From positions 53,396 to 117,395 of the IMG/VR virus record IMGVR_UViG_3300025117_000038: a stretch of DNA of 64,000 bases. One strand, written 5' to 3'. Below, one piece after another: positions 1 through 64,000 of the stretch (its first letter is position 1; every line of letters starts with the position of its first letter). The position numbers were made by a program, and so were the translations under genes. Below the pieces are notes generated by a model. That model was not told the origin of the DNA. It was given only the letters and a program-made list of their open reading frames with translations, and did not search any database. The stretch is from a virus.

Positions 1-1047
1 CAAGTAGAAGGTATAAAGAAACCGTTTTCAATACCTACATCTATTACATTATTAAATCCTCAGCATATTCAAATCCCAAGCGAATCGGTCGCTTTTGGAA
101 ATGAAGTTCTATATTTTACTCCAGATTACAATACTATGCAAGTTTTGAGGTCTGACGGAAGAAGTTATCCAGAATACATGAAATTAAAGAAGTCGTTGCC
201 CAATAACATGATAAGAAAATTAAAAAATCAACGAAGTGATAAATTAATGCTTGATTCAAGATTTGTCTCACATATCAAGAGAAAGGGGAGGGACTATAGT
301 GGATGGGGAATCCCATTTATTTTAAGAACCTTTACGGCTTTATCGATTATTAAAAAAATAAGAAAACTGGATGAATCAACAATAGAAGGTTTAATGAATT
401 TACTTGTTTTGTTTAAGGTCGGAACTGACGAATTCCCGGCAAGTCCTGAGCGCGTAGCCGCTTTAGCTTCTCTATTATCCGAACAAAAGGCCTCAACTCA
501 GTTGGTTTGGGCGCACGATTTAGATGTTTCGACACATGGCCCCGATGGTAAGGTTCTCGCGTTTAAGGATAAATATGCCGAAGCATACACCGAACTGAAG
601 AGAGGACTTGGTGTCCCTCCTGGACTTTTGGGTGAACCACAGCAGGTTCGTTATGAAGATTTGCTTGCCATGACAGAGAGATTGAACACAATAAGAAGAA
701 TTGGGTTGACGTGGTTACAGCACAGTATTTATAACAAGATTGCCATACAAAATGGATTTACTGATATTATGCCGAATCCGAGAATGGCAAGAATGAATCT
801 GTCGAATAGTGATTCATTGAAGACTCATATAATGAACTTCTATGATAGAGGGTTAATTGACACCGACACTGCCCTAACTGAAGCTGGATATGATTACGAC
901 TCTGTTGTTGATGCTAAAAAAAGAACAAAGAAAAATGACAAACTTTTCCAACCACCACAATTACCTTGGGCTGGACAAGATAATAAACAAGGTTTCAAGA
1001 ATGACAACCCGGAGAAAACAAACAAAAGAAACTCAGATGAGGAATAG
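1..1047 (+). CDS. Portal protein, 5' truncated (frame is open from base 1; ORF track starts at 136)
   Basis: Frame 1 reads QVEGIKKPFSIPTSITLLNPQHI... with no stop up to M at 136. It has portal-like motifs (YSGWGIPFI, LGVPPGLLG, YDRGLID...EAGYDY) and lies upstream of protease, scaffold and MCP. Confidence 0.75.
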   Translation, partial: QVEGIKKPFSIPTSITLLNPQHIQIPSESVAFGNEVLYFTPDYNTMQVLRSDGRSYPEYMKLKKSLPNNMIRKLKNQRSDKLMLDSRFVSHIKRKGRDYSGWGIPFILRTFTALSIIKKIRKLDESTIEGLMNLLVLFKVGTDEFPASPERVAALASLLSEQKASTQLVWAHDLDVSTHGPDGKVLAFKDKYAEAYTELKRGLGVPPGLLGEPQQVRYEDLLAMTERLNTIRRIGLTWLQHSIYNKIAIQNGFTDIMPNPRMARMNLSNSDSLKTHIMNFYDRGLIDTDTALTEAGYDYDSVVDAKKRTKKNDKLFQPPQLPWAGQDNKQGFKNDNPEKTNKRNSDEE

Positions 1048-1048
1048 T

Positions 1049-1429
1049 ATGACCCGAAAGGATACAATAAAAGAATTAGACTCTTTATGTCTAATTGATA
1101 AAGATAACAAAAGTTTTGGTATTATGGGAAGCCATAAATTCCATGTTTTGAATAATTTATTGACATCCAAAGATTGTCAGATAATTGAAATGGTGGGGAT
1201 GAATGGCGGTAAAGAAATAGACGTTGGTAAACATATTCATGAAAAAAGCACAGAAATTTTTTATCAATTATCTGGGACAACCTACTTTCACGATGGAACA
1301 CATATAAAAGAGGGAGAAATAAAGTTAATATCTCCAAATGAACAACATAATTTACATATTCAAGGAAATGGTTCTGTTGTTATTATTATCCATCCGGTAG
1401 ATGAAAAATTAAGATTATTAACTTCATAA
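1049..1429 (+). CDS. Cupin-domain protein
   Basis: Cupin motifs HIHEKSTEIFYQLSG and EGEIKLISPNEQHNL. Likely start is ATG 1049 after GAGG. Confidence 0.7.
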   Translation: MTRKDTIKELDSLCLIDKDNKSFGIMGSHKFHVLNNLLTSKDCQIIEMVGMNGGKEIDVGKHIHEKSTEIFYQLSGTTYFHDGTHIKEGEIKLISPNEQHNLHIQGNGSVVIIIHPVDEKLRLLTS

Positions 1430-1438
1430 GGGGGTGAA

Positions 1439-1756
1439 ATGGGTGATGATTTAAAGGAGTTGAGTGCTAAATGTTCTGAACTGTCCTCAATTTGTAGTGA
1501 TATGAAAGCACAACTAAGAATGCTTAATCCTGCCGATTTAATAGAATTTAAAGGTAAAATTGTTAATGCTCTTGCCCATTTTGATAGTGATTTAGCTTCT
1601 TTGGAGAAAAGAATGACAAAGAATGAAACCGAGATAGCAAGCAACAAAGAGAGTATTGCTATTTTAAAAGCTAAAATTGGAATAGTTGGATTTATTTCTG
1701 GGTTATTTGCCGGAGGAATAATTAACGCAATTTTATATTTAATATTTAGGGTGTAA
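1439..1756 (+). CDS. Coiled-coil protein with C-terminal transmembrane helix (possible holin or membrane protein)
   Basis: Heptad-rich N-terminus, hydrophobic C-terminus IGIVGFISGLFAGGIINAILYLIF, and RBS GGGGTG. Confidence 0.5.
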   Translation: MGDDLKELSAKCSELSSICSDMKAQLRMLNPADLIEFKGKIVNALAHFDSDLASLEKRMTKNETEIASNKESIAILKAKIGIVGFISGLFAGGIINAILYLIFRV

Positions 1757-1780
1757 TTTGTTGTTATATATAGTGTTATA
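1754..1780 (+). promoter_or_regulatory. Copy of intergenic TAA-N4-TTG-N12-TTA motif (putative operator) upstream of head operon
   Basis: taatttgttgttatatatagtgttata. The same spacing recurs at 21745, 59635, 59757, 62549 and 62631 (inverted). Confidence 0.45.
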
Positions 1781-1868
1781 TTAAACAAAATGATTATGTT
1801 AAAAAAAATGGGGAATATTTAATAAAAAATAAGTATTTGTATTAGAGATACAATTTAATGGAGTAAAA

Positions 1869-2582
1869 ATGATTATAGCCGACAAAATTACCCATTTCAT
1901 GGGTTCGAATGTAGAAATTTATAGTAAGCCTATTAGTGAAGCCGGAGAAGCTATTGCCAGAAAAAATCATACCGAAGATTTAATGTATCTGAAATTTGAA
2001 TTATTACATGCTAATACTAATCGCAATAAAGACGAATTTTTAAAAGATGAATTAAAAGCTGCTTATCAAACACTGGTTGACAAACCGATTAACTGGGAGC
2101 ATCGCCCCAACGAAATAATCGGTCATGTTTATTCGGCTGATTATGTTGAGTATAAACCGGAGGCTGAAGCCAGTTCACCAGTAGATACTAAAACCGATGT
2201 TGTTGTTTGTGAAGGTGTTGTTTATAAATATAAAATTCCCACAAGAGCTATGGAAATCCAAAGACGTTATGCTGAGAAGAAACTTTTCTATTCCATGGAA
2301 ACGTATTTTGAAAAAGCTAAATGTTCTGAGTGTGGAAAAGAATTTGAAGATAGTATTGACTATTGTGAACACTTGACAACAAGATTCGAAAGAGGTAGTA
2401 CAGCAAGGAGACAGTTAATTGGTCTATTATTCGGTGGTGCTGGTTGTGTTAAAAATCCAGCCGATGATGCAAGGGGATTAATTGTAGCTTCTCAAAGGAC
2501 TAATTCAATTATATCATTAATCGATATTCTTGGTGATAGATTTACTGTTGAAGATTATTTCGAATACATTAAAAAACAATAG
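1869..2582 (+). CDS. Putative prohead protease / head maturation protein with Zn-binding motif
   Basis: NRNKDEF...LVDKPINWEH...IIGHV, YSMETYF..AKCSECG...YCEHL, LLFGGAGCVKNPAD. Sits between portal and scaffold. Confidence 0.65.
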   Translation: MIIADKITHFMGSNVEIYSKPISEAGEAIARKNHTEDLMYLKFELLHANTNRNKDEFLKDELKAAYQTLVDKPINWEHRPNEIIGHVYSADYVEYKPEAEASSPVDTKTDVVVCEGVVYKYKIPTRAMEIQRRYAEKKLFYSMETYFEKAKCSECGKEFEDSIDYCEHLTTRFERGSTARRQLIGLLFGGAGCVKNPADDARGLIVASQRTNSIISLIDILGDRFTVEDYFEYIKKQ

Positions 2583-2591
2583 GGGTTTATT

Positions 2592-3416
2592 ATGATAAAT
2601 AAAATAGATGAAAAATATAGGAATGTTTTATTAAAGTATGTTTCACCAGTTGGTGAAAAACCTGTTTTTGGTGATAATATTAATGGAATTTTTTCTATAG
2701 ATACGAAAGAAGCGATAACCGCTTCTATAGAAGGACTGTTAAATGATGCTAATGTTCTGAAGATTTATTCAAATACCGAAAGGTTGGAAATTTTTAGAAA
2801 CATTATAGAGGCATCTTATGATATGGGAAATGATATAACCGATATAATAAAGGAAGTTTCGAAAGGAGGCTTTACAGTGAAGGTATACACAGAAGAAGAA
2901 ATGCAAGCCAAAGCCAAAGAACTTGCTGATTCTATGTTTGAGGAAAAACTGAAGAGTACGGCTAAAGAAGATACCGAATCTTTGTTTACCCAAAAACTCG
3001 ATGAAGTCAAAGCTCAGGTGACGGCACTTGAAAAGAAAAATTCTGATTTAGAACAGAAGGTTGCAGATGCAGAAAAAGAAAAACAAGATATTTTAGCAGA
3101 GCAAAAAAAGCAAGAGACAATTGCCAAAAGAACTCTTGAGCTGAAAGCACTTGGTTTTGATTTCGAAGCTAATAAAGAGATGGTTGCAACCTACCTTACT
3201 TCTAATGACGGAGACTATGAAAATTTCAAAAAGATTATAGCTAAGATTGCCGCCGATACCGCTAATGATATAAAGGCTAAAGCTGAAGCTGAGAAGGCAA
3301 AGCTTGGTAGTGATGGCGACTTGGCTGCGGCATCGACCATTGTTCCTAACAATGTTAGTGATGCAGGTGAAGGTGTTTTTGATAAAATTATGAAAGAAAA
3401 ATTGAAAATAAAGTAA
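2592..3416 (+). CDS. Capsid scaffold protein
   Basis: E/K/A-rich coiled coil directly upstream of the capsid genes. Confidence 0.55.
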   Translation: MINKIDEKYRNVLLKYVSPVGEKPVFGDNINGIFSIDTKEAITASIEGLLNDANVLKIYSNTERLEIFRNIIEASYDMGNDITDIIKEVSKGGFTVKVYTEEEMQAKAKELADSMFEEKLKSTAKEDTESLFTQKLDEVKAQVTALEKKNSDLEQKVADAEKEKQDILAEQKKQETIAKRTLELKALGFDFEANKEMVATYLTSNDGDYENFKKIIAKIAADTANDIKAKAEAEKAKLGSDGDLAAASTIVPNNVSDAGEGVFDKIMKEKLKIK

Positions 3417-3436
3417 CTTGAAAGGGGTGAAGATAA

Positions 3437-4114
3437 ATGTTAGAAGTAAAAGTTCCCGGTTTTAGAAATGGGTACAGTTATAAAGCTGGCGAAGCTCTAT
3501 TAATGGGTACAGTTGGATATATTTCTGGTATTGATTCAAGTGGATATTTTTTAATTAAAGCTCCTAGTACATCAACAACGGCTGCTTTAACTATTTATCC
3601 GTTTAAGAAGTATACAGATGATAATGAGGGCAGTGATACTGCTTCTGCTTACGAATCTATTCCTAGTGGCTCCGGTCTTGTCGTTTTTGAGGGATTTGGA
3701 GAATATGTAACAGATAAGTTCGTTCATACTGGTCTTGTTAATACAAGTTCAACTCAGTTGTTCCACGATTCTGCTCAGTATGCATCAATGACATCTACGG
3801 CACATTATACTACATATGGAACAAAAATGAAATTCCTGTATCCGTGTATTACTGCTGGAAAGCTTGGATATTTAGCTGGTACATCGACCAACGCTGGATT
3901 TGCTGACGCTGCTTATACTGGTACTCAAATAAAGCCATCATGGAATAAGAATTTTATTCTTGTTAGACCTTATTCTGGAATGTATATCAATAACTCAAAG
4001 ATTGCGTTCAGAACAGTGCCGTCGTCACCAGTTTGGGGTGGAATGTATGTTAGTAGCACAAATGCTGCTAATGGTAATCCTACCTTAGAAATGTCACCAT
4101 ATTATAACAGTTAA
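3437..4114 (+). CDS. Putative capsid decoration/cement protein
   Basis: S/T/G-rich beta protein immediately before the MCP, with a strong RBS. Confidence 0.45.
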   Translation: MLEVKVPGFRNGYSYKAGEALLMGTVGYISGIDSSGYFLIKAPSTSTTAALTIYPFKKYTDDNEGSDTASAYESIPSGSGLVVFEGFGEYVTDKFVHTGLVNTSSTQLFHDSAQYASMTSTAHYTTYGTKMKFLYPCITAGKLGYLAGTSTNAGFADAAYTGTQIKPSWNKNFILVRPYSGMYINNSKIAFRTVPSSPVWGGMYVSSTNAANGNPTLEMSPYYNS

Positions 4115-4139
4115 TATTAATTTGAAGGAGGTTGTTTTA

Positions 4140-5027
4140 ATGGACATTAAAGATAGACAAGCATTGGCAAAAGCATTTGCAGAAGAAGCTGCGAGTGCTA
4201 TGGAAACTCCCGAAACAAGGGAAGCCTTTGCTACGAAGATTGTTAAATATCTTCGAATGGACGTTCAACAGCGCGACCTTGCAGAATTAATGTTGACTAA
4301 GGATTATTTTGAACTTGGACAAACGCCGGAATATACTGAGTTTGCCGGACTGAAAGCCCACTGGCATGAGCCGGGGTCATATGCACCAAGAAGTGCCATG
4401 ACTCGTAAGGTTTTTACTGTTCCGACAGACATGATAAGTGTCCATCCAGAATATGAATTAGGGCAACTTAAATCTGGTCGCTACGGAACGATTTTAGACC
4501 AAATGGATTCAGCGAGAGATGAAATCCTCGGAGCTACCAATGCTCTTGTTTTTAACACTATTAAGGGGTCGATTGTGTCTGGTGATGCTAACTATTTCGC
4601 CGCAAGTGGACAGGTTACATTAGCGGCACTTGACCAAGCTATTAGTTGGGTTAATGACCACTCTAATGGTGTTAAGGCTATTGTCGGAAGGCGTAGCAGG
4701 TTGGATAAGATTCTTGGTTTGAATACAACCAGTGGTCCTTATTCTGATAGAATTTTGGACGAAATCATGAGAACCGGAGTTTTGTCAATTTATAAGGGTG
4801 CTCCTGTTATTGGACTACCTCAATACTACGACGGTTTCGGTCAAGCTACAATATCCCCTGACGATATTATCGTTCTTGGTGATAATGTTGGCCGTTATGT
4901 TGTAAAAGAGGAAGTTCAACAAATGAACGATATCGACATTGATACACTAAATTGGCATATGCATGTGTGGAGTAGACTCGGTTGCGCGATTTTCAAGCCC
5001 GAAAGAGCTGCACGTATTTATATGTAA
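4140..5027 (+). CDS. Major capsid protein (HK97 fold)
   Basis: About 295 aa, with HK97-like C-terminal signature GVLSIYKGAPVIGL...WSRLGCAIFKPERAARI. GGAGG RBS and expected gene order. Confidence 0.75.
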   Translation: MDIKDRQALAKAFAEEAASAMETPETREAFATKIVKYLRMDVQQRDLAELMLTKDYFELGQTPEYTEFAGLKAHWHEPGSYAPRSAMTRKVFTVPTDMISVHPEYELGQLKSGRYGTILDQMDSARDEILGATNALVFNTIKGSIVSGDANYFAASGQVTLAALDQAISWVNDHSNGVKAIVGRRSRLDKILGLNTTSGPYSDRILDEIMRTGVLSIYKGAPVIGLPQYYDGFGQATISPDDIIVLGDNVGRYVVKEEVQQMNDIDIDTLNWHMHVWSRLGCAIFKPERAARIYM

Positions 5028-5034
5028 TTTTAAA

Positions 5035-5056
5035 GGGGGAATTATCCCCCATTATT
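5035..5056 (+). terminator. Probable intrinsic terminator hairpin after MCP
   Basis: ggggga-attat-ccccc followed by attatt (weak U tract). Confidence 0.5.
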
Positions 5057-5070
5057 AGGAGGAATGGAAA

Positions 5071-5691
5071 ATGGACGAGAAGAAAAGAGGAAGACCGAAA
5101 GGAAGTAAAAATAAATCAAAAGATAATCAAACATCTGTTGAAGTTACGCAACAGGAAAATAACAAGAGAATTGTCTTAAGACCAGTCAATGAAAGTGGTC
5201 GATTTATTAATTCCGAAGGCGTTCTATATGAAGAAAAAGTTTTTTATAGCTTTAAGAATAGATTAAAAGGTGCATTTTTTTATAAGGGTGATGACGGTTC
5301 CGATAAAAAAATCGATGGACTAACAATCAGAAATGACATTACCCCAAGAGAAAGAGAAGATATTACCGGATGTCACGCATTTCAAGAAGGTTTTATAGTA
5401 GAGTGGGCTGATGATACTGTTAAGCCTACGAATTATAATGCCATGAGTGACAGGCAAATAGATGCAGTTATGAAAGAGTATGGTTTATTAGAAGATAAAG
5501 ATAAATTCAAAAACTATATTAACAGTATGACATCTATTTTTTCTCTTGAATATTTTAGGGACAAAGTAAAAGATACTTTACCGGGTTCGATTATAACATA
5601 TATTGACAGTCGCATTGGCGAATTAAGAGAAGCTGAATATGCGAAGTTAGCTGTCAACAAAAAAGAATATAAACAAGGTTTAAAAAAATAG
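5071..5691 (+). CDS. Hypothetical protein with N-terminal AT-hook-like KRGRPKGSKNK
   Basis: Long ORF with RBS AGGAGG. Confidence 0.55.
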   Translation: MDEKKRGRPKGSKNKSKDNQTSVEVTQQENNKRIVLRPVNESGRFINSEGVLYEEKVFYSFKNRLKGAFFYKGDDGSDKKIDGLTIRNDITPREREDITGCHAFQEGFIVEWADDTVKPTNYNAMSDRQIDAVMKEYGLLEDKDKFKNYINSMTSIFSLEYFRDKVKDTLPGSIITYIDSRIGELREAEYAKLAVNKKEYKQGLKK

Positions 5692-5705
5692 AAAGGAGAT
5701 TATAG

Positions 5706-6329
5706 ATGGCAGCTACTTGGGAAGTTACTGGTATCGCTGGAGATAGTAATACCGCTACTGCTGGGGCTGTTAGGGTTCCCATTAATGCTACGTCAGCAAT
5801 TGCATTTGGTGGTGGAACGAGGGGAACCGCATTATTAACGGCAATTCAAAAAGATGAAGTCGCGATGTCGATGCATATTTGCGATGCCGCATCAGAATCT
5901 GCTCATGATAGATGTGCTAGTCCTCATATGCATGTAATGGCATATGCAGCAACGGCAGGATATTGCTATAATGATACCGTATACGAAGCTATTTCGGTAG
6001 CATCTCCTCCAGCAGCAAGGGGTATTGAGTTTAGATTTGGATTTGATTCAGACGTTGAAATTACAGCATGTACAATTCATGCTGGAACTGGTGCTAATGT
6101 TGATGGTATGACTGAAAATTGTGGAATTTATTTTTGTGAAAGAAGCAATAGCAGTGCAGTGTGTGGGCAAGTTACATGGAGCAGAGCTTTTTACGGAAGT
6201 GCCTTAAGTCTACATCCATTTTCAACGGCAGCAAATTCAAGAGATTGGTATGTTGGAATTTCATTAAAAGCAACCGCAGTTGGTTTTGAGTCTGATAATA
6301 AAATTAAAATTGAAGCAACTTATCAATAG
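5706..6329 (+). CDS. Putative virion structural protein
   Basis: A/G/T-rich beta composition, RBS AAGGAG. Confidence 0.45.
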   Translation: MAATWEVTGIAGDSNTATAGAVRVPINATSAIAFGGGTRGTALLTAIQKDEVAMSMHICDAASESAHDRCASPHMHVMAYAATAGYCYNDTVYEAISVASPPAARGIEFRFGFDSDVEITACTIHAGTGANVDGMTENCGIYFCERSNSSAVCGQVTWSRAFYGSALSLHPFSTAANSRDWYVGISLKATAVGFESDNKIKIEATYQ

Positions 6330-6337
6330 GTGGTAAT

Positions 6338-6538
6338 ATGGATGAAACAAAAGGCGCAAAGCCCCTTGAAATAGTTGGTTCCGTATCTGTTTCGATTATG
6401 TCAGATGGGGTGTATTTATCATTTAGAGAAGAGCCTAAAACTGATGATGGTTGGGCGTCAACGGTTAATCTTCCATTTGCCATATATGAAAAATTTAAAG
6501 CTAATAAAGTAAAAATAACTGTTTCGAAGGCAGAATAG
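6338..6538 (+). CDS. Hypothetical protein
   Basis: Tightly packed ORF with RBS AGGTGG. Confidence 0.5.
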   Translation: MDETKGAKPLEIVGSVSVSIMSDGVYLSFREEPKTDDGWASTVNLPFAIYEKFKANKVKITVSKAE

Positions 6539-6546
6539 GGGGGATA

Positions 6547-6837
6547 ATGGTTGGTTTTGTAACATTATTATCGAGTACTGATGCTCAAACAGCATTCCCT
6601 TCTGGTTCTCATATTAAAATTAATGGGATATACCCATATCGATTGGTTGGTACAGCAGAAGCAACGGCATCGTTCTATAACGCTAGTGATGGTTTGATAT
6701 ATTTCTATACGGCGTATCAAAACCACCCTACTATTCCTATTACATTCCCCAATGGAGTAGAAACAAATGGTTTTGTTGTTAATACCGGAACCAACATAGG
6801 ATGCACGATAGCGGTTGAATTTTTATACGCAAACTAA
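6547..6837 (+). CDS. Small putative structural protein
   Basis: Beta-rich; ITFPNGVE...GFVV resembles small phage decoration proteins. Confidence 0.45.
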   Translation: MVGFVTLLSSTDAQTAFPSGSHIKINGIYPYRLVGTAEATASFYNASDGLIYFYTAYQNHPTIPITFPNGVETNGFVVNTGTNIGCTIAVEFLYAN

Positions 6838-6841
6838 AAAC

Positions 6842-6900
6842 GAGAAAGTATGCAGAAATCTCCTATTTGAACAAATGAAATATAAATAGGAGACTTTCTC
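6842..6900 (+). promoter_or_regulatory. Long bulged intergenic hairpin (terminator, attenuator or processing site)
   Basis: gagaaag(6842-48)/ctttctc(6894-6900) and tctcctattt(6859-68)/aaataggaga(6884-93). Confidence 0.45.
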
Positions 6901-6916
6901 TTATTTGGAGGATAGG

Positions 6917-7378
6917 ATGAATAATAAGTGGATGGTGAGTTTGTCTGACGGTCAGACAATCGTTGAGACAAAACTTATCAACAACGGAAACAAGCTGAGT
7001 CCTTGGTTGCAATTATTGAATTACTTAAGGAAAAATAAGGACAAAAAAATCCTAAGTATTCAGGTGGTAATAAATGGGAAAATTTATAATACTCCACGAC
7101 TGCAACATAAAACTAATGCTAAGTTTGTTGATTCCGATAAACCAGATAGACTATGGTGTTCTAAAAAAGCATCACAGATATTTGTAGGGGGATGGACTTA
7201 TTCATCTTCTTACGGTTTATCTTATCGTTTTGGTGACTATCGACATTATTTGTGGATAGACGAAAAAACAAACGAAACTCATACCGAAATAGTTCCAATC
7301 AAGGGTCACAGAGAAGAAGTAATAGAAAAATTCTATGACGAGGTAGTTGGTAATGAGTGCGACATTTCAACTATATAG
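6917..7378 (+). CDS. Hypothetical phage protein (W.V.LSDG.T motif)
   Basis: ORF with GGAGG RBS before ATG 6917. Confidence 0.55.
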   Translation: MNNKWMVSLSDGQTIVETKLINNGNKLSPWLQLLNYLRKNKDKKILSIQVVINGKIYNTPRLQHKTNAKFVDSDKPDRLWCSKKASQIFVGGWTYSSSYGLSYRFGDYRHYLWIDEKTNETHTEIVPIKGHREEVIEKFYDEVVGNECDISTI

Positions 7379-7856
7379 AGATTATGGTGAAAGTCTTCAC
7401 TCTTCCAGTAATACCAACTGGGTTGTAAATTTACTTAATGTAGATAGTGTTAATTGTATTTCAACAAATTACCCAATAGCCAGACCCGATGATGGAACTA
7501 TTAAAACTTCATATGAAGCTTGGACATATTTTTATATGACCAAAGCTCCCCAGACGAGATGTGAGAACTTCAAATTCTGGGGTCCCTCAGATAATGTAGC
7601 CCAAGGAGTAACTCTTTGGTGTTCTGCAATTCCCCGCGCAAGCGGACAAACCCCATCATTAACATCTTTAATATGCGTAACTTCCGCAAGACCGCACAAT
7701 ACCCCAGGTACATCGGTACTTTTGAATGGAAATTGCAGTGGTGTTGGAAGTCCCTCTGGTTATTTGGTTTTACAACTTAGAGTAGATAGCTCTGCTAATA
7801 TAGGTCAAATAACCGGGGACACTATGGTTATGCATATCTCGTATGACGAATCATAG
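7353..7856 (+). CDS. Putative virion structural protein
   Basis: NYPI...SYEAW...NFKFW...YLVLQLRV...YDES pattern typical of phage structural beta proteins. Confidence 0.5.
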   Translation: MSATFQLYRDYGESLHSSSNTNWVVNLLNVDSVNCISTNYPIARPDDGTIKTSYEAWTYFYMTKAPQTRCENFKFWGPSDNVAQGVTLWCSAIPRASGQTPSLTSLICVTSARPHNTPGTSVLLNGNCSGVGSPSGYLVLQLRVDSSANIGQITGDTMVMHISYDES

Positions 7857-7876
7857 TCTCTCCACAAGGAGAGTAT

Positions 7877-8206
7877 ATGGGTCATAATTCAATCTATGAA
7901 TGGAAAATTCTTAAAAAGGATGGTTCTATAGTTACATCTGATGGGAAAATTCTTTCTAATGTTAATCATTCTGAAATTGAATCGATTTTATTCTATCCTT
8001 TTACGTATAGATTCCCATCAATATATTATAAAACAGAAGGAAGAAAAATAATTCATTTTACCAGAGTTTTTTGTAATATTACCAATGGAGAGGTCGACAG
8101 GGTACTTTACGTATTCGGAGTTGATGGTGATGATATTGATGTTATTGAGTATCCTTCTGGTAACTCATATAAGGTTAAAAGAATAGAGGATATAGACAAT
8201 GTATAA
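7877..8206 (+). CDS. Hypothetical protein
   Basis: ORF with AAGGAG RBS. The N-terminal W..L.KDG resembles the 6917 protein. Confidence 0.5.
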   Translation: MGHNSIYEWKILKKDGSIVTSDGKILSNVNHSEIESILFYPFTYRFPSIYYKTEGRKIIHFTRVFCNITNGEVDRVLYVFGVDGDDIDVIEYPSGNSYKVKRIEDIDNV

Positions 8207-8822
8207 TATAGAAGAAATTAAAAATACAATAATTTGTGATGATTACAATAATGTGGTCGAGTCGATTCCAGATAATTGGGGACATTTGATTATCAGAGAT
8301 TTTGATGCTCCATTAATCTGTAACAGTAATTACAAAATTTTTGACTATTTAATTAACGAGATAAACAATATTGTAGTCAAATGGACGTCTAAACTTATTA
8401 ATGGATGTTTCTTTGTTTTTATTTTACCACAAGATTTTAGTGATGAAAATAAATATTGGAGTTATGTCTCAAATATTTCGGCTATATTTGATATGAATAA
8501 TATTGTTTTACATGCTCATCAGAAAAATGCTCCAAACGGAAGACAAATTATAGTTGGAAGGAAAGGTAAAAAAACAAGAAAATATATATTTAGAGATGTA
8601 AATCTTTACGATGATACTACATATTATAAAGATGGATTGTTTTACCTACCTGTGGTAAAATTAGTTTGCGACATGACTGGTATTTCCGAAAATATTGTTG
8701 ACCTTGGTTGTGGTGGGGGAACGATTTGCTTGGCAGCGAAGAAAGAGGGAAGAAATTTCATAGGGATAGATAATATAGCAGGAAACGTAAAAATATCGAG
8801 GAATAGGTTAAATGAGATATAA
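8199..8822 (+). CDS. Degenerate N6/N4 DNA methyltransferase-like protein
   Basis: C-terminal SAM motif IVDLGCGGGTICLAAKKEGRNFIGID and N-terminal NTIICDD...IPDNWGHLII, but DPPY is replaced by RDFDAP. Confidence 0.6.
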   Translation: MYNIEEIKNTIICDDYNNVVESIPDNWGHLIIRDFDAPLICNSNYKIFDYLINEINNIVVKWTSKLINGCFFVFILPQDFSDENKYWSYVSNISAIFDMNNIVLHAHQKNAPNGRQIIVGRKGKKTRKYIFRDVNLYDDTTYYKDGLFYLPVVKLVCDMTGISENIVDLGCGGGTICLAAKKEGRNFIGIDNIAGNVKISRNRLNEI

Positions 8823-11800
8823 AATAGGGACATATAAAAGATGGGGTCATGCCGACTACTTTACCATTGGAGATAGTCTTTCTGGTGCTAATTACGGTGG
8901 ATTGGGTCATAAATTTACCGGGAGAGGGAAAGAATTATACGGTATTTATTATGGGTATTACAATATAAACACAGCAAGTAAAACAACCAGTTATTTAAAT
9001 TGGTGGTTAGCTTCTGTGACTGGGAGTGGAACCCCTGGTACAATCTTGGGGTCAAGTGGAGCTATTGCATTAGGAACGGAAGATGCTTGGAATTTTAGAG
9101 ATATACCGAATAGTGCTGGAACTGGTCATGTTACACTAAATAGTGGTGTAAATTATTGTGTTTATTGTACTCTTGGGGCTGGATGGGGAACTAAGTCTGC
9201 TCATTATACAACATATTTTTGTAAACAACCTTTGGCAAATGGTATTATTCATGTGTCATCTGGGGAAAGTTGGATTGCTACTACTGACCCTAACTTTGAT
9301 GGTATTACAACTCCACCTTATTCACTGTCTCCTACATGGTCAGATAGAAATGCCATGTGGCCGATTATGTGTAGAAATACAGATGAATCCCTCTATGGTC
9401 ACGGATATTTAGATGAATACCAAGTAACTGAATCACAAGTTACGGATTATTTCCCAGTTTTTTATAATGATACCAATCGTAAGGTTGTCGGGGCTGGCTA
9501 TTCTTATTGGTATGGAGCCACTAACTTTACTAATGTGGGAGATTTAAGATTTAGAATTATTGAGGGACGAGATAATACCGACCCAACTGATATTGTTGGT
9601 ACGTCATTTACTATTAAACACTCCGCTTATTTTAATAATCTTTCTTCGGCATATGTTTCAACATCGTTAAGTGAAGCATCAATATACCCGGCTTCTGGTG
9701 GAATTTTGCTTGAAGCTGGTAAATGGTATACAGTGGGGTTCTATTCATGCAGTGCTTATCCAACAAGAATAGGGGGGACTGATGCCCATATTTATTCTCA
9801 ACTTGCCACTACTTTAACTTATGATAGTGGAAATTCATATGTATACAAAAAATCAACTACCACAAGGAAAACTACTCATGATTTTCCTTATTATTTAGAA
9901 GTTGAAGATTATTATTCTTTAGCGTCTGTATACGGATATGTTTATTATTCCGATTATACAAAACCAATACAAAATGGACTAATAGATATATATTATAGTG
10001 GAGAACTACAAATGACAACAACATCTGATGCGTCTGGGTATTATGAAGCCATTGCATCAACAGGTGGAATAACTCTTATCCCAAGGAAATATGATTTTGA
10101 TTTCAATCCACAATATTATAATATTAATTTACAAAACAAAACAGAACAATTAATTTATGCAAGTAGTCAATCTAAGTGGTGGAGCTATAGTAGTCCCACT
10201 GGGAAGGGTTCTTTATTTGCTTTTAGAGATTTAATATCCTTCACATCAAACCATGGAACAATTCCAAAGGGATACACCGTTAAAATAGAATTCCCCACTG
10301 GATATCAGGAAAGATTTGCCACTTCTGCATATTTTAATGAATCTATTCAACACTCCATGGGACAAGGAATTATTTACTGTGATGGTAAGATACATGCATG
10401 TTATTTGGCTACTGGGGCAGGAGTAAGGGTCGCAACAAAAGACGAAACAACTAAAGAAATAACAGTTAATCGTATTTTTTCTAAGTCCGGCGTTGCTGTT
10501 TGGGATACCCATTACTATCCTAATTTAGTATCTAATAAAAATAATTATATATATGTTGGTGTTGCTGGACATAATTCCGGTAAATTGGATTTGTTAAAAA
10601 GCGTTAATCCAAATGATTTATCTGTAATGGAGTCTTCTGTTGATTTACTTTTTACTGACAATAATGCGTATCCAAGATTTAGATGTGATAATAATAATTG
10701 GATTAATTGTTTATTCAGATGGTATGTTGGTGGTGATGCTGGTCTAAAAATGGTAAGATTTAATGAAGATGTTTCTACGGTCATCCCAATGGGTTATGTC
10801 GCTTATTATGATAATGCTGAGGCTGCGGGAAATGCATCTATTTACATATGTGGTTTTAAAATTGACAGCGATAATGTCATTCATTGCGCTTTTAATTATT
10901 TTGATAATTATTTAATTAAAAATACCAGTCGTGCGATTGGGTATATGTATAGCCCACCAAACGTAAATGGAATTGCTACTCCTGGCTATTATTGGTTTAA
11001 CGCGAAAGGACATACTTGTTCGATATCTACTGGTCATGGATATACTGACCTATCAAGTGTTTTGGGTTTCATGGATGATGGAGAAAACCCAGAGTACAAT
11101 CCTTTTGTAATTTATTCTTGGGATAGTTCTCAAACCTATTACAATGCCAAAAAATATTATCACGGAAATACGGAATCCATGTTTATTCACCCCAATAAAA
11201 GAATAAACAATGGAATTCATAATATTCATATGCCGTATTTTACGTTTCATGCTTATCCTAATATAGATGCTGGTGGAAATGATATTAATAGAGAGGTAGA
11301 GGGATTTTTGGCATATTATGACCCAGAAAGTGAATTTGCTCAAACCGGAGTTGTTGGTGAAGGATGGGTTGTTAGTACCGTAACACATACAGCAAAAAGT
11401 GTTAATGGAACTGGCCAATTAGCATGGAAGGGTCGACATTGGGGGGGTATGGCTATTGACAATACCCCAGAAATACATATTTATGGGTTCATTAAACCTT
11501 CTGGAAAAAACTGGTTTGGTGGTGAGTTATGTGAATGGACTTCTGTTGATGATGGTGCAACATGGAAACATAAATTAATTACAAATAACTCTGGTTATGG
11601 AATTGGAATGTTGTCGGTAAAACCAGATTTTTCAAATGATTCTATAGAATTGGTGTATGGGCGCGGATATGATATTATGTATTATTCTGATGTAAAAAAA
11701 TACGACAGGATAAGAGAAGATGGCGAAGATATAAGGGTAGTTTATTCGGGTGCTTCATCCAATGCGATAGAATTGTCCAGATTAAACGATTTTATGGGAA

Positions 11801-11928
11801 TGACAAATACTAATTTATATTTTACAATACAACACACAATACCAGCGAATACTCAATATGATACTGCTGGTAATTATTATATATACTACGGTAGATATGA
11901 TACCACAGATGCGAGTGGGCAATTTTAG
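8812..11928 (+). CDS. Large putative virion protein: beta-sandwich/Ig-like domains, BNR-type propeller, DUF2341-like segment
   Basis: Asp-box SVDDGATW, DTHYYP...HNS and YPR motifs (BNR_4-like). DUF2341-like DGEDIRVVY...LYF...YYIYYG. Ig-like TTTSDASGYY. Confidence 0.55.
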   Translation: MRYKIGTYKRWGHADYFTIGDSLSGANYGGLGHKFTGRGKELYGIYYGYYNINTASKTTSYLNWWLASVTGSGTPGTILGSSGAIALGTEDAWNFRDIPNSAGTGHVTLNSGVNYCVYCTLGAGWGTKSAHYTTYFCKQPLANGIIHVSSGESWIATTDPNFDGITTPPYSLSPTWSDRNAMWPIMCRNTDESLYGHGYLDEYQVTESQVTDYFPVFYNDTNRKVVGAGYSYWYGATNFTNVGDLRFRIIEGRDNTDPTDIVGTSFTIKHSAYFNNLSSAYVSTSLSEASIYPASGGILLEAGKWYTVGFYSCSAYPTRIGGTDAHIYSQLATTLTYDSGNSYVYKKSTTTRKTTHDFPYYLEVEDYYSLASVYGYVYYSDYTKPIQNGLIDIYYSGELQMTTTSDASGYYEAIASTGGITLIPRKYDFDFNPQYYNINLQNKTEQLIYASSQSKWWSYSSPTGKGSLFAFRDLISFTSNHGTIPKGYTVKIEFPTGYQERFATSAYFNESIQHSMGQGIIYCDGKIHACYLATGAGVRVATKDETTKEITVNRIFSKSGVAVWDTHYYPNLVSNKNNYIYVGVAGHNSGKLDLLKSVNPNDLSVMESSVDLLFTDNNAYPRFRCDNNNWINCLFRWYVGGDAGLKMVRFNEDVSTVIPMGYVAYYDNAEAAGNASIYICGFKIDSDNVIHCAFNYFDNYLIKNTSRAIGYMYSPPNVNGIATPGYYWFNAKGHTCSISTGHGYTDLSSVLGFMDDGENPEYNPFVIYSWDSSQTYYNAKKYYHGNTESMFIHPNKRINNGIHNIHMPYFTFHAYPNIDAGGNDINREVEGFLAYYDPESEFAQTGVVGEGWVVSTVTHTAKSVNGTGQLAWKGRHWGGMAIDNTPEIHIYGFIKPSGKNWFGGELCEWTSVDDGATWKHKLITNNSGYGIGMLSVKPDFSNDSIELVYGRGYDIMYYSDVKKYDRIREDGEDIRVVYSGASSNAIELSRLNDFMGMTNTNLYFTIQHTIPANTQYDTAGNYYIYYGRYDTTDASGQF

Positions 11929-11936
11929 GAGGGAAT

Positions 11937-12623
11937 ATGGATATAGCATCATCAAACCCACATAATGCAATGGTTTTATTTGAAAGTTTTGAGGAGTATA
12001 CTACAGGAAGTACTCCACAGTCATGGAGTGGTGTAAATAATTGGTATGGTGATGGCGACCAGTGCGATTTTTATATTGTTGATAGTATTGTTGACCATAC
12101 CAATAAAATATTTTCAGGAGATAAAAGTGTTAGAAGCGTTGCTGGAAGTGCCGATTTAAAACATGATTTAAATTCAGTATCTGATGTTGCCGTAAGAGTA
12201 GGTATATGGAATGAAGGAGCCTCTAATGTATCTAAAACAGCTATATTAAAATTAGAAAATGATAATGGTAATTATATACATTTTGGTTTTAGATTACATC
12301 TTACAGAATCAACTGGATATAGATTCAAAAGTAACGCTACTGGAGGTTCATGGCTGGAAGTTGCAAGTGTTAATTCAAACTATAAACAGTATCATGAATT
12401 AACGATTTATGTAAGTAGTACCAATGGAACAAGCATATGGACGGAAAGTGGTAATTTAATTTTTTCAAATATTGATTCAGAACAAATGACTATTGGATAC
12501 GGGAAGATGGATTTACATACAATTACCAGTGTCGCTCTTAGTGATAGCGGCAGTAATGGTATTTTTGATTTTTTAAGAATTTATAAAACATTCTCAACAC
12601 CCAATCCATTTCAGGTAATATAG
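11937..12623 (+). CDS. Lectin/ConA-like beta-sandwich protein continuing the DUF2341-type architecture
   Basis: Starts SNP...VLFESFE and ends FDFLRIYK, the pattern that normally follows DUF2341. Confidence 0.45.
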   Translation: MDIASSNPHNAMVLFESFEEYTTGSTPQSWSGVNNWYGDGDQCDFYIVDSIVDHTNKIFSGDKSVRSVAGSADLKHDLNSVSDVAVRVGIWNEGASNVSKTAILKLENDNGNYIHFGFRLHLTESTGYRFKSNATGGSWLEVASVNSNYKQYHELTIYVSSTNGTSIWTESGNLIFSNIDSEQMTIGYGKMDLHTITSVALSDSGSNGIFDFLRIYKTFSTPNPFQVI

Positions 12624-12624
12624 A

Positions 12625-15405
12625 ATGTCTGATTCTTTTGTTAATAAAATAGACAGAATAGGACTCAATAAAGGGTTTATTATCAAGACACAAATTCTTG
12701 GTAATAGAGAAAAAACTTTTGTACTTAACACCACAATTGCGTCAGGGAAGAGTGATAAAAGATTTATTGTCTATAAAACAAAAGATATTTCAAATAATTA
12801 TAGTAATATAATATTCCTTTCGAGATATTTTTCAAGTACAACAAGAAATATTATCAATGTAACAAAAGATTTTATATATACCGATAAAGATATTATATTC
12901 TGGGGACAGGAAAGATTAGATTCCTCGGTATTTTCTATATTTATTTCAAATGATATTTCAAATACAACAAGGTCTATTTCCCATCATGGTTATGATATAT
13001 CGACAGATACAAGACAGTTGATTTATCATACCAAAAATATTGATTACTCGAATCGTGATTTAATTTTTAATACAAAAGATATATCGAGTATTACAAATGA
13101 TATCATTTATCATGGTTTTGATATTTATTCAGTAACGCGTAATGTTATATTTAATTCGTTTTATATTACCAATTCTTCAAAAGATATTATATTTTATGCC
13201 AAAGATATATCAAACACAAATCGTTCTGTAATATTTTTATCATCAGACCATTGTGATGATAGTAGAAGTGTTTTATTCTTATCAAACGACCATATAAATA
13301 CATCAAGACAAATTATTCATCATGGATTTGATGTTGAAAATACCACACGAAGTATTGTTAATTTAACAAAAGACTATGAATCAGCTAATCGTAATGTTAT
13401 ATCGTTAACTAACGATTTTATCAATACCAATAGAAATATAATTCACCATAGTTTTGATGTAGATTATAAAACTGCTGATATCATATTCGGCTGTTTCTAT
13501 CGTAATTCGGTTAATAGAAGCCTGATATTTAATGTAAAAGATATTTCGGAATCTATTAAATCTACTATATTCGCAACAAAAGACTATGTAATATCGACAA
13601 GAAATGTGTCATTCTTGTCAAATGATATCGTTAACACAACCATAAATATTATCAATTTAACCAGTGATTACAAATCTTCGATATCTCAGGTAATATTTAC
13701 ATCAAATTATCATTTGTCGACAACAAGAGATATTATATTTAAAACAAAAGATATCAAATCTTCTAATATAAATGTTATTTATCACACTAAAGACGATGTT
13801 AATTCATCATGTTCAATTTCTTTTATATGTAGATATAATTATGGCACAACAAGACCGTTAATATTCTTGTCGAAAGATGTTTATAGCGAGACAAGAAGTA
13901 TAATTTACCTATCTAACGATTACATTACATCAACTAAAAATGTAATTTATCTGTCTAATGATATTGAATCAAGGAATATTTCAATTATATCCAAGGTTCA
14001 GGACGTTGAATTATCTTCTCGAAACATAATCTTTATATGTAGATATACCTATGGTAATGCCAGTTCAATGGTATTTGCCACAAAAGACAAACTGTCATCA
14101 CTTAAAAATATTGTGTACATATCAAATGATTATATATCAGATTCGCGTAGTATTATTTATAAGACAAAGGATGTTAGGTCTGGAATTAGTGATGTCATTT
14201 ATCTTACGAAGGACTACAAAAATACATCAAGAAATCTTATTTATAATTCAAAAAGTAGTGTTTTTTCGACAAGAAACATTGTCTATAAAACTGGCGATAT
14301 TGAATCACAAAGTGTTTCAGTTATATCTAAAGTTAAAGATATTGAATCGTCAACCAAAAATATAATATTTATATGTAGATATACAAGTAACGATAACCGT
14401 TCATTAATATTTCGTGCCAAGGATACATCATTATCACCAAGAAATATTGTTTATGTGTCAAATGACTATATTTCAAGTTCAAGTGATATTATTTATAGGA
14501 CAAGCGATACTAAATATGAAACAGCAAATGTTATTTATACTACAAAAGATTATATAACGTCATCGATAGGTATTATATATAGTTCAATAAGTGGTGTTTC
14601 TGCGACAAGGAATATTATTTATAGAACCTGCAATACAGACTACGAAACAATAGCCGTTATATATAAGTCATATGATTTACTTAATGCATCAAGGTTTATT
14701 ATTTATATCTCTTCATACGTTTATGGTGAATCAAGAGATATTATATTTAAATCACATGAGCCATTAACAACAACACGAAGTATCGTTTTTAATCAAAAAG
14801 ACTTAAGTGGTGTTTCTCGAAGCATTATTTATATATCTGGATATACGGAATCTAATACTGTTGGAATTATTTTCAAAACAAAAGATTTCCAAGATTCAGA
14901 TAGAAGTATTATTTATATCACAAGAGACATAAATAATGTTTCAAGAAATATTATTTTCACATCTGGAAGTCTATATAACACAACAAGATACACAATATTT
15001 AAGGGAATGGATTATATAAGCACAACAAGAGTGATTACATTCTTAGTTAAAGATTATCTATCAGAGACACTTGAAATTATTTTCAATACCTATGATTTAT
15101 ACAATACCGACAGACAATTTATTTTCATTACAGGTGATGTAAATTATTCTGATAGATATATCATATTCAATTGTGGTGGTACAGATGTACAAAGATATGT
15201 TATCTTTAAGTGTATTTACTATGGAGCCGGAGGTGGTGAAATAGTCGATTATACAACCGATACTCCGTATATAAGACCACATAAACAAATTAAGAAAATA
15301 ATTGAACATATAGACATACATAATACGATGGATACCTATCCATACGAACCGAAAGTTCCATCAATAACAAAACACATTAGAATAGAGGATTTGATAGATG
15401 AATAG
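12625..15405 (+). CDS. Tandem 14-aa repeat protein (roughly 55-60 units), probable fibre or beta-solenoid
   Basis: Consecutive units RNIINVTKDFIYTD / KDIIFWGQERLDSS / ... / RSISHHGYDISTDT / RQLIYHTKNIDYSN. Consensus R-N/S-I-I-F/Y-x-x-K-D-x-x-x-S-T. Confidence 0.75.
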   Translation: MSDSFVNKIDRIGLNKGFIIKTQILGNREKTFVLNTTIASGKSDKRFIVYKTKDISNNYSNIIFLSRYFSSTTRNIINVTKDFIYTDKDIIFWGQERLDSSVFSIFISNDISNTTRSISHHGYDISTDTRQLIYHTKNIDYSNRDLIFNTKDISSITNDIIYHGFDIYSVTRNVIFNSFYITNSSKDIIFYAKDISNTNRSVIFLSSDHCDDSRSVLFLSNDHINTSRQIIHHGFDVENTTRSIVNLTKDYESANRNVISLTNDFINTNRNIIHHSFDVDYKTADIIFGCFYRNSVNRSLIFNVKDISESIKSTIFATKDYVISTRNVSFLSNDIVNTTINIINLTSDYKSSISQVIFTSNYHLSTTRDIIFKTKDIKSSNINVIYHTKDDVNSSCSISFICRYNYGTTRPLIFLSKDVYSETRSIIYLSNDYITSTKNVIYLSNDIESRNISIISKVQDVELSSRNIIFICRYTYGNASSMVFATKDKLSSLKNIVYISNDYISDSRSIIYKTKDVRSGISDVIYLTKDYKNTSRNLIYNSKSSVFSTRNIVYKTGDIESQSVSVISKVKDIESSTKNIIFICRYTSNDNRSLIFRAKDTSLSPRNIVYVSNDYISSSSDIIYRTSDTKYETANVIYTTKDYITSSIGIIYSSISGVSATRNIIYRTCNTDYETIAVIYKSYDLLNASRFIIYISSYVYGESRDIIFKSHEPLTTTRSIVFNQKDLSGVSRSIIYISGYTESNTVGIIFKTKDFQDSDRSIIYITRDINNVSRNIIFTSGSLYNTTRYTIFKGMDYISTTRVITFLVKDYLSETLEIIFNTYDLYNTDRQFIFITGDVNYSDRYIIFNCGGTDVQRYVIFKCIYYGAGGGEIVDYTTDTPYIRPHKQIKKIIEHIDIHNTMDTYPYEPKVPSITKHIRIEDLIDE

Positions 15406-18400
15406 ATATATTTTTATAATTATAATGGTGATGGTTTTATCAACTACATCACATTCATACCCCACATTTACAAAATTTTACGAAAGACCAGACACAACCT
15501 ATATAACATCTTTGCCTTATACAATAAGCCAAAGTAATAGATGTTATGTTGTTGATGGAAGCCTAAGAAGCACCTCCCCTGGTGCTGCAATTACAATAAG
15601 TGGAGCATATAATATTTTACTTACCGGAAGTGACAGTGTTACTATCGATACTATATATGTTGGCATAGGAGCGTCCAATCAAGCATATGACAGTACCGAC
15701 GGGATAAGAATAATGACAAATGCAGATGGGATAACAATTAGATATTTAGCAGTTGTAAATGATGGTTGTTTGGGTGATACTAATAGTTATGCAGATACAG
15801 CATTCGCAACATCTGCGATTGATGCGACATCAAGTGATTCATTATTTATGACTAATTGTTATTTTGAATCAAATGGATGGAGTGCATTAATGAGGCATGA
15901 CCCCGCATATCCGTTGGATAGTGCCAAATATTTAGCAAGATTTGGAATTATAGCTCCAACCATTGATTTGAATGGATGTTATAATGTTGTGATGGAAAGT
16001 TGTGTTGTTGATGGCAACCAAATGGGTATGGAGAGAAGAGATTATTATGAAATGTCGGCGATTTCTGTGGAGGTTACTCCATTAGCTAATTTTGGTATAG
16101 GGGATTCATCTTTGTATATCACTAATTGCAGGGTATTTTCAAGAAATGTTGGTATTTCATATGGAAAATGGGGAAGCTATAGTTCATTATTGTCGGCTAA
16201 AGACTGTTATTTCGAAACCGATGAATTAAACGAAATTAGACCGCACTTTATGCATGATTCATCTAACATGTATTGTGGAAATGCAAACTCTTTTAATATA
16301 GTAATGTACGGTTCCGCATCTGGATATATAAGAGGATGTACTCTTGTTTGTGGAGATAGTTTAGCTGGTGCAAATGGAGGAATTATGGCAGAGGGAAGTC
16401 CCACTGATGTGGGAAGCCTTGATAGTGCTTTAATAATAGAAGATTGTGTTATACGTTTAAACCATGGATATGATACACGTTATGGTACTGGAATTAATGC
16501 CAAGGCAATTAAATTCAGGCAACAAAATGTTGACAATTTATGGATTATAATGAGAAATAATAAAATATATGGGTATACAAGTTATACAAACGATACCGGT
16601 AATCCAACAGGATATGGTCCTATCGTTACAGCAGTATACGCAGATACCAGATTTACAAAAGGATATTTTTTATTTGAGAATAACCTAATAAGAGTAATGA
16701 CATTAGATACTAATCTTTTTACGGTAGATGCTGCTTACGGAGAGGCTCGATGGCCGAGAGTCAGTGCCTATACTTTTGTGGGTGGTTCTACGTGGGGAGG
16801 TATTACTTTTGAGTTTAAAAATAACAGAATAGAAACAAATGGTGCTTATGTTATTTTCGGTGCTTATGATGCTACCATGTCTGGGCTATCGGAAGCTCTT
16901 CAGGGAGATACTATTCAATTGTTAACCAATAGCGATACCGGAGAGGCAAGAGATATGTGGCCCGCTTTAGTAGCATTTTGGGATGAAAATACCGCTAATG
17001 CAAGCTATGATAATGTTGTTCTTGACGCTTATATTGTCCCCCCACACGACACTCTTTGGCACTCCGTTGTATTCAGGTCTGGAATTCCACAACCAATGGA
17101 TGTAACATTTAAGAAAACATTTATATTGACATGTATTGGACCCACTGGCGATTCTCTTGAAAATATCCAAGTCTATTGTATAGATGCACAGGGAGATACG
17201 GTTATTGACGCATTGACCAACGCCAATGGTCAAGTAATAGATACGGTTAATACATATTATGACCAGGATAACAGAAGTCCGTTAGTAGATATAAATTATA
17301 ATCCATTCATATTTAAGGCAATTGGTTCTACCTCAGAGGTAACTATTAATCTTGATTTAGATACAAATTCAAATGTTAGTAATATAAATTTGAATTTTTC
17401 TGCATATTCAATCATGTATGAACATACATCAATTTATGAATATTTGATGACAGATAGTTATACTCCATATACAACTGGAATAAAAACAAGATTAGACAGT
17501 TTGGGTAATGCCCATAGCACAACACTAAGAATGTGGGATTATCGAACAAATACCGCATCGACATATTCTTGGGCTGGATGGAGAACCGCACGATTTGATA
17601 GTACATCAAGTCATCAACATGGATGGATGAAACCACAGCCAAACAATGATTGTTATAATTTTTCTGGTAATAATATGTTTATTGAACATATTAATACATA
17701 TTTTTGGAATATAGGGATGTCAAAAGACAGCATTAAGGGTGGATTTTTGCTTGTTGATACAGTTAAAGACGAGGTTGAGGATACTCTTATAGATATTACT
17801 GATTTTGATATGTTAATTTTTGGATTTGGCCCACCTATATGGTGTGGTGAAAATGACGGTGATGACCAAATGTCTGCGGCTAATATAGCCACAAAAAGAA
17901 CAGAAGCATTCAAATGGAGAGATTCTGCGTTAAATTACCCTGATATCCAATTTGTATATGAACTGCCAAATCCTATTATGTATGGTACTACAGAAGGAAA
18001 CAGAATGAGCGAAACTGAAATAGAAAATCAGTTTTGGTTCAACACATTTTGGTTAGACACACTTGAGGATACTGCTAATTACCCTAATTTTCATACAATA
18101 TCACTTTTTGATATTTTGGTTGAAAAAAGTCAAGATAGCACTAAATATGGTTTTATAAAAACTATATATGAAAATAATGCTTATCATCCAAATGCTGTTG
18201 CTGGTGATACCGCTAAAGAATATATGATTGATATGTGGTTACCAGAAATAATATTCACAGAAGGAGAAACTCCTTCTCCAACATACGACCAAACTTTAAC
18301 AATTATTGATACCAGTGAGACATTTTTTACTGTTCAAGATATTTATACTGGAACAGTAGATTCGTTAAAAATATTTTGGGATACCGATTCTGATGTATTC

Positions 18401-18871
18401 GATGGCAGTAGTTATCTCGATGAAACATCTTTATCAACTCCAGATACATTATTTGCGACATCATTAATTGTAAATACTCAATATTATTTCAGAGTTCTAT
18501 TGTTTGATGGAGCAGTAACAGATACTTCGTCCTTGGGAAATATAACAACCCATGTTTACGACCAGACGATAACTATAATAGATACAACAAATTCGACTTT
18601 TAAAATACAAGATGCTTATACTGGTATAGCCGATTCTCTCGTATTATATTATGACACAGATAGTTCTGTGTATAATGGAAGTACCAAAAAAGACATAACA
18701 ACATTGGAGACACCGGATACACTAACGGCCACTGGTTTAATACAAAACACAAAATATTATTTAAGGGTAATGTTGTTTGTTGCTCCTATTGTAGACACAT
18801 CGGCAATAGATAGTGTTACCACTTTGGATATAGAATCAACAACAAGATATTTATTAAAACTTAAAAAATAG
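15398..18871 (+). CDS. Signal-peptide protein: right-handed beta-helix, SGNH-like domain and two FN3-like repeats
   Basis: N-terminus MNRYIFIIIMVMVLSTTSHS. Beta-helix opening YITSLPYTISQSNRCYVV. SGNH block-V-like NAYHPNAVAG. Duplicated TGLI.NT.YY.RV FN3 motifs. Confidence 0.6.
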   Translation: MNRYIFIIIMVMVLSTTSHSYPTFTKFYERPDTTYITSLPYTISQSNRCYVVDGSLRSTSPGAAITISGAYNILLTGSDSVTIDTIYVGIGASNQAYDSTDGIRIMTNADGITIRYLAVVNDGCLGDTNSYADTAFATSAIDATSSDSLFMTNCYFESNGWSALMRHDPAYPLDSAKYLARFGIIAPTIDLNGCYNVVMESCVVDGNQMGMERRDYYEMSAISVEVTPLANFGIGDSSLYITNCRVFSRNVGISYGKWGSYSSLLSAKDCYFETDELNEIRPHFMHDSSNMYCGNANSFNIVMYGSASGYIRGCTLVCGDSLAGANGGIMAEGSPTDVGSLDSALIIEDCVIRLNHGYDTRYGTGINAKAIKFRQQNVDNLWIIMRNNKIYGYTSYTNDTGNPTGYGPIVTAVYADTRFTKGYFLFENNLIRVMTLDTNLFTVDAAYGEARWPRVSAYTFVGGSTWGGITFEFKNNRIETNGAYVIFGAYDATMSGLSEALQGDTIQLLTNSDTGEARDMWPALVAFWDENTANASYDNVVLDAYIVPPHDTLWHSVVFRSGIPQPMDVTFKKTFILTCIGPTGDSLENIQVYCIDAQGDTVIDALTNANGQVIDTVNTYYDQDNRSPLVDINYNPFIFKAIGSTSEVTINLDLDTNSNVSNINLNFSAYSIMYEHTSIYEYLMTDSYTPYTTGIKTRLDSLGNAHSTTLRMWDYRTNTASTYSWAGWRTARFDSTSSHQHGWMKPQPNNDCYNFSGNNMFIEHINTYFWNIGMSKDSIKGGFLLVDTVKDEVEDTLIDITDFDMLIFGFGPPIWCGENDGDDQMSAANIATKRTEAFKWRDSALNYPDIQFVYELPNPIMYGTTEGNRMSETEIENQFWFNTFWLDTLEDTANYPNFHTISLFDILVEKSQDSTKYGFIKTIYENNAYHPNAVAGDTAKEYMIDMWLPEIIFTEGETPSPTYDQTLTIIDTSETFFTVQDIYTGTVDSLKIFWDTDSDVFDGSSYLDETSLSTPDTLFATSLIVNTQYYFRVLLFDGAVTDTSSLGNITTHVYDQTITIIDTTNSTFKIQDAYTGIADSLVLYYDTDSSVYNGSTKKDITTLETPDTLTATGLIQNTKYYLRVMLFVAPIVDTSAIDSVTTLDIESTTRYLLKLKK

Positions 18872-18879
18872 GAGAAAAA

Positions 18880-20955
18880 ATGAAACGTCTATTTTTACTT
18901 TTAGCAACTTTAATTATGTTGCCAATTTTTTCGTATGCAACAGATTTTACATTGGGAGGGGGGACAGAGGACTGTAATTCTGTTACCATCAGCGCAATTG
19001 TACCAGATTCAAACTATAATGTTGATGTATATTTGAGAGTTAATGCTGCGGCCAATAACCCCGGTAGGGCAAGAGCCATTATTTATTGGCCGACATTAAA
19101 TGATTCGCTTGGTGCTGGAATTATTGTATCATCATGTTCTTTATTTGTTGATTATCAAGGGGGAACAAATGATACATTGGAGTTTGGTATTTATGGTATT
19201 TTACAATCTTGGGTGGAAACTGAAGCAACATGGAATAGCTATTCAACTGGGAATACATGGAACACTGCTGGTGCTGATGGAAGTGGAACAGATAGAACTG
19301 CAACCATATATGATTTACATACTGGCTCACAAGATACAACATCAACCGGATGGTATGCCTTTGATATAACCGAATTAGCACAAACATGGGATAATGGTGC
19401 TGGTATATACAATGGAACCATGATAGCTGTAAGAACTGGTATGGGGGGATATGATGCCTCAACATTCTGGGCAGATGAATGGTCAACAACAACAAGTAGA
19501 CCAAAAATTAAAATTTCTTATTCGGCTGCAAATAATCATGTTCTTACGGTTGTAGACACAAACGATGTCTCTTTTACTGTAAGCGATAACTATACGGCAG
19601 GTGGAACTCCCGATTCGATGATTCTTTTTTACGATTTGGATTCAAGTGTTTACGATGGTGATACAACCCTACATACCTCTGATATAACAGACCCAGAAGA
19701 ATTAACCGCCACTTCATTATCAGATAATATGTTATATTATTTCAGAACGGTATTTTATATATCCACATCTGCCGATACATCAGAACTTGGGAGTATTACA
19801 ACATTAAACACCCCATCTCACGAGCTCTCTGTTGTGGATACAAATTTAACGACATTTTCAGTAAGGAATAATTATAATGCCAATGATGTAGACACACTTT
19901 GGCTATTATGGGATACCGACGCCGACACCACAGGAAGCGATACCGCTTATATTACTACTGGGATTACGCAACCAGATACACTTCAAGCAACAGGATTAAC
20001 CGCCGCTACTGAATATAATTACTGGTTTATGTTACATGACCAACTCGGTAGAAGTTTATCAACCATGGGAACCATTACAACATGGGCAGGTGATTCATAT
20101 CCACCTGATTCCATGACCACTTTTACAATACTGTATTTATTAAGTCTTGGTTCAGATAGTTTAAGAGCTACATTGGGAACCGTTGACTCTGCTGATTATA
20201 CGAGATTAATTATTCAATACGGAACTACTATCCCAACTGATACAAACTCTGGAACAAGATGTGTTAACGCAGGGTCATGGGAAGATACAACTATTAACAT
20301 AATATTTGATGCCGATACTTCGACTTGGGCATATTTTTCTGTGTTTGTACTTGATGAACAGAATAATGTTTCCGACAAAACTGTGGATAGCGTTTATATT
20401 CCTGCATATACTGGTGGAGGAAGTTGTGATGTAACAGAATTAACAGCAAAAGTAGATTCATTATTAGGGGCAACATTCAGAGTTGGTTATGAATATATGA
20501 TGGCCTCTGACACCACTGGTTTATTTACTATTACGGAAGCAAGGCTTGATTCTATGTTAAATGCCAATTTTAGGGTTGGATATGCATACATGATGGCTTC
20601 CGATACCGAGAATATTATTTCTAATCTTGTCAATTATGACCTGACAACATTTGTTGATTCATCTGCTTATATGTTCGGGAATGTAATGGTAATTGCAGGT
20701 GACAGTTCATTATGGGCAAGCACCGCCAACATGAGAGATAGTTTACAAGCAGAAGGGTCTTATTTGTATTATTTGGCATTAGCTCAAAGTGCTTTTCCAA
20801 GTGGAAAAAAAGTTTACTATCCGAATGACGGAACCGCTTATAAAGATAGTGTTGTCTATTTAGATAATCTTGATGTTGCTAAAATGGTTGTTAGGTTTTA
20901 TCATAGCAATAATCAAAATGTTTTAGACACAAGTACCACAGTATTACCAGAATAG
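18880..20955 (+). CDS. Signal-peptide protein with DNRLRE/CBM96-like domain and FN3-like repeats
   Basis: Signal MKRLFLLLATLIMLPIFSYA. WVETEATWN...WNTAGA, WYAFDITELAQTW and RPKIKISY match DNRLRE-type domains. FN3-like TGLTAATEYNYW. Confidence 0.65.
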   Translation: MKRLFLLLATLIMLPIFSYATDFTLGGGTEDCNSVTISAIVPDSNYNVDVYLRVNAAANNPGRARAIIYWPTLNDSLGAGIIVSSCSLFVDYQGGTNDTLEFGIYGILQSWVETEATWNSYSTGNTWNTAGADGSGTDRTATIYDLHTGSQDTTSTGWYAFDITELAQTWDNGAGIYNGTMIAVRTGMGGYDASTFWADEWSTTTSRPKIKISYSAANNHVLTVVDTNDVSFTVSDNYTAGGTPDSMILFYDLDSSVYDGDTTLHTSDITDPEELTATSLSDNMLYYFRTVFYISTSADTSELGSITTLNTPSHELSVVDTNLTTFSVRNNYNANDVDTLWLLWDTDADTTGSDTAYITTGITQPDTLQATGLTAATEYNYWFMLHDQLGRSLSTMGTITTWAGDSYPPDSMTTFTILYLLSLGSDSLRATLGTVDSADYTRLIIQYGTTIPTDTNSGTRCVNAGSWEDTTINIIFDADTSTWAYFSVFVLDEQNNVSDKTVDSVYIPAYTGGGSCDVTELTAKVDSLLGATFRVGYEYMMASDTTGLFTITEARLDSMLNANFRVGYAYMMASDTENIISNLVNYDLTTFVDSSAYMFGNVMVIAGDSSLWASTANMRDSLQAEGSYLYYLALAQSAFPSGKKVYYPNDGTAYKDSVVYLDNLDVAKMVVRFYHSNNQNVLDTSTTVLPE

Positions 20956-20964
20956 TAGGTTAAA

Positions 20965-21747
20965 ATGGGTATTGATGATTTTTCTCCAACTCCAGGTTGG
21001 GATTGGGATTTCCATCCAGTTTTTATGGATGGAACTCTCGATAGTGAAAATAAAAATATAATATTTATCGTTAGTGATTACACTAAAGATGATTCAAATC
21101 CATCAAGAAATATAATATTTAATGTCAAAGAAAATTCCAATGACAACAAAAATATTATATTTGTCGGTAAAGATGTATATAATTACGACAGAAATATTAT
21201 ATTCGAATCAGCTTACCTTTACAATATATCAAGAAACATAACATTTATAACAAAAGATTATAATAATACAAACAGAACAATAATATTCAATTCTGGTGAA
21301 ATTGATAATACCTCAAGAAACCTAATATTCCATGGAAGTGATATTTCTAATGTTGACAGAACAACTGTATTCACTGTTAAGGATACCGAGAATATAAGTA
21401 GAGATATTATATTTGTTTCTTGGATTTTTGAGAATGTATTAAGTAATGTAATTTTTCATACTAAAGACATTTCAAATGAAACAAAAAATATAATATTTAC
21501 GGGAACATATCCCCACATAGAAGTCGATGTTATTTTTAAGACCAAATCAACTGATTCAGGCACAAGCAATATTATATTAATAACGCAAGACTTACATTAT
21601 ACAGCTCGTTCTATTATTATGAACACAGTGGAGGGAGATAGTGCGACAAGAAATATTATATTTCGTGGAAGAGAATTTTTGGCCGGAGGTGGTATTATTG
21701 TGGTTCCAAGGCATAAGAATATGAGAAGAAAAAGAAAAGTACTATAA
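20965..21747 (+). CDS. Short paralogue of the 14-aa repeat protein (about 15 units)
   Basis: RNIIFNVKENSNDN / KNIIFVGKDVYNYD / RNIIFESAYLYNIS ... ending in AGGG plus a basic tail. Confidence 0.7.
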   Translation: MGIDDFSPTPGWDWDFHPVFMDGTLDSENKNIIFIVSDYTKDDSNPSRNIIFNVKENSNDNKNIIFVGKDVYNYDRNIIFESAYLYNISRNITFITKDYNNTNRTIIFNSGEIDNTSRNLIFHGSDISNVDRTTVFTVKDTENISRDIIFVSWIFENVLSNVIFHTKDISNETKNIIFTGTYPHIEVDVIFKTKSTDSGTSNIILITQDLHYTARSIIMNTVEGDSATRNIIFRGREFLAGGGIIVVPRHKNMRRKRKVL

Positions 21748-21771
21748 ACGGTTGTTATTCAAGATGTTATG
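21745..21771 (+). promoter_or_regulatory. Copy of TAA-N4-TTG-N12-TTA motif upstream of neck/tail operon
   Basis: taaacggttgttattcaagatgttatg. Confidence 0.45.
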
Positions 21772-21843
21772 TTGATAATTTTGTTATTAAATGTTTTTTA
21801 GGCTAAAAACCCTAAAAAATATGTATATAGAGTAGGAGGTAAT

Positions 21844-22650
21844 GTGAATTATAATAATGATGGACTGCAAGTTATATTATTAGACAAAGCGGAAACAATT
21901 TATAGGGAATTCCGCGATGCCGACAATCAAAAAACTGACCCGGTTTCTCCTATAGTCAGAGTATACGACCCTTCTGGCGTAAGGGTTGTTTCGGCGGCTC
22001 CGACTAAAGAAACAACTGGTGTCTATTACTACACCATGTCTCTTGCCTCTTCTTATGCAGAGGGAATTTATCAGGCATATTGGGAAGGGACAATTAATGG
22101 TCAGTTCGTTACCATGGATGTTCCCCAATATCTGGCCGTTCAAAAAGTTCCATGGCAGATGGGGTTGTCTTCAGAACTTGTTAATTCTGTAAGAAGGATG
22201 ATAGGGGATACCAATCCGAACAATTATAGGATATCAACCCAAGATATTTATTTTTATATAGCTGATGCTGTCGATGCCGTTCAGATGGAGTATAACATGG
22301 GATATACGGCAACCGTAACACCAACCTCTCTTTCTATAGTAAAATCTGACGGAACTGCGCCAACGGCTTTAGCGAAATCATTATTTAAGATAAAGTGTGC
22401 CGAGATTATCTTAACCGGAGTTTTATTTGATGTTTTATTCGATGGAGCTAATATTAACGTAGCTGATATTAGAATCAATATGAGAGATACCATATCAGGA
22501 AGAAAGTCTTTAAGGGATTCTCTCAGAAGTGAATTTAGTGCCATGTTAAAACAAATAAAAATGAATGCTTATTCAGGTGGTTCAATCGTAGACAATTATG
22601 GATATAATAAATATGGAGCATCATATGTTACCCCCGGAGACACTCCATGA
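21844..22650 (+). CDS. Head-tail adaptor protein with N-terminal Ig-like domain
   Basis: VYDPSG...TGVYYY...GIYQAYW Ig-like domain followed by the adaptor-like motif VRRMIGD. GTG start with AGGAGG. Confidence 0.6.
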   Translation: MNYNNDGLQVILLDKAETIYREFRDADNQKTDPVSPIVRVYDPSGVRVVSAAPTKETTGVYYYTMSLASSYAEGIYQAYWEGTINGQFVTMDVPQYLAVQKVPWQMGLSSELVNSVRRMIGDTNPNNYRISTQDIYFYIADAVDAVQMEYNMGYTATVTPTSLSIVKSDGTAPTALAKSLFKIKCAEIILTGVLFDVLFDGANINVADIRINMRDTISGRKSLRDSLRSEFSAMLKQIKMNAYSGGSIVDNYGYNKYGASYVTPGDTP

Positions 22651-23126
22651 GTAAAGATTCCATAGAAAGAACTTTCATAAGACAGGTCACTGGATTAATT
22701 GATGAATACGGTAAACCGATAGAAATACAATTTCACAGTTCATATAATTGTTCTTATTGTACGGTTAATCCGATTACTCATGAAAGTTTAAATCCTTATT
22801 GTACAACCTGTAATGGAACCGGAAAATATACTGTTTCAACATCCTATTATATAAACGGAATTGTAAACAATTTTATAGGTAATCCTAATTTTATTTTATA
22901 TGGCAATGAAACTTATAACCTAATTCCAGAAGGTAGAGCAAGAGTTACCTGTTGGTTAAATGATGTTTTAGTTGATGACCATTCTACCGGGGGAAAGACG
23001 TATCTCGATAGTGCCGATGCTGTTGTTATTTATAATAACACTTATACTGTAAAAAATTATCAAAGAACAGGAATAAACAAGGCAAGAGTTGCTGTAATTA
23101 ATCTTGAATTAAAGGAAGGGGATTAG
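22647..23126 (+). CDS. Head closure/stopper-like protein with CxxC...CxxCxGxG
   Basis: CSYC...PYCTTCNGTGK, positioned after the adaptor. Confidence 0.5.
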   Translation: MSKDSIERTFIRQVTGLIDEYGKPIEIQFHSSYNCSYCTVNPITHESLNPYCTTCNGTGKYTVSTSYYINGIVNNFIGNPNFILYGNETYNLIPEGRARVTCWLNDVLVDDHSTGGKTYLDSADAVVIYNNTYTVKNYQRTGINKARVAVINLELKEGD

Positions 23127-23127
23127 A

Positions 23128-23331
23128 ATGAATGGAGAAATGGAAAATGTTGTTTTCCAGAGTATGGAAAATATGAAGAATATAGCGTTAAAAAATATAT
23201 TAAATATGGTTGACGTTATTTTAGACCCAGAGGAAAGATTCAGCAGGAGAAGAGAAAAACTTCGCAAAACAATAATGGATGAGATTAACAATCTCTACCG
23301 TTACTTTTTGGGGGAGCAAAGTGAGCGTTAA
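23128..23331 (+). CDS. Small hypothetical protein
   Basis: Packed ORF with RBS; LRKTIMDEINNLYR. Confidence 0.5.
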   Translation: MNGEMENVVFQSMENMKNIALKNILNMVDVILDPEERFSRRREKLRKTIMDEINNLYRYFLGEQSER

Positions 23332-23908
23332 AATAACCAGTGGTGGGAGACACGCAAAAGTTCAAGTTGAACTTGGTAAGTTGGGTAAGTTTGCCGAAAT
23401 TATAAAAGAAAAGTTTAATTCCAGAGACAGCAATGCCATGGGAGGGTTTCTTGATACATTCGGGAAGAAGATTGTTAGTGCTGTTGTTGAAAGATATGTC
23501 ATGACAGCCAGCACTTCTGAAGATATGATGAAAAGAAGAATGAAATTGTATGGCTCTATAAATCCTTTAGATGGATTACTTGGAAGACAGATAAACTATT
23601 CCGAATATTCAAAAATTGACAATGGATGGGAATTAATTATAGGCAATCCGACTTTATATCCACTTGGTCAGGGGGCTCCTTTTTATTCTATTTTCCAAGA
23701 GGGTGGAACCAAAGGGTCACCTATGACCCCATATGTTTTGGGGCAAAAAATAGATAAGGCAACGGGAACGATTGTCAATATTATGCATCCAGGATTACCA
23801 AACAGGGAATTTTTATTAACTGGATTTATTTTTGGATTACAAAATGTTGGGAATGATATTAGTGCTGAGATAAAAAGATGGATTAATGAGGCGAGTAACA
23901 TAAAATGA
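23321..23908 (+). CDS. Neck protein (HK97 gp10-like)
   Basis: YSIFQEGGT...HPGLPNREFL resembles the gp10-like YA.FvE.GT...HPG..p.pF motif. GTG start after GGGGAG. Confidence 0.55.
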   Translation: MSVKITSGGRHAKVQVELGKLGKFAEIIKEKFNSRDSNAMGGFLDTFGKKIVSAVVERYVMTASTSEDMMKRRMKLYGSINPLDGLLGRQINYSEYSKIDNGWELIIGNPTLYPLGQGAPFYSIFQEGGTKGSPMTPYVLGQKIDKATGTIVNIMHPGLPNREFLLTGFIFGLQNVGNDISAEIKRWINEASNIK

Positions 23909-24396
23909 AAATAACCAATAGTGCAAAAATGTCTATTATATATTACATCATGGAACTTATGGAAGACTTCGGATTTGTACATGGGAGATATACCGTTATT
24001 GACTCCTATCCGAACATTCAAACCGATTCTCCTGTATTCCCTTTAATAACAGTCGGGAGTCCGTACAGGTCTTCTGTCCCTGTTCAATTAAGTTCAAGAC
24101 CATGTATAGAGATAAGGGTTGCAATAGATGTTTTTGCTAATAGCGAAGCACAGAAAAGTGATATAGTTGATTTGTTACAAGAAAATATTGTTGATAAATA
24201 TTTGACTGTATACAATTTTAGTACTGGATTCCCTTCTGCGGTTGGTGTTTATACCGGAATATCGAATTATGGTAAGATGCTTGTTAAGGGATTTTCGTCT
24301 GTTGATATGCCATCATCTAAATTTGAAAAAATAGAACAAGAAAAATATCACGAAATGATAATAATAACAATACAATTACCAATAAATAGCCTTTGA
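23905..24396 (+). CDS. Tail terminator/completion protein
   Basis: FPLITV...VAIDVFANSEAQKSDIVD, directly before the major tail gene. Confidence 0.6.
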   Translation: MKITNSAKMSIIYYIMELMEDFGFVHGRYTVIDSYPNIQTDSPVFPLITVGSPYRSSVPVQLSSRPCIEIRVAIDVFANSEAQKSDIVDLLQENIVDKYLTVYNFSTGFPSAVGVYTGISNYGKMLVKGFSSVDMPSSKFEKIEQEKYHEMIIITIQLPINSL

Positions 24397-24410
24397 AAGG
24401 AGGAATTGGA

Positions 24411-25811
24411 ATGACCGAAAATATCAAATACACAAGGGTTGCACTTACCATTGATGGTGTTCAAGCCCATCGTGTACAAAACCTAGGAAGCTCTGGAGAT
24501 ATTCCCACCGAAAAACTAAAGGAATTAACTAATAGAGGTTCTACAGAAATTAGAACAAGTCTTCCTGCAATCAATGTTACTATAGATACCAACGATATCG
24601 GTTCTACCGACACACTGGCGTTAGTTTCCGATAAGATGATAGATAAAACATTGGCTACGGAGACAAATGGCCCAAGGGGTGGGTTTTTCAGAAATTATAT
24701 TAAAAATGCTTCATCTAATGCTACCGAGAGAACAATTACCGCAGATGATTTGCTTGATTGCTATTGTGATTTTATGATTCCTATTACTGAAGACGGAACC
24801 AACATCACAAGGGCGGCTTGGATTCATCGTGCCTCGATTAGTGGTTTATCGTGGAGTTATGATGTTAATGGATACGCATCCGAAAACTATTCGTTCACTG
24901 CCGATAACAAAAGGTGGTTCTTGAATGACTGGAAAGTTGCCAGAGTTTATAAACCCCACAATGTGGCTCAGAAGCATTCCGGTGATGCTACTACCCAAAC
25001 TTGGAATAATATGGCATCGGCAGTTCCTGATGGTTCAAAAATTCTTTATTATTGTAAGAACGAACATATTTATAGAAACTCAAAAGCTGGATACGGAAGT
25101 GGAACAGTTGAAATTTCCACCGCAGGAACATACAATGGTGTTGTTCATGCTGGTCAGATATGGGTTTCAACAAGTGGTGTTACACTAAACACCGCAGCTT
25201 CAACTGACGATGTTTACTTCGTATATGTTTGTACTGCCGCCGCAGCTTCGGCATGGGCAGAGGGAACAAAAGGCACAAAGGGTGTCGGTTACGATATCGT
25301 TTCTACATCTGGTTCTTTCGGTGGTATTACAAGAGAATACTTAGCAGCCTACTTATATAACACAGGTGGTCCTATCGGTGATACGGCTCTTCCATCAGAA
25401 CCTACCTTACGTTTACAATCTGTTAATATCGATTATTCTGCTACCGATGAAGAGTTGGTTCAGTTATCATACAAACGTAGATATGGTTATAGTAGGATTG
25501 ACCCCGTTTTTACAATTACTGTTTCTGCTAATGATTCAGATTTAGATATGTTCGCAAGAGCTTGTGCTACTTCTGATGCTTCAGCCAAGACCATTAGTAT
25601 GGATGATTTCACAAGAACCAATAAATTGGTTGTTAAAACCTATAAAGATGAAAACAGAACACAACTTGTCAGAACCATGACAATTTCTGATTTAGCGGTG
25701 TCGAGTGAGAATTGGAATGTTAGTGTTGGAGGTAACGCATCACAAGAATTTACATTCACTGCCGATAACATTTCTGTTGTTGGTAATGACGTAAGTTTAA
25801 CTGGATATTAA
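24411..25811 (+). CDS. Major tail (tube) protein
   Basis: HRVQNL and RLQSV halves, each ending A.E.Y/F.FTADN (internal duplication). Followed by a terminator and the chaperones. Confidence 0.65.
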   Translation: MTENIKYTRVALTIDGVQAHRVQNLGSSGDIPTEKLKELTNRGSTEIRTSLPAINVTIDTNDIGSTDTLALVSDKMIDKTLATETNGPRGGFFRNYIKNASSNATERTITADDLLDCYCDFMIPITEDGTNITRAAWIHRASISGLSWSYDVNGYASENYSFTADNKRWFLNDWKVARVYKPHNVAQKHSGDATTQTWNNMASAVPDGSKILYYCKNEHIYRNSKAGYGSGTVEISTAGTYNGVVHAGQIWVSTSGVTLNTAASTDDVYFVYVCTAAAASAWAEGTKGTKGVGYDIVSTSGSFGGITREYLAAYLYNTGGPIGDTALPSEPTLRLQSVNIDYSATDEELVQLSYKRRYGYSRIDPVFTITVSANDSDLDMFARACATSDASAKTISMDDFTRTNKLVVKTYKDENRTQLVRTMTISDLAVSSENWNVSVGGNASQEFTFTADNISVVGNDVSLTGY

Positions 25812-25816
25812 AAATA

Positions 25817-25838
25817 GGGGGGAATAACCCCCCATTAT
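25817..25838 (+). terminator. Probable intrinsic terminator after major tail gene
   Basis: gggggg-aataa-cccccc-attat, closely resembling the hairpin after the MCP. Confidence 0.5.
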
Positions 25839-25852
25839 AACGGAGGAAAGTA

Positions 25853-26584
25853 ATGGACGGGAAAAACGATAATTCCGGTATTATGGCAAAGGTAGAACAG
25901 GAATTGCTTCAAAAATTCAGAATTATTCATTTATCAAAATTCAAAGATAAAGAAAATTTTGATGTTTATATTCATCTACCTAATGTTGAAGAACAAACAT
26001 TAATATCTGATTATTATTCACAAATCTTCAATAATCTTTTAATTGACCCCAATAATAAATTACTTACAGAAAAAAGAATGGTAGAAGTTCTTAAAGAAAA
26101 GGGGATATGGACTAAGAGAGATGACGAAGAAATGGAGAGCCTAAGAAAGCAACTTACCAATCTTGAGATTGATATTCTGGAATACAAAAGACATAATAAT
26201 AACAAAGAAGTTATTGAAAAATTTGAAGAAGATTATAATAATCTTAGAAATAAAGTCATAGACAAGGCTATGCAAAAAGAGGGGTTTTTATCACATACTA
26301 TTGATAAAAAAGCTGAATCTAAATCAAGAATGTATCAAATAGTCCTATGTGTTAAAGACTCCGATGGAAATCAATTATGGAAAACGATAGATGAACTTGG
26401 GAAAGAAAATAGTACCGCAGGTGTCGCAGAGATAATCGCTGAAAGTCAATTGTTTTACAGTGGCTTAAGCAAGGAGGTACTACAGTGGCTCCCGAAGCGA
26501 TTATTCGAACAGGATGATACTTCGGGAGCGATACCCTTGGAAGAATTGCAAGAAAACCAAGATGGCAAAGAGCCTACAGTATAA
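25853..26584 (+). CDS. Tail assembly chaperone (G-like)
   Basis: Helical charged protein between tail tube and tape measure. Confidence 0.6.
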   Translation: MDGKNDNSGIMAKVEQELLQKFRIIHLSKFKDKENFDVYIHLPNVEEQTLISDYYSQIFNNLLIDPNNKLLTEKRMVEVLKEKGIWTKRDDEEMESLRKQLTNLEIDILEYKRHNNNKEVIEKFEEDYNNLRNKVIDKAMQKEGFLSHTIDKKAESKSRMYQIVLCVKDSDGNQLWKTIDELGKENSTAGVAEIIAESQLFYSGLSKEVLQWLPKRLFEQDDTSGAIPLEELQENQDGKEPTV

Positions 26585-26844
26585 GTGAGGCTCTCCACTC
26601 TCCGATGTTTCCGGGGGCTGTTTCTCAATGGAGTGAGGAACAAATAATCTTTGTCCATCTTTGTGGGTATTACCACAATATAATGAATGAAGACAAGAAA
26701 CCCGATGATTATACATTTGCTCATGATGTTTTGTTAGAAAGATGGGTTGATAATAAAAAGAAACAGGAAAAGAGCAAAAAAGGGAACGGAAGACAGGGAA
26801 GACATAGTGCTTCCAATCACGCTGAAATTATAGAATTTGGGTAA
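26518..26844 (+). CDS. Tail assembly chaperone, second part (T-like); frame is open from 26518, first ATG at 26605
   Basis: The -1 frame relative to the upstream chaperone reads YFGSDTLGRIARKPRWQRAYSISEALHSPMFPG... and ends immediately before the tape measure. Confidence 0.5.
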   Translation, partial: YFGSDTLGRIARKPRWQRAYSISEALHSPMFPGAVSQWSEEQIIFVHLCGYYHNIMNEDKKPDDYTFAHDVLLERWVDNKKKQEKSKKGNGRQGRHSASNHAEIIEFG

Positions 26845-29800
26845 TGAATATGGCAGATTTGACACAAATGATTCGATTTATTTTTCAGGCTGAAAACTCC
26901 GAGGCTGTTATCTTAAAGTTACAACAAATAGAGGGAGCTGTCGGTAGTTTTGCCGGAATTGTCGGGGCAGACTTAAATAATGCTATTGATAGAGTTATTA
27001 TAGGTGCGAAAAAACTTGCACATGGGCTTGGTAAGGGAGAGGGTATATCAGAAGCTGCCCAAAAAATAAAAGAATTAAAAATTCAATATATGGAACTCAT
27101 TGCCGTATTTAATAAAAATAAAGGCAACGCCGCTTTCCCCAAAGAACAGATGATTGATAAAATATATCAATTATCATCAGCTATCAATAAAGCAGAATCA
27201 AATTTTGTAAAAATATCAAAATCAATGATTTCAGCAAGAACTGACGCCGAAAAAATAGGTACATCGTTTGCCACAGCCGGGACAAAAGTAAGTGGATTTA
27301 GGGGTATGGTTAATGAGGCAAGGGCTTCATTGGAAAAAATGGGTGGTGCTCAAACTAATCTAAATACAAGTCTTGATAATGCTATTGGAAAATTAATTAA
27401 ATATCGTCTTACTTATTTAATTTTCAGAAAAGCCGTCGACGCTGCCAAAGAATCATTAGAAACATTTGCTACTGTTAATACTCAATTAGCTCAATTAGAA
27501 AAAGTATTAGACCCTGCCACGAGTAATATCGAAGAATTAAGAGATGCTTCATTTGCTCTTGGAGAAGAATTTTCTGTTTCCGCAGAAAAGGTTTTAAAGG
27601 CTTTTGTTATATGGGCGCAGGTAGGTCTTTCTCAACAAGAGGTACTGGAAGCAACAAGAACTACTCTTGTTGGTGTTAATGCAATAGGTTTCGATACCGT
27701 TGAAATGACCGAAGCATTAACCTCTGTTATGTTTACATATGGTATAGAAGTCCAAAATACTATGCAATATGTAAATGAATGGATGAGAGTTCAAGCCAAA
27801 TTCCCAACTTCTGCACAGGATTTAGCAGGAGCATTAAAGGCTGTTGGTTCGGCTGCAAAAGAAGTCGGCGTAGATTTAACTGAATTAAGTGGATATGTTG
27901 TAGCCATAAATGCCATTACAAGAAAATCAGGTACTGCTATCGGTCAATCACTAAAAACAATGTTTGCTCGTATGGTTAAACCTGAATACATAGCATTATT
28001 ACAAGACGTTGGTATCGCGGTCAAGGCTAATGCAGATGAATTTAGGGATATTGATGACGTTTTAGATGAACTTTCTGAAAAGTGGAGCACTCTTACTGGT
28101 GTCCAAAAAACAAATATAGCTCAACAGGCTGGTGGAATAAGAAGATATGTAGATTTCTTGGCTTTGATGGATGCCTATGCATTAAAACAACAAGCTATCG
28201 TAGAGGCTCATCTTACTACTGATGAAGCTTTTAAGGCTTCAGATATAGAAGTTGCCACTTATACCAAACAGATGGAAGCACTAAAAGTCACTATGTCTGA
28301 TTTCGGAGAAGTGTTTGGTAAAGAATTGGCTGTAGGGATTATTGATGTTATTCAATCTTTAGCGGCAATATTAAAAATCCTTAAACCACTGGCTCCTTTG
28401 TTTGGTGCTATTATTAGGGTTGGTGGTTCAATGGCATTGATTTTTGGTACAATAAAAATAGCTGCTGCTGCATGGGGATTGATTCAAAGGCAGGTTACTA
28501 TAGCATTAGCACAATCAACTGTTGCGGTATCAAGTCATAGTGCTGCCGTGTTGGGATTAGCAGGAGTCACTACTACTGCTACTGGTGCAAATATCGGATT
28601 TGCTGCATCAATTAGGGCAGTTATGGGAGCACTTGGTCCTATAGCACTTGCTCTATCTTTAGTAGGTGGAGCTATTGCTACATATTACTCATTAGCAAGA
28701 GACTCTAATGAAACATTTAGAGCCCATGCTAAATACACCCAGATAGATATAGAAGCTTTAACAAAAAATATAAAAGCAAGAAGAGCTCAGAACGATATTA
28801 TTGACGAATCTGTTTCTCAATTTGAAATTCTTGCAAAAAAATATCAAACTTTAAAATCATTAGGTAAAGACATCACAGAAACAGAAAAACAAATGAGTGT
28901 ACAGGGAGATTTACTAAGTAGTATTAATACCGATTTGGCTATATCGGTTGACAGAATTATACGTTCTTTGGATGTAGGAAAAATAGCATTTGACGCATTA
29001 TACGAAGCAGCAACAAGAACGAAGGGAATAAATCAATCTTTAGCCAATGAAAATGAAAAAATATTAGCATCTAATAAAAAAGTTTTCGAACTAACTTATG
29101 ATACTAAAAAAGCTTCACTAGAAGCATCTATAAACGGTTTACAAAAAGCAGAAGAAGATATCATCAAAGCTATTGAATCTCCTGATATTTCTATATTAAA
29201 AGACAGACCCGTTGCATTAAATATAGACGATATGAATGATGCCGCAAAGGAACTATTAACTTTTAAATTAAAGTTCCTAAAGGAATTTTCTCCCTTTTTG
29301 TCAAAAGCAGAAGTAGACGAAATTAACGGAAGATTTGATGAAGTCGGAAAGGGAATAGAAACATTTGCATCTGATATAAGCTATGTATATAAAACACTTA
29401 ATCTCCAAGATTATGAAAATTTACCATTAGAGGAATTATTTAAGGTTGACCCAAATACAGCAATAAAAGCAGAGGAAACAATTAAAAAATTTAAATCAGA
29501 TGCAATAATTATGTTCGGTGATTTATATACGGGTGTTTCAGATAAATATAAAGAAGATTCAGAGGCTTTGGATAAATTAATAAAACAAAAGAATATTTTC
29601 GCTTCTTTGGAGGCTATAGAAGCTCCAACAGCTATCCCAACAAAATTTTATGAGATACCATTAAGTGGATTAGATGAATTAAAAACAAAATTGCAACAAA
29701 CTGTCGGTGATGTTCAATTGATGGGAGATTCTGTTGGTAGATTAATCAAATATAATGAACAAATGGGGAGTTCAGCCAAAGAAACCGCCTCATCTATTGC

Positions 29801-31463
29801 CTCTTATTATAAAGCAGCTTTAAAGACATTCACAAATGTGGTTGACGATATAAATACCAAAAAAATAGAAATTGGATTTATTGCCGAAGAGTTTGAAAAT
29901 AAATTTATATCAGATTATATGGCATCTAATAGAGTTCTTGATTTCGAAAAATTAAAAGGATTATTTAAAGACCTTGACGGTGTTGTCGCTGGTGCTAATG
30001 TAAGATTGAATGTTCTTAATGAAATGGCCGCAATGTTTTTTCCTATCATTTTTAATGGGATTAACATGGCACTTGTGGGATTTAAAAAATGGAATGATAT
30101 GGCAGAGTCTGGCGTCAAAGGTATGCAGATTTCCAATTTATATAATAAGTTAACGGAATCTACTACACAAAAAATGGTAGAGTTATATAAACTTCTTGGG
30201 AAGAGTCAAAAAGATATAGTCAGATATCAAATTGATGCATTAAAAATATCTCATGAAGAAAGACGACAAGCCATTCTATTACTTGAAGCCGAAGACCAAG
30301 AAAAAGCATTGAATGCAGAGTCCGTAGACTATGCCCAAAAAAGATTAGAGCTAGAACAACAATTAGCAGCGATTGATTATACTGAAAATATAAAGAAAGC
30401 TGTCGATGCTCAAAAAGAATTGCAAAATACTTTATCAAAAGCACTTTCCAATGTTCCCAAAGATATGTCTACTGGATTCGAAAAGAGAAGAGATATTTCT
30501 CAGGAAATAAAAGACATCGAAAAAGAAATCAATGCTGCCAGAGCCGATGGAGATAGACAAGAAGTCCAATCTTTAGAGAACAAGAAAAAGGAACTTCAAC
30601 AGCAATTAGATTCTTATCGAGCTGGATTATATGAATTAGCTCAATTCGCCAAGAACATTACAGAAGGTTTATCAACTGCCAGAATCCAAGCCCTTTCCGA
30701 CAACATTGCCGACGCTCTGTCGGATATAGACGTTGGAGGGGTTTCCATAGGAGCCAGAATCGGAGCTGCTATTGCTAATGTTGAAACAAAATATCTTACT
30801 CAACTTGATATATTAAATGTAACCATGCTCAATAGACAACAATCTATTTTTGACGAATTTATATGGGAGCTTGGAGCTATTTTAAATGAACCAATAACAA
30901 AAGTAGAAAGAACTCCTTTTGGAACATCGGAAATTAGTCTTACAGAGGAATCAGATAAACTAAAAATAGGGTTCAAAGCATTGAAGGATTATATAGAAAC
31001 AATTGCTGGAACAATGGCAGGAACGGCCCTTGGGGGTGGTGGCACTGGAGCCAGTACAGGAGCATCTCTGGGGTCTACTATAGGTGGATTAATTTCTGGA
31101 TTAGGTATTTTTGGTGGTCCTCTTGGTGGTATTGTGGGAGGACTATTCGGTGGATTACTTGACAGTGAAAAAGATTTAGATAAAGATATTGTTGATTTGG
31201 GTAGTGTTGTTATCGAGAATACTCATTCAATAGATGCTAATACTGATGCTCTAAAACAGCTTGATAGTGTCCTTTTTAATGCTCCCTCTACGTTTGTTTT
31301 ACCAACATTTTCAACTCAAGGGGCTCCTTCTAGAGAGGCCACAAGGATAGTTATATATGCTAATGACGCTGGTGATGTAGCTAAAAAAGTTGGCGATTTA
31401 TTAAATAAACAATATTCGGTTGATGTTAGAACTTCAAGAACCAATAAAAGATATGATATATAG
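26844..31463 (+). CDS. Tape measure protein (TP901-family core)
   Basis: 1539 aa helical protein. TSAQDLAGALKAVGSAAKEVGV...SGTAIGQSLKTMFARM is the PhageMin_Tail core. Gly-rich C-terminus. Confidence 0.9.
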   Translation: MNMADLTQMIRFIFQAENSEAVILKLQQIEGAVGSFAGIVGADLNNAIDRVIIGAKKLAHGLGKGEGISEAAQKIKELKIQYMELIAVFNKNKGNAAFPKEQMIDKIYQLSSAINKAESNFVKISKSMISARTDAEKIGTSFATAGTKVSGFRGMVNEARASLEKMGGAQTNLNTSLDNAIGKLIKYRLTYLIFRKAVDAAKESLETFATVNTQLAQLEKVLDPATSNIEELRDASFALGEEFSVSAEKVLKAFVIWAQVGLSQQEVLEATRTTLVGVNAIGFDTVEMTEALTSVMFTYGIEVQNTMQYVNEWMRVQAKFPTSAQDLAGALKAVGSAAKEVGVDLTELSGYVVAINAITRKSGTAIGQSLKTMFARMVKPEYIALLQDVGIAVKANADEFRDIDDVLDELSEKWSTLTGVQKTNIAQQAGGIRRYVDFLALMDAYALKQQAIVEAHLTTDEAFKASDIEVATYTKQMEALKVTMSDFGEVFGKELAVGIIDVIQSLAAILKILKPLAPLFGAIIRVGGSMALIFGTIKIAAAAWGLIQRQVTIALAQSTVAVSSHSAAVLGLAGVTTTATGANIGFAASIRAVMGALGPIALALSLVGGAIATYYSLARDSNETFRAHAKYTQIDIEALTKNIKARRAQNDIIDESVSQFEILAKKYQTLKSLGKDITETEKQMSVQGDLLSSINTDLAISVDRIIRSLDVGKIAFDALYEAATRTKGINQSLANENEKILASNKKVFELTYDTKKASLEASINGLQKAEEDIIKAIESPDISILKDRPVALNIDDMNDAAKELLTFKLKFLKEFSPFLSKAEVDEINGRFDEVGKGIETFASDISYVYKTLNLQDYENLPLEELFKVDPNTAIKAEETIKKFKSDAIIMFGDLYTGVSDKYKEDSEALDKLIKQKNIFASLEAIEAPTAIPTKFYEIPLSGLDELKTKLQQTVGDVQLMGDSVGRLIKYNEQMGSSAKETASSIASYYKAALKTFTNVVDDINTKKIEIGFIAEEFENKFISDYMASNRVLDFEKLKGLFKDLDGVVAGANVRLNVLNEMAAMFFPIIFNGINMALVGFKKWNDMAESGVKGMQISNLYNKLTESTTQKMVELYKLLGKSQKDIVRYQIDALKISHEERRQAILLLEAEDQEKALNAESVDYAQKRLELEQQLAAIDYTENIKKAVDAQKELQNTLSKALSNVPKDMSTGFEKRRDISQEIKDIEKEINAARADGDRQEVQSLENKKKELQQQLDSYRAGLYELAQFAKNITEGLSTARIQALSDNIADALSDIDVGGVSIGARIGAAIANVETKYLTQLDILNVTMLNRQQSIFDEFIWELGAILNEPITKVERTPFGTSEISLTEESDKLKIGFKALKDYIETIAGTMAGTALGGGGTGASTGASLGSTIGGLISGLGIFGGPLGGIVGGLFGGLLDSEKDLDKDIVDLGSVVIENTHSIDANTDALKQLDSVLFNAPSTFVLPTFSTQGAPSREATRIVIYANDAGDVAKKVGDLLNKQYSVDVRTSRTNKRYDI

Positions 31464-31471
31464 GGGGGGGA

Positions 31472-31876
31472 ATGGCTAATTGTATATTAACTTCAGCAAC
31501 TCCAACTGCTGAATACACACTACCGTATAATCCATCGTTTTATACAACAGATGAAGATGAAACAATTTTATCAAAAAAAATTCTACACGGTGCTCCAGTT
31601 TGGCATGAAGTTAAATTCGATAACAGAATAAGAGCCTTATCTTGGAGTGGTTACGAAGCATCTAATTCTGATATTCAGGGAATTGTTACATTTTTTAAAA
31701 ATAAAAAGGGTATGACTTATTATATAAATTTTCAGGATATGGATACAATGAATTTATTGTGGCCCACAAACGACACATGGAAAAAAATAAGAATAGTAAA
31801 TATAACATCGTCATTCAGGAAAGGTGGCACTATAGTTTATGATAACATTTCATTAACTATCCAGCCAGAGGAATAA
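31472..31876 (+). CDS. Distal tail-like protein
   Basis: Small ORF right after the TMP; LPYNPS...LSWSG. Confidence 0.5.
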   Translation: MANCILTSATPTAEYTLPYNPSFYTTDEDETILSKKILHGAPVWHEVKFDNRIRALSWSGYEASNSDIQGIVTFFKNKKGMTYYINFQDMDTMNLLWPTNDTWKKIRIVNITSSFRKGGTIVYDNISLTIQPEE

Positions 31877-31877
31877 A

Positions 31878-34800
31878 ATGATAGAAAGAATTGATATTCC
31901 AGATAAAAATAGTTTCGAAAATGATTTAGATGGTGTTCAACCGTATTATAGTAAAAGAGCCATCCCTATTTCATTAATTAAATACACTAATACCGTAAGA
32001 ACGGTTAAGAACGATGGCATTACCATGGATTGTTATCGGTCTACTTCTAATGCTATCAATATGATTAATACATCGTTTAGTGGCGTTACCCCAATTGTTA
32101 AATTTTATTATTCGAATGGTTTACCACCATTCTTTACAGCCAATGATTCCGGGATAAACTGGGCCACTAAATATAGAATGAAGTTTTTTGCTCCATATAC
32201 TGGAAATTACACTTTGGCTTTTGGCGGTTCTGGTGAAATTTCCAATGTTTATATTGATAATTCAAAAAAACAAATTCAAAGGGGTAATGAAAATGGCGAT
32301 AGTATTATTTTACATTATAACGATACCAGTTATGGCATAGCTACATCGTCATTCTCGTCAGAAACATGGCATAGTATTTCTTTTTTATATAATGCATACA
32401 AACAAACCAATAATTCGTATGGATTAATAGCCATGTGGAAATCGGACAATAGTGAAACTCCAAATTACATTCCATTATCAGCAGGGGTTTGTGCTCCAAT
32501 AAACCAAGATACATCTGACGCTGATGATGGTGAAACCATAAAATCCCATACGGCTTATTACTATTCTAATATAAATTACTCTGTCAAAAAAGAACAAATA
32601 GCTACACTAACATTTGACATCCCATTAATGGCATCGACAACAGTTTACGCTGGAGGATACAAACACACTTCTAATGGATTTATAGATACCGTTCATAATA
32701 TTACATTACAACAAGACCGAATGGTGGAATATTATGAGGGGTATAGAATATATCATAATGATAATTTTGCGATAGACGCCAGTGCTTGTAGTTATATAGA
32801 GGTCCCATACCATCAATCTCTTGCTTGTACGGCAGGTGGAATTACTCTTGAGTCCTGGGTAAAAGTAAGCCCAGGTTGCAATGGTGGATATGTTATTACC
32901 AAGCCATACCAAAATGCGGATGGTGCGGCGGCAGAATATGCCATGTATATAAGCAATACTGGTGGTATTACCTTTAATATGTATGGGGAGGGGTATACCT
33001 ATGATACTGATATTAGGGATAATTTGTGGCATCACATTGTTCTTAGTGCTAATGGCTCTATCTGGAACTGGTACATCGATGGAAGCTCGGCGAAATCACA
33101 AACAACGACGAAAGTACCGGGAAATGTAAATAGCAAAAACATAAGATTTGGGGCCAATATTCTTGGAACTAATCATCTTGAATCTGTTATAGATGAAATA
33201 AAAATATTCGGGAGAGGACTTTCATCGGCAGAAGCCAAATATCACTATAATAATGGAAATGGCAGAAGAAATGTTTATTCCACCGAACAACTAAGGGGTT
33301 ATTGGAGATTTTCCGAGGGAAGTGGAACAGTTGTTAATGACTCCTATAACACAAATCATGGAAGTATTTCTGGAATAACGTCATCAACGTGGATTACTGG
33401 CAAAATATCTGAAAGAGATGAATATGTTAAAAAATTTACTGGTCATATAAAAGATTTCAAAACTAATTATAAAACCGATGAAATAGATTCGATTCAAGTA
33501 TATTGCGAAGATTTTACTTCATTTATGAAAGAGTCTTTTAATGTTTACTCTCCTAGCTATATGGATTATATCCAAGTTGGATATACCACTAAAAGAGGGG
33601 AATTGCCCAATAAATCTGTTGAGGGGATAGGTAAACCAAAAACATTCGATGGATGGGAATTATATAAAGTCATGCATGTTCTTATGACAGAATCGTTTAT
33701 CGACCCGTATTTATTTTATAAACATAAAATACATACAGACAACTATGGATGCTCCATAAATGGTAATTTCAAAATAAGATGGACTAACTCCACTTCCAAT
33801 ATTTTAAAAATGGATACAAGAGAATATTATGGGAACCCAAATGTAATTAGTGGTGATGGGAATGTGCCTGATGATGCATATATAAATACGGCTGGATTTG
33901 GAGAATATTACTATGATATTGCAATGAATTTATTATCTCCATTCTATATAGATTTTTATTTTGACAGATATGGGCATCCATTTATGTTCCCATATAATAC
34001 TCCAACATCGATAACTCATATATCGTCATTCGATGGGGTTAACAGTTTTTCTAGTACTGAATCGATAAAGTATTTATTTGGAGAGTACTACCACACCACT
34101 GCCACTGTTACTTCCTCGGCTGATTTTACTGGGAAAAGAATTGATGTAGTTTGTGGGGTTTCTCCAAATAGTGGAGTGATTTCCCCAGAGTCTGATGAAT
34201 ATAGCCTAAAAATAACTATAAAAAATAACGGGAATACCATAAGTACACAATATTTAAACTTATATTATGCAACTACATGGGGATATAATAATGGAATTGC
34301 TCCTACGCTTGGATATAATCCATCGGTTTTTAAATTAACGAATTTAATGGCTTACGATACCTATAGAATAATTTTTGAAACAAATCCCGATGGAACTTCA
34401 TATGATATCGCTCTTAATGGTATTATGACTTATGATGAAAACTATGAAACAGGAAATGTTGTTATAGAAACCGATGATTCAAATAGTCGTGGCGGTATTA
34501 CAAATCTATCAATTGAAGACTCTGTTAAAGATACCCGCAATGAGGTTTATGTTTACGGTGCATTAAGAGGGGTTGTTTATACAAAAGACACCGATGGGAA
34601 TAGAAGCGACGTTAATCCCAATAACCCTATTTATAATTATTATTATTCGATTTCAAGAGATATAAATTCTATTTATACATCAACCGCTTTTAATTATAGA
34701 GGTAGGCCGATAAGGATTTTAATTCAAGACCCAAAAATAAGTAACAACACTCAAGCTGATATGGTTAGTTATAATATTCTTCAAACCTATAGACAAAAAC

Positions 34801-37172
34801 ATTTAAAACCATCTATCGGTATTATCCCCAATCCTCTTATAGATATCTTAGATTGTGTTAATATTGTTGATAATTACAAAAACTATATAAATGAAAGTAA
34901 TAATGTATGGATAGATGGAATTACAACTAAAATGAATAATTCTAATAACAGCATTGATTATACAATGGATGTTGATTTTACAGAAATTAAACCACCCACT
35001 GGATATTTTTATCAGCCCGATATTCCAAGTAGCGTAATTAATGGACAATACATAAAAAATATAAATATAGAAAATAGTGGATGTCTATTCAGATTAGATG
35101 CAAGTGATGAAGATTTTGGTAGTTATTCCTATGTAAATTATCTTAAAATAGATACATCAATGTATACACATAAAACTGGTGTGGTTCAATATAATGTATT
35201 AGAAAAAATTCCATCAACAGGATATTTGAGAATTAATAATGAAATTGTTTTGTATGAACATACTTCACCAACCTCTAAATATATATGGTTACTAAAAAGA
35301 GGGCTACAAGGAACTCATACGCTCCCATATGGCAAATTCAATGCTTATGGAGTTTCACATATAGAAGAGCTAAGAAAAGGATATACAGTATCTATGGCGT
35401 ATGACCCATACATGAGTGAAACAATAGGAGTATTGCCAACTGTTAATTTTGATTGTATGAAAAATGGGAAAATACAGATAAAAGTATGGGGACGTGGTGT
35501 TGCTGAAGATTATCATGTTGCAACTCTTACTGGTATAGATGATGATGAAAATTATCCATATTCTGGATATCAAAAAATAAAATGGGGGAACCATAGTTTT
35601 GTTTGGCAAGCAATAGACCAGTTTGGGATATACAATCAATTATTATCAAAAGGTGAAGTAAGAAGTGGTGGTTTTTATGTTTGTGAACATCCTAGTTTAT
35701 ATAAACAGTATACGCCAGGTGTTGTTGATAAAATGTGGAATGGTATAATTGACGATGATAAAATTGTTAATAATGGTAAACTTTCTCCATATGGGGAATT
35801 TTATGTAACAATTGATTTTGAATCAGACGACGGAGAACAATACCATTATACCGGGGCAACTGCTGGTGGATTTAATGATAGTGATAGACATATTTATACT
35901 AGAAGGGGGCCTGTCGGGATATCATTCTTGAAACTACATACTTCTGGTATATATGGCTACATAGACCAAGCTGCCACATCTTTTTCTGGTGTTGCTACCA
36001 CAAACTTTACTGGAGAGTTTATAGCAGATAATGCTCCGTATAGGGTATATCGATGTGGTGTTGATTATCCAACAGAAAGTGTTTATTTTCAACCAAAAAA
36101 TAATTATTTGGTTGAAACATACATTAAAAACACGTCAAACAATGGAGATGGGGTAAGGTTGACTCTATATGATGCTTCATTTGATTTATCTTCATCTAAT
36201 ACATATCCATATTTGAGCAATTATTTATATACACAATATGATAAATATGCACAGAGAGAATACAAAATAGAAATTAAGTGCCATATTGTAACAGTTTCAA
36301 TTAATACATTGTATGATGGAGGGCCACATGAAGCGTTGGTTGTTCCAAGAATAAATGAAAAGGTTAAAACAATAATAAAAGATGACAATTTTAGGACATA
36401 TTTTAACGGGGGCAATGGAATAACATTAAAATTCAACCCAAAGGGCGCAGTTGATGATGATAATAATTTTATCACATATTTACCACCTGAATTATTAGAC
36501 CAATGGAAAATATGGATGGACAAGGGAATATATAGAGTTAATTCTCTTGTAAATAATTATTTAATATTTGATGGTACTATTTACGACAGGTCAGGTCGTC
36601 TTGTTCATAATAGATGTGAAAATGGCGGTGGTATGTTTGAACATATAGGTAAAAATGTAGGTATACCTCCATATGAATTAAGAAGACTTATGTTTTTGGC
36701 AGACGGTAAATGGCACAGATGGCAAAAAAGTGATTCTGATTTTATATCTTTATTTGGTAGGAATGTCAATATTAAAGATGGTGATATATATATAGACGAT
36801 AAATTAATTCCATCACCACCATACGATAATTCAATATCTATTGAGGATAATTTATTGATGGAAAAATATTTCTATATTTCGCATTATGACCCGTATAATT
36901 TAGACCATGAATATACAAGAGCGTGGGTATTGTGGAGAGATGAAAACTTTATAAATAACAGGGAAAAAATAATTAGTTATGTTTATAGAGTATACGGATG
37001 GGATTTTTATTATTTGGCATTAAACGAATCATATAATCAACTTTTGGCTAATTCCCCAGAATGGTTATGGTATGGTCAAGCATTCAAATCTAAATACAAA
37101 CCAGGTTCATTTCCATTTACAGTTTTCAAATTTTCTCACGATGATATTAATAGATATCTTGGGAGGGTGTAA
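31878..37172 (+). CDS. Tail tip/hub protein with inserted LamG domain
   Basis: LamG motifs ITLESWVK, WHHIVL, IDEIKIFGRGLS and GYWRFSEGSG. Hub-like KKFTGHI, FYFDRYG, RNEVYVYG and PNPLIDILDCV. Confidence 0.65.
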   Translation: MIERIDIPDKNSFENDLDGVQPYYSKRAIPISLIKYTNTVRTVKNDGITMDCYRSTSNAINMINTSFSGVTPIVKFYYSNGLPPFFTANDSGINWATKYRMKFFAPYTGNYTLAFGGSGEISNVYIDNSKKQIQRGNENGDSIILHYNDTSYGIATSSFSSETWHSISFLYNAYKQTNNSYGLIAMWKSDNSETPNYIPLSAGVCAPINQDTSDADDGETIKSHTAYYYSNINYSVKKEQIATLTFDIPLMASTTVYAGGYKHTSNGFIDTVHNITLQQDRMVEYYEGYRIYHNDNFAIDASACSYIEVPYHQSLACTAGGITLESWVKVSPGCNGGYVITKPYQNADGAAAEYAMYISNTGGITFNMYGEGYTYDTDIRDNLWHHIVLSANGSIWNWYIDGSSAKSQTTTKVPGNVNSKNIRFGANILGTNHLESVIDEIKIFGRGLSSAEAKYHYNNGNGRRNVYSTEQLRGYWRFSEGSGTVVNDSYNTNHGSISGITSSTWITGKISERDEYVKKFTGHIKDFKTNYKTDEIDSIQVYCEDFTSFMKESFNVYSPSYMDYIQVGYTTKRGELPNKSVEGIGKPKTFDGWELYKVMHVLMTESFIDPYLFYKHKIHTDNYGCSINGNFKIRWTNSTSNILKMDTREYYGNPNVISGDGNVPDDAYINTAGFGEYYYDIAMNLLSPFYIDFYFDRYGHPFMFPYNTPTSITHISSFDGVNSFSSTESIKYLFGEYYHTTATVTSSADFTGKRIDVVCGVSPNSGVISPESDEYSLKITIKNNGNTISTQYLNLYYATTWGYNNGIAPTLGYNPSVFKLTNLMAYDTYRIIFETNPDGTSYDIALNGIMTYDENYETGNVVIETDDSNSRGGITNLSIEDSVKDTRNEVYVYGALRGVVYTKDTDGNRSDVNPNNPIYNYYYSISRDINSIYTSTAFNYRGRPIRILIQDPKISNNTQADMVSYNILQTYRQKHLKPSIGIIPNPLIDILDCVNIVDNYKNYINESNNVWIDGITTKMNNSNNSIDYTMDVDFTEIKPPTGYFYQPDIPSSVINGQYIKNINIENSGCLFRLDASDEDFGSYSYVNYLKIDTSMYTHKTGVVQYNVLEKIPSTGYLRINNEIVLYEHTSPTSKYIWLLKRGLQGTHTLPYGKFNAYGVSHIEELRKGYTVSMAYDPYMSETIGVLPTVNFDCMKNGKIQIKVWGRGVAEDYHVATLTGIDDDENYPYSGYQKIKWGNHSFVWQAIDQFGIYNQLLSKGEVRSGGFYVCEHPSLYKQYTPGVVDKMWNGIIDDDKIVNNGKLSPYGEFYVTIDFESDDGEQYHYTGATAGGFNDSDRHIYTRRGPVGISFLKLHTSGIYGYIDQAATSFSGVATTNFTGEFIADNAPYRVYRCGVDYPTESVYFQPKNNYLVETYIKNTSNNGDGVRLTLYDASFDLSSSNTYPYLSNYLYTQYDKYAQREYKIEIKCHIVTVSINTLYDGGPHEALVVPRINEKVKTIIKDDNFRTYFNGGNGITLKFNPKGAVDDDNNFITYLPPELLDQWKIWMDKGIYRVNSLVNNYLIFDGTIYDRSGRLVHNRCENGGGMFEHIGKNVGIPPYELRRLMFLADGKWHRWQKSDSDFISLFGRNVNIKDGDIYIDDKLIPSPPYDNSISIEDNLLMEKYFYISHYDPYNLDHEYTRAWVLWRDENFINNREKIISYVYRVYGWDFYYLALNESYNQLLANSPEWLWYGQAFKSKYKPGSFPFTVFKFSHDDINRYLGRV

Positions 37173-40100
37173 TGATTAGGAAAGATGTAGATAAACAAAT
37201 TTATCTCAGGGAAAGAGATAAAATTGGTAATGTAGACCCGACTGTAATTACTACAAATTACAATTTTACAGTTAATAAACAAAATTCAAATGTATATACC
37301 ATCCCAATTCAATGGACAAAAAATTATTATATTTTCGAAAGACAAAGCAGTAGCGGGGGACTTCCATTAACATATGATATTAATGATTTTTCCAATTATC
37401 ACGGAAGTATAAGTAATAAAAAAATTCCTCAATATACAGAAGGATTTTTTGATATTCTTACAAACGGTGAAAATGCCGCGTATACATGTATTATAAGGTC
37501 TGGTAGTGGATTATCAAGCACAATAATCATAAAAAATAACCCAAACAATGAAGACAATGAGATTATTTATAGTGTATGCATGTATTATAACAACTCTTGG
37601 TACATAATGGGAAGTGGTAACAGCTCAAAAAATAAACCAATAAACATTCAAATACCAGAAAATATTGTAGCAACTATTGCTATTGTTATTTATTCGTCAA
37701 CGGTTGTTTTACCCTCAAATTCTGTTAATAACATTACCATTGAAACAATGTTTAATGTTACTGCATTAAGTTGGGAAGAGGGTTCATTCGCGACTATGGA
37801 ACAACCAAGGTGGTTTTCGAATGGTCTTTATTCAAGTGCCAACCCTGTTACAAGAAATGTTAGCACCATGTTAATATGGAGACACCCCGACAATAAGGTT
37901 AATTTTGCCGGAACCGGAATTTACAGAAACTCAAGAGAAACCGTTGGACACCAAATTAACAGTTCATATATCAATTCAATTGGAGTAAGCAGTGCTTATG
38001 TATCTTCAAGTTATGGAGCAGGGACGACAGTTTATTATAATGATGTAGAATATGTACCCATTGTTTCGAAAACACTTAATGCAAATTTATTTACAAATGG
38101 TTATATGAATAGTAAAAATGGATGGGAATTTTATCATACCGGAGGAACGGGTGTATTAAATGCATCTACCGCTAATGTCGTCCCAATATACTCAATTAAT
38201 GGTGGTGACTGTATTTGTGTTTCCCATACAGTTACAGCAACAAGCAGAACATCATATATGAAATCAACCGATAAAGTAAAAATACCATGGTATAACGGAG
38301 AATTACTTGCTGGTATTCCATATGACATTGATGTTCTTTTGTCTTATAAAACAAAAACTGACTTATCAACACCGATTGCGCCAATAATTAAAATAATGTA
38401 TCTGTCAAGCAACGATGGGACAAAATGCACTGTATCATCATCGGTAGGTTATGGTTCAGTCAATAATAGATGGGGAACAATAAGAAAAACATTGTTATTT
38501 TATAACATAGACAATAATGGTGACGAAAGTACAATTCCGCAAACATGCAGATATCTACAACCATATATATATACAGCTATAGGTTCAACAAGTTGTAGTG
38601 GCAAGTTTTATTTTTCTGGATTGTTTATTGGCCAATATAACACATTATCTTCAGATAACAATACTATAAATCATTCAACGGAACCATTGACATATGTATC
38701 ATTTAACGATAGATTGACTGTTCCGAGTAATTCTCACACTTTTGATATATTTGAAATGGATACTTCAGTAGGAAATTTTGGTAACACATTTAGTGCAAGT
38801 GCTCCCGCTATAAATTATACTGTTAATAAAACAAGAACTGGGGGTCTTTTTAATGGCGGAATAAATGTTCCGAGATACCAAATGATTGAAGGTGGAACGG
38901 TTCATCCAACATCAAATAGATTTCCTGACGGAAATTTTTATACTACATCATCGGGTGTTTATTATTACAATTTATCTACCCCATATGTAAGTTATTCCGA
39001 CACAGCGTTTTGTGGAGGTTATTCTGTTAAAATTAACAGTCAGTTAAGTTCTGTTTCTCAATGTATTTATAAACCATTTTTATCATATGAGGGAAGCGGA
39101 AATGACCTTACCGGAGCGACATCGTTATGTATAAGTGCTTGGGCAAAAGCAGCAACTCCCATTGCTGCTGGTGACAATCCAAAATTAATGCTTGGAGTTA
39201 CTCTTGCTCCGGTATTCACTGCATATAAAACAGTTTCTTCGGCATCATTTGGGTTAACATCTGAATGGAAAAGATATAAATTTAAAGCAAATTTAACCGC
39301 AACAAGTGTTGTTACTGCATATATAGGAGAAGGATTTATTGGTGTCCCAAGGTATTCGAAAGGAACTATTTTAATAAACGGGGTTACAGTAACACAGGGA
39401 TATGGTTATTATTCTAATATACCATCTGTTTTTAGTAAAAGTTCTACTGACAACACTGTTCCAGTGCAAGTAATATCTCTTGACACAGCAAGTTCATTAT
39501 TTGGCAATTACGGCTCATTATCATTTTATTGGACACCTCAGTGTGATAGCAGTGGATATGAGAGTTTAATTAAAAAGATAACATTACTCGAAAGATATAA
39601 AAATGATAATAGTTATATAAAAATGGAATGGGATGGGGCTACTTCTAATCCATGTGGATATCGTTTTATTCAAAATGATGGAACAGAATATATAACAGAT
39701 ATTGCTACCAGTGTAGGTATTCACACTAATATTCCAGTGTTTATTTCCTTAAGATGGACTCCCGAAAGGTACTACCCTACTATTAATAGATATCATACTT
39801 CTGCGACAAGATTACATGTAGCTTCTGTAAATTCTTTATTAATAGGCACAGACCACGATAGAAGATATATGGCAGATGGAACTTATACAAATTTAAGAAT
39901 AGATACTTGTTTTTGGGATGATGGATATACATACATTCAAAGTATAGCACGACAATATCATCCAGACTCATACAATAGTCTTTCTTATTTTTCTTATGCA
40001 CAAAATAGTCATCTTGCAGATGTTCCTGTTTCAGGGAGATTTATCCAACCGTACTTCGATAATTACAATTTAGTTAACGGTAGACTATATGAATATACTC

Positions 40101-41587
40101 TCGATTTCTACGATACTTATGGTAATAGGGGAGCAAAAAGTGATAAGAGAACAATTAATGCTGGCGATACCACAGCTCCATCGGCTGTTACAGCTACGGC
40201 ATCTGAAACACATATGGATTACGTTGTTTTCAACTGGACTATGCCATCTGAAAAAGATACCTATAAAGCATATTTATTTAAAGACAGAATGAAATCTATT
40301 TCAAGTGCCGATGCTTGTGTCTATGGAAACTACTCTTCACAACAACAATACGTTTGGTATAATATATGGGATTCAAATATTCATAAATTATATGTTTTAC
40401 CAAGTGATGTGTGGGGTAATTATGATACTGCTAATGTTGTTTATATAACCGGGGAAGCCTCTATTGTCCCTAAAAACTTCGCCATGAACGGCGGGGTAGA
40501 AAAACTTACCGGATTTAGTAACTATGCCACTCCAATAGGATGGGAAGAAGTCTATAAAGCAGATAAAAAATATAGTGGTGGAAAATATATGGTTCCGTTT
40601 GGTAAATACGCCATTCATCTTAAGTATAAAGCTCCGTCAGAAACATCCAATATAATTGTGTTTCCTGCTCCATTATACGATTCGGCCACAGTTTATTGTA
40701 TGAGCTTGTGGATTTACGACAAGCCAAGCACGAATCAATATTTTTATTGGCTGGGATATAATTTAGGTGGAGAAGAGTTAGAAAGAGAATTTAAGGTAGC
40801 TCAACCAAACGGGGAGTCATTTACATTATACAACGCTACTGGTGACCCCAGTGTTTGGTATCGTTATACAGCGACAGTCGCAGCTACAGCTTTGGCAAGT
40901 GTGTCATCTTTTAAGGTAATGGGAATAGAATTATCTGGTTCTGGAGCTGGCGATGGTGTTTATGGTGATAATTTACAAGTAGAATATGGACTAACACCAT
41001 CAAAGTATCAAGAAAATTACATAACGACTCAGTACAACGTACCATTAAAAACAATTCTCGGTAATACTATTCAAGAAAACACCGTTACCATGAACGCTAT
41101 GGTAGATAACGCGATTAATATAGGTAACGCAGCCGGAGAGGGTAGCTATGTTTTAGTTGGGAAACAGGCTACTGACAGTGCTTATGTTTATATGAGCCCC
41201 AATAATCTCAAATATCATGTACCAGGTATGCCAACATCTGCTGGATATACTATAACAAAACATATCGAAGGTGGAGTTGCCTATTTTGATACAACCATAG
41301 CATTTAATAAATCATATTTAGGGGCTTTTGGAGAAAAGAAAGCTCCATATTTAATTGTTACAATGGATGATGTCATGGTAACAAGTACATCTATAGCACT
41401 TGATACTGGTTTACCACAAAAATTAAAGATAATAAAAATTGCTACATCCGGGGGATTCTATTGCAATGCATTTTTATATCAATCTTTAACTGATTCACAT
41501 CCTGAGTGGTTCCCCGTTTTAGCCAATTCAACGGCAAGTAATAAGACATTATATGCATACAATCCAAATGCTTCTAATATAGATTAA
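37172..41587 (+). CDS. Tail fibre / host-recognition protein with CBM-like, LamG-like and FN3 domains
   Basis: NLFTNG, ISAWAK...EWKRY, DTTAPSA and NLQVEYG...PSKY patterns. Confidence 0.6.
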   Translation: MIRKDVDKQIYLRERDKIGNVDPTVITTNYNFTVNKQNSNVYTIPIQWTKNYYIFERQSSSGGLPLTYDINDFSNYHGSISNKKIPQYTEGFFDILTNGENAAYTCIIRSGSGLSSTIIIKNNPNNEDNEIIYSVCMYYNNSWYIMGSGNSSKNKPINIQIPENIVATIAIVIYSSTVVLPSNSVNNITIETMFNVTALSWEEGSFATMEQPRWFSNGLYSSANPVTRNVSTMLIWRHPDNKVNFAGTGIYRNSRETVGHQINSSYINSIGVSSAYVSSSYGAGTTVYYNDVEYVPIVSKTLNANLFTNGYMNSKNGWEFYHTGGTGVLNASTANVVPIYSINGGDCICVSHTVTATSRTSYMKSTDKVKIPWYNGELLAGIPYDIDVLLSYKTKTDLSTPIAPIIKIMYLSSNDGTKCTVSSSVGYGSVNNRWGTIRKTLLFYNIDNNGDESTIPQTCRYLQPYIYTAIGSTSCSGKFYFSGLFIGQYNTLSSDNNTINHSTEPLTYVSFNDRLTVPSNSHTFDIFEMDTSVGNFGNTFSASAPAINYTVNKTRTGGLFNGGINVPRYQMIEGGTVHPTSNRFPDGNFYTTSSGVYYYNLSTPYVSYSDTAFCGGYSVKINSQLSSVSQCIYKPFLSYEGSGNDLTGATSLCISAWAKAATPIAAGDNPKLMLGVTLAPVFTAYKTVSSASFGLTSEWKRYKFKANLTATSVVTAYIGEGFIGVPRYSKGTILINGVTVTQGYGYYSNIPSVFSKSSTDNTVPVQVISLDTASSLFGNYGSLSFYWTPQCDSSGYESLIKKITLLERYKNDNSYIKMEWDGATSNPCGYRFIQNDGTEYITDIATSVGIHTNIPVFISLRWTPERYYPTINRYHTSATRLHVASVNSLLIGTDHDRRYMADGTYTNLRIDTCFWDDGYTYIQSIARQYHPDSYNSLSYFSYAQNSHLADVPVSGRFIQPYFDNYNLVNGRLYEYTLDFYDTYGNRGAKSDKRTINAGDTTAPSAVTATASETHMDYVVFNWTMPSEKDTYKAYLFKDRMKSISSADACVYGNYSSQQQYVWYNIWDSNIHKLYVLPSDVWGNYDTANVVYITGEASIVPKNFAMNGGVEKLTGFSNYATPIGWEEVYKADKKYSGGKYMVPFGKYAIHLKYKAPSETSNIIVFPAPLYDSATVYCMSLWIYDKPSTNQYFYWLGYNLGGEELEREFKVAQPNGESFTLYNATGDPSVWYRYTATVAATALASVSSFKVMGIELSGSGAGDGVYGDNLQVEYGLTPSKYQENYITTQYNVPLKTILGNTIQENTVTMNAMVDNAINIGNAAGEGSYVLVGKQATDSAYVYMSPNNLKYHVPGMPTSAGYTITKHIEGGVAYFDTTIAFNKSYLGAFGEKKAPYLIVTMDDVMVTSTSIALDTGLPQKLKIIKIATSGGFYCNAFLYQSLTDSHPEWFPVLANSTASNKTLYAYNPNASNID

Positions 41588-41596
41588 GGAGGGGTA

Positions 41597-42004
41597 ATGA
41601 TACGTTACGGCGCGGCTGTCTTAGATTTTACATCAAGAAATGCCTATGGATATTTGTCATTTGCGATGATATCCAATAAGAATAATGGAACCGCAAAGGT
41701 TTCCTTTTGGGCAACGAGTGGAGCATCAACGTCATATCCGAATGGTGGATGGAATGCGATTCATAGTGCTTACTTTGCACTATCAGAATCTGTTTCTTTC
41801 TATGGAATGCATTTCACAAATACAGATTTTAATGGAGCTAATTCGGTTGCCTTGCATTTACATACACCAAGTGCGAGTTTCGGGTGGGCATCATGTAATC
41901 CCATGACAATCACATATTACGTAGATGAATTTAATACTTTATCGTCGGGGAATCCAATGGGAACATTTTCTTGGATAGCATTAGACGGAGGATTCTCAAC
42001 TTAA
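41597..42004 (+). CDS. Tail fibre-associated small protein
   Basis: Ends in FSWIALDG, typical of fibre C-terminal lectin-like folds. Confidence 0.45.
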   Translation: MIRYGAAVLDFTSRNAYGYLSFAMISNKNNGTAKVSFWATSGASTSYPNGGWNAIHSAYFALSESVSFYGMHFTNTDFNGANSVALHLHTPSASFGWASCNPMTITYYVDEFNTLSSGNPMGTFSWIALDGGFST

Positions 42005-42021
42005 GAAGGAGTGTTCTCAAT

Positions 42022-42507
42022 ATGAGAAAGATTGATAAAATTATCATTCATTGTTCTGCATCTGAGTGGGGCAATGCTAAGGTTATTGACCAATGGCATC
42101 ATGAACGTGGGTTTAATGAAATAGGATATCATTATGTTATTTGCAACGGGTATCCAGAATATAAAGACTATAAATCCAACATAAGAAAAAATAATGACGG
42201 ATTAGTAGAAAAGGGAAGAAATATATCTATCGTAGGAGCTCATGCTGTTGGAGACAATAAGACAAGTGTGGGGATTTGCTTAATAGGAGATAAGGATTTT
42301 ACGGAAAAACAAATTAATGCATTGTTAAATCTTTTATATGACCTAGTAAAAAAATACCCCATAGGAATGAACATATGGGGTCATTATGAGGTTAACTCAG
42401 GCGTTAAACAAGGTAAGACATGTCCCAATATGAATATGGACACTTTACGTATGCAATTTATGAATTATGCTATACTTAGACTTTATAGGGAAAGCCAAGA
42501 AGATTGA
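42022..42507 (+). CDS. N-acetylmuramoyl-L-alanine amidase (T7 lysozyme/Amidase_2-type endolysin)
   Basis: IIIHCSA, IGYHYVI, GAHAVG.N..SVGICLIG, GHYE...KTCP Zn ligands. Confidence 0.92.
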   Translation: MRKIDKIIIHCSASEWGNAKVIDQWHHERGFNEIGYHYVICNGYPEYKDYKSNIRKNNDGLVEKGRNISIVGAHAVGDNKTSVGICLIGDKDFTEKQINALLNLLYDLVKKYPIGMNIWGHYEVNSGVKQGKTCPNMNMDTLRMQFMNYAILRLYRESQED

Positions 42508-43546
42508 AGGCTTCTTCTCTATTAATAATATTTCCTTTCATGGATTCCATTTTTCTACATAATTCTATTGCATCTCCAGCCATTCCACACCCAACACCAA
42601 AACAATAAAAATCATTTTTATCGGTAAAGATATGAAGAGATGGGCTGTCGTCAAGATGGAATGGGCAAACGCACTTAAATCCTCTTCTCGTTGGTTTTAG
42701 TTCTGAAAAATATCTTTTAGCGACTATTTCAATTGGGACAGTGCCATAAGAATTTTCTTTATTATTCATACTATAAGTGCTTCTTTTTTTGTTATATTCA
42801 GAAGATGAATACAGTTCTGCCGAATCCATTAAATCTATAAAATCTTGTTTTTTATAAACTTTAAAAAATAGATTAGCATCCATTTTACCATAGTTGGTAG
42901 GGAACTTAATTATATATGGGTCGTATCCATAATCGAAAAATTTACCACCAAGACGATATGCTCCCATTAAACCCGGACTATATATTCCTTTTTTGGGAAC
43001 ATCGTAATCATAGGCAATAAAAACCATCTTACCTTGAAAGTTTGTCAGGTAATTGTCAATGTGTCCATTAACACCATAGGTAGCTATAGCATTAATTCCG
43101 TTTTGGTGTAACGTGATAGCATCGAGGGGTGATTCTACAATTACTATTGTTTTTCCACCAACGAGAGATTGTAAATTAAACAATGTATTGTTGGTTCCCT
43201 GTTGATGTAAGTGAGTTATTGGATTGTCAAAAATTGTTCTCGATGTCATAAAAGAAGTGTCATCTTTAAAAATAGACGGAATTGTAACCCTCTTATTGAA
43301 TAAATCGGAAATCTTTTTTTTGCCGACATTCATGTAGGCACATTCTTTTATTATGTTTACTGGATATCTCAATAGTAAATATTCTCTGCCTATATTATAA
43401 TTACAGTACCCAAGTTTGAAATATTTAATACTATCGTCGTTGATACCGCGAATATCTGTAAAATATTTATAAGCCTTTTGATTTTGTTTTTTATACAAAT
43501 AATCATGATATACTTGTGTGAGTTCATTGAGAATTTTTTGTGACAT
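42476..43546 (-). CDS. dnaG: DnaG-type DNA primase with the CHC2 zinc finger at the C-terminus
   Basis: RGI....IKYFKLGY, FNKRVTIP, TOPRIM IVESPLDAITL and AYDYD. CPFHLDDSPS...FYCFGVGC lies at the C-terminus. Confidence 0.85.
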   Translation of the reverse strand: MSQKILNELTQVYHDYLYKKQNQKAYKYFTDIRGINDDSIKYFKLGYCNYNIGREYLLLRYPVNIIKECAYMNVGKKKISDLFNKRVTIPSIFKDDTSFMTSRTIFDNPITHLHQQGTNNTLFNLQSLVGGKTIVIVESPLDAITLHQNGINAIATYGVNGHIDNYLTNFQGKMVFIAYDYDVPKKGIYSPGLMGAYRLGGKFFDYGYDPYIIKFPTNYGKMDANLFFKVYKKQDFIDLMDSAELYSSSEYNKKRSTYSMNNKENSYGTVPIEIVAKRYFSELKPTRRGFKCVCPFHLDDSPSLHIFTDKNDFYCFGVGCGMAGDAIELCRKMESMKGNIINREEAFNLLGFPYKV

Positions 43547-44023
43547 TTATTCCTCATACGCTAATGCTATAGAAATAGCATCAGTTACATTACCAACCCT
43601 ATTTTTATAAACAGCAACAAGGCTGTCATAATCAATACCAGTAATTTTAACAACCATTTCGGCAACCTCTATTTTACTTGCTTTTCCGTTTCCTGCCACT
43701 CTTTTTTTAATCGTAGAGTTATGGATAATTAAATATTTTATATCTCTATTGGTACAAATATTTGAAATTAATCTCGGAAGAACATTAAGCAAAGCTAAAT
43801 TACTATTATTCCCGGTTGAGAACATTTTTTCTACAACAATAACATCAACTCCGAATTCATCGCAAATGTCGTCTATTAATTCTATAATTTCCTCTAAAAA
43901 TTCCATAATTGGTTTTTTATTATTTAATTTCCAACATCCCGCTTTATGAACCTTTTTTGTTTTTTTGTCTACAATTGCATATCCCATATCGATTGTACCA
44001 GGGTCGATTCCTAAAATTATCAT
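43547..44023 (-). CDS. ruvC: Holliday junction resolvase RuvC
   Basis: ILGIDPG, IVVEK, IKKRVAGNGKASKIEV, DAISIA. Confidence 0.9.
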   Translation of the reverse strand: MIILGIDPGTIDMGYAIVDKKTKKVHKAGCWKLNNKKPIMEFLEEIIELIDDICDEFGVDVIVVEKMFSTGNNSNLALLNVLPRLISNICTNRDIKYLIIHNSTIKKRVAGNGKASKIEVAEMVVKITGIDYDSLVAVYKNRVGNVTDAISIALAYEE

Positions 44024-44330
44024 AAACGCTCCTTATATACTCTTTATCACAAATAAAACATAAGAAATTATCGCAAGTTTCTATTGGGTCGTTAAATTTA
44101 TAATGATGTTCACACCACCATTTATCTCTTCGATTAAATACGCAAAAATCACATATATCGTTTTCTTCTTTTGTTTTATAGTTTCCTATGTTATTTTTTA
44201 AAAAATAAACAAAAGAAAATCGAGATATTAAAAATAAATATGGCCATTGTATTCTTGATTTTACCCAAGAAAGTCTCCATAAAATTTCCCATTTAATTTT
44301 ACCAAAAAATGTTTCTGGAAATGGATTCAT
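43944..44330 (-). CDS. Hypothetical Cys-rich protein
   Basis: ORF in the operon; CDFC...C...C. Confidence 0.4.
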   Translation of the reverse strand: MNPFPETFFGKIKWEILWRLSWVKSRIQWPYLFLISRFSFVYFLKNNIGNYKTKEENDICDFCVFNRRDKWWCEHHYKFNDPIETCDNFLCFICDKEYIRSVYDNFRNRPWYNRYGICNCRQKNKKGS

Positions 44331-44530
44331 TATATTTCCTCGGCTTTCTTACCACAAACAGAACAATATTTATATATATCATTGTGCCATGGTGTATATT
44401 GACCCTTCCAATCTGTTGGTTTGAATTTTTCCTTTAATTCATAGTATACATATCCACCAATCTTCCATTTTTTCCAACATAAGCAAGATGGTTTTGTTTT
44501 TACTGTCTTTTTTGATGTTAGAATACTCAT
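44330..44530 (-). CDS. Small hypothetical protein (YKYCSVCGK)
   Basis: Coupled ORF with a C-terminal Zn knuckle. Confidence 0.5.
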   Translation of the reverse strand: MSILTSKKTVKTKPSCLCWKKWKIGGYVYYELKEKFKPTDWKGQYTPWHNDIYKYCSVCGKKAEEI

Positions 44531-44715
44531 CCTGCCCCCGGTCCTATGAACTCTTCATTATCTTCATAATATTTAGCCACATCGTGACATCCAGAGGGAT
44601 GTAATGCTTTATCTTGTCTTAATACTAAATCAAGTAGGTCTTTTATTTCCTGAGGTATACCACAGGTAAACATATCTCTTACTGCTTGAACTATTCTCCT
44701 ATCTGTTGTATTCAT
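44527..44715 (-). CDS. Small hypothetical protein
   Basis: Coupled ORF with GGAG RBS. Confidence 0.45.
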   Translation of the reverse strand: MNTTDRRIVQAVRDMFTCGIPQEIKDLLDLVLRQDKALHPSGCHDVAKYYEDNEEFIGPGAG

Positions 44716-45365
44716 TTATTCTCCATAAAACTGTCTTTCATCATATCGTAAAAAGACCGCCTTGAAGCGATATAATCGGCTAAATGAGCCATCATAACCA
44801 ATCTTTTTTCAACTGAATTCAATTTGTCTTTAGGATATCTTTCAAAAGATTCTGGAATTGTCCATCTTCCTTCATGGTACAAACAAGCAATACCAAGTAA
44901 ATGGAGTCTTTCTTTTATCTCATCGAACATTGAATATTCACTTTCTTGGATAAGACTTCTGTTAGAGTCAGAAAAGGTGTCTTCGGAATATTTTTTAATG
45001 ATATCATAAATATATATAGGATGCTCTTTAACTGTATGACCCCCTGCTTTTTCAGACCCTTGTTTAAGGGCGTCGTGTAAGATAGCAGTAGCAATCAAAA
45101 TGTCTTTATATTTATAATACCACGCACTCTCGTCATAATACATCCTGACCATTTCATCGGCGGCAATAGCGAATCTTTTTATATGACGAATCATCCCATC
45201 TTCTTTAATTTCATCAAGAGGGTGGTACTTACCAGAAGATGAAGAAGGAATAGTTAAAACATAATCTGGAAGTGTGTTAATTATTTTAATAACCTCTCCC
45301 CTGAATGGTGCATAACGAATTTGCTCCAATTCTTTTTTAAAAACATCAAGCATTTTCTGTCCCAT
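44712..45365 (-). CDS. HD-domain phosphohydrolase
   Basis: PSSSSGKYHP...GMIRH, ILHDALK, HEGRW, HLADYIAS. Confidence 0.85.
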   Translation of the reverse strand: MGQKMLDVFKKELEQIRYAPFRGEVIKIINTLPDYVLTIPSSSSGKYHPLDEIKEDGMIRHIKRFAIAADEMVRMYYDESAWYYKYKDILIATAILHDALKQGSEKAGGHTVKEHPIYIYDIIKKYSEDTFSDSNRSLIQESEYSMFDEIKERLHLLGIACLYHEGRWTIPESFERYPKDKLNSVEKRLVMMAHLADYIASRRSFYDMMKDSFMENK

Positions 45366-46221
45366 TGACCTCTCCTTTCATAAAATTATATTCATAACAA
45401 CTATCTTTATAGTCACAATACCCACAATGAATTCCATAATTAGGTAAAAATATTTTATTGGTTATTCCTTTTTCGATATCATCAAATAGTGAGTTTATCT
45501 TATAAACATCTTCCTCGATTATTCTCCTTTTTATTAGTTTAATTTCCCCAGTCTCAGTTTTGGTATCTTTAAGTAAAAAATCGAACCCTACGGTATGTTC
45601 TGGGATGTCATAGTCTATCACATCTCCGTTGGCAAGCATCTGAGAAAAAGCCATTGAATAAATTGCTAATTGCATATTGGTTTTTATCTGAAAGGAGTCA
45701 TATTCTTTGTCAGTAGTCTTATGGTCTATAATTAATGCCCCATTCTCATCGGTAGTAATCAAATCTATAATTCCCTTGATGGGGATTTTATCTGCACCCC
45801 TGTCAAGATAAAATGGAACCTCGACAGCAGGGACTACATGGTAACTTAAATCATCTTCAAATATACCTACCATCAAAGGGGGGTTAGAGTCTTTATGTAT
45901 ATCATAATACTTATTCAAAATATCAAGGCCTATATTAAAATACCTATCAGGGTCTTTTTTTGTTTTCCATTTAAGGGTCGCATCATGTTCTGTCATTAAA
46001 TTATACCAATGGACTTCAAACTCATTAAATAGTTCGTCCTTAGTACATAAAGTCCATATTTGACTTTTGTGAAAATATTCCAAAGCTCTATGGACGGCAT
46101 TGCCAAAAATTAATTTGGTCGAAAAAACTGGTGACTTAATTTTATTTATATAGTGCAATTTGTATTTCAAACCACAATGAGCATAAGTGGCAAACTGACT
46201 ATGTGAAAAATATTCAATCAT
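45346..46221 (-). CDS. PD-(D/E)XK (RecB/AddB/Cas4-like) exonuclease
   Basis: SHSQ...CGLKY, FGNAVH, KGIIDL...IIDHKT, QLAIY and C-terminal CGYCDY..C. Confidence 0.88.
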   Translation of the reverse strand: MIEYFSHSQFATYAHCGLKYKLHYINKIKSPVFSTKLIFGNAVHRALEYFHKSQIWTLCTKDELFNEFEVHWYNLMTEHDATLKWKTKKDPDRYFNIGLDILNKYYDIHKDSNPPLMVGIFEDDLSYHVVPAVEVPFYLDRGADKIPIKGIIDLITTDENGALIIDHKTTDKEYDSFQIKTNMQLAIYSMAFSQMLANGDVIDYDIPEHTVGFDFLLKDTKTETGEIKLIKRRIIEEDVYKINSLFDDIEKGITNKIFLPNYGIHCGYCDYKDSCYEYNFMKGEVNGTENA

Positions 46222-46232
46222 TTTACCTCCAT

Positions 46233-46358
46233 TTATTTTCTTCTAACTGGTATAACATATGAATAAAACCATTTACCACAGTCATTGCAATAATAACAAA
46301 TACCAAAGGAAGAACCCCTTATATATATGACATTATCTTTTTTGCATTTTGGACACAT
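46233..46358 (-). CDS. 41-aa zinc-ribbon protein (below ORF-track cutoff)
   Basis: MCPKCKKDNV...YYCNDCGKWF, with GGAG upstream; fills the gap in the operon. Confidence 0.55.
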   Translation of the reverse strand: MCPKCKKDNVIYIRGSSFGICYYCNDCGKWFYSYVIPVRRK

Positions 46359-46361
46359 CTT

Positions 46362-46937
46362 TTACTCCGAAACTCCACCACCAATGTGATATTTTTTGTT
46401 ATATTCATAAAGAGTTTTATAAAATTCATTCATATAAACTATTCTTGCTTTTTCAGGGTCATAATTATATATCTTAAAATCTTTATATTCTTTATCAACA
46501 GTGCCATAAAAAAATGAACTCATTCTCATCCTATCAGTTTCAATATGTCTTGCCACTATATCATATTCCTTGACAATTCGCGGTATTTCTCTTTCTTCAA
46601 GAAAATATTTTTTTGCTATTGTGGCCATAATTTTATTTTCAGCAACAACAAATTCTTTAACAAGCTGTTTAATCGGCGCAGCAATATCACCCATATATGC
46701 CTCTGGAGCATCATGCAATAATGCCCACATTTTCAAATCAATATCAGGATGATATGTACTAACTAATTGATATACCAATAAAGAGTGTTCAGCGACCGAG
46801 TAAAATTTTGGGCATTGCCCGACATATCTGCATAAATGAGATAACCCTCTGGCTATATCTTCGATATCGATATCATCAACTTTAGGATGATGAATATCTA
46901 TAATTTTTTCACTTACCGTCATTAATTTTGAAGTCAT
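46362..46937 (-). CDS. HD-superfamily 5'-deoxynucleotidase (YfbR/YfdR-like)
   Basis: IEDIARGLSHLCRY.G...YSVAEHS, LLHDAPEAYMGDI..P.K. Confidence 0.85.
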   Translation of the reverse strand: MTSKLMTVSEKIIDIHHPKVDDIDIEDIARGLSHLCRYVGQCPKFYSVAEHSLLVYQLVSTYHPDIDLKMWALLHDAPEAYMGDIAAPIKQLVKEFVVAENKIMATIAKKYFLEEREIPRIVKEYDIVARHIETDRMRMSSFFYGTVDKEYKDFKIYNYDPEKARIVYMNEFYKTLYEYNKKYHIGGGVSE

Positions 46938-46945
46938 AACCTCTC

Positions 46946-49900
46946 CTAAACAATACCAATGTTTCTTGCAAAAATTAATCCGCTTTCTTTATAAATCCCA
47001 TCAACCCATATTACTTTATATGTATCTATGATAAAACGACTTGTTTCAAGCTCCTGGGAAAATACAAGAATTCTCCACGTTCTTTCTGGAGCATATAGTT
47101 TAATATCGACATATGGTTTATCGTTTTTCGTAGTTTTATATTCAATTGACTGAATATACCCTGCCACCTTAATAGGGTAATTAAAAGGAATCTCTTCAGG
47201 TAATTTTATTTTATCTTTTATCCATTCTCTGTACTTTACCAGTGGGTCGGTTGAGATATAACTATTAATAACAGAGTATTCCATTTCTGCTAAAGTTCTA
47301 TCATCATATTCTAAACATTCTTTTATGGGAATTTTAACATTGTAACTGAACAATGGACTTATTTTTTTTGATTCATGTTTTTTAATAGTATTAAGTGAGT
47401 TCACTATTGTTTGAGAATTTGAAATAATGGTAGCTCTATTGTATTCAAAATCGTCGAGAGCTCCTGCCTTTGCTAATACTTCTATATAATTTTTATTCAA
47501 TCTTGTTTTCTCACAGAAATCAGAAAAGTTTACGTAACTTTGGTTTTTGAGAAGTGATTCAATTGCTTCTTTCCCAAGTCCTTTAATGCCCAATAACCCA
47601 TAAACAATTTTATTTTCGTAAATAGAAAACATTGGTTTACTTTTTGTAACAGAGGGAGAGAGAATTTCAATTCCCATATTACGACATTCTTCCAGATATA
47701 TATTTAATTTATCGACATCAGTTAAACAAGTGTTCAACAAAGAACACATATATTCAATAGGATAGTTGGCCTTCATGAAGGCCGTGTAATAAGAAATATG
47801 GGCATAACCAACGGCGTGACTATTGCATGTAGCGATTCCATTAACAAAAAGATTATGAGGTTCGTTTTCCATTTCAATATCATAAACATCCTTCGTTCCA
47901 ATGTGTTTTATGGAAACTATAGAAGATACTTCTGACGAGAGTCCCTTACTCCATTTTTTCTTTCGACCCAATTTATAGTGCTCTTTTTTATGACAAGATG
48001 GACAAAGTTTTGAAATATTCTCAAAATTATTGTTATTCCTATCACCATCGTTGTGATGATGTTCTAAACGATTGTGCTCATTACCACATAATTGACAAAC
48101 ATTAACATGTTCAATTCGATTTTTTGTTTCACAAAATTTAGTGTATTCACCGTCAATATACCCCGGATTATCTTCTCCATCAGGGAACCCACTTTTGGTA
48201 TTTGAGTAGGTTTTTCCCTTACATATTTGTTTTTGATTTGAGAAACTGTATATACTGTTTGTTTTTTGATATTCCCCTATACAATATAATTTATCCCCGA
48301 CCTGTAATTCTTCAACTGTTTTAAATCCATTATCAACTATTGGAAATTTATGATTGATTGTTGTGGTAATTGATTTTCCATTTTCTAATATTATTAAATA
48401 GACATCTTTCTTCCCTTGATAATAAATATCTTTAATCTTATCAATAAAAATTTTTCCATCGATAATGTTTTTAGCATATCCATATCCCAATCTTTTATAC
48501 CGACAACTCATGGAATATTTTTTACCATTGTGTGGTATTTTATTGTTTTTCAAATAATACATTTCACCAATGGTATATTTTGGATTATGTTTTTCGTTAT
48601 TAATATAACAATCTCCATCTATACATTTATTGAACATATATCCAGATGATTCATATATATGATTCCATAGTTCACCTATTTGCACTACCGTAAGATTGGT
48701 ATTACTCTGTGCTTTATCAAAAAACTCTGGTTTTACTTTTTCAAGTAACTCCGGTTTTTTCTTGCCCATAATTTTCCTAACGGTGTCAGCTTCCTGAGAT
48801 GTAAAACCAATTTTAATGCATGTTTTAATAATTTGCTCCTGATAAATCATAAGCATTTGAGTATCTTTTAGAACATCCTCTAAAATACTGAAATCACAAA
48901 CAGCATTTTCTTCATCATTTTTGCGTTTGATGTATTTTGTATGTAGGTCGAGATTAATACATCCCGGCCTATTGAGAGTGATAGCAACAGCTATATCTTC
49001 CATTTTCTCTGGACGGAGACTGTTGGCTATTTTAACACCCATCCCACCACTTAATTGGAAAATACCGACATTATTAGTTGTTGATAATAATTCATATGCC
49101 TTTTTTGATTCAATAGAACCATCATCTACGGGGATATCATCAATTGATTTATACAAAACATCATATTGGAAAACATACTTAAGTGCATCTAAAATATCTA
49201 TCTTAAGAAAATCGTATTTAATAAACCCATTCGCCTCAATGTCCTCCATATCCCAACAGGTCACTAAAAGGTTAGATGTCTTTTCTTTTCTTAGTGGAAC
49301 CATTTCATTTAAATCAAACGGAGATATAACTATTCCTGCGGCGTGAATTCCTTTGTGAGAGATTTTACCCTCTATTTTAATAGCATAGTCGTAAAGCTCC
49401 TTGAACATTAAACTGCCACTATATAGAGTCCTTTCATTTATATATTTGTCTTTAAGCGAAGGGTTTAATTCCAATGCTTCAGTAAGATTCTTGGATTTTT
49501 TGTCAATCAAGTCAACCATACTATTGGCTTCCTGATAAGGGACTTGCATGACCCTGCAAATGGCCTTAAAAGCCCCTCTGGGAGCATAGGTAGTCATAGT
49601 CCCGATATGGGCTACCTTGTTATACCCATATTTATTTTCGATATATTTTAACATAGGAACGATATCACTTGAGCCAAAATCTATATCAATATCAGGCAAA
49701 GACCCTTTTCTCCCTTGATTATAGAACCTACTGAATAAAAGATTATATCTAATGGGGTCGACAGTATGAATACCAAGTAGGTATCCAACCAAACAACCTC
49801 CTACGGAGCCACGCCCTGCCCCGACTGAAATACCATGAGTTTTAGCATAATTTATAAAATCATGGACTATCAAAAAGTATTCGACCAATCCGGCTTCTTT

Positions 49901-50914
49901 TATAATCTCAACTTCTTCTTTAACTCTCTCTATATATCTATCATCAGAGAAAAGGTATTTGAATTTATTATTCATGGCTGAATTAATAAGATTATCAAAT
50001 ATCTCCACAGAATTATGAATTGGAGCAATACGGATTTTATAGTCGGGATATTTAACATTGCATTTATCGGCAATAGCAAGACTATTTGCAAGTAATTTTT
50101 TGATAATGGTTTTATGATTCCCCCCTGCTCCTTCGTAAACTTTCTTAAAGAGGTTGACCATAGTGTCATACATTTCGTCATATGATTTGATATAGAAGCT
50201 GTCGTCACCCATTTTTTTCCGGTCACTTGCGAAAAATCCCTGTTTTCTGCCGGAACACATTAAGATATCCTGGATAATTGAATCTTCTTTTTTGGCATAG
50301 TGGAAGTCATTGGTAGCTACCATTTTTATTTTAAGTTCTTTGCTTAATTTTACCAATTCTCTTACAACTTCGACATCTTCTTTTGTGTTATGATTTTGAA
50401 TTTCGATATATAAATTACAATGGAAAATATCTTTAAGCAAAGTCAGGTGTCTAACAGCAATATCGTGGTGTTTATTTAATAGATAATGTGAAATAATACC
50501 ATTCATACATCCAGTAAGTACAATCAAGCCTTTTGAATATTTTCTTAGAATATCAAAATCAATTCTTGGTTTATAATAAAACCCATCAACCGATGAAATT
50601 TGAATCATCTTTAGTAGATTCTGCCATCCTTGAAAATTTTTACACAATAGGACAATGTGGGTATTGTGGTCTTTCGACTCTATCCCATTGGCGGCAAAAT
50701 ACATCTCTGCCCCAATAATTGGTTTAATACCTTGCTTAGTGGCTTCTTTAATAAACTTAAATGCACTATCAACATTACCATGCTCAGTAAGAGCAATAGC
50801 TGATTGGCCGTTATTCTTGGCAGTAAGGACGACTTCATCTATTGAAGCAGAACCATCAAGAGCCGAATATTCACTATGACCATGCAAGTGAATAAAATTA
50901 GTGATTTGAGACAT
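46946..50914 (-). CDS. dnaE: DNA polymerase III alpha subunit containing an intein
   Basis: PHP HLHGHSEYSALDG, GRGSVGG, PDIDIDF, HAAGIVI, YQEQ, FNK|intein|SHAVGY. Confidence 0.95.
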   Translation of the reverse strand: MSQITNFIHLHGHSEYSALDGSASIDEVVLTAKNNGQSAIALTEHGNVDSAFKFIKEATKQGIKPIIGAEMYFAANGIESKDHNTHIVLLCKNFQGWQNLLKMIQISSVDGFYYKPRIDFDILRKYSKGLIVLTGCMNGIISHYLLNKHHDIAVRHLTLLKDIFHCNLYIEIQNHNTKEDVEVVRELVKLSKELKIKMVATNDFHYAKKEDSIIQDILMCSGRKQGFFASDRKKMGDDSFYIKSYDEMYDTMVNLFKKVYEGAGGNHKTIIKKLLANSLAIADKCNVKYPDYKIRIAPIHNSVEIFDNLINSAMNNKFKYLFSDDRYIERVKEEVEIIKEAGLVEYFLIVHDFINYAKTHGISVGAGRGSVGGCLVGYLLGIHTVDPIRYNLLFSRFYNQGRKGSLPDIDIDFGSSDIVPMLKYIENKYGYNKVAHIGTMTTYAPRGAFKAICRVMQVPYQEANSMVDLIDKKSKNLTEALELNPSLKDKYINERTLYSGSLMFKELYDYAIKIEGKISHKGIHAAGIVISPFDLNEMVPLRKEKTSNLLVTCWDMEDIEANGFIKYDFLKIDILDALKYVFQYDVLYKSIDDIPVDDGSIESKKAYELLSTTNNVGIFQLSGGMGVKIANSLRPEKMEDIAVAITLNRPGCINLDLHTKYIKRKNDEENAVCDFSILEDVLKDTQMLMIYQEQIIKTCIKIGFTSQEADTVRKIMGKKKPELLEKVKPEFFDKAQSNTNLTVVQIGELWNHIYESSGYMFNKCIDGDCYINNEKHNPKYTIGEMYYLKNNKIPHNGKKYSMSCRYKRLGYGYAKNIIDGKIFIDKIKDIYYQGKKDVYLIILENGKSITTTINHKFPIVDNGFKTVEELQVGDKLYCIGEYQKTNSIYSFSNQKQICKGKTYSNTKSGFPDGEDNPGYIDGEYTKFCETKNRIEHVNVCQLCGNEHNRLEHHHNDGDRNNNNFENISKLCPSCHKKEHYKLGRKKKWSKGLSSEVSSIVSIKHIGTKDVYDIEMENEPHNLFVNGIATCNSHAVGYAHISYYTAFMKANYPIEYMCSLLNTCLTDVDKLNIYLEECRNMGIEILSPSVTKSKPMFSIYENKIVYGLLGIKGLGKEAIESLLKNQSYVNFSDFCEKTRLNKNYIEVLAKAGALDDFEYNRATIISNSQTIVNSLNTIKKHESKKISPLFSYNVKIPIKECLEYDDRTLAEMEYSVINSYISTDPLVKYREWIKDKIKLPEEIPFNYPIKVAGYIQSIEYKTTKNDKPYVDIKLYAPERTWRILVFSQELETSRFIIDTYKVIWVDGIYKESGLIFARNIGIV
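47822..48625 (-). mobile_element. 268-aa intein in DnaE with HNH homing endonuclease
   Basis: Starts CIDGD after FNK and ends VYDIEM...NLFVNGIATCN before SH. Block B ITTTINHKF. Internal CQLC...HHNDGDRNNN...LCPSCH. Confidence 0.9.
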
Positions 50915-51266
50915 ATCTAATTAGCCTATAGTTTTCTAAAATGTCATACCTGATAAAGTTTTCATTAAGATATCTTTTTATTTTAATAGATATTTCTTTG
51001 AAATCTGGATGTTTAGAGAAATCGAGTTGAATTTCACATGGTATTTTTTTTGAAACAAGAGGTCTAATGACGTGAGTTATATATTGTTTAATATGTGATT
51101 TATTCATCTTTTCAAGACTAATGAAAAGTATTCTCCCATCGGTAACTTTAGGTAATACTTCTTTCAACAAATCAAGTTGTTCGGTAAATATTTCATATTT
51201 CAATGGCTTAGTAATCTCCGGTTTTACTATATACTTATCACGCTGTATTTCAAAGTCCATTATCAT
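50898..51266 (-). CDS. Hypothetical protein
   Basis: Coupled ORF with GGAGG RBS. Confidence 0.5.
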   Translation of the reverse strand: MIMDFEIQRDKYIVKPEITKPLKYEIFTEQLDLLKEVLPKVTDGRILFISLEKMNKSHIKQYITHVIRPLVSKKIPCEIQLDFSKHPDFKEISIKIKRYLNENFIRYDILENYRLIRYVSNH

Positions 51267-51480
51267 CCTCCACTAATCCAGTGGTATAATTTCTACAAAT
51301 ATGAGAAACTATACCACTAATTTGACTTCCAAGCATGGGGGAGTTAATATCTTCAACAAATCCCTTTCCACAAATGCTACATGTCATAGCTATTCTTTGT
51401 TTATCCTGAAAAATTGATATGGTATAGCATCCCTCTACTCCACTTATCTCCACATAATTTTCTTGTGTATAAACATTCAT
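51250..51480 (-). CDS. Small hypothetical protein (CSICGK); likely start MNVYTQ at 51480
   Basis: GGAGAG RBS at the end of the upstream gene. Confidence 0.45.
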   Translation of the reverse strand: MNVYTQENYVEISGVEGCYTISIFQDKQRIAMTCSICGKGFVEDINSPMLGSQISGIVSHICRNYTTGLVEDDNGL

Positions 51481-51481
51481 A

Positions 51482-52588
51482 TTACTCTCCATAATAACTA
51501 AAAGGTCTGCTTCTATTGAGGTCGGTATTACCGTCTTTGTCTTGATATACAACCCAATAGCCGGGTGTATTTGGTTCCCATCCGATTTTCGGTTTAGTTT
51601 GATATGACTGTATTTTACAGCAACATCCAGTTTCACCTATTACCAAACTGCCACCATGTCTATACCACTTACCAAGTGAATGAGTGTGAGCTTGAAGGAA
51701 TAACTTAATTGGAAGCAACTTATAATAACTGTCCCATGATACCAAATGATTATAACATTCCTGTACTGTCTTTACCGGAGTTTTCTTTGCGTTTTCAAAA
51801 TGACCAATAACCATATCATTTCCATGTTTATGAAAATGTCCAACTAGGGCATAGCCCATACCATTATCAAATTCATATTTATCTGATATGATTTCTATGT
51901 TTTTGTGTTTTTTAGAAACAAGTGACAAGATATCAGTTTCAACAAGAAACATCATATCAGTAGGAACTCTTTGTCGAAAATATTTACCAACTCTATCGGT
52001 ATGATTTCCTTGTTGGAGTTTTACATTTTTCCATATCGAAGCAATACTATCAATTAAGACAGTATTAACCGCCAGCTCTTCTTTGATATTTATATCTATA
52101 TCTTTGTCGAAGCGACTGAAAGAATAACAATCAAAGATATCTCCCGGCCCGATAAAATATTCAGCATCGGAATGATGAGTAATTAAATGGGCAAGTAATT
52201 CAAGATTGTGAAAGGGGGAATGGAAATCCCCCGCCACAATTATCTTACCTGCTTCAGTTTGTTTTTTCCTTGATTTTATTTTCGCTCTTTCTATAAAAGA
52301 GTCATACTCTTTATAGATGTCGGTATAAGTTCTTACGTAAACATCTTTTGATTGGACAATATTATCGAAGTATGTTCTATTATAGGATACGTAAGTATAT
52401 TTTTTTCTTAAATAATCTTCAGAGCGAATATGTCTCTTGAATTTTTTCTCAATGCTATTTTTAATATCGAGAAAGGAGACTCCGGCATCTCTATTTTCTT
52501 TAATAAAAGACATAATCTGGGGAACATGATACCATGTTCCCATGGATTCGTTTTCGTATTTTTCTAATGCCAAAGACTCACTTTCCAT
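51482..52588 (-). CDS. Calcineurin-like metallophosphoesterase
   Basis: GDFHSP, GDIFD, GNH, AHTH motifs. Confidence 0.85.
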   Translation of the reverse strand: MESESLALEKYENESMGTWYHVPQIMSFIKENRDAGVSFLDIKNSIEKKFKRHIRSEDYLRKKYTYVSYNRTYFDNIVQSKDVYVRTYTDIYKEYDSFIERAKIKSRKKQTEAGKIIVAGDFHSPFHNLELLAHLITHHSDAEYFIGPGDIFDCYSFSRFDKDIDINIKEELAVNTVLIDSIASIWKNVKLQQGNHTDRVGKYFRQRVPTDMMFLVETDILSLVSKKHKNIEIISDKYEFDNGMGYALVGHFHKHGNDMVIGHFENAKKTPVKTVQECYNHLVSWDSYYKLLPIKLFLQAHTHSLGKWYRHGGSLVIGETGCCCKIQSYQTKPKIGWEPNTPGYWVVYQDKDGNTDLNRSRPFSYYGE

Positions 52589-52603
52589 TATTTATCTCCT
52601 TTG

Positions 52604-52903
52604 TTAGAACGGTAAATCGTCATCTTTTGATGTTTCTGTTGCAGGAACCCCACCAACAAAAGTATTGTATTTATCAAGAACCTGCCTTTGAATTTCATTC
52701 CTGACATCCTTGTTGATAGGAAATACGGAATCGTGATAAACCCCATCCTTACCCTTCTCTTGTGGGAATGATATAAAAAGACCATTTTTACCCAAGAGAA
52801 CCTTAAAATTCTTCACAACAAGGGCATTGTTAAAAGTTACGTTTACAAATGCCTTCATAGGACCATTTTCATAACTACGGAATTGAGCATCTGTGACTTG
52901 CAT
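52604..52903 (-). CDS. spoVG: SpoVG-family nucleic-acid-binding protein with SSB-like acidic tail
   Basis: MQVTD...KAFVNVTF..ALVVKNFKV..GKNGLFISFP...G.YHD...PI; C-terminus DDDLPF. Confidence 0.85.
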   Translation of the reverse strand: MQVTDAQFRSYENGPMKAFVNVTFNNALVVKNFKVLLGKNGLFISFPQEKGKDGVYHDSVFPINKDVRNEIQRQVLDKYNTFVGGVPATETSKDDDLPF

Positions 52904-53427
52904 TACTTCTCCTTTTTGTTAATACGGTTAAGATACCATTCGTCACCATAATCTTTTCCAATTGTTTTAGTAGCGAAAAAACTGGCAATAATTTCGAATG
53001 GCGAAAAAGAATCTTTAAGTTCTTCTTTCTTTTTTAATGAAACATTTTTTACTAATTTATTGAATCTGTTATCCCATGTCTCTAAGATACAAGACATTAT
53101 TTTATCGTTAAACATTAACATATGATGATATTCATGACAAAATACCCAATCGATACTTTTGGGAGTCTCAAATCTATTAATATTTATATGAATAATTGTT
53201 GATTTATCTAATTCAAAACATACTCCGCGATAGGTCATAATTTCATCAATGTTATAGAGTTTTTGCCTATCTATTAAAATTCCATGATTTTTACCATTAA
53301 GCAAAAGGGGGATACTATTGTCAGTATTACTTATGGAAACAGTAGTAGGGAATAAGCCGTTATCACTACAAACTTTTTCCCAAAATTCAATATGAGGTTT
53401 TATTTTTGTAAAATTAATTATATTCAT
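52903..53427 (-). CDS. Zincin-like metallopeptidase-motif protein (HEYHH...E)
   Basis: VFCHEYHH and downstream FEIIASFFA. Confidence 0.5.
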   Translation of the reverse strand: MNIINFTKIKPHIEFWEKVCSDNGLFPTTVSISNTDNSIPLLLNGKNHGILIDRQKLYNIDEIMTYRGVCFELDKSTIIHININRFETPKSIDWVFCHEYHHMLMFNDKIMSCILETWDNRFNKLVKNVSLKKKEELKDSFSPFEIIASFFATKTIGKDYGDEWYLNRINKKEK

Positions 53428-53433
53428 ATTAAC

Positions 53434-53892
53434 CTAATTTTTCTTAGGTAGGGGTGGTGGTACGACATTGATTTTATATGGTTCAAGTTTTTTAATTTGC
53501 TTCTTATGGACAATAGCATTTCTAAACCATTCAGGGAGGGCAGTAGTAAGGCCATCTTTTTCATAAATACTAAAAAACTCAGGATAATTATCTCTATTTA
53601 TACCTTCAGGACTCGCTACGCTATAACCTGAATTAAATTCAACCCATTCTATATCACCTGTTGTATGAACCCCTATTGTTTTCCATTCTTTATGGTTAAA
53701 ATCAAAGGGATTTAGATTAACTCCATACATCACAACCATTGGATAGTTTGGATAGGGTTCAATTAAAAATGGCTCTGTACCAAGTTTACCACTTCCTCCA
53801 CAAACGGGACATATCATTGCCCCTTTATGTTGACTATCTACCCATCCCTTACCCTCACAGCCATGACAAGTAAATTCTATTTTATTAGTCAT
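53434..53892 (-). CDS. Protein with DnaJ-type CxxCxGxG zinc finger
   Basis: CHGCEGKG...CPVCGGSG. Confidence 0.6.
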   Translation of the reverse strand: MTNKIEFTCHGCEGKGWVDSQHKGAMICPVCGGSGKLGTEPFLIEPYPNYPMVVMYGVNLNPFDFNHKEWKTIGVHTTGDIEWVEFNSGYSVASPEGINRDNYPEFFSIYEKDGLTTALPEWFRNAIVHKKQIKKLEPYKINVVPPPLPKKN

Positions 53893-53899
53893 AATTACC

Positions 53900-55171
53900 T
53901 CATGAAAATGTTACGGTGTCTTTTTCAAAAGATGCTAATACCGTACCAGTTTCTCCATCTCTTTGTTTAGCAATAATTATTTCTGCTTTTGTGGCATCAC
54001 TATTATCTTTAGTATAATAAAAAGGGCGAAACAATAAAAGAACGGAATCTGCATCCTGTTCTAGGCTACCACTTTCGCGTAAATCCGACAGACGGGGTCT
54101 TTTGTCCTCTCTATCTTCACACTTGCGAGATAATTGGGATAATGCAATTACAGGAATGTCTAAATCTCTGGCAAGAACTTTCAGTCCCTTCGAAATAGAT
54201 GTAACTTCCTTAAGCATATCAGTACCCTCTACAAGCAACCCAATGTAGTCAATGATAATGGCAGAAATATCAGGATTCCTTACTTTTTCTTTTCTTGACA
54301 TTGCTGAAATAGTAGTGATATCAATAGATGCCAAATCATTTATCATGATATTTCTATTAGATTTAATATTATCATAATATTTGTTAAAAATTTTCCAATC
54401 ACTCTCTGTAATATTTTGACCTTTTCTTATTTTATACAATGGAATTTTGGTTAAGTATGATAAAATTCTTTGCCATTGATTTGTTTTATTCATTTCCACA
54501 GAGAAAAATAAAATAGGTTTATTCTCTTTGAATCCGACATTTGCCAAAATATTATTAGCAAAAACGGTTTTCCCCATACTTGGTCGTCCTGCAATAATAA
54601 TAAAATCTCCCTTATTTATCATCAAAAGACTATCGAGAGAATCAATTCCTGTTCTTATGGCAGGTTCAATTTGTTGTTTTTTCTTTAATCTATCTACAAT
54701 ACCGTCAATATCATCATGTAGGGTAGAGAATGTGAGTCCACCCTTTCGTATTACGAGAGTAATAAGTTGTCCCTCTATGTTTCTGACAATTTTATCCGGT
54801 TGCACATCCTCTTTTTTTAATGCCTTAACTCCATCGCTGAGAATGGTAGTGGCCGTTCTCATTAAGGCTCCCTTTTTTAATTCATCGAAGTAATCTTTGT
54901 ATGCAGTATATTCAATATCGACAGTCTTAATAAATCTATTGTAAATGTCATTAAATTTAGAAGAATTCATTTTACTTTTTATCAAAGTCTCATCAACAAT
55001 AACACCTTCTTCAATCATTTGTATAATACTCTCAAAAGCTTGTGAACATATAGTAGAATGAAAATCAGATGAACGCAATTCAGAAATAGCATCAAATAAG
55101 GCAGGTTCATGATTTATAATACAAGCAAGAACGGCGTATTCAACTTGTGTGTTCAATAGATTTCTCCTCAA
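53900..55171 (-). CDS. dnaB: Replicative DNA helicase DnaB
   Basis: AGRPSMGKT, FSVEM, IIDYIGL, LSQLSR, DLRESGSLEQDAD, KQRDGETG. Confidence 0.95.
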   Translation of the reverse strand: MRRNLLNTQVEYAVLACIINHEPALFDAISELRSSDFHSTICSQAFESIIQMIEEGVIVDETLIKSKMNSSKFNDIYNRFIKTVDIEYTAYKDYFDELKKGALMRTATTILSDGVKALKKEDVQPDKIVRNIEGQLITLVIRKGGLTFSTLHDDIDGIVDRLKKKQQIEPAIRTGIDSLDSLLMINKGDFIIIAGRPSMGKTVFANNILANVGFKENKPILFFSVEMNKTNQWQRILSYLTKIPLYKIRKGQNITESDWKIFNKYYDNIKSNRNIMINDLASIDITTISAMSRKEKVRNPDISAIIIDYIGLLVEGTDMLKEVTSISKGLKVLARDLDIPVIALSQLSRKCEDREDKRPRLSDLRESGSLEQDADSVLLLFRPFYYTKDNSDATKAEIIIAKQRDGETGTVLASFEKDTVTFS

Positions 55172-55421
55172 TTAATTGAGAAATTGTTTTTACTGATTTA
55201 CTTTCTTTAACGTATTTTTGAGATTGTTTTTCTATGGTATTCATTATATGGTAGATGGGGAAGTCCCATTTCCCCATCTTACCAATTGCGACTTCTACGG
55301 CATCTTCACCATATCGTTTAACCATAGTATGAAGTCTTCCCCAGTCGGAACCCACTAAAGAATATCTTAACTCTTTAGTAATTTTTTGAGCTAACTTTTT
55401 TATGACAATATTGTCAGCCAT
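55140..55421 (-). CDS. Hypothetical protein (possible helicase loader/initiator fragment)
   Basis: Coupled ORF upstream of dnaB. Confidence 0.45.
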   Translation of the reverse strand: MADNIVIKKLAQKITKELRYSLVGSDWGRLHTMVKRYGEDAVEVAIGKMGKWDFPIYHIMNTIEKQSQKYVKESKSVKTISQLIEEKSIEHTS

Positions 55422-55425
55422 TGGG

Positions 55426-56106
55426 CTATTCCCGATATAATGATTCTAAATATGTCATGAATCCTTCATAATCTTTTATGTTCCATTTGGAAATATCAAC
55501 TTCTTCTTCTGTGTCCTTAGATTTCTTTGCCAATTCTTGTGCTTTTTCTTTAGATATATTTTTAGCTACCATAAACTTAGTTAAGGTATTTTTTGCTTTT
55601 TGGATAGGGGTAATAGTCGGCTGAGTTACCTTCGGTTGGATTTCTAACTCTCCCTTATAAGCTTCGTGAGCGACTCCCAAATAAGATGCAGCCTTACAAA
55701 GGGCGTTTGTTTTAGCTCCTTTGTAAGCATCGGCATAATTACCAAGAATAACTCTCGACCCACCGTAAGAGCTAATTCTTTTTAAGATAGCCCTTTCTCC
55801 TGTCTGCATATTTGGTTGGATAATTTCTAAGGTAGCATAACAACTAACGGTTTCTCCTTCTTTCCCTTTGGAATTCGTATATGGCTTTAATTCAATCATT
55901 AATTTACCATCTTTATCTTTTTCAATAAAATGGTCCCATCCAAAAATTCCAAAAACTTCATTAAGCCTTTCAATAACATATTGAGGTTTAATCCCTATGG
56001 CAGTAAACCCTCCCATATCAGAGGATTCCTCTACCGCACTCTCTGGGAACTTGCCCATTAATTTTTGTAAAATATCGGCATCCGAAATAACTGTTGGTTC
56101 GTTCAT
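55426..56106 (-). CDS. Rad52/Rad22-family single-strand annealing protein (Sak-like)
   Basis: YVIERLNEVFG..GW, AYKGAKTNALCKAASYLGV...Y. Confidence 0.85.
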   Translation of the reverse strand: MNEPTVISDADILQKLMGKFPESAVEESSDMGGFTAIGIKPQYVIERLNEVFGIFGWDHFIEKDKDGKLMIELKPYTNSKGKEGETVSCYATLEIIQPNMQTGERAILKRISSYGGSRVILGNYADAYKGAKTNALCKAASYLGVAHEAYKGELEIQPKVTQPTITPIQKAKNTLTKFMVAKNISKEKAQELAKKSKDTEEEVDISKWNIKDYEGFMTYLESLYRE

Positions 56107-57128
56107 GACCTCTCCTTTGGTTTTGATAGGATATCAGGAAGTCTTCCTTCAATCATATCAATTAATCTTTTAACTGAATTAGGATAATTAACTGCTTCAA
56201 TCGCATTATACGCTTTTTCTGTTACATTGATATAAAACTCTTCATCATGTAAAAGTCTTTCAAGCATTTTAGACTGTCCATAAACATCCCCCGCAAGAAC
56301 GGTTGTATCCGGCCAGAATATTTTTGCTGATGTTACAATGTCAGTTGAAACTACGGGAACCTTTAAACAAGCACATTCTACTGGAATTCTACCATAAGAA
56401 TGGATTCGATGGTAACTTTCCGTACAAACCTTTGCCTCTGACAAAAACTCAATAAATCTTCCATATGATTCGGGGTCTTTGGTGTACTTAAAATATTTCA
56501 AAATGTCTACTTTAATACCACTGTCGAGCATAATAGCGTAAACGTCGGTTTCCTTTTCCAAACTATGAGTAGCAAGATACATGTCAAGCCAGTTGTTATC
56601 GTACCTATGAATAATAGCCAGTAAAGCGTTCCTTCTCATATCATAAGGTTTGGTAAATCTTTTTAATTGTCCTGTATCAGTAGGATGAATTAAGTGATAG
56701 ATTTTCCTATGAGGAAGAAGAGCCTGTAAATGAGAAAGCATAGCAATTTCAGAGGCAAAAATAAAGTCTGCTTTATCTAATTCGTATTTAAGTTGAGCAG
56801 GTAAAAAAGTATTCTGCCACATCTCTACAGCATAATCAACACAAGCAACAACGATAGCTTTACTATTAGGTCCTAAATCCTCTCTGATTCTTGACATGAT
56901 ACATCCATCTAATTCTGGCTTACTAACTCCCACGAAAATGATGTCGTAGTCCTTAATCTTGTCTCTTACCAGAGAGTAATAAGCAAACTCCCCACCAAAA
57001 GCTCGATGCCAGTTATAAAAACCGGAAATCATCAATCCATCCTGGAAGAGTTGTTGGTGAATATGATACGCCACATGAATAAATTTAGGTGGGTTTAGTG
57101 GAGTAATTATCTCTTTTTTTTCTAACAT
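56103..57128 (-). CDS. GT-B fold glycosyltransferase (GT4-like)
   Basis: SYGRIPVECACLKVPVVST matches the GT4 (S/T)FG...EA...G.PVV motif. Confidence 0.7.
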   Translation of the reverse strand: MLEKKEIITPLNPPKFIHVAYHIHQQLFQDGLMISGFYNWHRAFGGEFAYYSLVRDKIKDYDIIFVGVSKPELDGCIMSRIREDLGPNSKAIVVACVDYAVEMWQNTFLPAQLKYELDKADFIFASEIAMLSHLQALLPHRKIYHLIHPTDTGQLKRFTKPYDMRRNALLAIIHRYDNNWLDMYLATHSLEKETDVYAIMLDSGIKVDILKYFKYTKDPESYGRFIEFLSEAKVCTESYHRIHSYGRIPVECACLKVPVVSTDIVTSAKIFWPDTTVLAGDVYGQSKMLERLLHDEEFYINVTEKAYNAIEAVNYPNSVKRLIDMIEGRLPDILSKPKERS

Positions 57129-57136
57129 ATATCTCC

Positions 57137-57769
57137 TTATTTATTAATTAATTTACAACGGTCAAATTCAAAAGAGGCTTGTTCTTGATTGGATGGTACA
57201 AAAATACCATCTCTTAAAATATACCATTTATCTGAGTAAGCAACTACTGGAGTCTTGGATTTAGCAAATAAAATTGGAGAAAAAGTATCGTAGATTTCTG
57301 TTGTGGCACAAACCACACCTTTAATCCCGGCTTGGATTAGTTCGATAGTACAATCCTTACATGGTAGTCCGCACCAACAGTACAAGATAGAGCCCTTAGT
57401 TGAGACTCCATTTTTAGCACACATTAACAATGTATTACGTTCAGAATGAACCGCAGGACAATACTCAAGACCACCACCAGAGGGATATCCCAAAACCTTT
57501 CGTGGACATTTTCCCTTAACGGGAGGATGTTCTGTTGTTTGCAGAATTTTAAGTGGTATTTTTGAATTAGTCCAATTACCTTCCCATTCGTCACACATTG
57601 GGATTCCCCTCGGAGGACCGTTAAATCCGGTAGCTATAATATTATCGTCCTTAACAAGAACCGAGCCGATATGACGAGAGTGACATCTGACTCTTGTATT
57701 ACCAACAAGTTTGGCTATATCAAGATAATATTTGGCATGTTTAGTTATCCATGAATTATTCATTACCAT
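57137..57769 (-). CDS. dCMP deaminase
   Basis: IGSVLV...IIATGFNGPPRG, HSERN, PCKDCT..LIQAGI. Confidence 0.9.
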   Translation of the reverse strand: MVMNNSWITKHAKYYLDIAKLVGNTRVRCHSRHIGSVLVKDDNIIATGFNGPPRGIPMCDEWEGNWTNSKIPLKILQTTEHPPVKGKCPRKVLGYPSGGGLEYCPAVHSERNTLLMCAKNGVSTKGSILYCWCGLPCKDCTIELIQAGIKGVVCATTEIYDTFSPILFAKSKTPVVAYSDKWYILRDGIFVPSNQEQASFEFDRCKLINK

Positions 57770-58442
57770 TCCTTGTTTTAGATATTTTATACTCGGCCAT
57801 TTCGAAATACTCCTTAATAATCTCACTACCAATATATTTACGATTATTTGATATAGCCACTATAGCAGTCGTACCACTCCCCATGAAAGGGAAAACAGCA
57901 TTATGAGATTTATCTTTTTGTTTATTTCGACTTATCCTTAATATATTATTCATTTCTCCACGCTTAAAAACAGCGTTTTGAATCATTCTTCCACACTTTT
58001 TGTCTCCCTCAAGAATTAAAATAAATTCATAACAACTATTTAATATTCTTTCGTGCATGGCAGGTTGTCCATGTCCCTTATCCCAGATAATTATATCTTT
58101 AATATCTTTATTAAAATCACCGATAATTCTAAAAAACGCCTCTTTGCTTCCTGTCACTATTTGAAAATTATAACAAATGATTTTAGATGTTCTCAGCAAT
58201 TCTGATATAACCTTTTTATGAAATTCATAAAATTCATTTATTGGTAGAGCATCATCAAAAAATTTATATTTTTTACTAAAATGCTCGGATTTTTCTCTTG
58301 TTGTATATTGACCGTTTCTTATTCTTGTTCTCATGTTATAGGGGGGAGAGGTAATAACTAAATCAATAAAATTATCTGGAATTTTTTTTAATGTTTCAAG
58401 ACAATCTTCGTTATAAATTTTATTTATATCTATCATTTCCAC
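57756..58442 (-). CDS. N4/N6 DNA methyltransferase (beta class) with an apparent internal in-frame deletion
   Basis: TSPPY catalytic motif present. HNAVFP is fused directly to FMGSGTT, lacking the usual ~20 aa ending in VLDP. Confidence 0.8.
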   Translation of the reverse strand: MEMIDINKIYNEDCLETLKKIPDNFIDLVITSPPYNMRTRIRNGQYTTREKSEHFSKKYKFFDDALPINEFYEFHKKVISELLRTSKIICYNFQIVTGSKEAFFRIIGDFNKDIKDIIIWDKGHGQPAMHERILNSCYEFILILEGDKKCGRMIQNAVFKRGEMNNILRISRNKQKDKSHNAVFPFMGSGTTAIVAISNNRKYIGSEIIKEYFEMAEYKISKTRNGNE

Positions 58443-59356
58443 TCCTTATGTATCAAGTAAATTACCGATAAAAAATATTCTTCATGTAATGGAGTATCTT
58501 CTATTTTAGATAACAGCATAAGCAATTCGCTTCTTCTTTCGGATGGATTTTTAATAAACATTGACTTAAAATATTTAGCTGTTATAACATGGACAGAATA
58601 AACGGGGCTATTTATTTTTTTATAAATCTCCATGATAGCGGTCCAACTAAGACCCCCCACTCCGGCAAGGGCTCTGACAAAATCAATTGTCATAGATTCA
58701 TTTTCGGGGGTGTACCCATCGACTAATTCTTTGGCCTCTTCGATTGAAGTGTCTCTTAATTTAGCCAATAAAGTAATTCCTTCTCTAGGAATACCATCCA
58801 CTCTCTTAATAATACTTTGTAGAAACTTTTCCTTCTCTGGTTGGTTGTACCCTTCTGAATCCCATATGTGGGAAAGAATTTTGTACATTGGGGTGTCGTC
58901 TATTTTGCCTACAGTATAGTGAACCAATCTTCCCCTCAAAGCTTTGTCTAATTTTTCTGGTTCCGTAGAACAAAATATAATATAAACATTATTTTTAACT
59001 TCTTCAATCGGTTTCAATAAAGCTCTTTGACTGTCTTTTGTTAAACCCTGTGCTTCATCAAAGACATAAACAGATACATTTGAAAGAATCGAGTTATACT
59101 TCATCATATCTAAAATAGAAATAGTCTTATCCTTACCTCCGGTTTCACCGCAATTTATCTCTCGATATCCACCTTTGGTACAGCCCAAATAATTGGCGAT
59201 TATCCTTGCTAATGTAGTCTTCCCGCATCCCGATTCTCCTGAGATTAGTATAGCATGAGGAAGGGTTTTATTTTTAAGATGTTTTTCGATAGACCCGATA
59301 AGAACGTCATGACCTAAAAATTCACTTAGATTTTTCGGTCGGTATTTGGTTATCAT
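58433..59356 (-). CDS. dnaX: DNA polymerase III gamma/tau-like clamp loader ATPase
   Basis: KYRP, HAILISGESGCGKTTLARI, DEAQ.L...Q.ALLK..EE, STEPEKL. Confidence 0.85.
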   Translation of the reverse strand: MITKYRPKNLSEFLGHDVLIGSIEKHLKNKTLPHAILISGESGCGKTTLARIIANYLGCTKGGYREINCGETGGKDKTISILDMMKYNSILSNVSVYVFDEAQGLTKDSQRALLKPIEEVKNNVYIIFCSTEPEKLDKALRGRLVHYTVGKIDDTPMYKILSHIWDSEGYNQPEKEKFLQSIIKRVDGIPREGITLLAKLRDTSIEEAKELVDGYTPENESMTIDFVRALAGVGGLSWTAIMEIYKKINSPVYSVHVITAKYFKSMFIKNPSERRSELLMLLSKIEDTPLHEEYFLSVIYLIHKEWK

Positions 59357-59612
59357 TAAGAATCTGTTTCCTCTCAAATTTATAAATAGAATATTTTCTT
59401 ATTTGAAAAATGGTAGTGGCGATTATTACAGTCTCAGCAAATCTTCCTATAACCTTTTTTATATTTGTTCCACCACACTGAGAACAAAGCCGAATGTTGG
59501 ATTGAGTAATCCAAAATCCTTCCCCTGACCAATCCCCCCAAGCCTCACCACAATCAAGACATTGATTATATTCTCGATAATCTCCATATTTTAATTCTTT
59601 TCTTATCTTCAT
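59322..59612 (-). CDS. Zn-ribbon hypothetical protein
   Basis: CLDCG...CSQCGG, GAGGAG RBS. Confidence 0.5.
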   Translation of the reverse strand: MKIRKELKYGDYREYNQCLDCGEAWGDWSGEGFWITQSNIRLCSQCGGTNIKKVIGRFAETVIIATTIFQIRKYSIYKFERKQILNDNQIPTEKSK

Positions 59613-59831
59613 TGACTCCTCTCCGTTAACATGTTAAGTGATTGTGGGAACTGATATTAAAATCCCTTTCGTAGGCTAATTTTGGTGTTCTATATATAAA
59701 TACGCAAAAAATCGGGAAAAGGGAGAAAAAAAAATAAAAAAAGTCTGAGTTTAATATAAGATATTGAAACTCAGGCACTTAGTGAACAACTGAATAAGTT
59801 TTCACTTCTTCAGTAAGGAGAACAAAATGAG

Positions 59832-60755
59832 TTATATTTTATTTCTCATAAATTGGATTCCCAAAGTAGTTATAATTCGACCTCTATTAGTTCGTTGAAT
59901 ATATCCACACTGGGCAAGGTAGGGTTCTATCATGTTTATATAGTCATAACGGTCAATATTTAAGGCAGTTGTAAGGGCATCTACTCCAACTGCCCTGCTA
60001 AGACTGCCAGAACCGCTATTAATAAGGTGACGCAAGACAGTAATATCTTGTTGAGTTAACCCATTCTCTTCGATTTTCATTCTCGCAAAGGTTTCAGTAG
60101 CATCAGTTTTCGTGGCATGGGAATGTTTTTGATAAATTGCATAATTGTCGATATTTCTTAAATAATCTCTCCCAATGCGAGGAATTCCCCTTGACCTCTG
60201 AGAAATTTCAACAGCGACTTCATGAATAGCCCCTCTTTGTTCCATCATTTGAGTAATTTCGTTTTCAGGGTAGGGCATTAATTCGTACTTAAGAGGAATT
60301 CTCTCGCGCAAGGGACGTTCCAATGACCCGGCATAATTGGTAGTCGAAATCAGCGTAAAAGGACTGATTGAAAGACCGTCGATTAGGAAATCTTCCAAGG
60401 GAGTGTACAAGACTTCCATAACAGCCTTACTTAATCTATGAATTTCATCAATAAAAAGAATATCACAGGGTTTCAAATCAAACAATAAAAATTTCATTTC
60501 CACATCTGAGTTAATCGACATGGCATTTTTTTCGATGATGTTTACGTTTCTTTCATTGGCAATAATCCTTGCTAAAGTAGTTTTTCCCAGACCCGGAGGC
60601 CCATACATTAATACATGAGGAATCGGCACATCCATGATAGCAGAAGCGGTTACATGAATATTAATATCCTCAATAATTGATGCTTGTCCTATAAAATTAG
60701 AAAACTTTTTAGGTTGATAGTTGTTCACATGTTCTCCTAAGTTTTTGTATTGCAC
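59832..60755 (-). CDS. ruvB: RuvB-like Holliday junction branch-migration ATPase
   Basis: FIGQ, YGPPGLGKTTLA, LFIDEIHRL, EVLY...EDF, RSRGIPR, EPYL...GYIQRT.RGR. Confidence 0.9.
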   Translation of the reverse strand: MQYKNLGEHVNNYQPKKFSNFIGQASIIEDINIHVTASAIMDVPIPHVLMYGPPGLGKTTLARIIANERNVNIIEKNAMSINSDVEMKFLLFDLKPCDILFIDEIHRLSKAVMEVLYTPLEDFLIDGLSISPFTLISTTNYAGSLERPLRERIPLKYELMPYPENEITQMMEQRGAIHEVAVEISQRSRGIPRIGRDYLRNIDNYAIYQKHSHATKTDATETFARMKIEENGLTQQDITVLRHLINSGSGSLSRAVGVDALTTALNIDRYDYINMIEPYLAQCGYIQRTNRGRIITTLGIQFMRNKI

Positions 60756-61224
60756 TCTTTTTTATCTCTTTTATATAAGCGACATCTTTATCGGGGAAAA
60801 ATCTCTGGATAATTTTTGTATGTTGAAGTTTTTCTTGATTAGGATTAAAGTTGTCTTTTCCCTTAGCGATATTTACCCCATATGAATATGCAATAATTTT
60901 AATTTCCTCTGCTGTCAGGGCAGTGACGTTAATAATAGTATCAAGCAATTTTTTACTGTCTTCATTTGCTTCACAGTGGTCTATATCAAGAGACACCAAT
61001 ATAGTTGAATAGAAATACTCTCCATCACGATAGGTTCTTTTGCGACCATACTCTTCTTGGATTCTTTGACCTACTTGTCTTCTAATAAGATTATTCAATG
61101 CCTTCATCCCAATGTTTTGGTATTTCTGCCGAAGAATCCACTCGGCTGTTACAATCATGCCCTTAATCTCATCATACCGATAATCATGAGTCGATGTATA
61201 GTATCGGATAAATTTATTCCACAT
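60709..61224 (-). CDS. Possible sigma-factor-like transcription regulator
   Basis: LTAEEIKIIAYSYG...YIKEIKKSAIQKLRR resembles sigma70 region 4. Confidence 0.45.
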   Translation of the reverse strand: MWNKFIRYYTSTHDYRYDEIKGMIVTAEWILRQKYQNIGMKALNNLIRRQVGQRIQEEYGRKRTYRDGEYFYSTILVSLDIDHCEANEDSKKLLDTIINVTALTAEEIKIIAYSYGVNIAKGKDNFNPNQEKLQHTKIIQRFFPDKDVAYIKEIKKSAIQKLRRTCEQLST

Positions 61225-62290
61225 TATTTTGTTCCTTTATGAAACTTAAAATATGGGTAATTACATCCACCGTCCATCCATTTCCAATCATTTTATATCT
61301 CTGTGTATCACTCATCATTTTTTTGTTAAACGGAACCAATGTATAATTATCGGGAATAGTTTGAAGTCGTTCACATTCCAACGGAGACAATCTTCTCCAT
61401 CGGATATTATTAATAGCTATTTTTGGTTCTCTGTTTCCACCATTCATGGAATTAACGGTAGGACATTTTCCATTAATGTCATAAATTCTTTTTAATATAT
61501 CATGTCCGTTTATATTGGCAATTCCAACTTGTTTGCAATTGTGACTATTTACTTTTACTTTAGGTGCATTTGAGCTTCCTATTCCCCTTCCTCTTATTCC
61601 GGTTCCGGCACTTAATGTTTTTGATTTACCGGAGATATCATATATATTTCCATTCTGACCTGTTTTTGGATAAATATTTCCAACAATGTTAACAGTATTA
61701 TTAATTGGAACATATGAATACTTAAGATAATTTATACTATTATACATTTTATTTTCTTTATCATGTTCAATAATATCCTTAATAAATATATGTTTGTCGG
61801 ATGGGTCAACAATATTGGGAATATTAGTCCAATATAATCGGAATCTATTCTGAGCCGAAACTAATGAAGAGTTTATTTCATGTGGTTCTACTTTCATTAT
61901 TTGTGTAATTGTATCTCTCCATTCTTTTTTCATTCCCACGTTTTCAAGAAGAAAGTAAGTAGGTTTAACCTCTTCCAAAATTCTGACAAATTCAAAAAAC
62001 AGACGACTACGCGGGTCATTAAAATTTAATCCGCTTCCTGATTTTGAGAATCCCTGACAGGGACTGCCACCCATTAAGATATCGATAGTAGGAAGTTTGT
62101 CCGGCTTAATATTACAAACATCTCCAAGCTGTATCGTCTTAGGGTAATGATATTGTGTAACAGCTATGGCGTATCTATCAATTTCACTTGCGTAATAGTT
62201 ATTGATTGGGATTTGTAGCTTATTTAGAGCAATTTGTCCACAGCTTATCCCATCAAATAAACTTAAAACATTCATTTCATCCTGCTCCAT
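61214..62290 (-). CDS. dcm: C5-cytosine DNA methyltransferase
   Basis: LSLFDG, GGSPCQGFS, ENV, QNRFRLYW, ECERLQ, IGNGW. Confidence 0.93.
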   Translation of the reverse strand: MEQDEMNVLSLFDGISCGQIALNKLQIPINNYYASEIDRYAIAVTQYHYPKTIQLGDVCNIKPDKLPTIDILMGGSPCQGFSKSGSGLNFNDPRSRLFFEFVRILEEVKPTYFLLENVGMKKEWRDTITQIMKVEPHEINSSLVSAQNRFRLYWTNIPNIVDPSDKHIFIKDIIEHDKENKMYNSINYLKYSYVPINNTVNIVGNIYPKTGQNGNIYDISGKSKTLSAGTGIRGRGIGSSNAPKVKVNSHNCKQVGIANINGHDILKRIYDINGKCPTVNSMNGGNREPKIAINNIRWRRLSPLECERLQTIPDNYTLVPFNKKMMSDTQRYKMIGNGWTVDVITHILSFIKEQNNVE

Positions 62291-62301
62291 TAATTATACG
62301 C

Positions 62302-62433
62302 TTAATATTTAATTACTGCCAAATCTCCGATAACTGCTTCTGGCATACCGTCATAATGACGATAAATTAACGCTACCCAATCTGTTAGAATAGCATCATC
62401 TTCATAGAAACCAATTTGACATCTTGTGGGCAT
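62302..62433 (-). CDS. 43-aa ORF, short or truncated member of the phage M.TR..I...Y.H.DG.P family
   Basis: MPTRCQIGFYEDD...LIYRHYDGMPEAV, AGGAG RBS. Confidence 0.5.
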   Translation of the reverse strand: MPTRCQIGFYEDDAILTDWVALIYRHYDGMPEAVIGDLAVIKY

Positions 62434-62548
62434 TTGTATTCTCCTTATTATACCTTGTTTCATTTATTATACGCCAATGAGAGAGGAATCAATCAAAAAT
62501 CTTTATCATATACAAAATTAGTCTATATTAATGGAACCACCCCGTTTA

Positions 62549-62657
62549 TAACTTATTGATATTGTTAATGTTACACATGTGGACATTTTTTGGCAACAAA
62601 CACTTTCGAAAATGTAGAAATTAATAATTTTGTAAGTCGTTATTGTTCAATAAATTA
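62549..62657. repeat. Inverted pair of 27-bp motifs in the divergent control region
   Basis: 62549-75 taacttattga-N11-ttaca versus reverse complement of 62631-57 taatttattga-N11-ttaca. Confidence 0.6.
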
Positions 62658-62688
62658 AAAAATTTTTTATTTTTTTTAATTAAGCCTA

Positions 62689-62716
62689 TTGTTTTATGGT
62701 CGATAATCGTTATAAT
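62689..62716 (+). promoter_or_regulatory. Sigma70-like promoter for the ncRNA locus
   Basis: TTGTTT (62689-94), 16-nt spacer, perfect TATAAT (62711-16), preceded by an A/T UP-like tract. Confidence 0.6.
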
Positions 62717-62717
62717 A

Positions 62718-62935
62718 GTGACGCGAAAGCACTTGTTGTTTTGACAACTGAATCAGTCTGTAACGTCATCACTTGCGAGTGGTGGGTTGGCGCATGAAGT
62801 CCGACATACGACAGGCGAACAGATGGATAAAGTTTATCATTGCTTTGATAGCGAAGATATACGAAGCGGTCAGACCGCCTTTTTAGGATAATACAAACGG
62901 TATCTTGGCGCAGAGGATGATAAAAAGAAACCATT
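62718..62935 (+). ncRNA. Structured non-coding RNA domain of unknown class
   Basis: GC-richer than flanks. Stems gc-gaaa-gc, gttgtt/gacaac, gtctgt/acaggc enclosing catcact/agtggtg and gttgg/ccgac; atgg/ccat, tttatcat/atgataaa, aagatat/gtatctt, gcggt/accgc. Confidence 0.55.
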
Positions 62936-62991
62936 AAACAAATGAAAAATTATTAAATTTCATATAAAGATTTTTATTGTAGCACATTCAA

Positions 62992-63065
62992 GGCGGGAAA
63001 TGGTGGTTCGAATCCCCTCTCTCCTTAATTGGGGAGATAATATAATGGATAGTATACCCGCCGTC
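62992..63065 (+). ncRNA. Circularly permuted tRNA-like domain (3' half precedes 5' half; Asp-like)
   Basis: GGCGGG-AAAT-GGTGG-TTCGAAT-CCCC-TCTCTCC, linker TTAATT, then GGGGAGA-TA-ATAT-AATGGATA-GTAT-A-CCCGCC-GTC. Confidence 0.7.
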
Positions 63066-63237
63066 TACACTTGAAAGGACGAAACTTAAAAGATGAAATT
63101 ATGGGGATGAAGTAATGGTAACTTATTGGGCTTTCTGGTTTGTTCACTCAAACTGGTACAATCCCAAGTTGTGAGGTTCGATTCCTCACTCCCCATTATT
63201 TCAATGCATCATAGAGTGTACTGATGAGTCCGATGCA
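63063..63237 (+). ncRNA. Hammerhead-ribozyme-like core in non-circularly permuted strand order (cleavage site, GAAA, CUGAUGA)
   Basis: GTC-TACACT (63063-71) pairs with AGTGTA-CTGATGA (63215-27). GTCC (63228-31) pairs with GGAC-GAAAC (63077-85). Confidence 0.65.
63101..63196 (+). tRNA. tRNA-like gene with a 32-nt hairpin-containing insert in place of the 7-nt anticodon loop
   Basis: ATGGGGA/TCCCCAT acceptor, AAGT-AATGGTA-ACTT D arm, TTGGG/CCCAA anticodon stem, GTGAGG-TTCGATT-CCTCAC T arm. No encoded CCA and no assignable anticodon. Confidence 0.65.
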
Positions 63238-63241
63238 AAAG

Positions 63242-63417
63242 AGAATTGAGTGCATCTGAAAACGGGGTGTAAGTATCTTCCATAGCAGAGGGGTGCAAAT
63301 GCACTATGCGTTTCAAACGGGTAATATAATCGGGTGCGTCCTCGCCCGAATGGATACGGCCTCACCATTCAATACGAATGGCTCGGACTACGAGAACCGA
63401 GGGATGCACTCAATTCT
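63242..63417 (+). ncRNA. Multibranch RNA domain closed by a perfect 15-bp stem
   Basis: agaattgagtgcatc (63242-56)/gatgcactcaattct (63403-17). Inner stems gtgca/tgcac, ccattc/gaatgg, ctcgg/ccgag. Confidence 0.6.
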
Positions 63418-63430
63418 TTATTTCGATTAT

Positions 63431-63587
63431 GCCCTTGTAGCTCAGTGGTAGAGCGCATCGTATGTATGGTATATGTACATATATCGTAGATACAGTCGTC
63501 CCGTAAGACGACAGGTGGTCAAAGGTAGGGAAGTAGTAATGCATGACGAAACCCTATCAAGCGTAGGTTCGAATCCTATCGAGGGCA
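63431..63587 (+). tRNA. tRNA-like gene (Thr-like body) with 108 nt of structured sequence replacing anticodon and variable arms
   Basis: GCCCTTG/CGAGGGC acceptor plus discriminator A, GCTC-AGTGGTA-GAGC D arm, GTAGG-TTCGAAT-CCTAT T arm. Confidence 0.7.
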
Positions 63588-63642
63588 TCCTTTTTAAGAT
63601 AATATAAATTAAATCTGATACAAAACCTTACAGGAGAATGTT

Positions 63643-63846
63643 ATGAAAGACACAAGTTACGAAAAATTTCTTGCGATTCGCAAGAATCTTGCTGAAATAG
63701 TCGATATTTCATATCGACTTGGTTCGCGTCAATATAATAGCGATAGGAGTCTTCAAACTTCTATTAAGAGATTGACGAAAAAATTGGGTGAAAAAATTAC
63801 CGAACAACAGGTAAACGAAATCATTGATGGTGTAATAACATCTTAA
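63643..63846 (+). CDS. Small hypothetical (early) protein
   Basis: AGGAG RBS, 67-aa ORF. Confidence 0.55.
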   Translation: MKDTSYEKFLAIRKNLAEIVDISYRLGSRQYNSDRSLQTSIKRLTKKLGEKITEQQVNEIIDGVITS

Positions 63847-63857
63847 AAGGAGACAAA

Positions 63858-64000
63858 ATGTTACCATGTATTTTTTTTCAAACTCCAAAGACAATTATTC
63901 TTCACAATGAAAATTATCCCTATATTGAGCGATTGGACAATATAATAGGGATTGAAGAATATGGACACCCAAAAGGAGAATATACTTTTCACTTGAAAAA
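63858..64000 (+). CDS. Hypothetical protein, 3' truncated by window end
   Basis: AAGGAG RBS; MLPCIFFQTPKTIILHNENY... is open to the end. Confidence 0.5.
   Translation, partial: MLPCIFFQTPKTIILHNENYPYIERLDNIIGIEEYGHPKGEYTFHLK

What the first reader, a model, noticed from the sequence alone, without database searches (positions are those of the whole stretch)
62718..63590. ~870-nt composite ncRNA in which every tRNA-like domain lacks a normal anticodon loop
Seen: one promoter, no convincing + strand ORF, and five successive structured domains. Three keep D- and T-loop consensus (the tRNA elbow) but have the anticodon opened, extended or replaced. Inference: selection keeps the elbow and acceptor while discarding decoding. 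That fits decoys for anticodon nucleases or tRNA-sensing defences, T-box/RelA/synthetase mimics, or RNase P/Z punctuation marks that cut a long precursor into functional RNAs. Size and phage-tRNA context recall GOLLD/ROOL, but I could not match their motifs by eye.
Basis: partly seen in the sequence, partly recalled or inferred. Interest (0 to 1): 0.8.

Follow-up and report, generated by a model that had tools for sequence, protein, structure and literature searches.

The report
Phage tRNA-mimic island with hammerhead
A gene-free stretch of an environmental phage encodes a chain of tRNA-shaped RNAs that cannot read codons, built around a rearranged self-cutting hammerhead ribozyme, so it looks like a self-processing set of tRNA look-alikes and not one giant RNA.

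Summary
The observation largely holds, but "one ~870-nt RNA from one promoter" does not.

- **Module A (62720-62885):** it has its own promoter motif and terminator, folds no better than shuffles (z -0.59) and may carry a 30-codon ORF.
- **Modules B, C and E:** these are real tRNA look-alikes without a decoding loop.
  - B is circularly permuted.
  - C has a 32-nt "anticodon loop".
  - E is the only Rfam hit (tRNA, 43.9 bits), with about 101 nt in place of the anticodon arm.
- **New finding:** B, C and D are organised around a complete hammerhead core in the rare non-circular "type-SGC" order (Eckert et al. 2023).
  - Predicted cut: C63065|U63066.
  - The motif occurs once in the genome, in 1 of 500 shuffled genomes, and in none of 202 other loci.
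- **Module C is optional:** it sits in the ribozyme's variable linker, and a contig from an RNA library of a 98%-identical relative lacks exactly these 111 nt.
- **Genome context:** the genome closes to a circle. RtcB lies 5.2 kb downstream on the same strand. No Ro60-type gene was found.
- **Limits:** I found no homologues of the RNAs, so there is no covariation evidence and function is inferred.

Best reading: a self- and RNase P-processed set of non-decoding tRNA mimics plus one unknown RNA (D).

This scan noted the SGC core on this same stretch before, and chained tRNA mimics beside RtcB in other phages.

The parts
62708..62717 (+). Promoter-like -10 motif CGTTATAATA upstream of module A
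   Evidence: CGT(T)ATAATA occurs 3 times in the genome. All three lie upstream of units: here, the divergent 53-aa gene, and a tRNA-like RNA in the tRNA cluster. The consensus scanner did not flag it.
62720..62885 (+). Module A: short promoter-to-terminator unit, either an sRNA or a small mRNA. Candidate 30-codon ORF at 62794-62886 behind GGUGGG; terminator at 62866-62885.
   Evidence: Terminator-like site. Fold z -0.59. ORF listed as part of 62773..62886. No Rfam match above 16 bits.
62978..63062 (+). Module B: circularly permuted tRNA-like unit. Order of parts: outer helix UGUAG.AC, GGCGGG, variable AAAU, T arm, 3' acceptor UCUCUCC, loop UUAAUU, 5' acceptor GGGGAGA (G3:U70), D arm, CCCGCC.
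   Evidence: Coordinates. ARAGORN calls a tRNA once the halves are re-ordered in a script. Fold z -1.85. The T stem has a U-C mismatch and the acceptor/T stack is one pair short, as read from the sequence.
63063..63085 (+). Hammerhead blocks S and G: GUC| (cut predicted after C63065), stem I strand UACACUU, 4-nt linker GAAA, stem II strand GGAC, GAAA, C15.2.
   Evidence: Motif scans. Layout compared with Eckert et al. 2023 (PMC10085705, sections 13, 14, 18).
63094..63203 (+). Module C: tRNA-like unit on a 14-pair stalk, nested in the ribozyme's variable linker. It has a 7-bp acceptor, a 6-bp T stem and a 5-bp anticodon stem. That stem encloses 32 nt with an 8-bp hairpin.
   Evidence: Fold. ARAGORN calls it in intron mode only. 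Exactly 63093-63203 is missing from an RNA-library contig of a 98% relative.
63206..63236 (+). Hammerhead block C inside a bridging helix: GCAUC, AUA, stem I strand GAGUGUA, CUGAUGA, stem II strand GUCC, GAUGC.
   Evidence: The bridging helix is in the minimum-energy fold. It matches the helix that joins the other sides of stems I and II in type-SGC ribozymes.
63239..63425 (+). Module D: multi-branch domain closed by a 17-pair helix (63240-56 with 63403-19, one G-U). UUUCG at 63421-25 can pair with CGAAA at 63080-84.
   Evidence: Fold z -5.17 for 63080-63425. No Rfam family: the best hit is a chance miRNA match at 15.1 bits. The 3 differences in the relative fall in a hairpin loop (2) and a terminal pair (1).
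63431..63587 (+). Module E: tRNA body whose halves are closest to the phage's own tRNA-Thr. The anticodon arm is replaced by a 4-bp stem bearing two hairpins. A 7-bp hairpin follows in variable-arm position, with an AGUA/GAA loop. A U-run follows at 63588-96.
   Evidence: Rfam tRNA 43.9 bits against a gathering score of 29. Fold z -3.55. Both halves score best against tRNA-Thr (14 and 16).

Best explanation
The stretch is an RNA island at the head of the rightward gene block of a complete, circular ~117-kb phage genome. It is not one RNA.

**Layout**
- A short separate unit (A) comes first.
- A multi-module precursor (B to E) follows and is cut into pieces.

**Processing**
- A hammerhead ribozyme in the non-circularly permuted type-SGC order cuts after C63065.
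  - This releases the permuted tRNA-like B with a 2',3'-cyclic phosphate end.
  - The downstream RNA starts with a 5'-OH.
- B's "anticodon" helix stacks on the ribozyme's 2-pair stem III.
- The ribozyme's variable linker carries an optional second tRNA look-alike (C).
- D follows as a separate folded RNA.
- E is freed at its 5' end by RNase P and ends at a U-run.

**Products**
The products are stable tRNA-shaped RNAs that keep elbow and acceptor but cannot decode, plus the unknown D RNA.

**What is shown and what is inferred**
- Shown: the anatomy, the ribozyme core and its rarity by chance, the optional nature of C, and the RtcB gene nearby.
- Inferred: self-cleavage, RNase P/Z processing, and that the mimics engage tRNA-binding factors such as tRNA-targeting defences or repair.
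For: **tRNA-like units**
- establish the three units.

**Hammerhead core**
- All core letters are canonical: CUGAUGA, GAAA, A15.1-U16.1, C15.2-G16.2 and a GUC site.
- Stem I has 7 bp and stem II has 4 bp. A 4-nt S-to-G linker and a 5-bp bridging helix are present.
- This matches the validated type-SGC layout (PMC10085705).
- With any strand order, the motif has 1 hit in the genome; 9 of 100 shuffled genomes have at least one.
- In SGC order it has 1 locus; 1 of 500 shuffled genomes has a hit. There are 0 hits in 202 other loci, 2,243,085 bases.
- Its GGACGAAAC and CUGAUGAGUCC flanks are those of an abundant phage type II hammerhead group.

**RNA-library contig (run X10)**
- It joins 63080-63092 directly to 63204-63358 with 3 differences.
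- It starts 14 nt 3' of the predicted cut.

**Fold scores**
-.

**Genome context**
- The genome closes to a circle.
- RtcB scores 244 bits and lies 5.2 kb downstream on the same strand.
Against: - **No homologues.** None was found for any module, so there is no covariation evidence.
- **Short stem III.** It has only 2 pairs before its strand enters B's helix. Stacking on B is my inference.
- **Post hoc motif.** I defined the motif after seeing the site.
- **Competing helix.** B's outer helix (UGUAG/CUACA) competes with stem I.
- **Limits of the RNA contig.** It is a single assembled contig of depth 5, so it cannot show a true 5' end. DNA can be present in an RNA library.
- **Imperfect tRNA bodies.** B's T stem has a mismatch, and Rfam does not call C as a tRNA even at E <= 10.
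- **Missing promoter.** No promoter for B to E was identified.
- **Function.** Nothing ties the mimics to any partner.
Confidence: 0.5

Rival explanations
1. Graveyard reading. B, C and E are decaying copies of the phage's own tRNA genes, disrupted by insertions and rearrangement. The hammerhead letters are the wreck of an ordinary type II ribozyme. Nothing here is selected.
For: - Pieces of B, C and E match the phage's tRNA-Leu, tRNA-Met and tRNA-Thr.
- B's T stem is mismatched.
- C is dispensable in a relative.
- A is not structured.
Against: - The D-loop GG and the T-loops are intact in all 3 units.
- The inserted parts are themselves well folded (z -3.55 and -5.17).
- Within 62700-63640, only one site (63066) combines a GUC triplet, a G able to pair with C15.2 and a 7-bp stem I strand. 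It lies 4 nt from block G.
- In SGC order the motif appears in only 1 of 500 shuffled genomes.
- A contig from an RNA library covers the core.
- The 3 differences in the relative avoid helix interiors.
Confidence: 0.15
2. Split or intron-bearing tRNA genes that mature into decoding tRNAs. Ribozyme or nuclease cuts would be sealed by the phage's RtcB. For B that means circularisation followed by opening at the acceptor loop, as in permuted tRNA genes of a red alga. For C and E it means removal of the inserts.
For: - RtcB is in the same gene block.
- The hammerhead would leave the cyclic phosphate end that RtcB needs.
- B re-ordered with its next 7 letters as the loop is called a tRNA with U33.
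- The genome holds another tRNA(CTA) with a 35-nt insert.
Against: - No second ribozyme or other source of a 5'-OH end lies upstream of B: no CUGA occurs in 62886-62991, as read from the sequence.
- No splicing endonuclease is present.
- No excision of C or E restores a unique canonical loop.
- The genome uses the standard code: 24 of 127 ORFs end in TAG.
- No CCA-adding enzyme is present.
- The anticodon follows from my choice of loop letters.
Confidence: 0.1
3. One large ornate RNA of the GOLLD/ROOL kind. B to E would act as a single folded, perhaps multimeric, RNA with tRNAs nested in it. The hammerhead-like core would be structural only.
For: - Size and phage setting fit.
- C is nested and optional.
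- AUGCAU is a self-complementary six-letter word that occurs both in E's loop and at 63204-09.
Against: - No GOLLD or ROOL match at E <= 10.
- Each module closes on its own terminal helix.
- The ribozyme core is complete, not partial.
Confidence: 0.1
4. C is removed at the RNA level (an excised tRNA-like "intron") and is not absent from the relative's DNA.
For: The junction was seen in an RNA library. It removes exactly the stalked unit plus one A, with a 3-letter ATG ambiguity. RtcB is present.
Against: - The junction lies 7-8 nt outside the tRNA ends, so RNase P/Z cannot make it.
- No known nuclease site is present.
- A deletion between ATG repeats across a hairpin is an ordinary DNA event.
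- Contigs cannot tell RNA from DNA variants.
Confidence: 0.1

Closest known systems
Type-SGC hammerhead ribozymes (non-circular permutation; Eckert, Friedrich, Weinberg & Weinberg, NAR 2023, PMC10085705; outline and sections 13, 14, 15, 18 read)
   Same: - Block order is S, G, C.
- All core letters are present.
- A short linker (typically 3 nt; 4 nt here) joins stem I to stem II.
- A helix joins the other sides of stems I and II around block C.
- A variable stretch lies between block G and that helix.
   Different: - It lies in a dsDNA phage, between tRNA look-alikes.
- Stem III is 2 pairs and continues into a tRNA-shaped body.
- The variable stretch is 120 nt here against a reported 0-44 nt, because it holds module C. 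It is 9 nt in the C-less form.
- Cleavage was not tested.
Phage and prophage type II hammerheads (Perreault et al. 2011, PMC3088659, passages read)
   Same: It shares the stem II and core flanks GGACGAAAC and CUGAUGAGUCC and the GUC site, with a 7-bp stem I. These features occur in 142 of 147 IMG/VR matches. The proposed role is also shared: cutting long phage transcripts.
   Different: The strand order is not a circular permutation. No Rfam Hammerhead_II match was found in this genome at E <= 10.
YrlA-type bacterial and phage Y RNAs bound by Ro60/Rsr
   Same: B has the same rotated order: the anticodon-stem end is open, the acceptor is closed by a loop, and the elbow is kept.
   Different: The complete genome holds no TROVE or DUF2828 gene. 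No Rfam Y-RNA match was found at E <= 10. B is fused to a ribozyme.
GOLLD and ROOL ornate phage RNAs (Kretsch et al., bioRxiv 10.1101/2024.12.08.627333, passages read)
   Same: Phage-borne, large, close to tRNA genes, with a nested tRNA in a linker.
   Different: There is no sequence or structure match. The architecture here is modular, with a cleavage site inside.
Theta (HDV-like) ribozymes next to phage tRNAs (Kienbeck et al. 2024, PMC10879173; search listing and start of abstract only)
   Same: A self-cleaving ribozyme directly joined to a phage tRNA-type RNA.
   Different: The ribozyme class differs. Here the neighbour is an anticodon-less, permuted mimic, and the phage is not recoded.
Circularly permuted tRNA genes of Cyanidioschyzon merolae (recalled; cited in the introduction of PMC10085705)
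   Same: The 3' half is encoded before the 5' half.
   Different: Those genes are circularised by a splicing endonuclease and a ligase and become decoding tRNAs. Here there is no endonuclease and no evidence of rejoining.

Membership tests
tRNA (Rfam RF00005), applied to module E | Score above the gathering threshold with acceptor, D and T arms | tested here: met
   43.9 bits against a threshold of 29, covering model positions 1-71.
tRNA (decoding), applied to B, C and E | A 5-bp anticodon stem with a 7-nt loop | tested here: not met
   ARAGORN at default finds 0 of the 3. E has about 101 nt in place of the arm. C has a 32-nt loop and B an open end.
Type-SGC hammerhead | CUGAnGA, GAAA, a UH cleavage site, and the A15.1-U16.1 and 15.2-16.2 pairs | tested here: met
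Type-SGC hammerhead | Block order S, G, C with a short linker from stem I to stem II | tested here: met
   The linker is GAAA, 4 nt. The paper gives typically 3 nt.
Type-SGC hammerhead | A helix that joins the other sides of stems I and II | tested here: met
   GCAUC 63206-10 pairs with GAUGC 63232-36 in the minimum-energy fold.
Type-SGC hammerhead | Stem III formed between blocks S and G | tested here: inconclusive
   Only 2 pairs form. The strand then pairs within B.
Type-SGC hammerhead | Site-specific self-cleavage; covariation in the stems | not testable with these tools
   No homologues were found and no bench work was possible. The paper's covariance models sit in closed supplements.
Hammerhead type II (Rfam RF02276) | Match to the model | tested here: not met
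   No match in the genome at E <= 10. Caution: the model reported none of the 14 GGAC...GUCC pattern matches in 4 IMG/VR loci at its gathering score.
YrlA / Y RNA with Ro60 | A Ro60 (TROVE) or Ro60-like gene in the genome; an Rfam match | tested here: not met
YrlA / Y RNA with Ro60 | A tRNA-like domain in rotated order | tested here: met
   Module B.
GOLLD / ROOL | Match to the Rfam models | tested here: not met
   No match at E <= 10 in 62500-63700.
tmRNA (one- or two-piece) | ARAGORN or Rfam call; tag reading frame | tested here: not met
   ARAGORN finds none. Only an 11.5-bit T-arm fragment matches. B does carry G3:U70.
DUF7873-linked twin tRNA-mimic RNA (earlier notes of this scan) | A ~245-aa DUF7873 gene directly upstream on the same strand | tested here: not met
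   The upstream genes lie on the other strand: a 53-aa ORF and a C5 methylase. The rest of the genome was not scanned for this family.

The most novel reading that the evidence does not exclude
The ribozyme is not mere punctuation. It is fused to a tRNA-shaped body so that self-cleavage falls where positions 34 and 35 of an anticodon loop would lie. The product would be a mimic of an anticodon-nuclease-cut tRNA, ending in a 2',3'-cyclic phosphate. Together with the phage RtcB encoded 5 kb downstream, this mimic would act in one of three ways: as bait for host tRNA-damage sensors or nucleases, as a substrate that RtcB re-joins (a ribozyme-plus-RtcB RNA rearrangement), or as a trigger of repair. 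The loop of module C (CACUC) would compete for the stem I strand and so act as a switch on cleavage.
Probability: 0.12. Interest if true: 0.9.

Novelty: new variant of a known kind. Interest (0 to 1): 0.66.

Why it matters
- Type-SGC hammerheads were first found in metatranscriptomes during a search built around hairpin ribozymes, which the authors place in circular-RNA agents. A copy in a dsDNA phage would widen where and how this rearranged ribozyme is used. Here it shares its flanks with ordinary phage type II hammerheads and is welded to tRNA look-alikes. It would also give a natural case for how the permutation arose.
- It gives a concrete, testable processing route for the "chained tRNA-mimic" RNAs that this scan keeps finding in phages.
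- It puts a ribozyme that makes cyclic-phosphate ends next to a phage RtcB. That makes the open question of what phage RtcB acts on directly testable.
- If the mimics bind tRNA-targeting defence or repair factors, this would be a new class of phage counter-defence RNA.

Tried and rejected
**Homologue searches that gave nothing**
- blastn of the region against phage records found no match.
- blastn of D gave one 19-nt chance hit. blastn of A gave 12 short chance hits.
- IMG/VR scans with the 67-aa, 53-aa, RuvB-like and methylase neighbours found no relatives.
- IMG/VR scan with E's 3' end found 0.
- A RuvB alignment gave 80 loci, all at 37% identity or less. They are not kin and served only as background.
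- The metagenome scan returned one contig, identical to the window.
- The GTDB genome scan gave one hit, which I read as chance: no GGACGAAAC was visible in the 411 nt I read.
- A short-gap core pattern found 0 in IMG/VR.
- Protein search shows that relatives exist: a 94%-identical 67-aa protein and RuvB-like proteins at 45-51% identity. I could not fetch their contigs.

**Readings rejected**
- An ordinary type II hammerhead: no S strand lies between blocks G and C.
- An ordinary type III hammerhead: it would need an extra A in GAAA and a bulged stem II (read by eye).
- A K-turn or C/D box (by eye).
- A two-piece tmRNA.
- TAG recoding.
- E as a second hammerhead substrate: position 16.1 would be A (by eye).

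**Results that carry no weight**
- X7 and X8 small shares were AT-rich or generic tRNA pieces from other organisms, plus short identical pieces.
- Parts without cover in X10 say nothing.
- The 6 runs that hold the stretch at 0.98-1.00 of its words are labelled groundwater or soil. All are marked as possible sources, so they are not independent support.
- The paper search for decoys turned up nothing relevant.
- "Not in print" claims rest only on searches. The supplements of PMC10085705 were closed and may already list phage or tRNA-linked type-SGC examples.
Full report
**Setting**

The window is the right 64 kb of a 117,395-nt virus contig. A metagenome contig identical to window 61807-64000 runs on into contig positions 140-2845. 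Contig 14-139 repeats 117270-117395. The genome therefore closes to a circle of about 117.26 kb and is complete, whatever the 68% estimate shown with the record.

The flagged stretch lies in the gap between two gene blocks. On the left is a leftward replication block: RuvB-like, clamp-loader-like, methylases and a deaminase. On the right is a rightward block of small genes. The rightward block continues across the contig junction to an ECF-like sigma factor, RtcB (244 bits) and a radical SAM protein. RtcB starts 5.2 kb after module E on the same strand.

The genome uses the standard code: 24 of 127 ORFs of 100 aa or more end in TAG. It has 12 ordinary tRNA genes in a separate cluster.

**Checking the observation**

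No ORF in 62718-63590 exceeds 52 aa (+ strand) or 74 aa (- strand). None of the 6 ORFs tested matches a PHROG family. The whole stretch folds better than all 20 shuffles, z -4.07.

The stretch is not one unit:
- A promoter-like motif, CGTTATAATA, lies at 62708. It is one of 3 copies in the genome, all upstream of units.
- A terminator-like hairpin plus U-run at 62866-62885 closes off module A.
- A folds no better than shuffles, z -0.59.
- A carries a possible 30-codon ORF (62794-62886) behind GGUGGG.
- I found no promoter for the remaining modules.

**The three tRNA look-alikes are real**

- **E (63431-63587).** It is the only Rfam match above threshold in the whole window (tRNA, 43.9 bits). 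About 101 nt stand where 15 model positions of the anticodon arm should be. The insert folds into a 4-bp stem bearing two hairpins, followed by a 7-bp hairpin in variable-arm position, z -3.55.
- **C (63101-63197).** It has acceptor, D and T arms. Its 5-bp anticodon stem encloses 32 nt with an 8-bp hairpin, and the acceptor is prolonged by a 6-bp stalk. Rfam does not call it. ARAGORN calls it only in intron mode, with a forced fit.
- **B (62992-63062).** It is rotated: 3' anticodon strand, T arm, 3' acceptor, a 6-nt loop, 5' acceptor, D arm, 5' anticodon strand. ARAGORN calls a tRNA when a script puts the halves back in order. The anticodon in that call follows from my choice of loop letters. 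B carries G3:U70, a mismatched T stem and an acceptor/T stack one pair short.
- **Relation to the phage's own tRNAs.** Pieces of the three units match tRNA-Leu, tRNA-Met and tRNA-Thr only modestly.

**The hammerhead**

Between B and D the sequence holds CUGAUGA followed by GUCC. About 140 nt upstream it holds GGAC followed by GAAAC.

Of these, 142 are textbook type II hammerheads, with GUC (133) or GUA (9) sites and a stem I of 5-9 bp. In the window no cleavage-site strand lies between the two blocks.

A GUC followed by 7 nt complementary to the letters just before CUGAUGA lies upstream instead, 4 nt before GGAC. The order is therefore substrate, GAAA block, CUGAUGA block. This is not a circular permutation of the usual order.

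Exactly this order is the "type-SGC" hammerhead of Eckert et al. 2023. That paper predicts 583 examples, and 5 cleaved in vitro at the predicted site. Its layout has a linker of typically 3 nt from stem I to stem II and a helix that joins the other sides of both stems (PMC10085705, sections 13, 14, 18). The window has both features: the linker GAAA, and the helix GCAUC 63206-10 with GAUGC 63232-36 around block C.

A script that asks for the full core gave these counts:

| Scan | Real genome | Control |
|---|---|---|
| Any strand order | 1 hit | 9 of 100 dinucleotide-shuffled genomes have at least one |
| SGC order, linker of 2-6 nt | 1 locus | 1 of 500 shuffled genomes has a hit |
| SGC order, other phage and genome DNA | not applicable | 0 hits in 202 loci, 2,243,085 bases |

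Weak points:
- I defined the motif after seeing the site.
- Stem III is only A84:U64 and C85:G63. After that its strand becomes B's CCCGCC, which pairs with GGCGGG. I infer that B's helix stacks on stem III and serves as its extension.
- B's outer helix competes with stem I.
- Rfam's Hammerhead_II model finds nothing in the genome at E <= 10. The same model, at its gathering score, also reported none of the 14 pattern matches in 4 IMG/VR loci.

**Module C is optional**

In a sediment RNA library (run X10), one 170-nt contig of depth 5.1 reads 63080-63092 and then directly 63204-63358, with 3 differences. The 111 nt it skips are the stalked unit C plus one A, with a 3-letter ATG ambiguity at the joint.

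In the ribozyme map these 111 nt sit in the variable stretch between block G and the bridging helix. That stretch is 9 nt in the C-less form; the paper reports 0-44 nt.

I read this as a DNA difference between strains, such as a deletion or insertion across a hairpin between ATG repeats. RNA-level excision is not excluded.

The contig begins 14 nt 3' of the predicted cut. That is compatible with a cleaved 5' end but cannot prove one, because these are contigs.

The 3 differences fall in a 3-nt hairpin loop (2) and a terminal pair (1) of the predicted D fold.

**Module D**

D is closed by a 17-pair helix with one G-U (63240-56 with 63403-19). With its flanks it scores z -5.17. It matches no Rfam family and no phage record.

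**What I could not do**

I found no homologues of any module: searches gave nothing. There is therefore no covariation evidence, and the structure claims rest on one sequence plus one contig.

The complete genome holds no TROVE, DUF2828, splicing endonuclease or CCA-adding enzyme gene.

**Reading**

Most likely (0.5) this is a self-processing island. Unit A stands apart. The B-to-E precursor is cut by the type-SGC hammerhead after C63065 and by RNase P/Z at the tRNA-like ends of E, and perhaps of C. The products are non-decoding tRNA mimics and the D RNA.

The function of the products is inferred only. They keep the parts of a tRNA that many enzymes and defence nucleases recognise. The phage also carries RtcB, which acts on the kind of ends a hammerhead makes.

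Rival readings and their odds:
- a graveyard of broken tRNA genes (0.15);
- RtcB-dependent maturation into real tRNAs (0.1);
- one GOLLD-like ornate RNA (0.1);
- RNA-level excision of C (0.1).

**Relation to earlier notes of this scan**

I tested these here. Other genomes in the scan gave "chained tRNA-mimic RNA beside phage RtcB", DUF7873-linked and Ro60-like-linked tRNA mimics, and a hammerhead inside a prophage tRNA array. I did not test those.

Noticed in passing
contig ends (window 63875-64000 and contig 14-139); L004 1-4900: The contig closes on itself. A metagenome contig bridges the end to position 140, and 126 nt are repeated at both ends. The phage genome is therefore a complete ~117.26-kb circle, not a 68% fragment.
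   Followed up: yes
genome contig 4949-6034 (L003 1435-2589): A phage RtcB RNA ligase lies 5.2 kb downstream of the RNA island on the same strand. It is preceded by an ECF-like sigma factor and followed by a radical SAM protein.
   Followed up: partly
genome contig 10781-10823, 25661-25703, 17922 (-), and window ~59790 (-): Four copies of a ~32-bp element (ACTGAAGAAGTGAYAACTTC, 4 nt, GTTGTTCACTA). The hairpin cap of module C carries a similar TTTGTTCACT.
   Followed up: partly
genome contig 24752-24863 (-): A tRNA with anticodon CTA (amber suppressor type) carries a 35-nt insert in its anticodon loop, in a genome that shows no TAG recoding.
   Followed up: partly
genome contig 25590-26180 (-) and 31825-31926 (+): There are more odd tRNA-like RNAs in the tRNA cluster: a unit with two T arms closed by GGCAAAGUC/GACUUUGCC, and a tRNA frame with a ~110-nt insert. 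A 102-nt Rfam tmRNA match (49.8 bits) has no room for a tag-coding domain.
   Followed up: partly
window 63152-63156 and 63214-63218: The cap of module C's long arm (CACUC) is fully complementary to GAGUG in the ribozyme's stem I strand. It could compete with the substrate strand and act as a switch.
   Followed up: no
window 63539-63552 and 63077-63084 / 63204-63209: GACGAAAC and the self-complementary AUGCAU occur both in the loop of E's variable-arm hairpin and around the ribozyme's G block. E does not fit a hammerhead substrate.
   Followed up: partly
window 62794-62886: Possible 30-aa hydrophobic peptide (MKSDIRQANRWIKFIIALIAKIYEAVRPPF) behind GGUGGG. Its last codons run through the terminator of module A.
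   Followed up: no
L085, L090, L162, L184 (IMG/VR loci): An abundant phage type II hammerhead group with GGAC/GUCC stem II exceeds 120 loci. Rfam's Hammerhead_II model at its gathering score reported none of the 14 pattern matches in these 4 loci; its only 2 hits were at other sites in L184.
   Followed up: partly
window 62878-62893, 63589-63604; genome contig ~20511 (-): The motif TTTTTA(A/G)G(A/G)TAATA recurs after module A's terminator, after E, and once elsewhere. Its meaning is unknown (end of a terminator, or a promoter element).
   Followed up: no

What the first reader, a model, noticed from the sequence alone, without database searches (positions are those of the whole stretch)
62992..63237. 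Permuted tRNA fused to a rearranged hammerhead that would cut at its anticodon: candidate self-processing tRNA system
Seen: the permuted tRNA-like domain is open at the anticodon arm. Its 5'-half strand ends CCCGCC-GTC, and that GTC (63063-65) is exactly the NUH triplet of a complete hammerhead core, so cleavage would fall after 63065. GUC is also the Asp anticodon, and the D/anticodon region resembles tRNA-Asp (...AGTAT.CCCGCCTGTC) minus U33. Known: hammerhead cleavage leaves 2',3'-cyclic phosphate and 5'-OH ends, the substrates of RtcB. Permuted tRNAs of red algae and Thermofilum mature via splicing endonuclease and a circular intermediate. Phage tRNA-linked self-cleaving RNAs known to me are HDV-like (theta) and trim 3' trailers. 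Inference: this phage may use a ribozyme to define one end of a permuted tRNA, for ligation into a tRNA or circular RNA, or to release a pre-cut tRNA decoy. The other end reads ...AUUC-AAGGCGGG. Joining after UUC would give a 7-nt loop CGUCAAG (anticodon UCA), which is speculative because no second catalytic core was found.
Basis: partly seen in the sequence, partly recalled or inferred. Interest (0 to 1): 0.93.

Follow-up and report, generated by a model that had tools for sequence, protein, structure and literature searches.

The report
Hammerhead ribozyme fused to tRNA look-alike
A groundwater phage encodes a back-to-front, sealed tRNA look-alike whose closing stem also serves as one arm of a rearranged self-cutting hammerhead RNA, so the RNA probably trims itself into a molecule resembling a broken tRNA; both parts are known kinds, but their fusion is new and untested.

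Summary
62992-63062 is a tRNA cloverleaf written 3' half first. A 6-nt loop seals its acceptor stem, and its ends leave through a 6-bp 'anticodon' stem. ARAGORN calls it a tRNA only when the fragment is read as a circle (0 of 300 shuffles). The next bases, GUC, open a hammerhead with every core nucleotide, a 6-bp stem I, a 4-bp stem II and a 6-bp clamp (0 hits in 1,500 simulated genomes).

The rearranged order is known: it is the type-SGC permutation of Eckert et al. 2023. The sealed tRNA shape matches YrlA-type Y RNAs, which this scan has noted in other phages without a hammerhead. The Ro60 handle, the Ro60 gene and the Rfam model are all absent here.

Three things are new:
- the fusion itself, in which the tRNA stem supplies all but 2 bp of stem III;
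- a second tRNA-like domain inside the ribozyme;
- the DNA-phage setting.

The genome is a circle, with RtcB 5.4 kb downstream on the same strand. Most likely the ribozyme makes the cyclic-phosphate 3' end of a tRNA mimic. Maturation into a working tRNA is unlikely: no second cutter, no U33, a weak T stem, the standard code. No divergent homologue was found, so there is no covariation evidence, and cleavage is untested.

The parts
62992..63062 (+). Sealed, circularly permuted tRNA-like domain. Anticodon-stem 3' strand 62992-97; variable 62998-63001; T arm 63002-17; acceptor hairpin 63018-37 (7 bp, loop UUAAUU); U8-A9 63038-39; D arm 63040-55; A26 63056; anticodon-stem 5' strand 63057-62.
   Evidence: Sequence; fold; ARAGORN with circular topology calls a tRNA, versus 0 of 300 shuffles.
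63063..63065 (+). Hammerhead block S: G16.2 U16.1 C17. The predicted cut is after 63065. G63063 and U63064 form the only two local stem III pairs, with C63085 and A63084.
   Evidence: Sequence; descriptor scans.
63066..63085 (+). Stem I 5' strand UACACU (63066-71), linker UGAAA (63072-76), stem II 3' strand GGAC (63077-80), GAAA (63081-84) and C15.2 (63085). Block G follows block S directly.
   Evidence: Sequence; duplex energies of stem I -4.8 and stem II -3.8 kcal/mol; layout as in type-SGC.
63093..63203 (+). Insert in the ribozyme's G-to-C connector: tRNA-like domain 2 (63102-63195). It has an acceptor stem, a D arm and a T arm. Its anticodon arm is lengthened to an 8-bp hairpin with loop UUCACU. 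The insert is closed by a flank helix (63094-99 with 63198-63203).
   Evidence: Fold; ARAGORN with introns; weak tRNA-Sec model match, 14.8 bits. One contig from an RNA library lacks exactly this stretch.
63205..63237 (+). Clamp helix UGCAUC (63205-10) / GAUGCA (63232-37) enclosing block C: stem I 3' strand AGUGUA (63215-20), CUGAUGA (63221-27) and stem II 5' strand GUCC (63228-31).
   Evidence: Sequence; folds; clamp energy -6.5 kcal/mol. It corresponds to the stem I/II interaction helix of type-SGC ribozymes.
62978..62991 (+). 5' flank. UGUAG-C-AC can pair with GU-CUACA (63063-69) as a competitor of stem I. CAUUCAA does not form a stable third helix with UUAAAAG (63086-92). The transcript start is unknown.
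   Evidence: MFE fold; duplex energies -4.4 and +2.5 kcal/mol; no promoter-like site on the + strand in the simple scan.

Best explanation
This is a type-SGC (non-circularly permuted) hammerhead ribozyme built onto a sealed, back-to-front tRNA look-alike. It lies at the head of a phage early transcription unit.

Proposed mechanism:
- The tRNA look-alike folds first.
- Its 6-bp closing ('anticodon') stem is continued by the two pairs G63063-C63085 and U63064-A63084. The tRNA stem therefore acts as the outer part of hammerhead stem III.
- The CUGAUGA strand is transcribed about 150 nt later, held in a hairpin clamp. Stems I and II then form and the RNA cuts itself after C63065.
- This releases the tRNA look-alike with a 3-nt tail ending in a 2',3'-cyclic phosphate. 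The downstream RNA (tRNA-like 2, a 180-nt structured RNA, tRNA-like 3, then the early genes) starts with a 5'-OH.

Why a ribozyme would be needed: the ends of this look-alike sit on the anticodon side, where RNase P and RNase Z cannot make them.

Shown here: the anatomy, its statistical significance, the gene context, and presence of part of the locus in an RNA library.

Inferred: cleavage, coaxial use of the tRNA stem, and what the released tRNA mimic does.
For: Hammerhead anatomy:
- All hammerhead core positions are present, with a 6-bp stem I and a 4-bp stem II with G10.1-C11.1. A 6-bp clamp surrounds block C.
- The strict descriptor gives 1 hit in the genome and 0 in 1,500 simulated genomes.
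- Published type-SGC ribozymes share four features with this RNA: the block order S-G-C, a short linker from stem I to stem II, a helix tying the other sides of stems I and II, and a variable connector. They cleave at the analogous site in vitro (PMC10085705, sections 13 and 14).

Fusion with the tRNA look-alike:
- GUC follows the last pair of the tRNA stem with no spacer, and GGCGGG has the right polarity to continue the 15.x strand.
- The second tRNA-like domain is closed by its own helix, so it leaves the connector effectively short.
- A 170-nt contig from an RNA library joins the 13 letters of 63080-92 directly to 63204-63358. This is the compact ribozyme without that insert. Its G and C blocks are unchanged, while 3 substitutions fall downstream.

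Context:
- The locus sits between a divergent minus-strand gene block and plus-strand small ORFs.
- The genome closes into a circle.
- RtcB, which acts on cyclic-phosphate and 5'-OH ends, lies 5.4 kb downstream on the same strand.
Against: - Local stem III is only 2 bp. In the published SGC-3 ribozyme, disrupting stem III abolished cleavage.
- The possible third helix at the junction is unstable, at +2.5 kcal/mol.
- An upstream stretch can pair with the cleavage-site strand about as well as stem I does (-4.4 against -4.8 kcal/mol).
- No Rfam hammerhead model matches, although pseudoknotted permutations are not expected to match.
- No divergent homologue was found in any collection, so no stem is supported by covariation.
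- No read-level evidence of a cut exists.
- The authors discuss that the new permutations may not be conducive to highly efficient cleavage.
Confidence: 0.55

Rival explanations
1. Nicked-tRNA mimic. After self-cleavage (and perhaps an RNase P cut in the sealed acceptor loop), the look-alike imitates a tRNA broken in its anticodon loop, with a 2',3'-cyclic phosphate on the 5' half. It would then engage proteins that sense or repair such damage. Candidates are the phage RtcB, a host RtcR-type sensor that switches on RNA repair, or an anticodon nuclease for which it serves as a decoy.
For: - Chen and Wolin built exactly such a molecule: a circularly permuted tRNA with the acceptor end replaced by a tetraloop, ribozymes on both sides, and a cyclic phosphate end. 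It bound full-length RtcR better than a tRNA half, and RtcB sealed it (PMC10159003, passages).
- The phage encodes RtcB on the same strand, 5.4 kb downstream.
- A YrlA with a 7-bp acceptor stem is cut by RNase P and receives CCA (PMC4201824). The acceptor stem here also has 7 bp.
Against: - No binding or repair data exist.
- The host is unknown, so whether it has RtcR or an anticodon nuclease is unknown.
- RtcB is common in phages (682 of 50,697 records), so its presence is weak evidence.
- The 5' end of the mimic is undefined, and a primary transcript end would be a triphosphate, not the 5'-OH of a real nick.
Confidence: 0.15
2. The ribozyme defines one end of a permuted tRNA gene, and a ligase (RtcB) joins the ends. 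RNase P and 3' processing then open the acceptor loop, giving a working tRNA (anticodon UCA) or a circular RNA.
For: - Read as a circle, 62990-63065 is called a tRNA with a 7-nt loop and anticodon UCA.
- RtcB is encoded by the phage.
- Permuted tRNA genes that mature through a circular intermediate exist in other organisms (cited in PMC10085705).
Against: - There is no second ribozyme or cutter for the 5' end.
- The loop has G at position 33.
- The T stem has 4 bp with a bulged U, so the acceptor-T stack is one pair short.
- The large genes are intact under table 11, so no UGA suppressor is needed.
- Other fragment choices give other anticodons, so UCA is not singled out.
- The phage already has 12 ordinary tRNAs elsewhere.
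Confidence: 0.05
3. Y RNA of the YrlA type. The sealed tRNA look-alike is the effector module of a Ro60-binding RNA, and the hammerhead merely happens to lie next to it.
For: - The order variable, T arm, acceptor stem-loop, D arm between two closing strands is that of YrlA (PMC4201824).
- Earlier notes of this scan describe many such mimics in phages (these are AI notes, used as leads only).
- Another structured RNA in this phage's tRNA island carries the string GUCGAAG, which fits the YrlA motif.
Against: - The Rfam YrlA model gives no match here at E<=10.
- No GNCGAAN0-1G string lies on the 5' strand.
- No TROVE/Ro60 gene is found in the whole circular genome.
- The closing stem runs straight into the ribozyme instead of a long handle.
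Confidence: 0.1
4. Inactive relic. The hammerhead core is a decayed or mis-assembled remnant, for instance of a type II hammerhead whose GAAA block moved. The three odd tRNA-like domains would be damaged copies of phage tRNA genes, cut apart only by RNase P and RNase Z.
For: - Stem III has 2 bp.
- The three tRNA-like domains resemble the phage's own Gln, Met and Thr tRNAs (by eye).
- A 9-mer that recurs in the genome sits in the altered arm of tRNA-like 2, as if something had been inserted there.
- No conservation data are available.
Against: - A relic would not be expected to keep every core nucleotide, perfect stems I and II and the clamp helix.
- The compact form in a 98%-identical relative keeps the G and C blocks unchanged.
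- Sealing and permuting a tRNA is not what decay produces.
- The neighbouring RNAs fold far better than shuffles, with z-scores of -4.45 and -3.71.
Confidence: 0.15

Closest known systems
Type-SGC hammerhead ribozymes (HRIMA-1 motif and type-SGC variants; Eckert, Friedrich, Weinberg and Weinberg 2023, PMC10085705; sections 13-15 and passages read)
   Same: - Block order: cleavage site, then GAAA, then CUGAnGA.
- A short linker runs from stem I straight into stem II.
- A helix ties the other sides of stems I and II.
- The core nucleotides are the same.
- A variable connector lies between the GAAA block and the clamp.
   Different: - The linker has 5 nt, against typically 3.
- Local stem III has only 2 bp and is extended by the stem of a tRNA-like domain.
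- The connector is 119 nt and holds a second tRNA-like domain; the paper gives 0-44 nt.
- This one is encoded in a DNA phage. The paper says almost all of its motifs were seen only in metatranscriptomes.
- The paper's alignments are in supplements that I could not open.
YrlA-type Y RNAs of bacteria and phages (Chen et al. 2014, PMC4201824, passages read; Rfam RF02553)
   Same: - A tRNA-like module with T arm, acceptor stem closed by a loop, and D arm.
- The RNA's ends are on the anticodon side.
- A 7-bp acceptor stem, as in the M. smegmatis RNA that RNase P cuts.
- Genomic company of RtcB, as in the Salmonella rsr-yrl-rtcBA locus (recalled).
   Different: - No Ro60-binding handle or GNCGAA string.
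- No Ro60 gene in the phage.
- No match to the Rfam model.
- The 3' end is apparently made by a ribozyme fused to the closing stem.
Engineered circularly permuted nicked tRNA-Leu flanked by hammerhead and HDV ribozymes (Chen and Wolin 2023, PMC10159003, passages read)
   Same: - A permuted tRNA with a loop-sealed acceptor end.
- Its ends are in the anticodon loop.
- A ribozyme-made 2',3'-cyclic phosphate on the 5'-half side.
   Different: - That construct is synthetic.
- It has a second ribozyme that makes the 5'-OH, and it keeps the anticodon-loop nucleotides.
- Here only one ribozyme is present and most of the loop is missing.
Circularly permuted tRNA genes that mature through a circular intermediate (Soma 2014, cited in PMC10085705; organisms recalled: Cyanidioschyzon merolae, Thermofilum)
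   Same: The 3' half is encoded before the 5' half, joined through the acceptor ends.
   Different: - Those use the splicing endonuclease at bulge-helix-bulge motifs and yield complete tRNAs.
- Here there is no such motif, no complete anticodon loop and a bacterial-virus setting.
Theta (HDV-like) ribozymes next to phage tRNAs (Kienbeck et al. 2024, PMC10879173; search listing and start of abstract only)
   Same: A self-cleaving ribozyme physically linked to a phage tRNA-type gene.
   Different: - The ribozyme class is different.
- Theta ribozymes are linked to normal suppressor tRNAs in recoded phages.
- Here the ribozyme is a hammerhead, the tRNA is permuted and sealed, and the code is standard.

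Membership tests
Type-SGC hammerhead ribozyme | Conserved core: CUGAnGA, GAAA, an NUH cleavage triplet with U16.1-A15.1, and G10.1-C11.1 | tested here: met
   CUGAUGA is at 63221-27, GAAA at 63081-84 and GUC at 63063-65; G63228 pairs with C63080.
Type-SGC hammerhead ribozyme | Block order S, G, C, with stem I joined to stem II by a short linker | tested here: met
   S is at 63063-71, the linker UGAAA follows, G is at 63077-85 and C at 63215-31. Definition.
Type-SGC hammerhead ribozyme | Stems I and II formed by complementary strands | tested here: met
   There are 6 and 4 Watson-Crick pairs. The strict descriptor gives 0 hits in 1,500 simulated genomes.
Type-SGC hammerhead ribozyme | Helix tying the far sides of stems I and II | tested here: met
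   UGCAUC (63205-10) pairs with GAUGCA (63232-37), -6.5 kcal/mol.
Type-SGC hammerhead ribozyme | Stem III formed by the strand before the cut and the strand after GAAA | tested here: inconclusive
   Only 2 local pairs form. The other six pairs of that strand are made with 62992-97 of the tRNA-like domain, and the third helix at the junction is unstable. Stem III was needed in SGC-3.
Type-SGC hammerhead ribozyme | Site-specific self-cleavage, and covariation in the stems | not testable with these tools
   There is no bench here. No divergent homologue was found in phages, IMG/VR, metagenome contigs or genome contigs.
YrlA-type Y RNA (RF02553) | tRNA-like module in the order variable, T arm, sealed acceptor, D arm | tested here: met
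   order as described in PMC4201824.
YrlA-type Y RNA (RF02553) | Ro60-binding helix with GNCGAAN0-1G on the 5' strand | tested here: not met
   The string is absent from 62940-62997.
YrlA-type Y RNA (RF02553) | Match to the family's covariance model | tested here: not met
   No match at this locus at E<=10. The 4 weak matches in the genome lie elsewhere.
YrlA-type Y RNA (RF02553) | Ro60 (TROVE) gene nearby | tested here: not met
   No PF05731 match at E<=1 in the 117-kb genome, which closes into a circle. The host genome is unknown.
Circularly permuted tRNA gene that matures to a working tRNA | Complete anticodon loop after joining, plus a processing signal at both ends | tested here: not met
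   Only one cutter is present. A 7-nt loop arises only for a 5' end at 62990, and it has G33. No second ribozyme was found.
Two-piece (permuted) tmRNA | Acceptor piece before coding piece, with a tag reading frame | tested here: not met
   ARAGORN's tmRNA search found none in the genome. The permuted tmRNA models hit only the T arm of tRNA-like 2, at 8.7-9.4 bits.

The most novel reading that the evidence does not exclude
The phage makes, by ribozyme self-cleavage, a natural 'pre-broken tRNA'. This would be a sealed tRNA body that ends in a 2',3'-cyclic phosphate at the anticodon side. The ribozyme would fire only once the tRNA body has folded, because that body supplies its stem III. The product would act on the machinery that senses or mends cut tRNAs. 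It could feed or occupy the phage's RtcB, trigger a host RtcR-type repair response, or decoy an anticodon nuclease used in anti-phage defence.
Probability: 0.15. Interest if true: 0.85.

Novelty: new variant of a known kind. Interest (0 to 1): 0.62.

Why it matters
In the paper that defined them, type-SGC hammerheads were almost entirely an RNA-world curiosity of metatranscriptomes. A copy in a DNA phage would give the class a genetic system and a job, and this copy is wired into a tRNA-shaped RNA.

If the tRNA stem really completes stem III, this would be a ribozyme whose activity depends on the folding of its cargo. That is a simple quality-control design.

The predicted product has the same features as a laboratory construct (PMC10159003): a sealed tRNA body, an open anticodon side and a cyclic phosphate. 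In that study the construct was a ligand for the sensor of the bacterial RNA repair operon. The locus therefore offers a direct test of whether phages manipulate tRNA-damage sensing or repair with an RNA.

If cleavage fails, it is still a clear example of a phage RNA island made of tRNA bodies with replaced anticodon arms.

Tried and rejected
Homologue hunts, all without a relative that differs in sequence:
- blastn of 62900-63620 against 50,697 phage records found no match.
- An IMG/VR scan for the S-G block with free stems gave 49 stretches, none with a matching CUGAUGA strand.
- An IMG/VR scan for the G block, 120-150 nt, then the C block gave 1 stretch. It is an ordinary type II hammerhead with a long stem III.
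- A scan for the clamp plus C block gave 0 stretches.
- The metagenome contig scan gave 4 stretches. One (L179) is identical to the window and three are unrelated.
- The genome contig scan gave 28 stretches, 0 with a matching C block.
- Neighbour proteins used as anchors in IMG/VR (the methylase; RtcB) found no relative.
- The 67-aa ORF downstream has one 94%-identical relative, on a 642-nt contig.

Readings rejected:
- tmRNA reading.
- Stop-codon recoding: ORF sets under table 11 and with each stop read through show intact large genes under table 11.
- A stable third helix at the tRNA/ribozyme junction: +2.5 kcal/mol.
- A second use of the CUGAUGA strand with the GAC-GAAAC of tRNA-like 3 (63545-53): no cleavage triplet is available there (by eye).
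- The three substitutions in the RNA-library contig do not test any helix.

Run-based observations that carry no weight:
- The RNA-library contig starts 14 nt downstream of the predicted cut and does not reach the tRNA-like domain. It has depth 5, and contig ends prove nothing.
- Small-share DNA runs X7 and X9 gave only short identical pieces, plus an unrelated tRNA.
- The missing 63093-63203 in that contig has a 3-nt ATG overlap at the joint. It removes exactly a helix-closed domain. It may be a strain difference, a reverse-transcriptase skip or RNA processing, and I cannot tell which.

Not available:
- Supplements of PMC10085705 (type-SGC alignments) were closed. They might hold this or a similar sequence.
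- Literature searches found no natural fusion of a permuted tRNA and a hammerhead in the held library.
Full report
**Where it is.** The window is the last 64 kb of a 117,395-base virus contig. An independent metagenome contig (L179) is identical to window 61807-64000 over 2,194 bases. It then continues, at 100% identity over 2,706 bases, into positions 140-2845 of the same contig, and the contig's two ends share about 127 bases. The genome is therefore a circle, or is terminally redundant. The finding lies in a gene-free stretch between a minus-strand replication and repair block (clamp-loader-like protein, RuvB-like protein, C5 methylase) and a long row of small plus-strand ORFs. That row leads to an ECF-type sigma factor, RtcB (384 aa, 244 bits to PF01139) and a radical SAM protein. 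RtcB starts about 5.4 kb downstream of the RNA array, on the same strand. The phage uses the standard code. It has 12 ordinary tRNA genes elsewhere.

**The tRNA look-alike.** Positions 62992-63062 read, in order:
- the anticodon-stem 3' strand;
- a 4-nt variable stretch;
- a T arm with the loop UUCGAAU;
- the acceptor 3' strand, a 6-nt loop and the acceptor 5' strand (7 pairs);
- U-A;
- a D arm with GG in its loop;
- one A, then the anticodon-stem 5' strand.

RNAfold recovers the closing stem, the acceptor hairpin and the D arm. ARAGORN sees no tRNA in the linear window. Told to read fragments as circles, it calls a tRNA in 11 of 110 start/end choices, including 62990-63065. It called 0 of 300 shuffles of that fragment. 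The permuted, sealed cloverleaf is therefore real.

It is not a good tRNA. The T stem has 4 pairs and a bulged U. There is no anticodon loop.

**The ribozyme.** GUC (63063-65) follows the last pair of the tRNA stem without a spacer. After it come:
- UACACU, then UGAAA, then GGAC-GAAA-C;
- 135 nt further on, AGUGUA-CUGAUGA-GUCC;
- the pair UGCAUC/GAUGCA, which encloses that last segment.

Every core position of a hammerhead is present, and stems I (6 bp) and II (4 bp) are perfect. A strict descriptor finds this site once in the genome and never in 1,500 simulated genomes. A lenient descriptor finds 10 in 300 simulated genomes. The extra 6-bp clamp is not part of either count.

The order of the three blocks (site, GAAA, CUGAnGA) cannot be reached by circular permutation. 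It is the type-SGC permutation that Eckert et al. described and showed to cleave at the analogous site. That type has a short linker from stem I into stem II and a helix tying the other sides of these stems (PMC10085705). Rfam has no model that matches, even on 271 bases with lax filters.

**What is unusual.**
1. Local stem III is only two pairs: U63064-A63084 and G63063-C63085. The rest of that strand (CCCGCC) is paired with GGCGGG of the tRNA look-alike, which has the polarity to continue the helix. The tRNA stem can therefore stack as the outer part of stem III. The two strands that leave at the junction do not form a stable third helix (+2.5 kcal/mol). In the published SGC-3 ribozyme, stem III was required, so this is the main doubt about activity.
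2. The connector between the GAAA block and the clamp is 119 nt, against 0-44 nt in the paper. It holds a second tRNA-like domain (63102-63195), closed by its own helix. Its anticodon arm is replaced by an 8-bp hairpin.
3. The paper found almost all of its motifs only in metatranscriptomes. This one is in a DNA phage.

**Evidence from sequencing runs.**
- The stretch occurs at full length in six groundwater or soil DNA runs that may be the source. That is not independent support.
- One sediment RNA library holds a 170-nt contig that covers 63204-63358 with 3 substitutions. The contig is preceded by 13 letters identical to 63080-63092 (tables 7 and 8). This is the compact ribozyme without the 63093-63203 insert. 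The GAAA and CUGAUGA blocks are unchanged in it.
- This shows that a near relative, or an RNA form, exists in which the ribozyme stands without tRNA-like 2. It also shows that the locus is present in an RNA library. It does not show a cut.

**Comparison with known tRNA mimics.** The order variable, T arm, sealed acceptor, D arm is that of YrlA Y RNAs. One of these, with a 7-bp acceptor stem, is cut by RNase P and receives CCA (PMC4201824). Earlier notes of this scan report many such mimics in phages, none with a fused hammerhead among those shown. Membership fails here on three counts:
- no match to RF02553;
- no GNCGAA string;
- no Ro60 gene in the circular genome.

The closest functional analogue is synthetic. 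It is a permuted, loop-sealed tRNA flanked by ribozymes and ending in a cyclic phosphate. It was built to mimic a nicked tRNA. It bound RtcR better than a tRNA half did, and RtcB sealed it (PMC10159003).

**Conclusion.**
- I put 0.55 on the reading that the ribozyme is active and makes the 3' end of the sealed tRNA mimic. RNase P and RNase Z cannot make that end.
- I put 0.15 on the bolder reading that the product works as a pre-broken tRNA toward RtcB, RtcR or anticodon nucleases.
- I put 0.05 on maturation into a working tRNA.
- I put 0.15 on an inactive relic.

No covariation test was possible, because every search for a divergent relative failed.

Noticed in passing
window 63238-63420 (+): A roughly 180-nt RNA closed by an 18-bp stem, with several inner hairpins, lies directly behind the ribozyme. 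Its fold z-score is -4.45, and 0 of 200 shuffles fold as well. It matches no Rfam family.
   Followed up: partly
window 63431-63587 (+): A third tRNA-like RNA is the only Rfam tRNA match in the window (43.9 bits). It has good acceptor, D and T arms like the phage's tRNA-Thr. About 100 nt replace the anticodon arm: a 4-bp stem holding two hairpins, plus a long hairpin with an AGUA/GAA internal loop. Fold z-score is -3.71.
   Followed up: partly
G000:C1:4883-6037 (+), outside the window; the window end joins G000:C1:140: The contig closes into a circle, shown by the bridging contig L179. This places an RtcB RNA ligase gene 5.4 kb downstream of the RNA array on the same strand. It is preceded by an ECF-type sigma factor (4161-4661) and followed by a radical SAM protein (6195-7169).
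   Followed up: yes
window 63140-63148 and 59789 (minus strand); G000:C1 +10814, +25694, -17921: The 9-mer TTGTTCACT occurs 5 times exactly in the genome. Four copies follow a 10-bp hairpin in intergenic spots. The fifth forms the tip of the lengthened arm of tRNA-like 2. A one-mismatch copy lies in the insert of another odd tRNA-like RNA at G000:C1:24752-24863 (-). This may be a protein site, a processing signal or a small inserted element.
   Followed up: partly
G000:C1 25590-26177 (-) and about 31899 (+), outside the window: The phage's tRNA island holds further T-arm-bearing structured RNAs that ARAGORN does not call as tRNAs. One contains GUCGAAG, which fits the GNCGAAN0-1G string given for YrlA Y RNAs. 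The Rfam YrlA model gives only weak matches there (best 15.1 bits).
   Followed up: no
window 62866-62885 (both strands): A two-way terminator-like hairpin lies about 100 nt upstream of the tRNA look-alike. The RNA array therefore probably has its own start in the AT-rich 62886-62990 stretch. The simple sigma-70 scan found no plus-strand promoter there.
   Followed up: partly
L056 10870-11012 (another virus contig): This is an ordinary type II hammerhead whose stem III carries an insert of about 100 nt. It was found by chance with the gap pattern.
   Followed up: no
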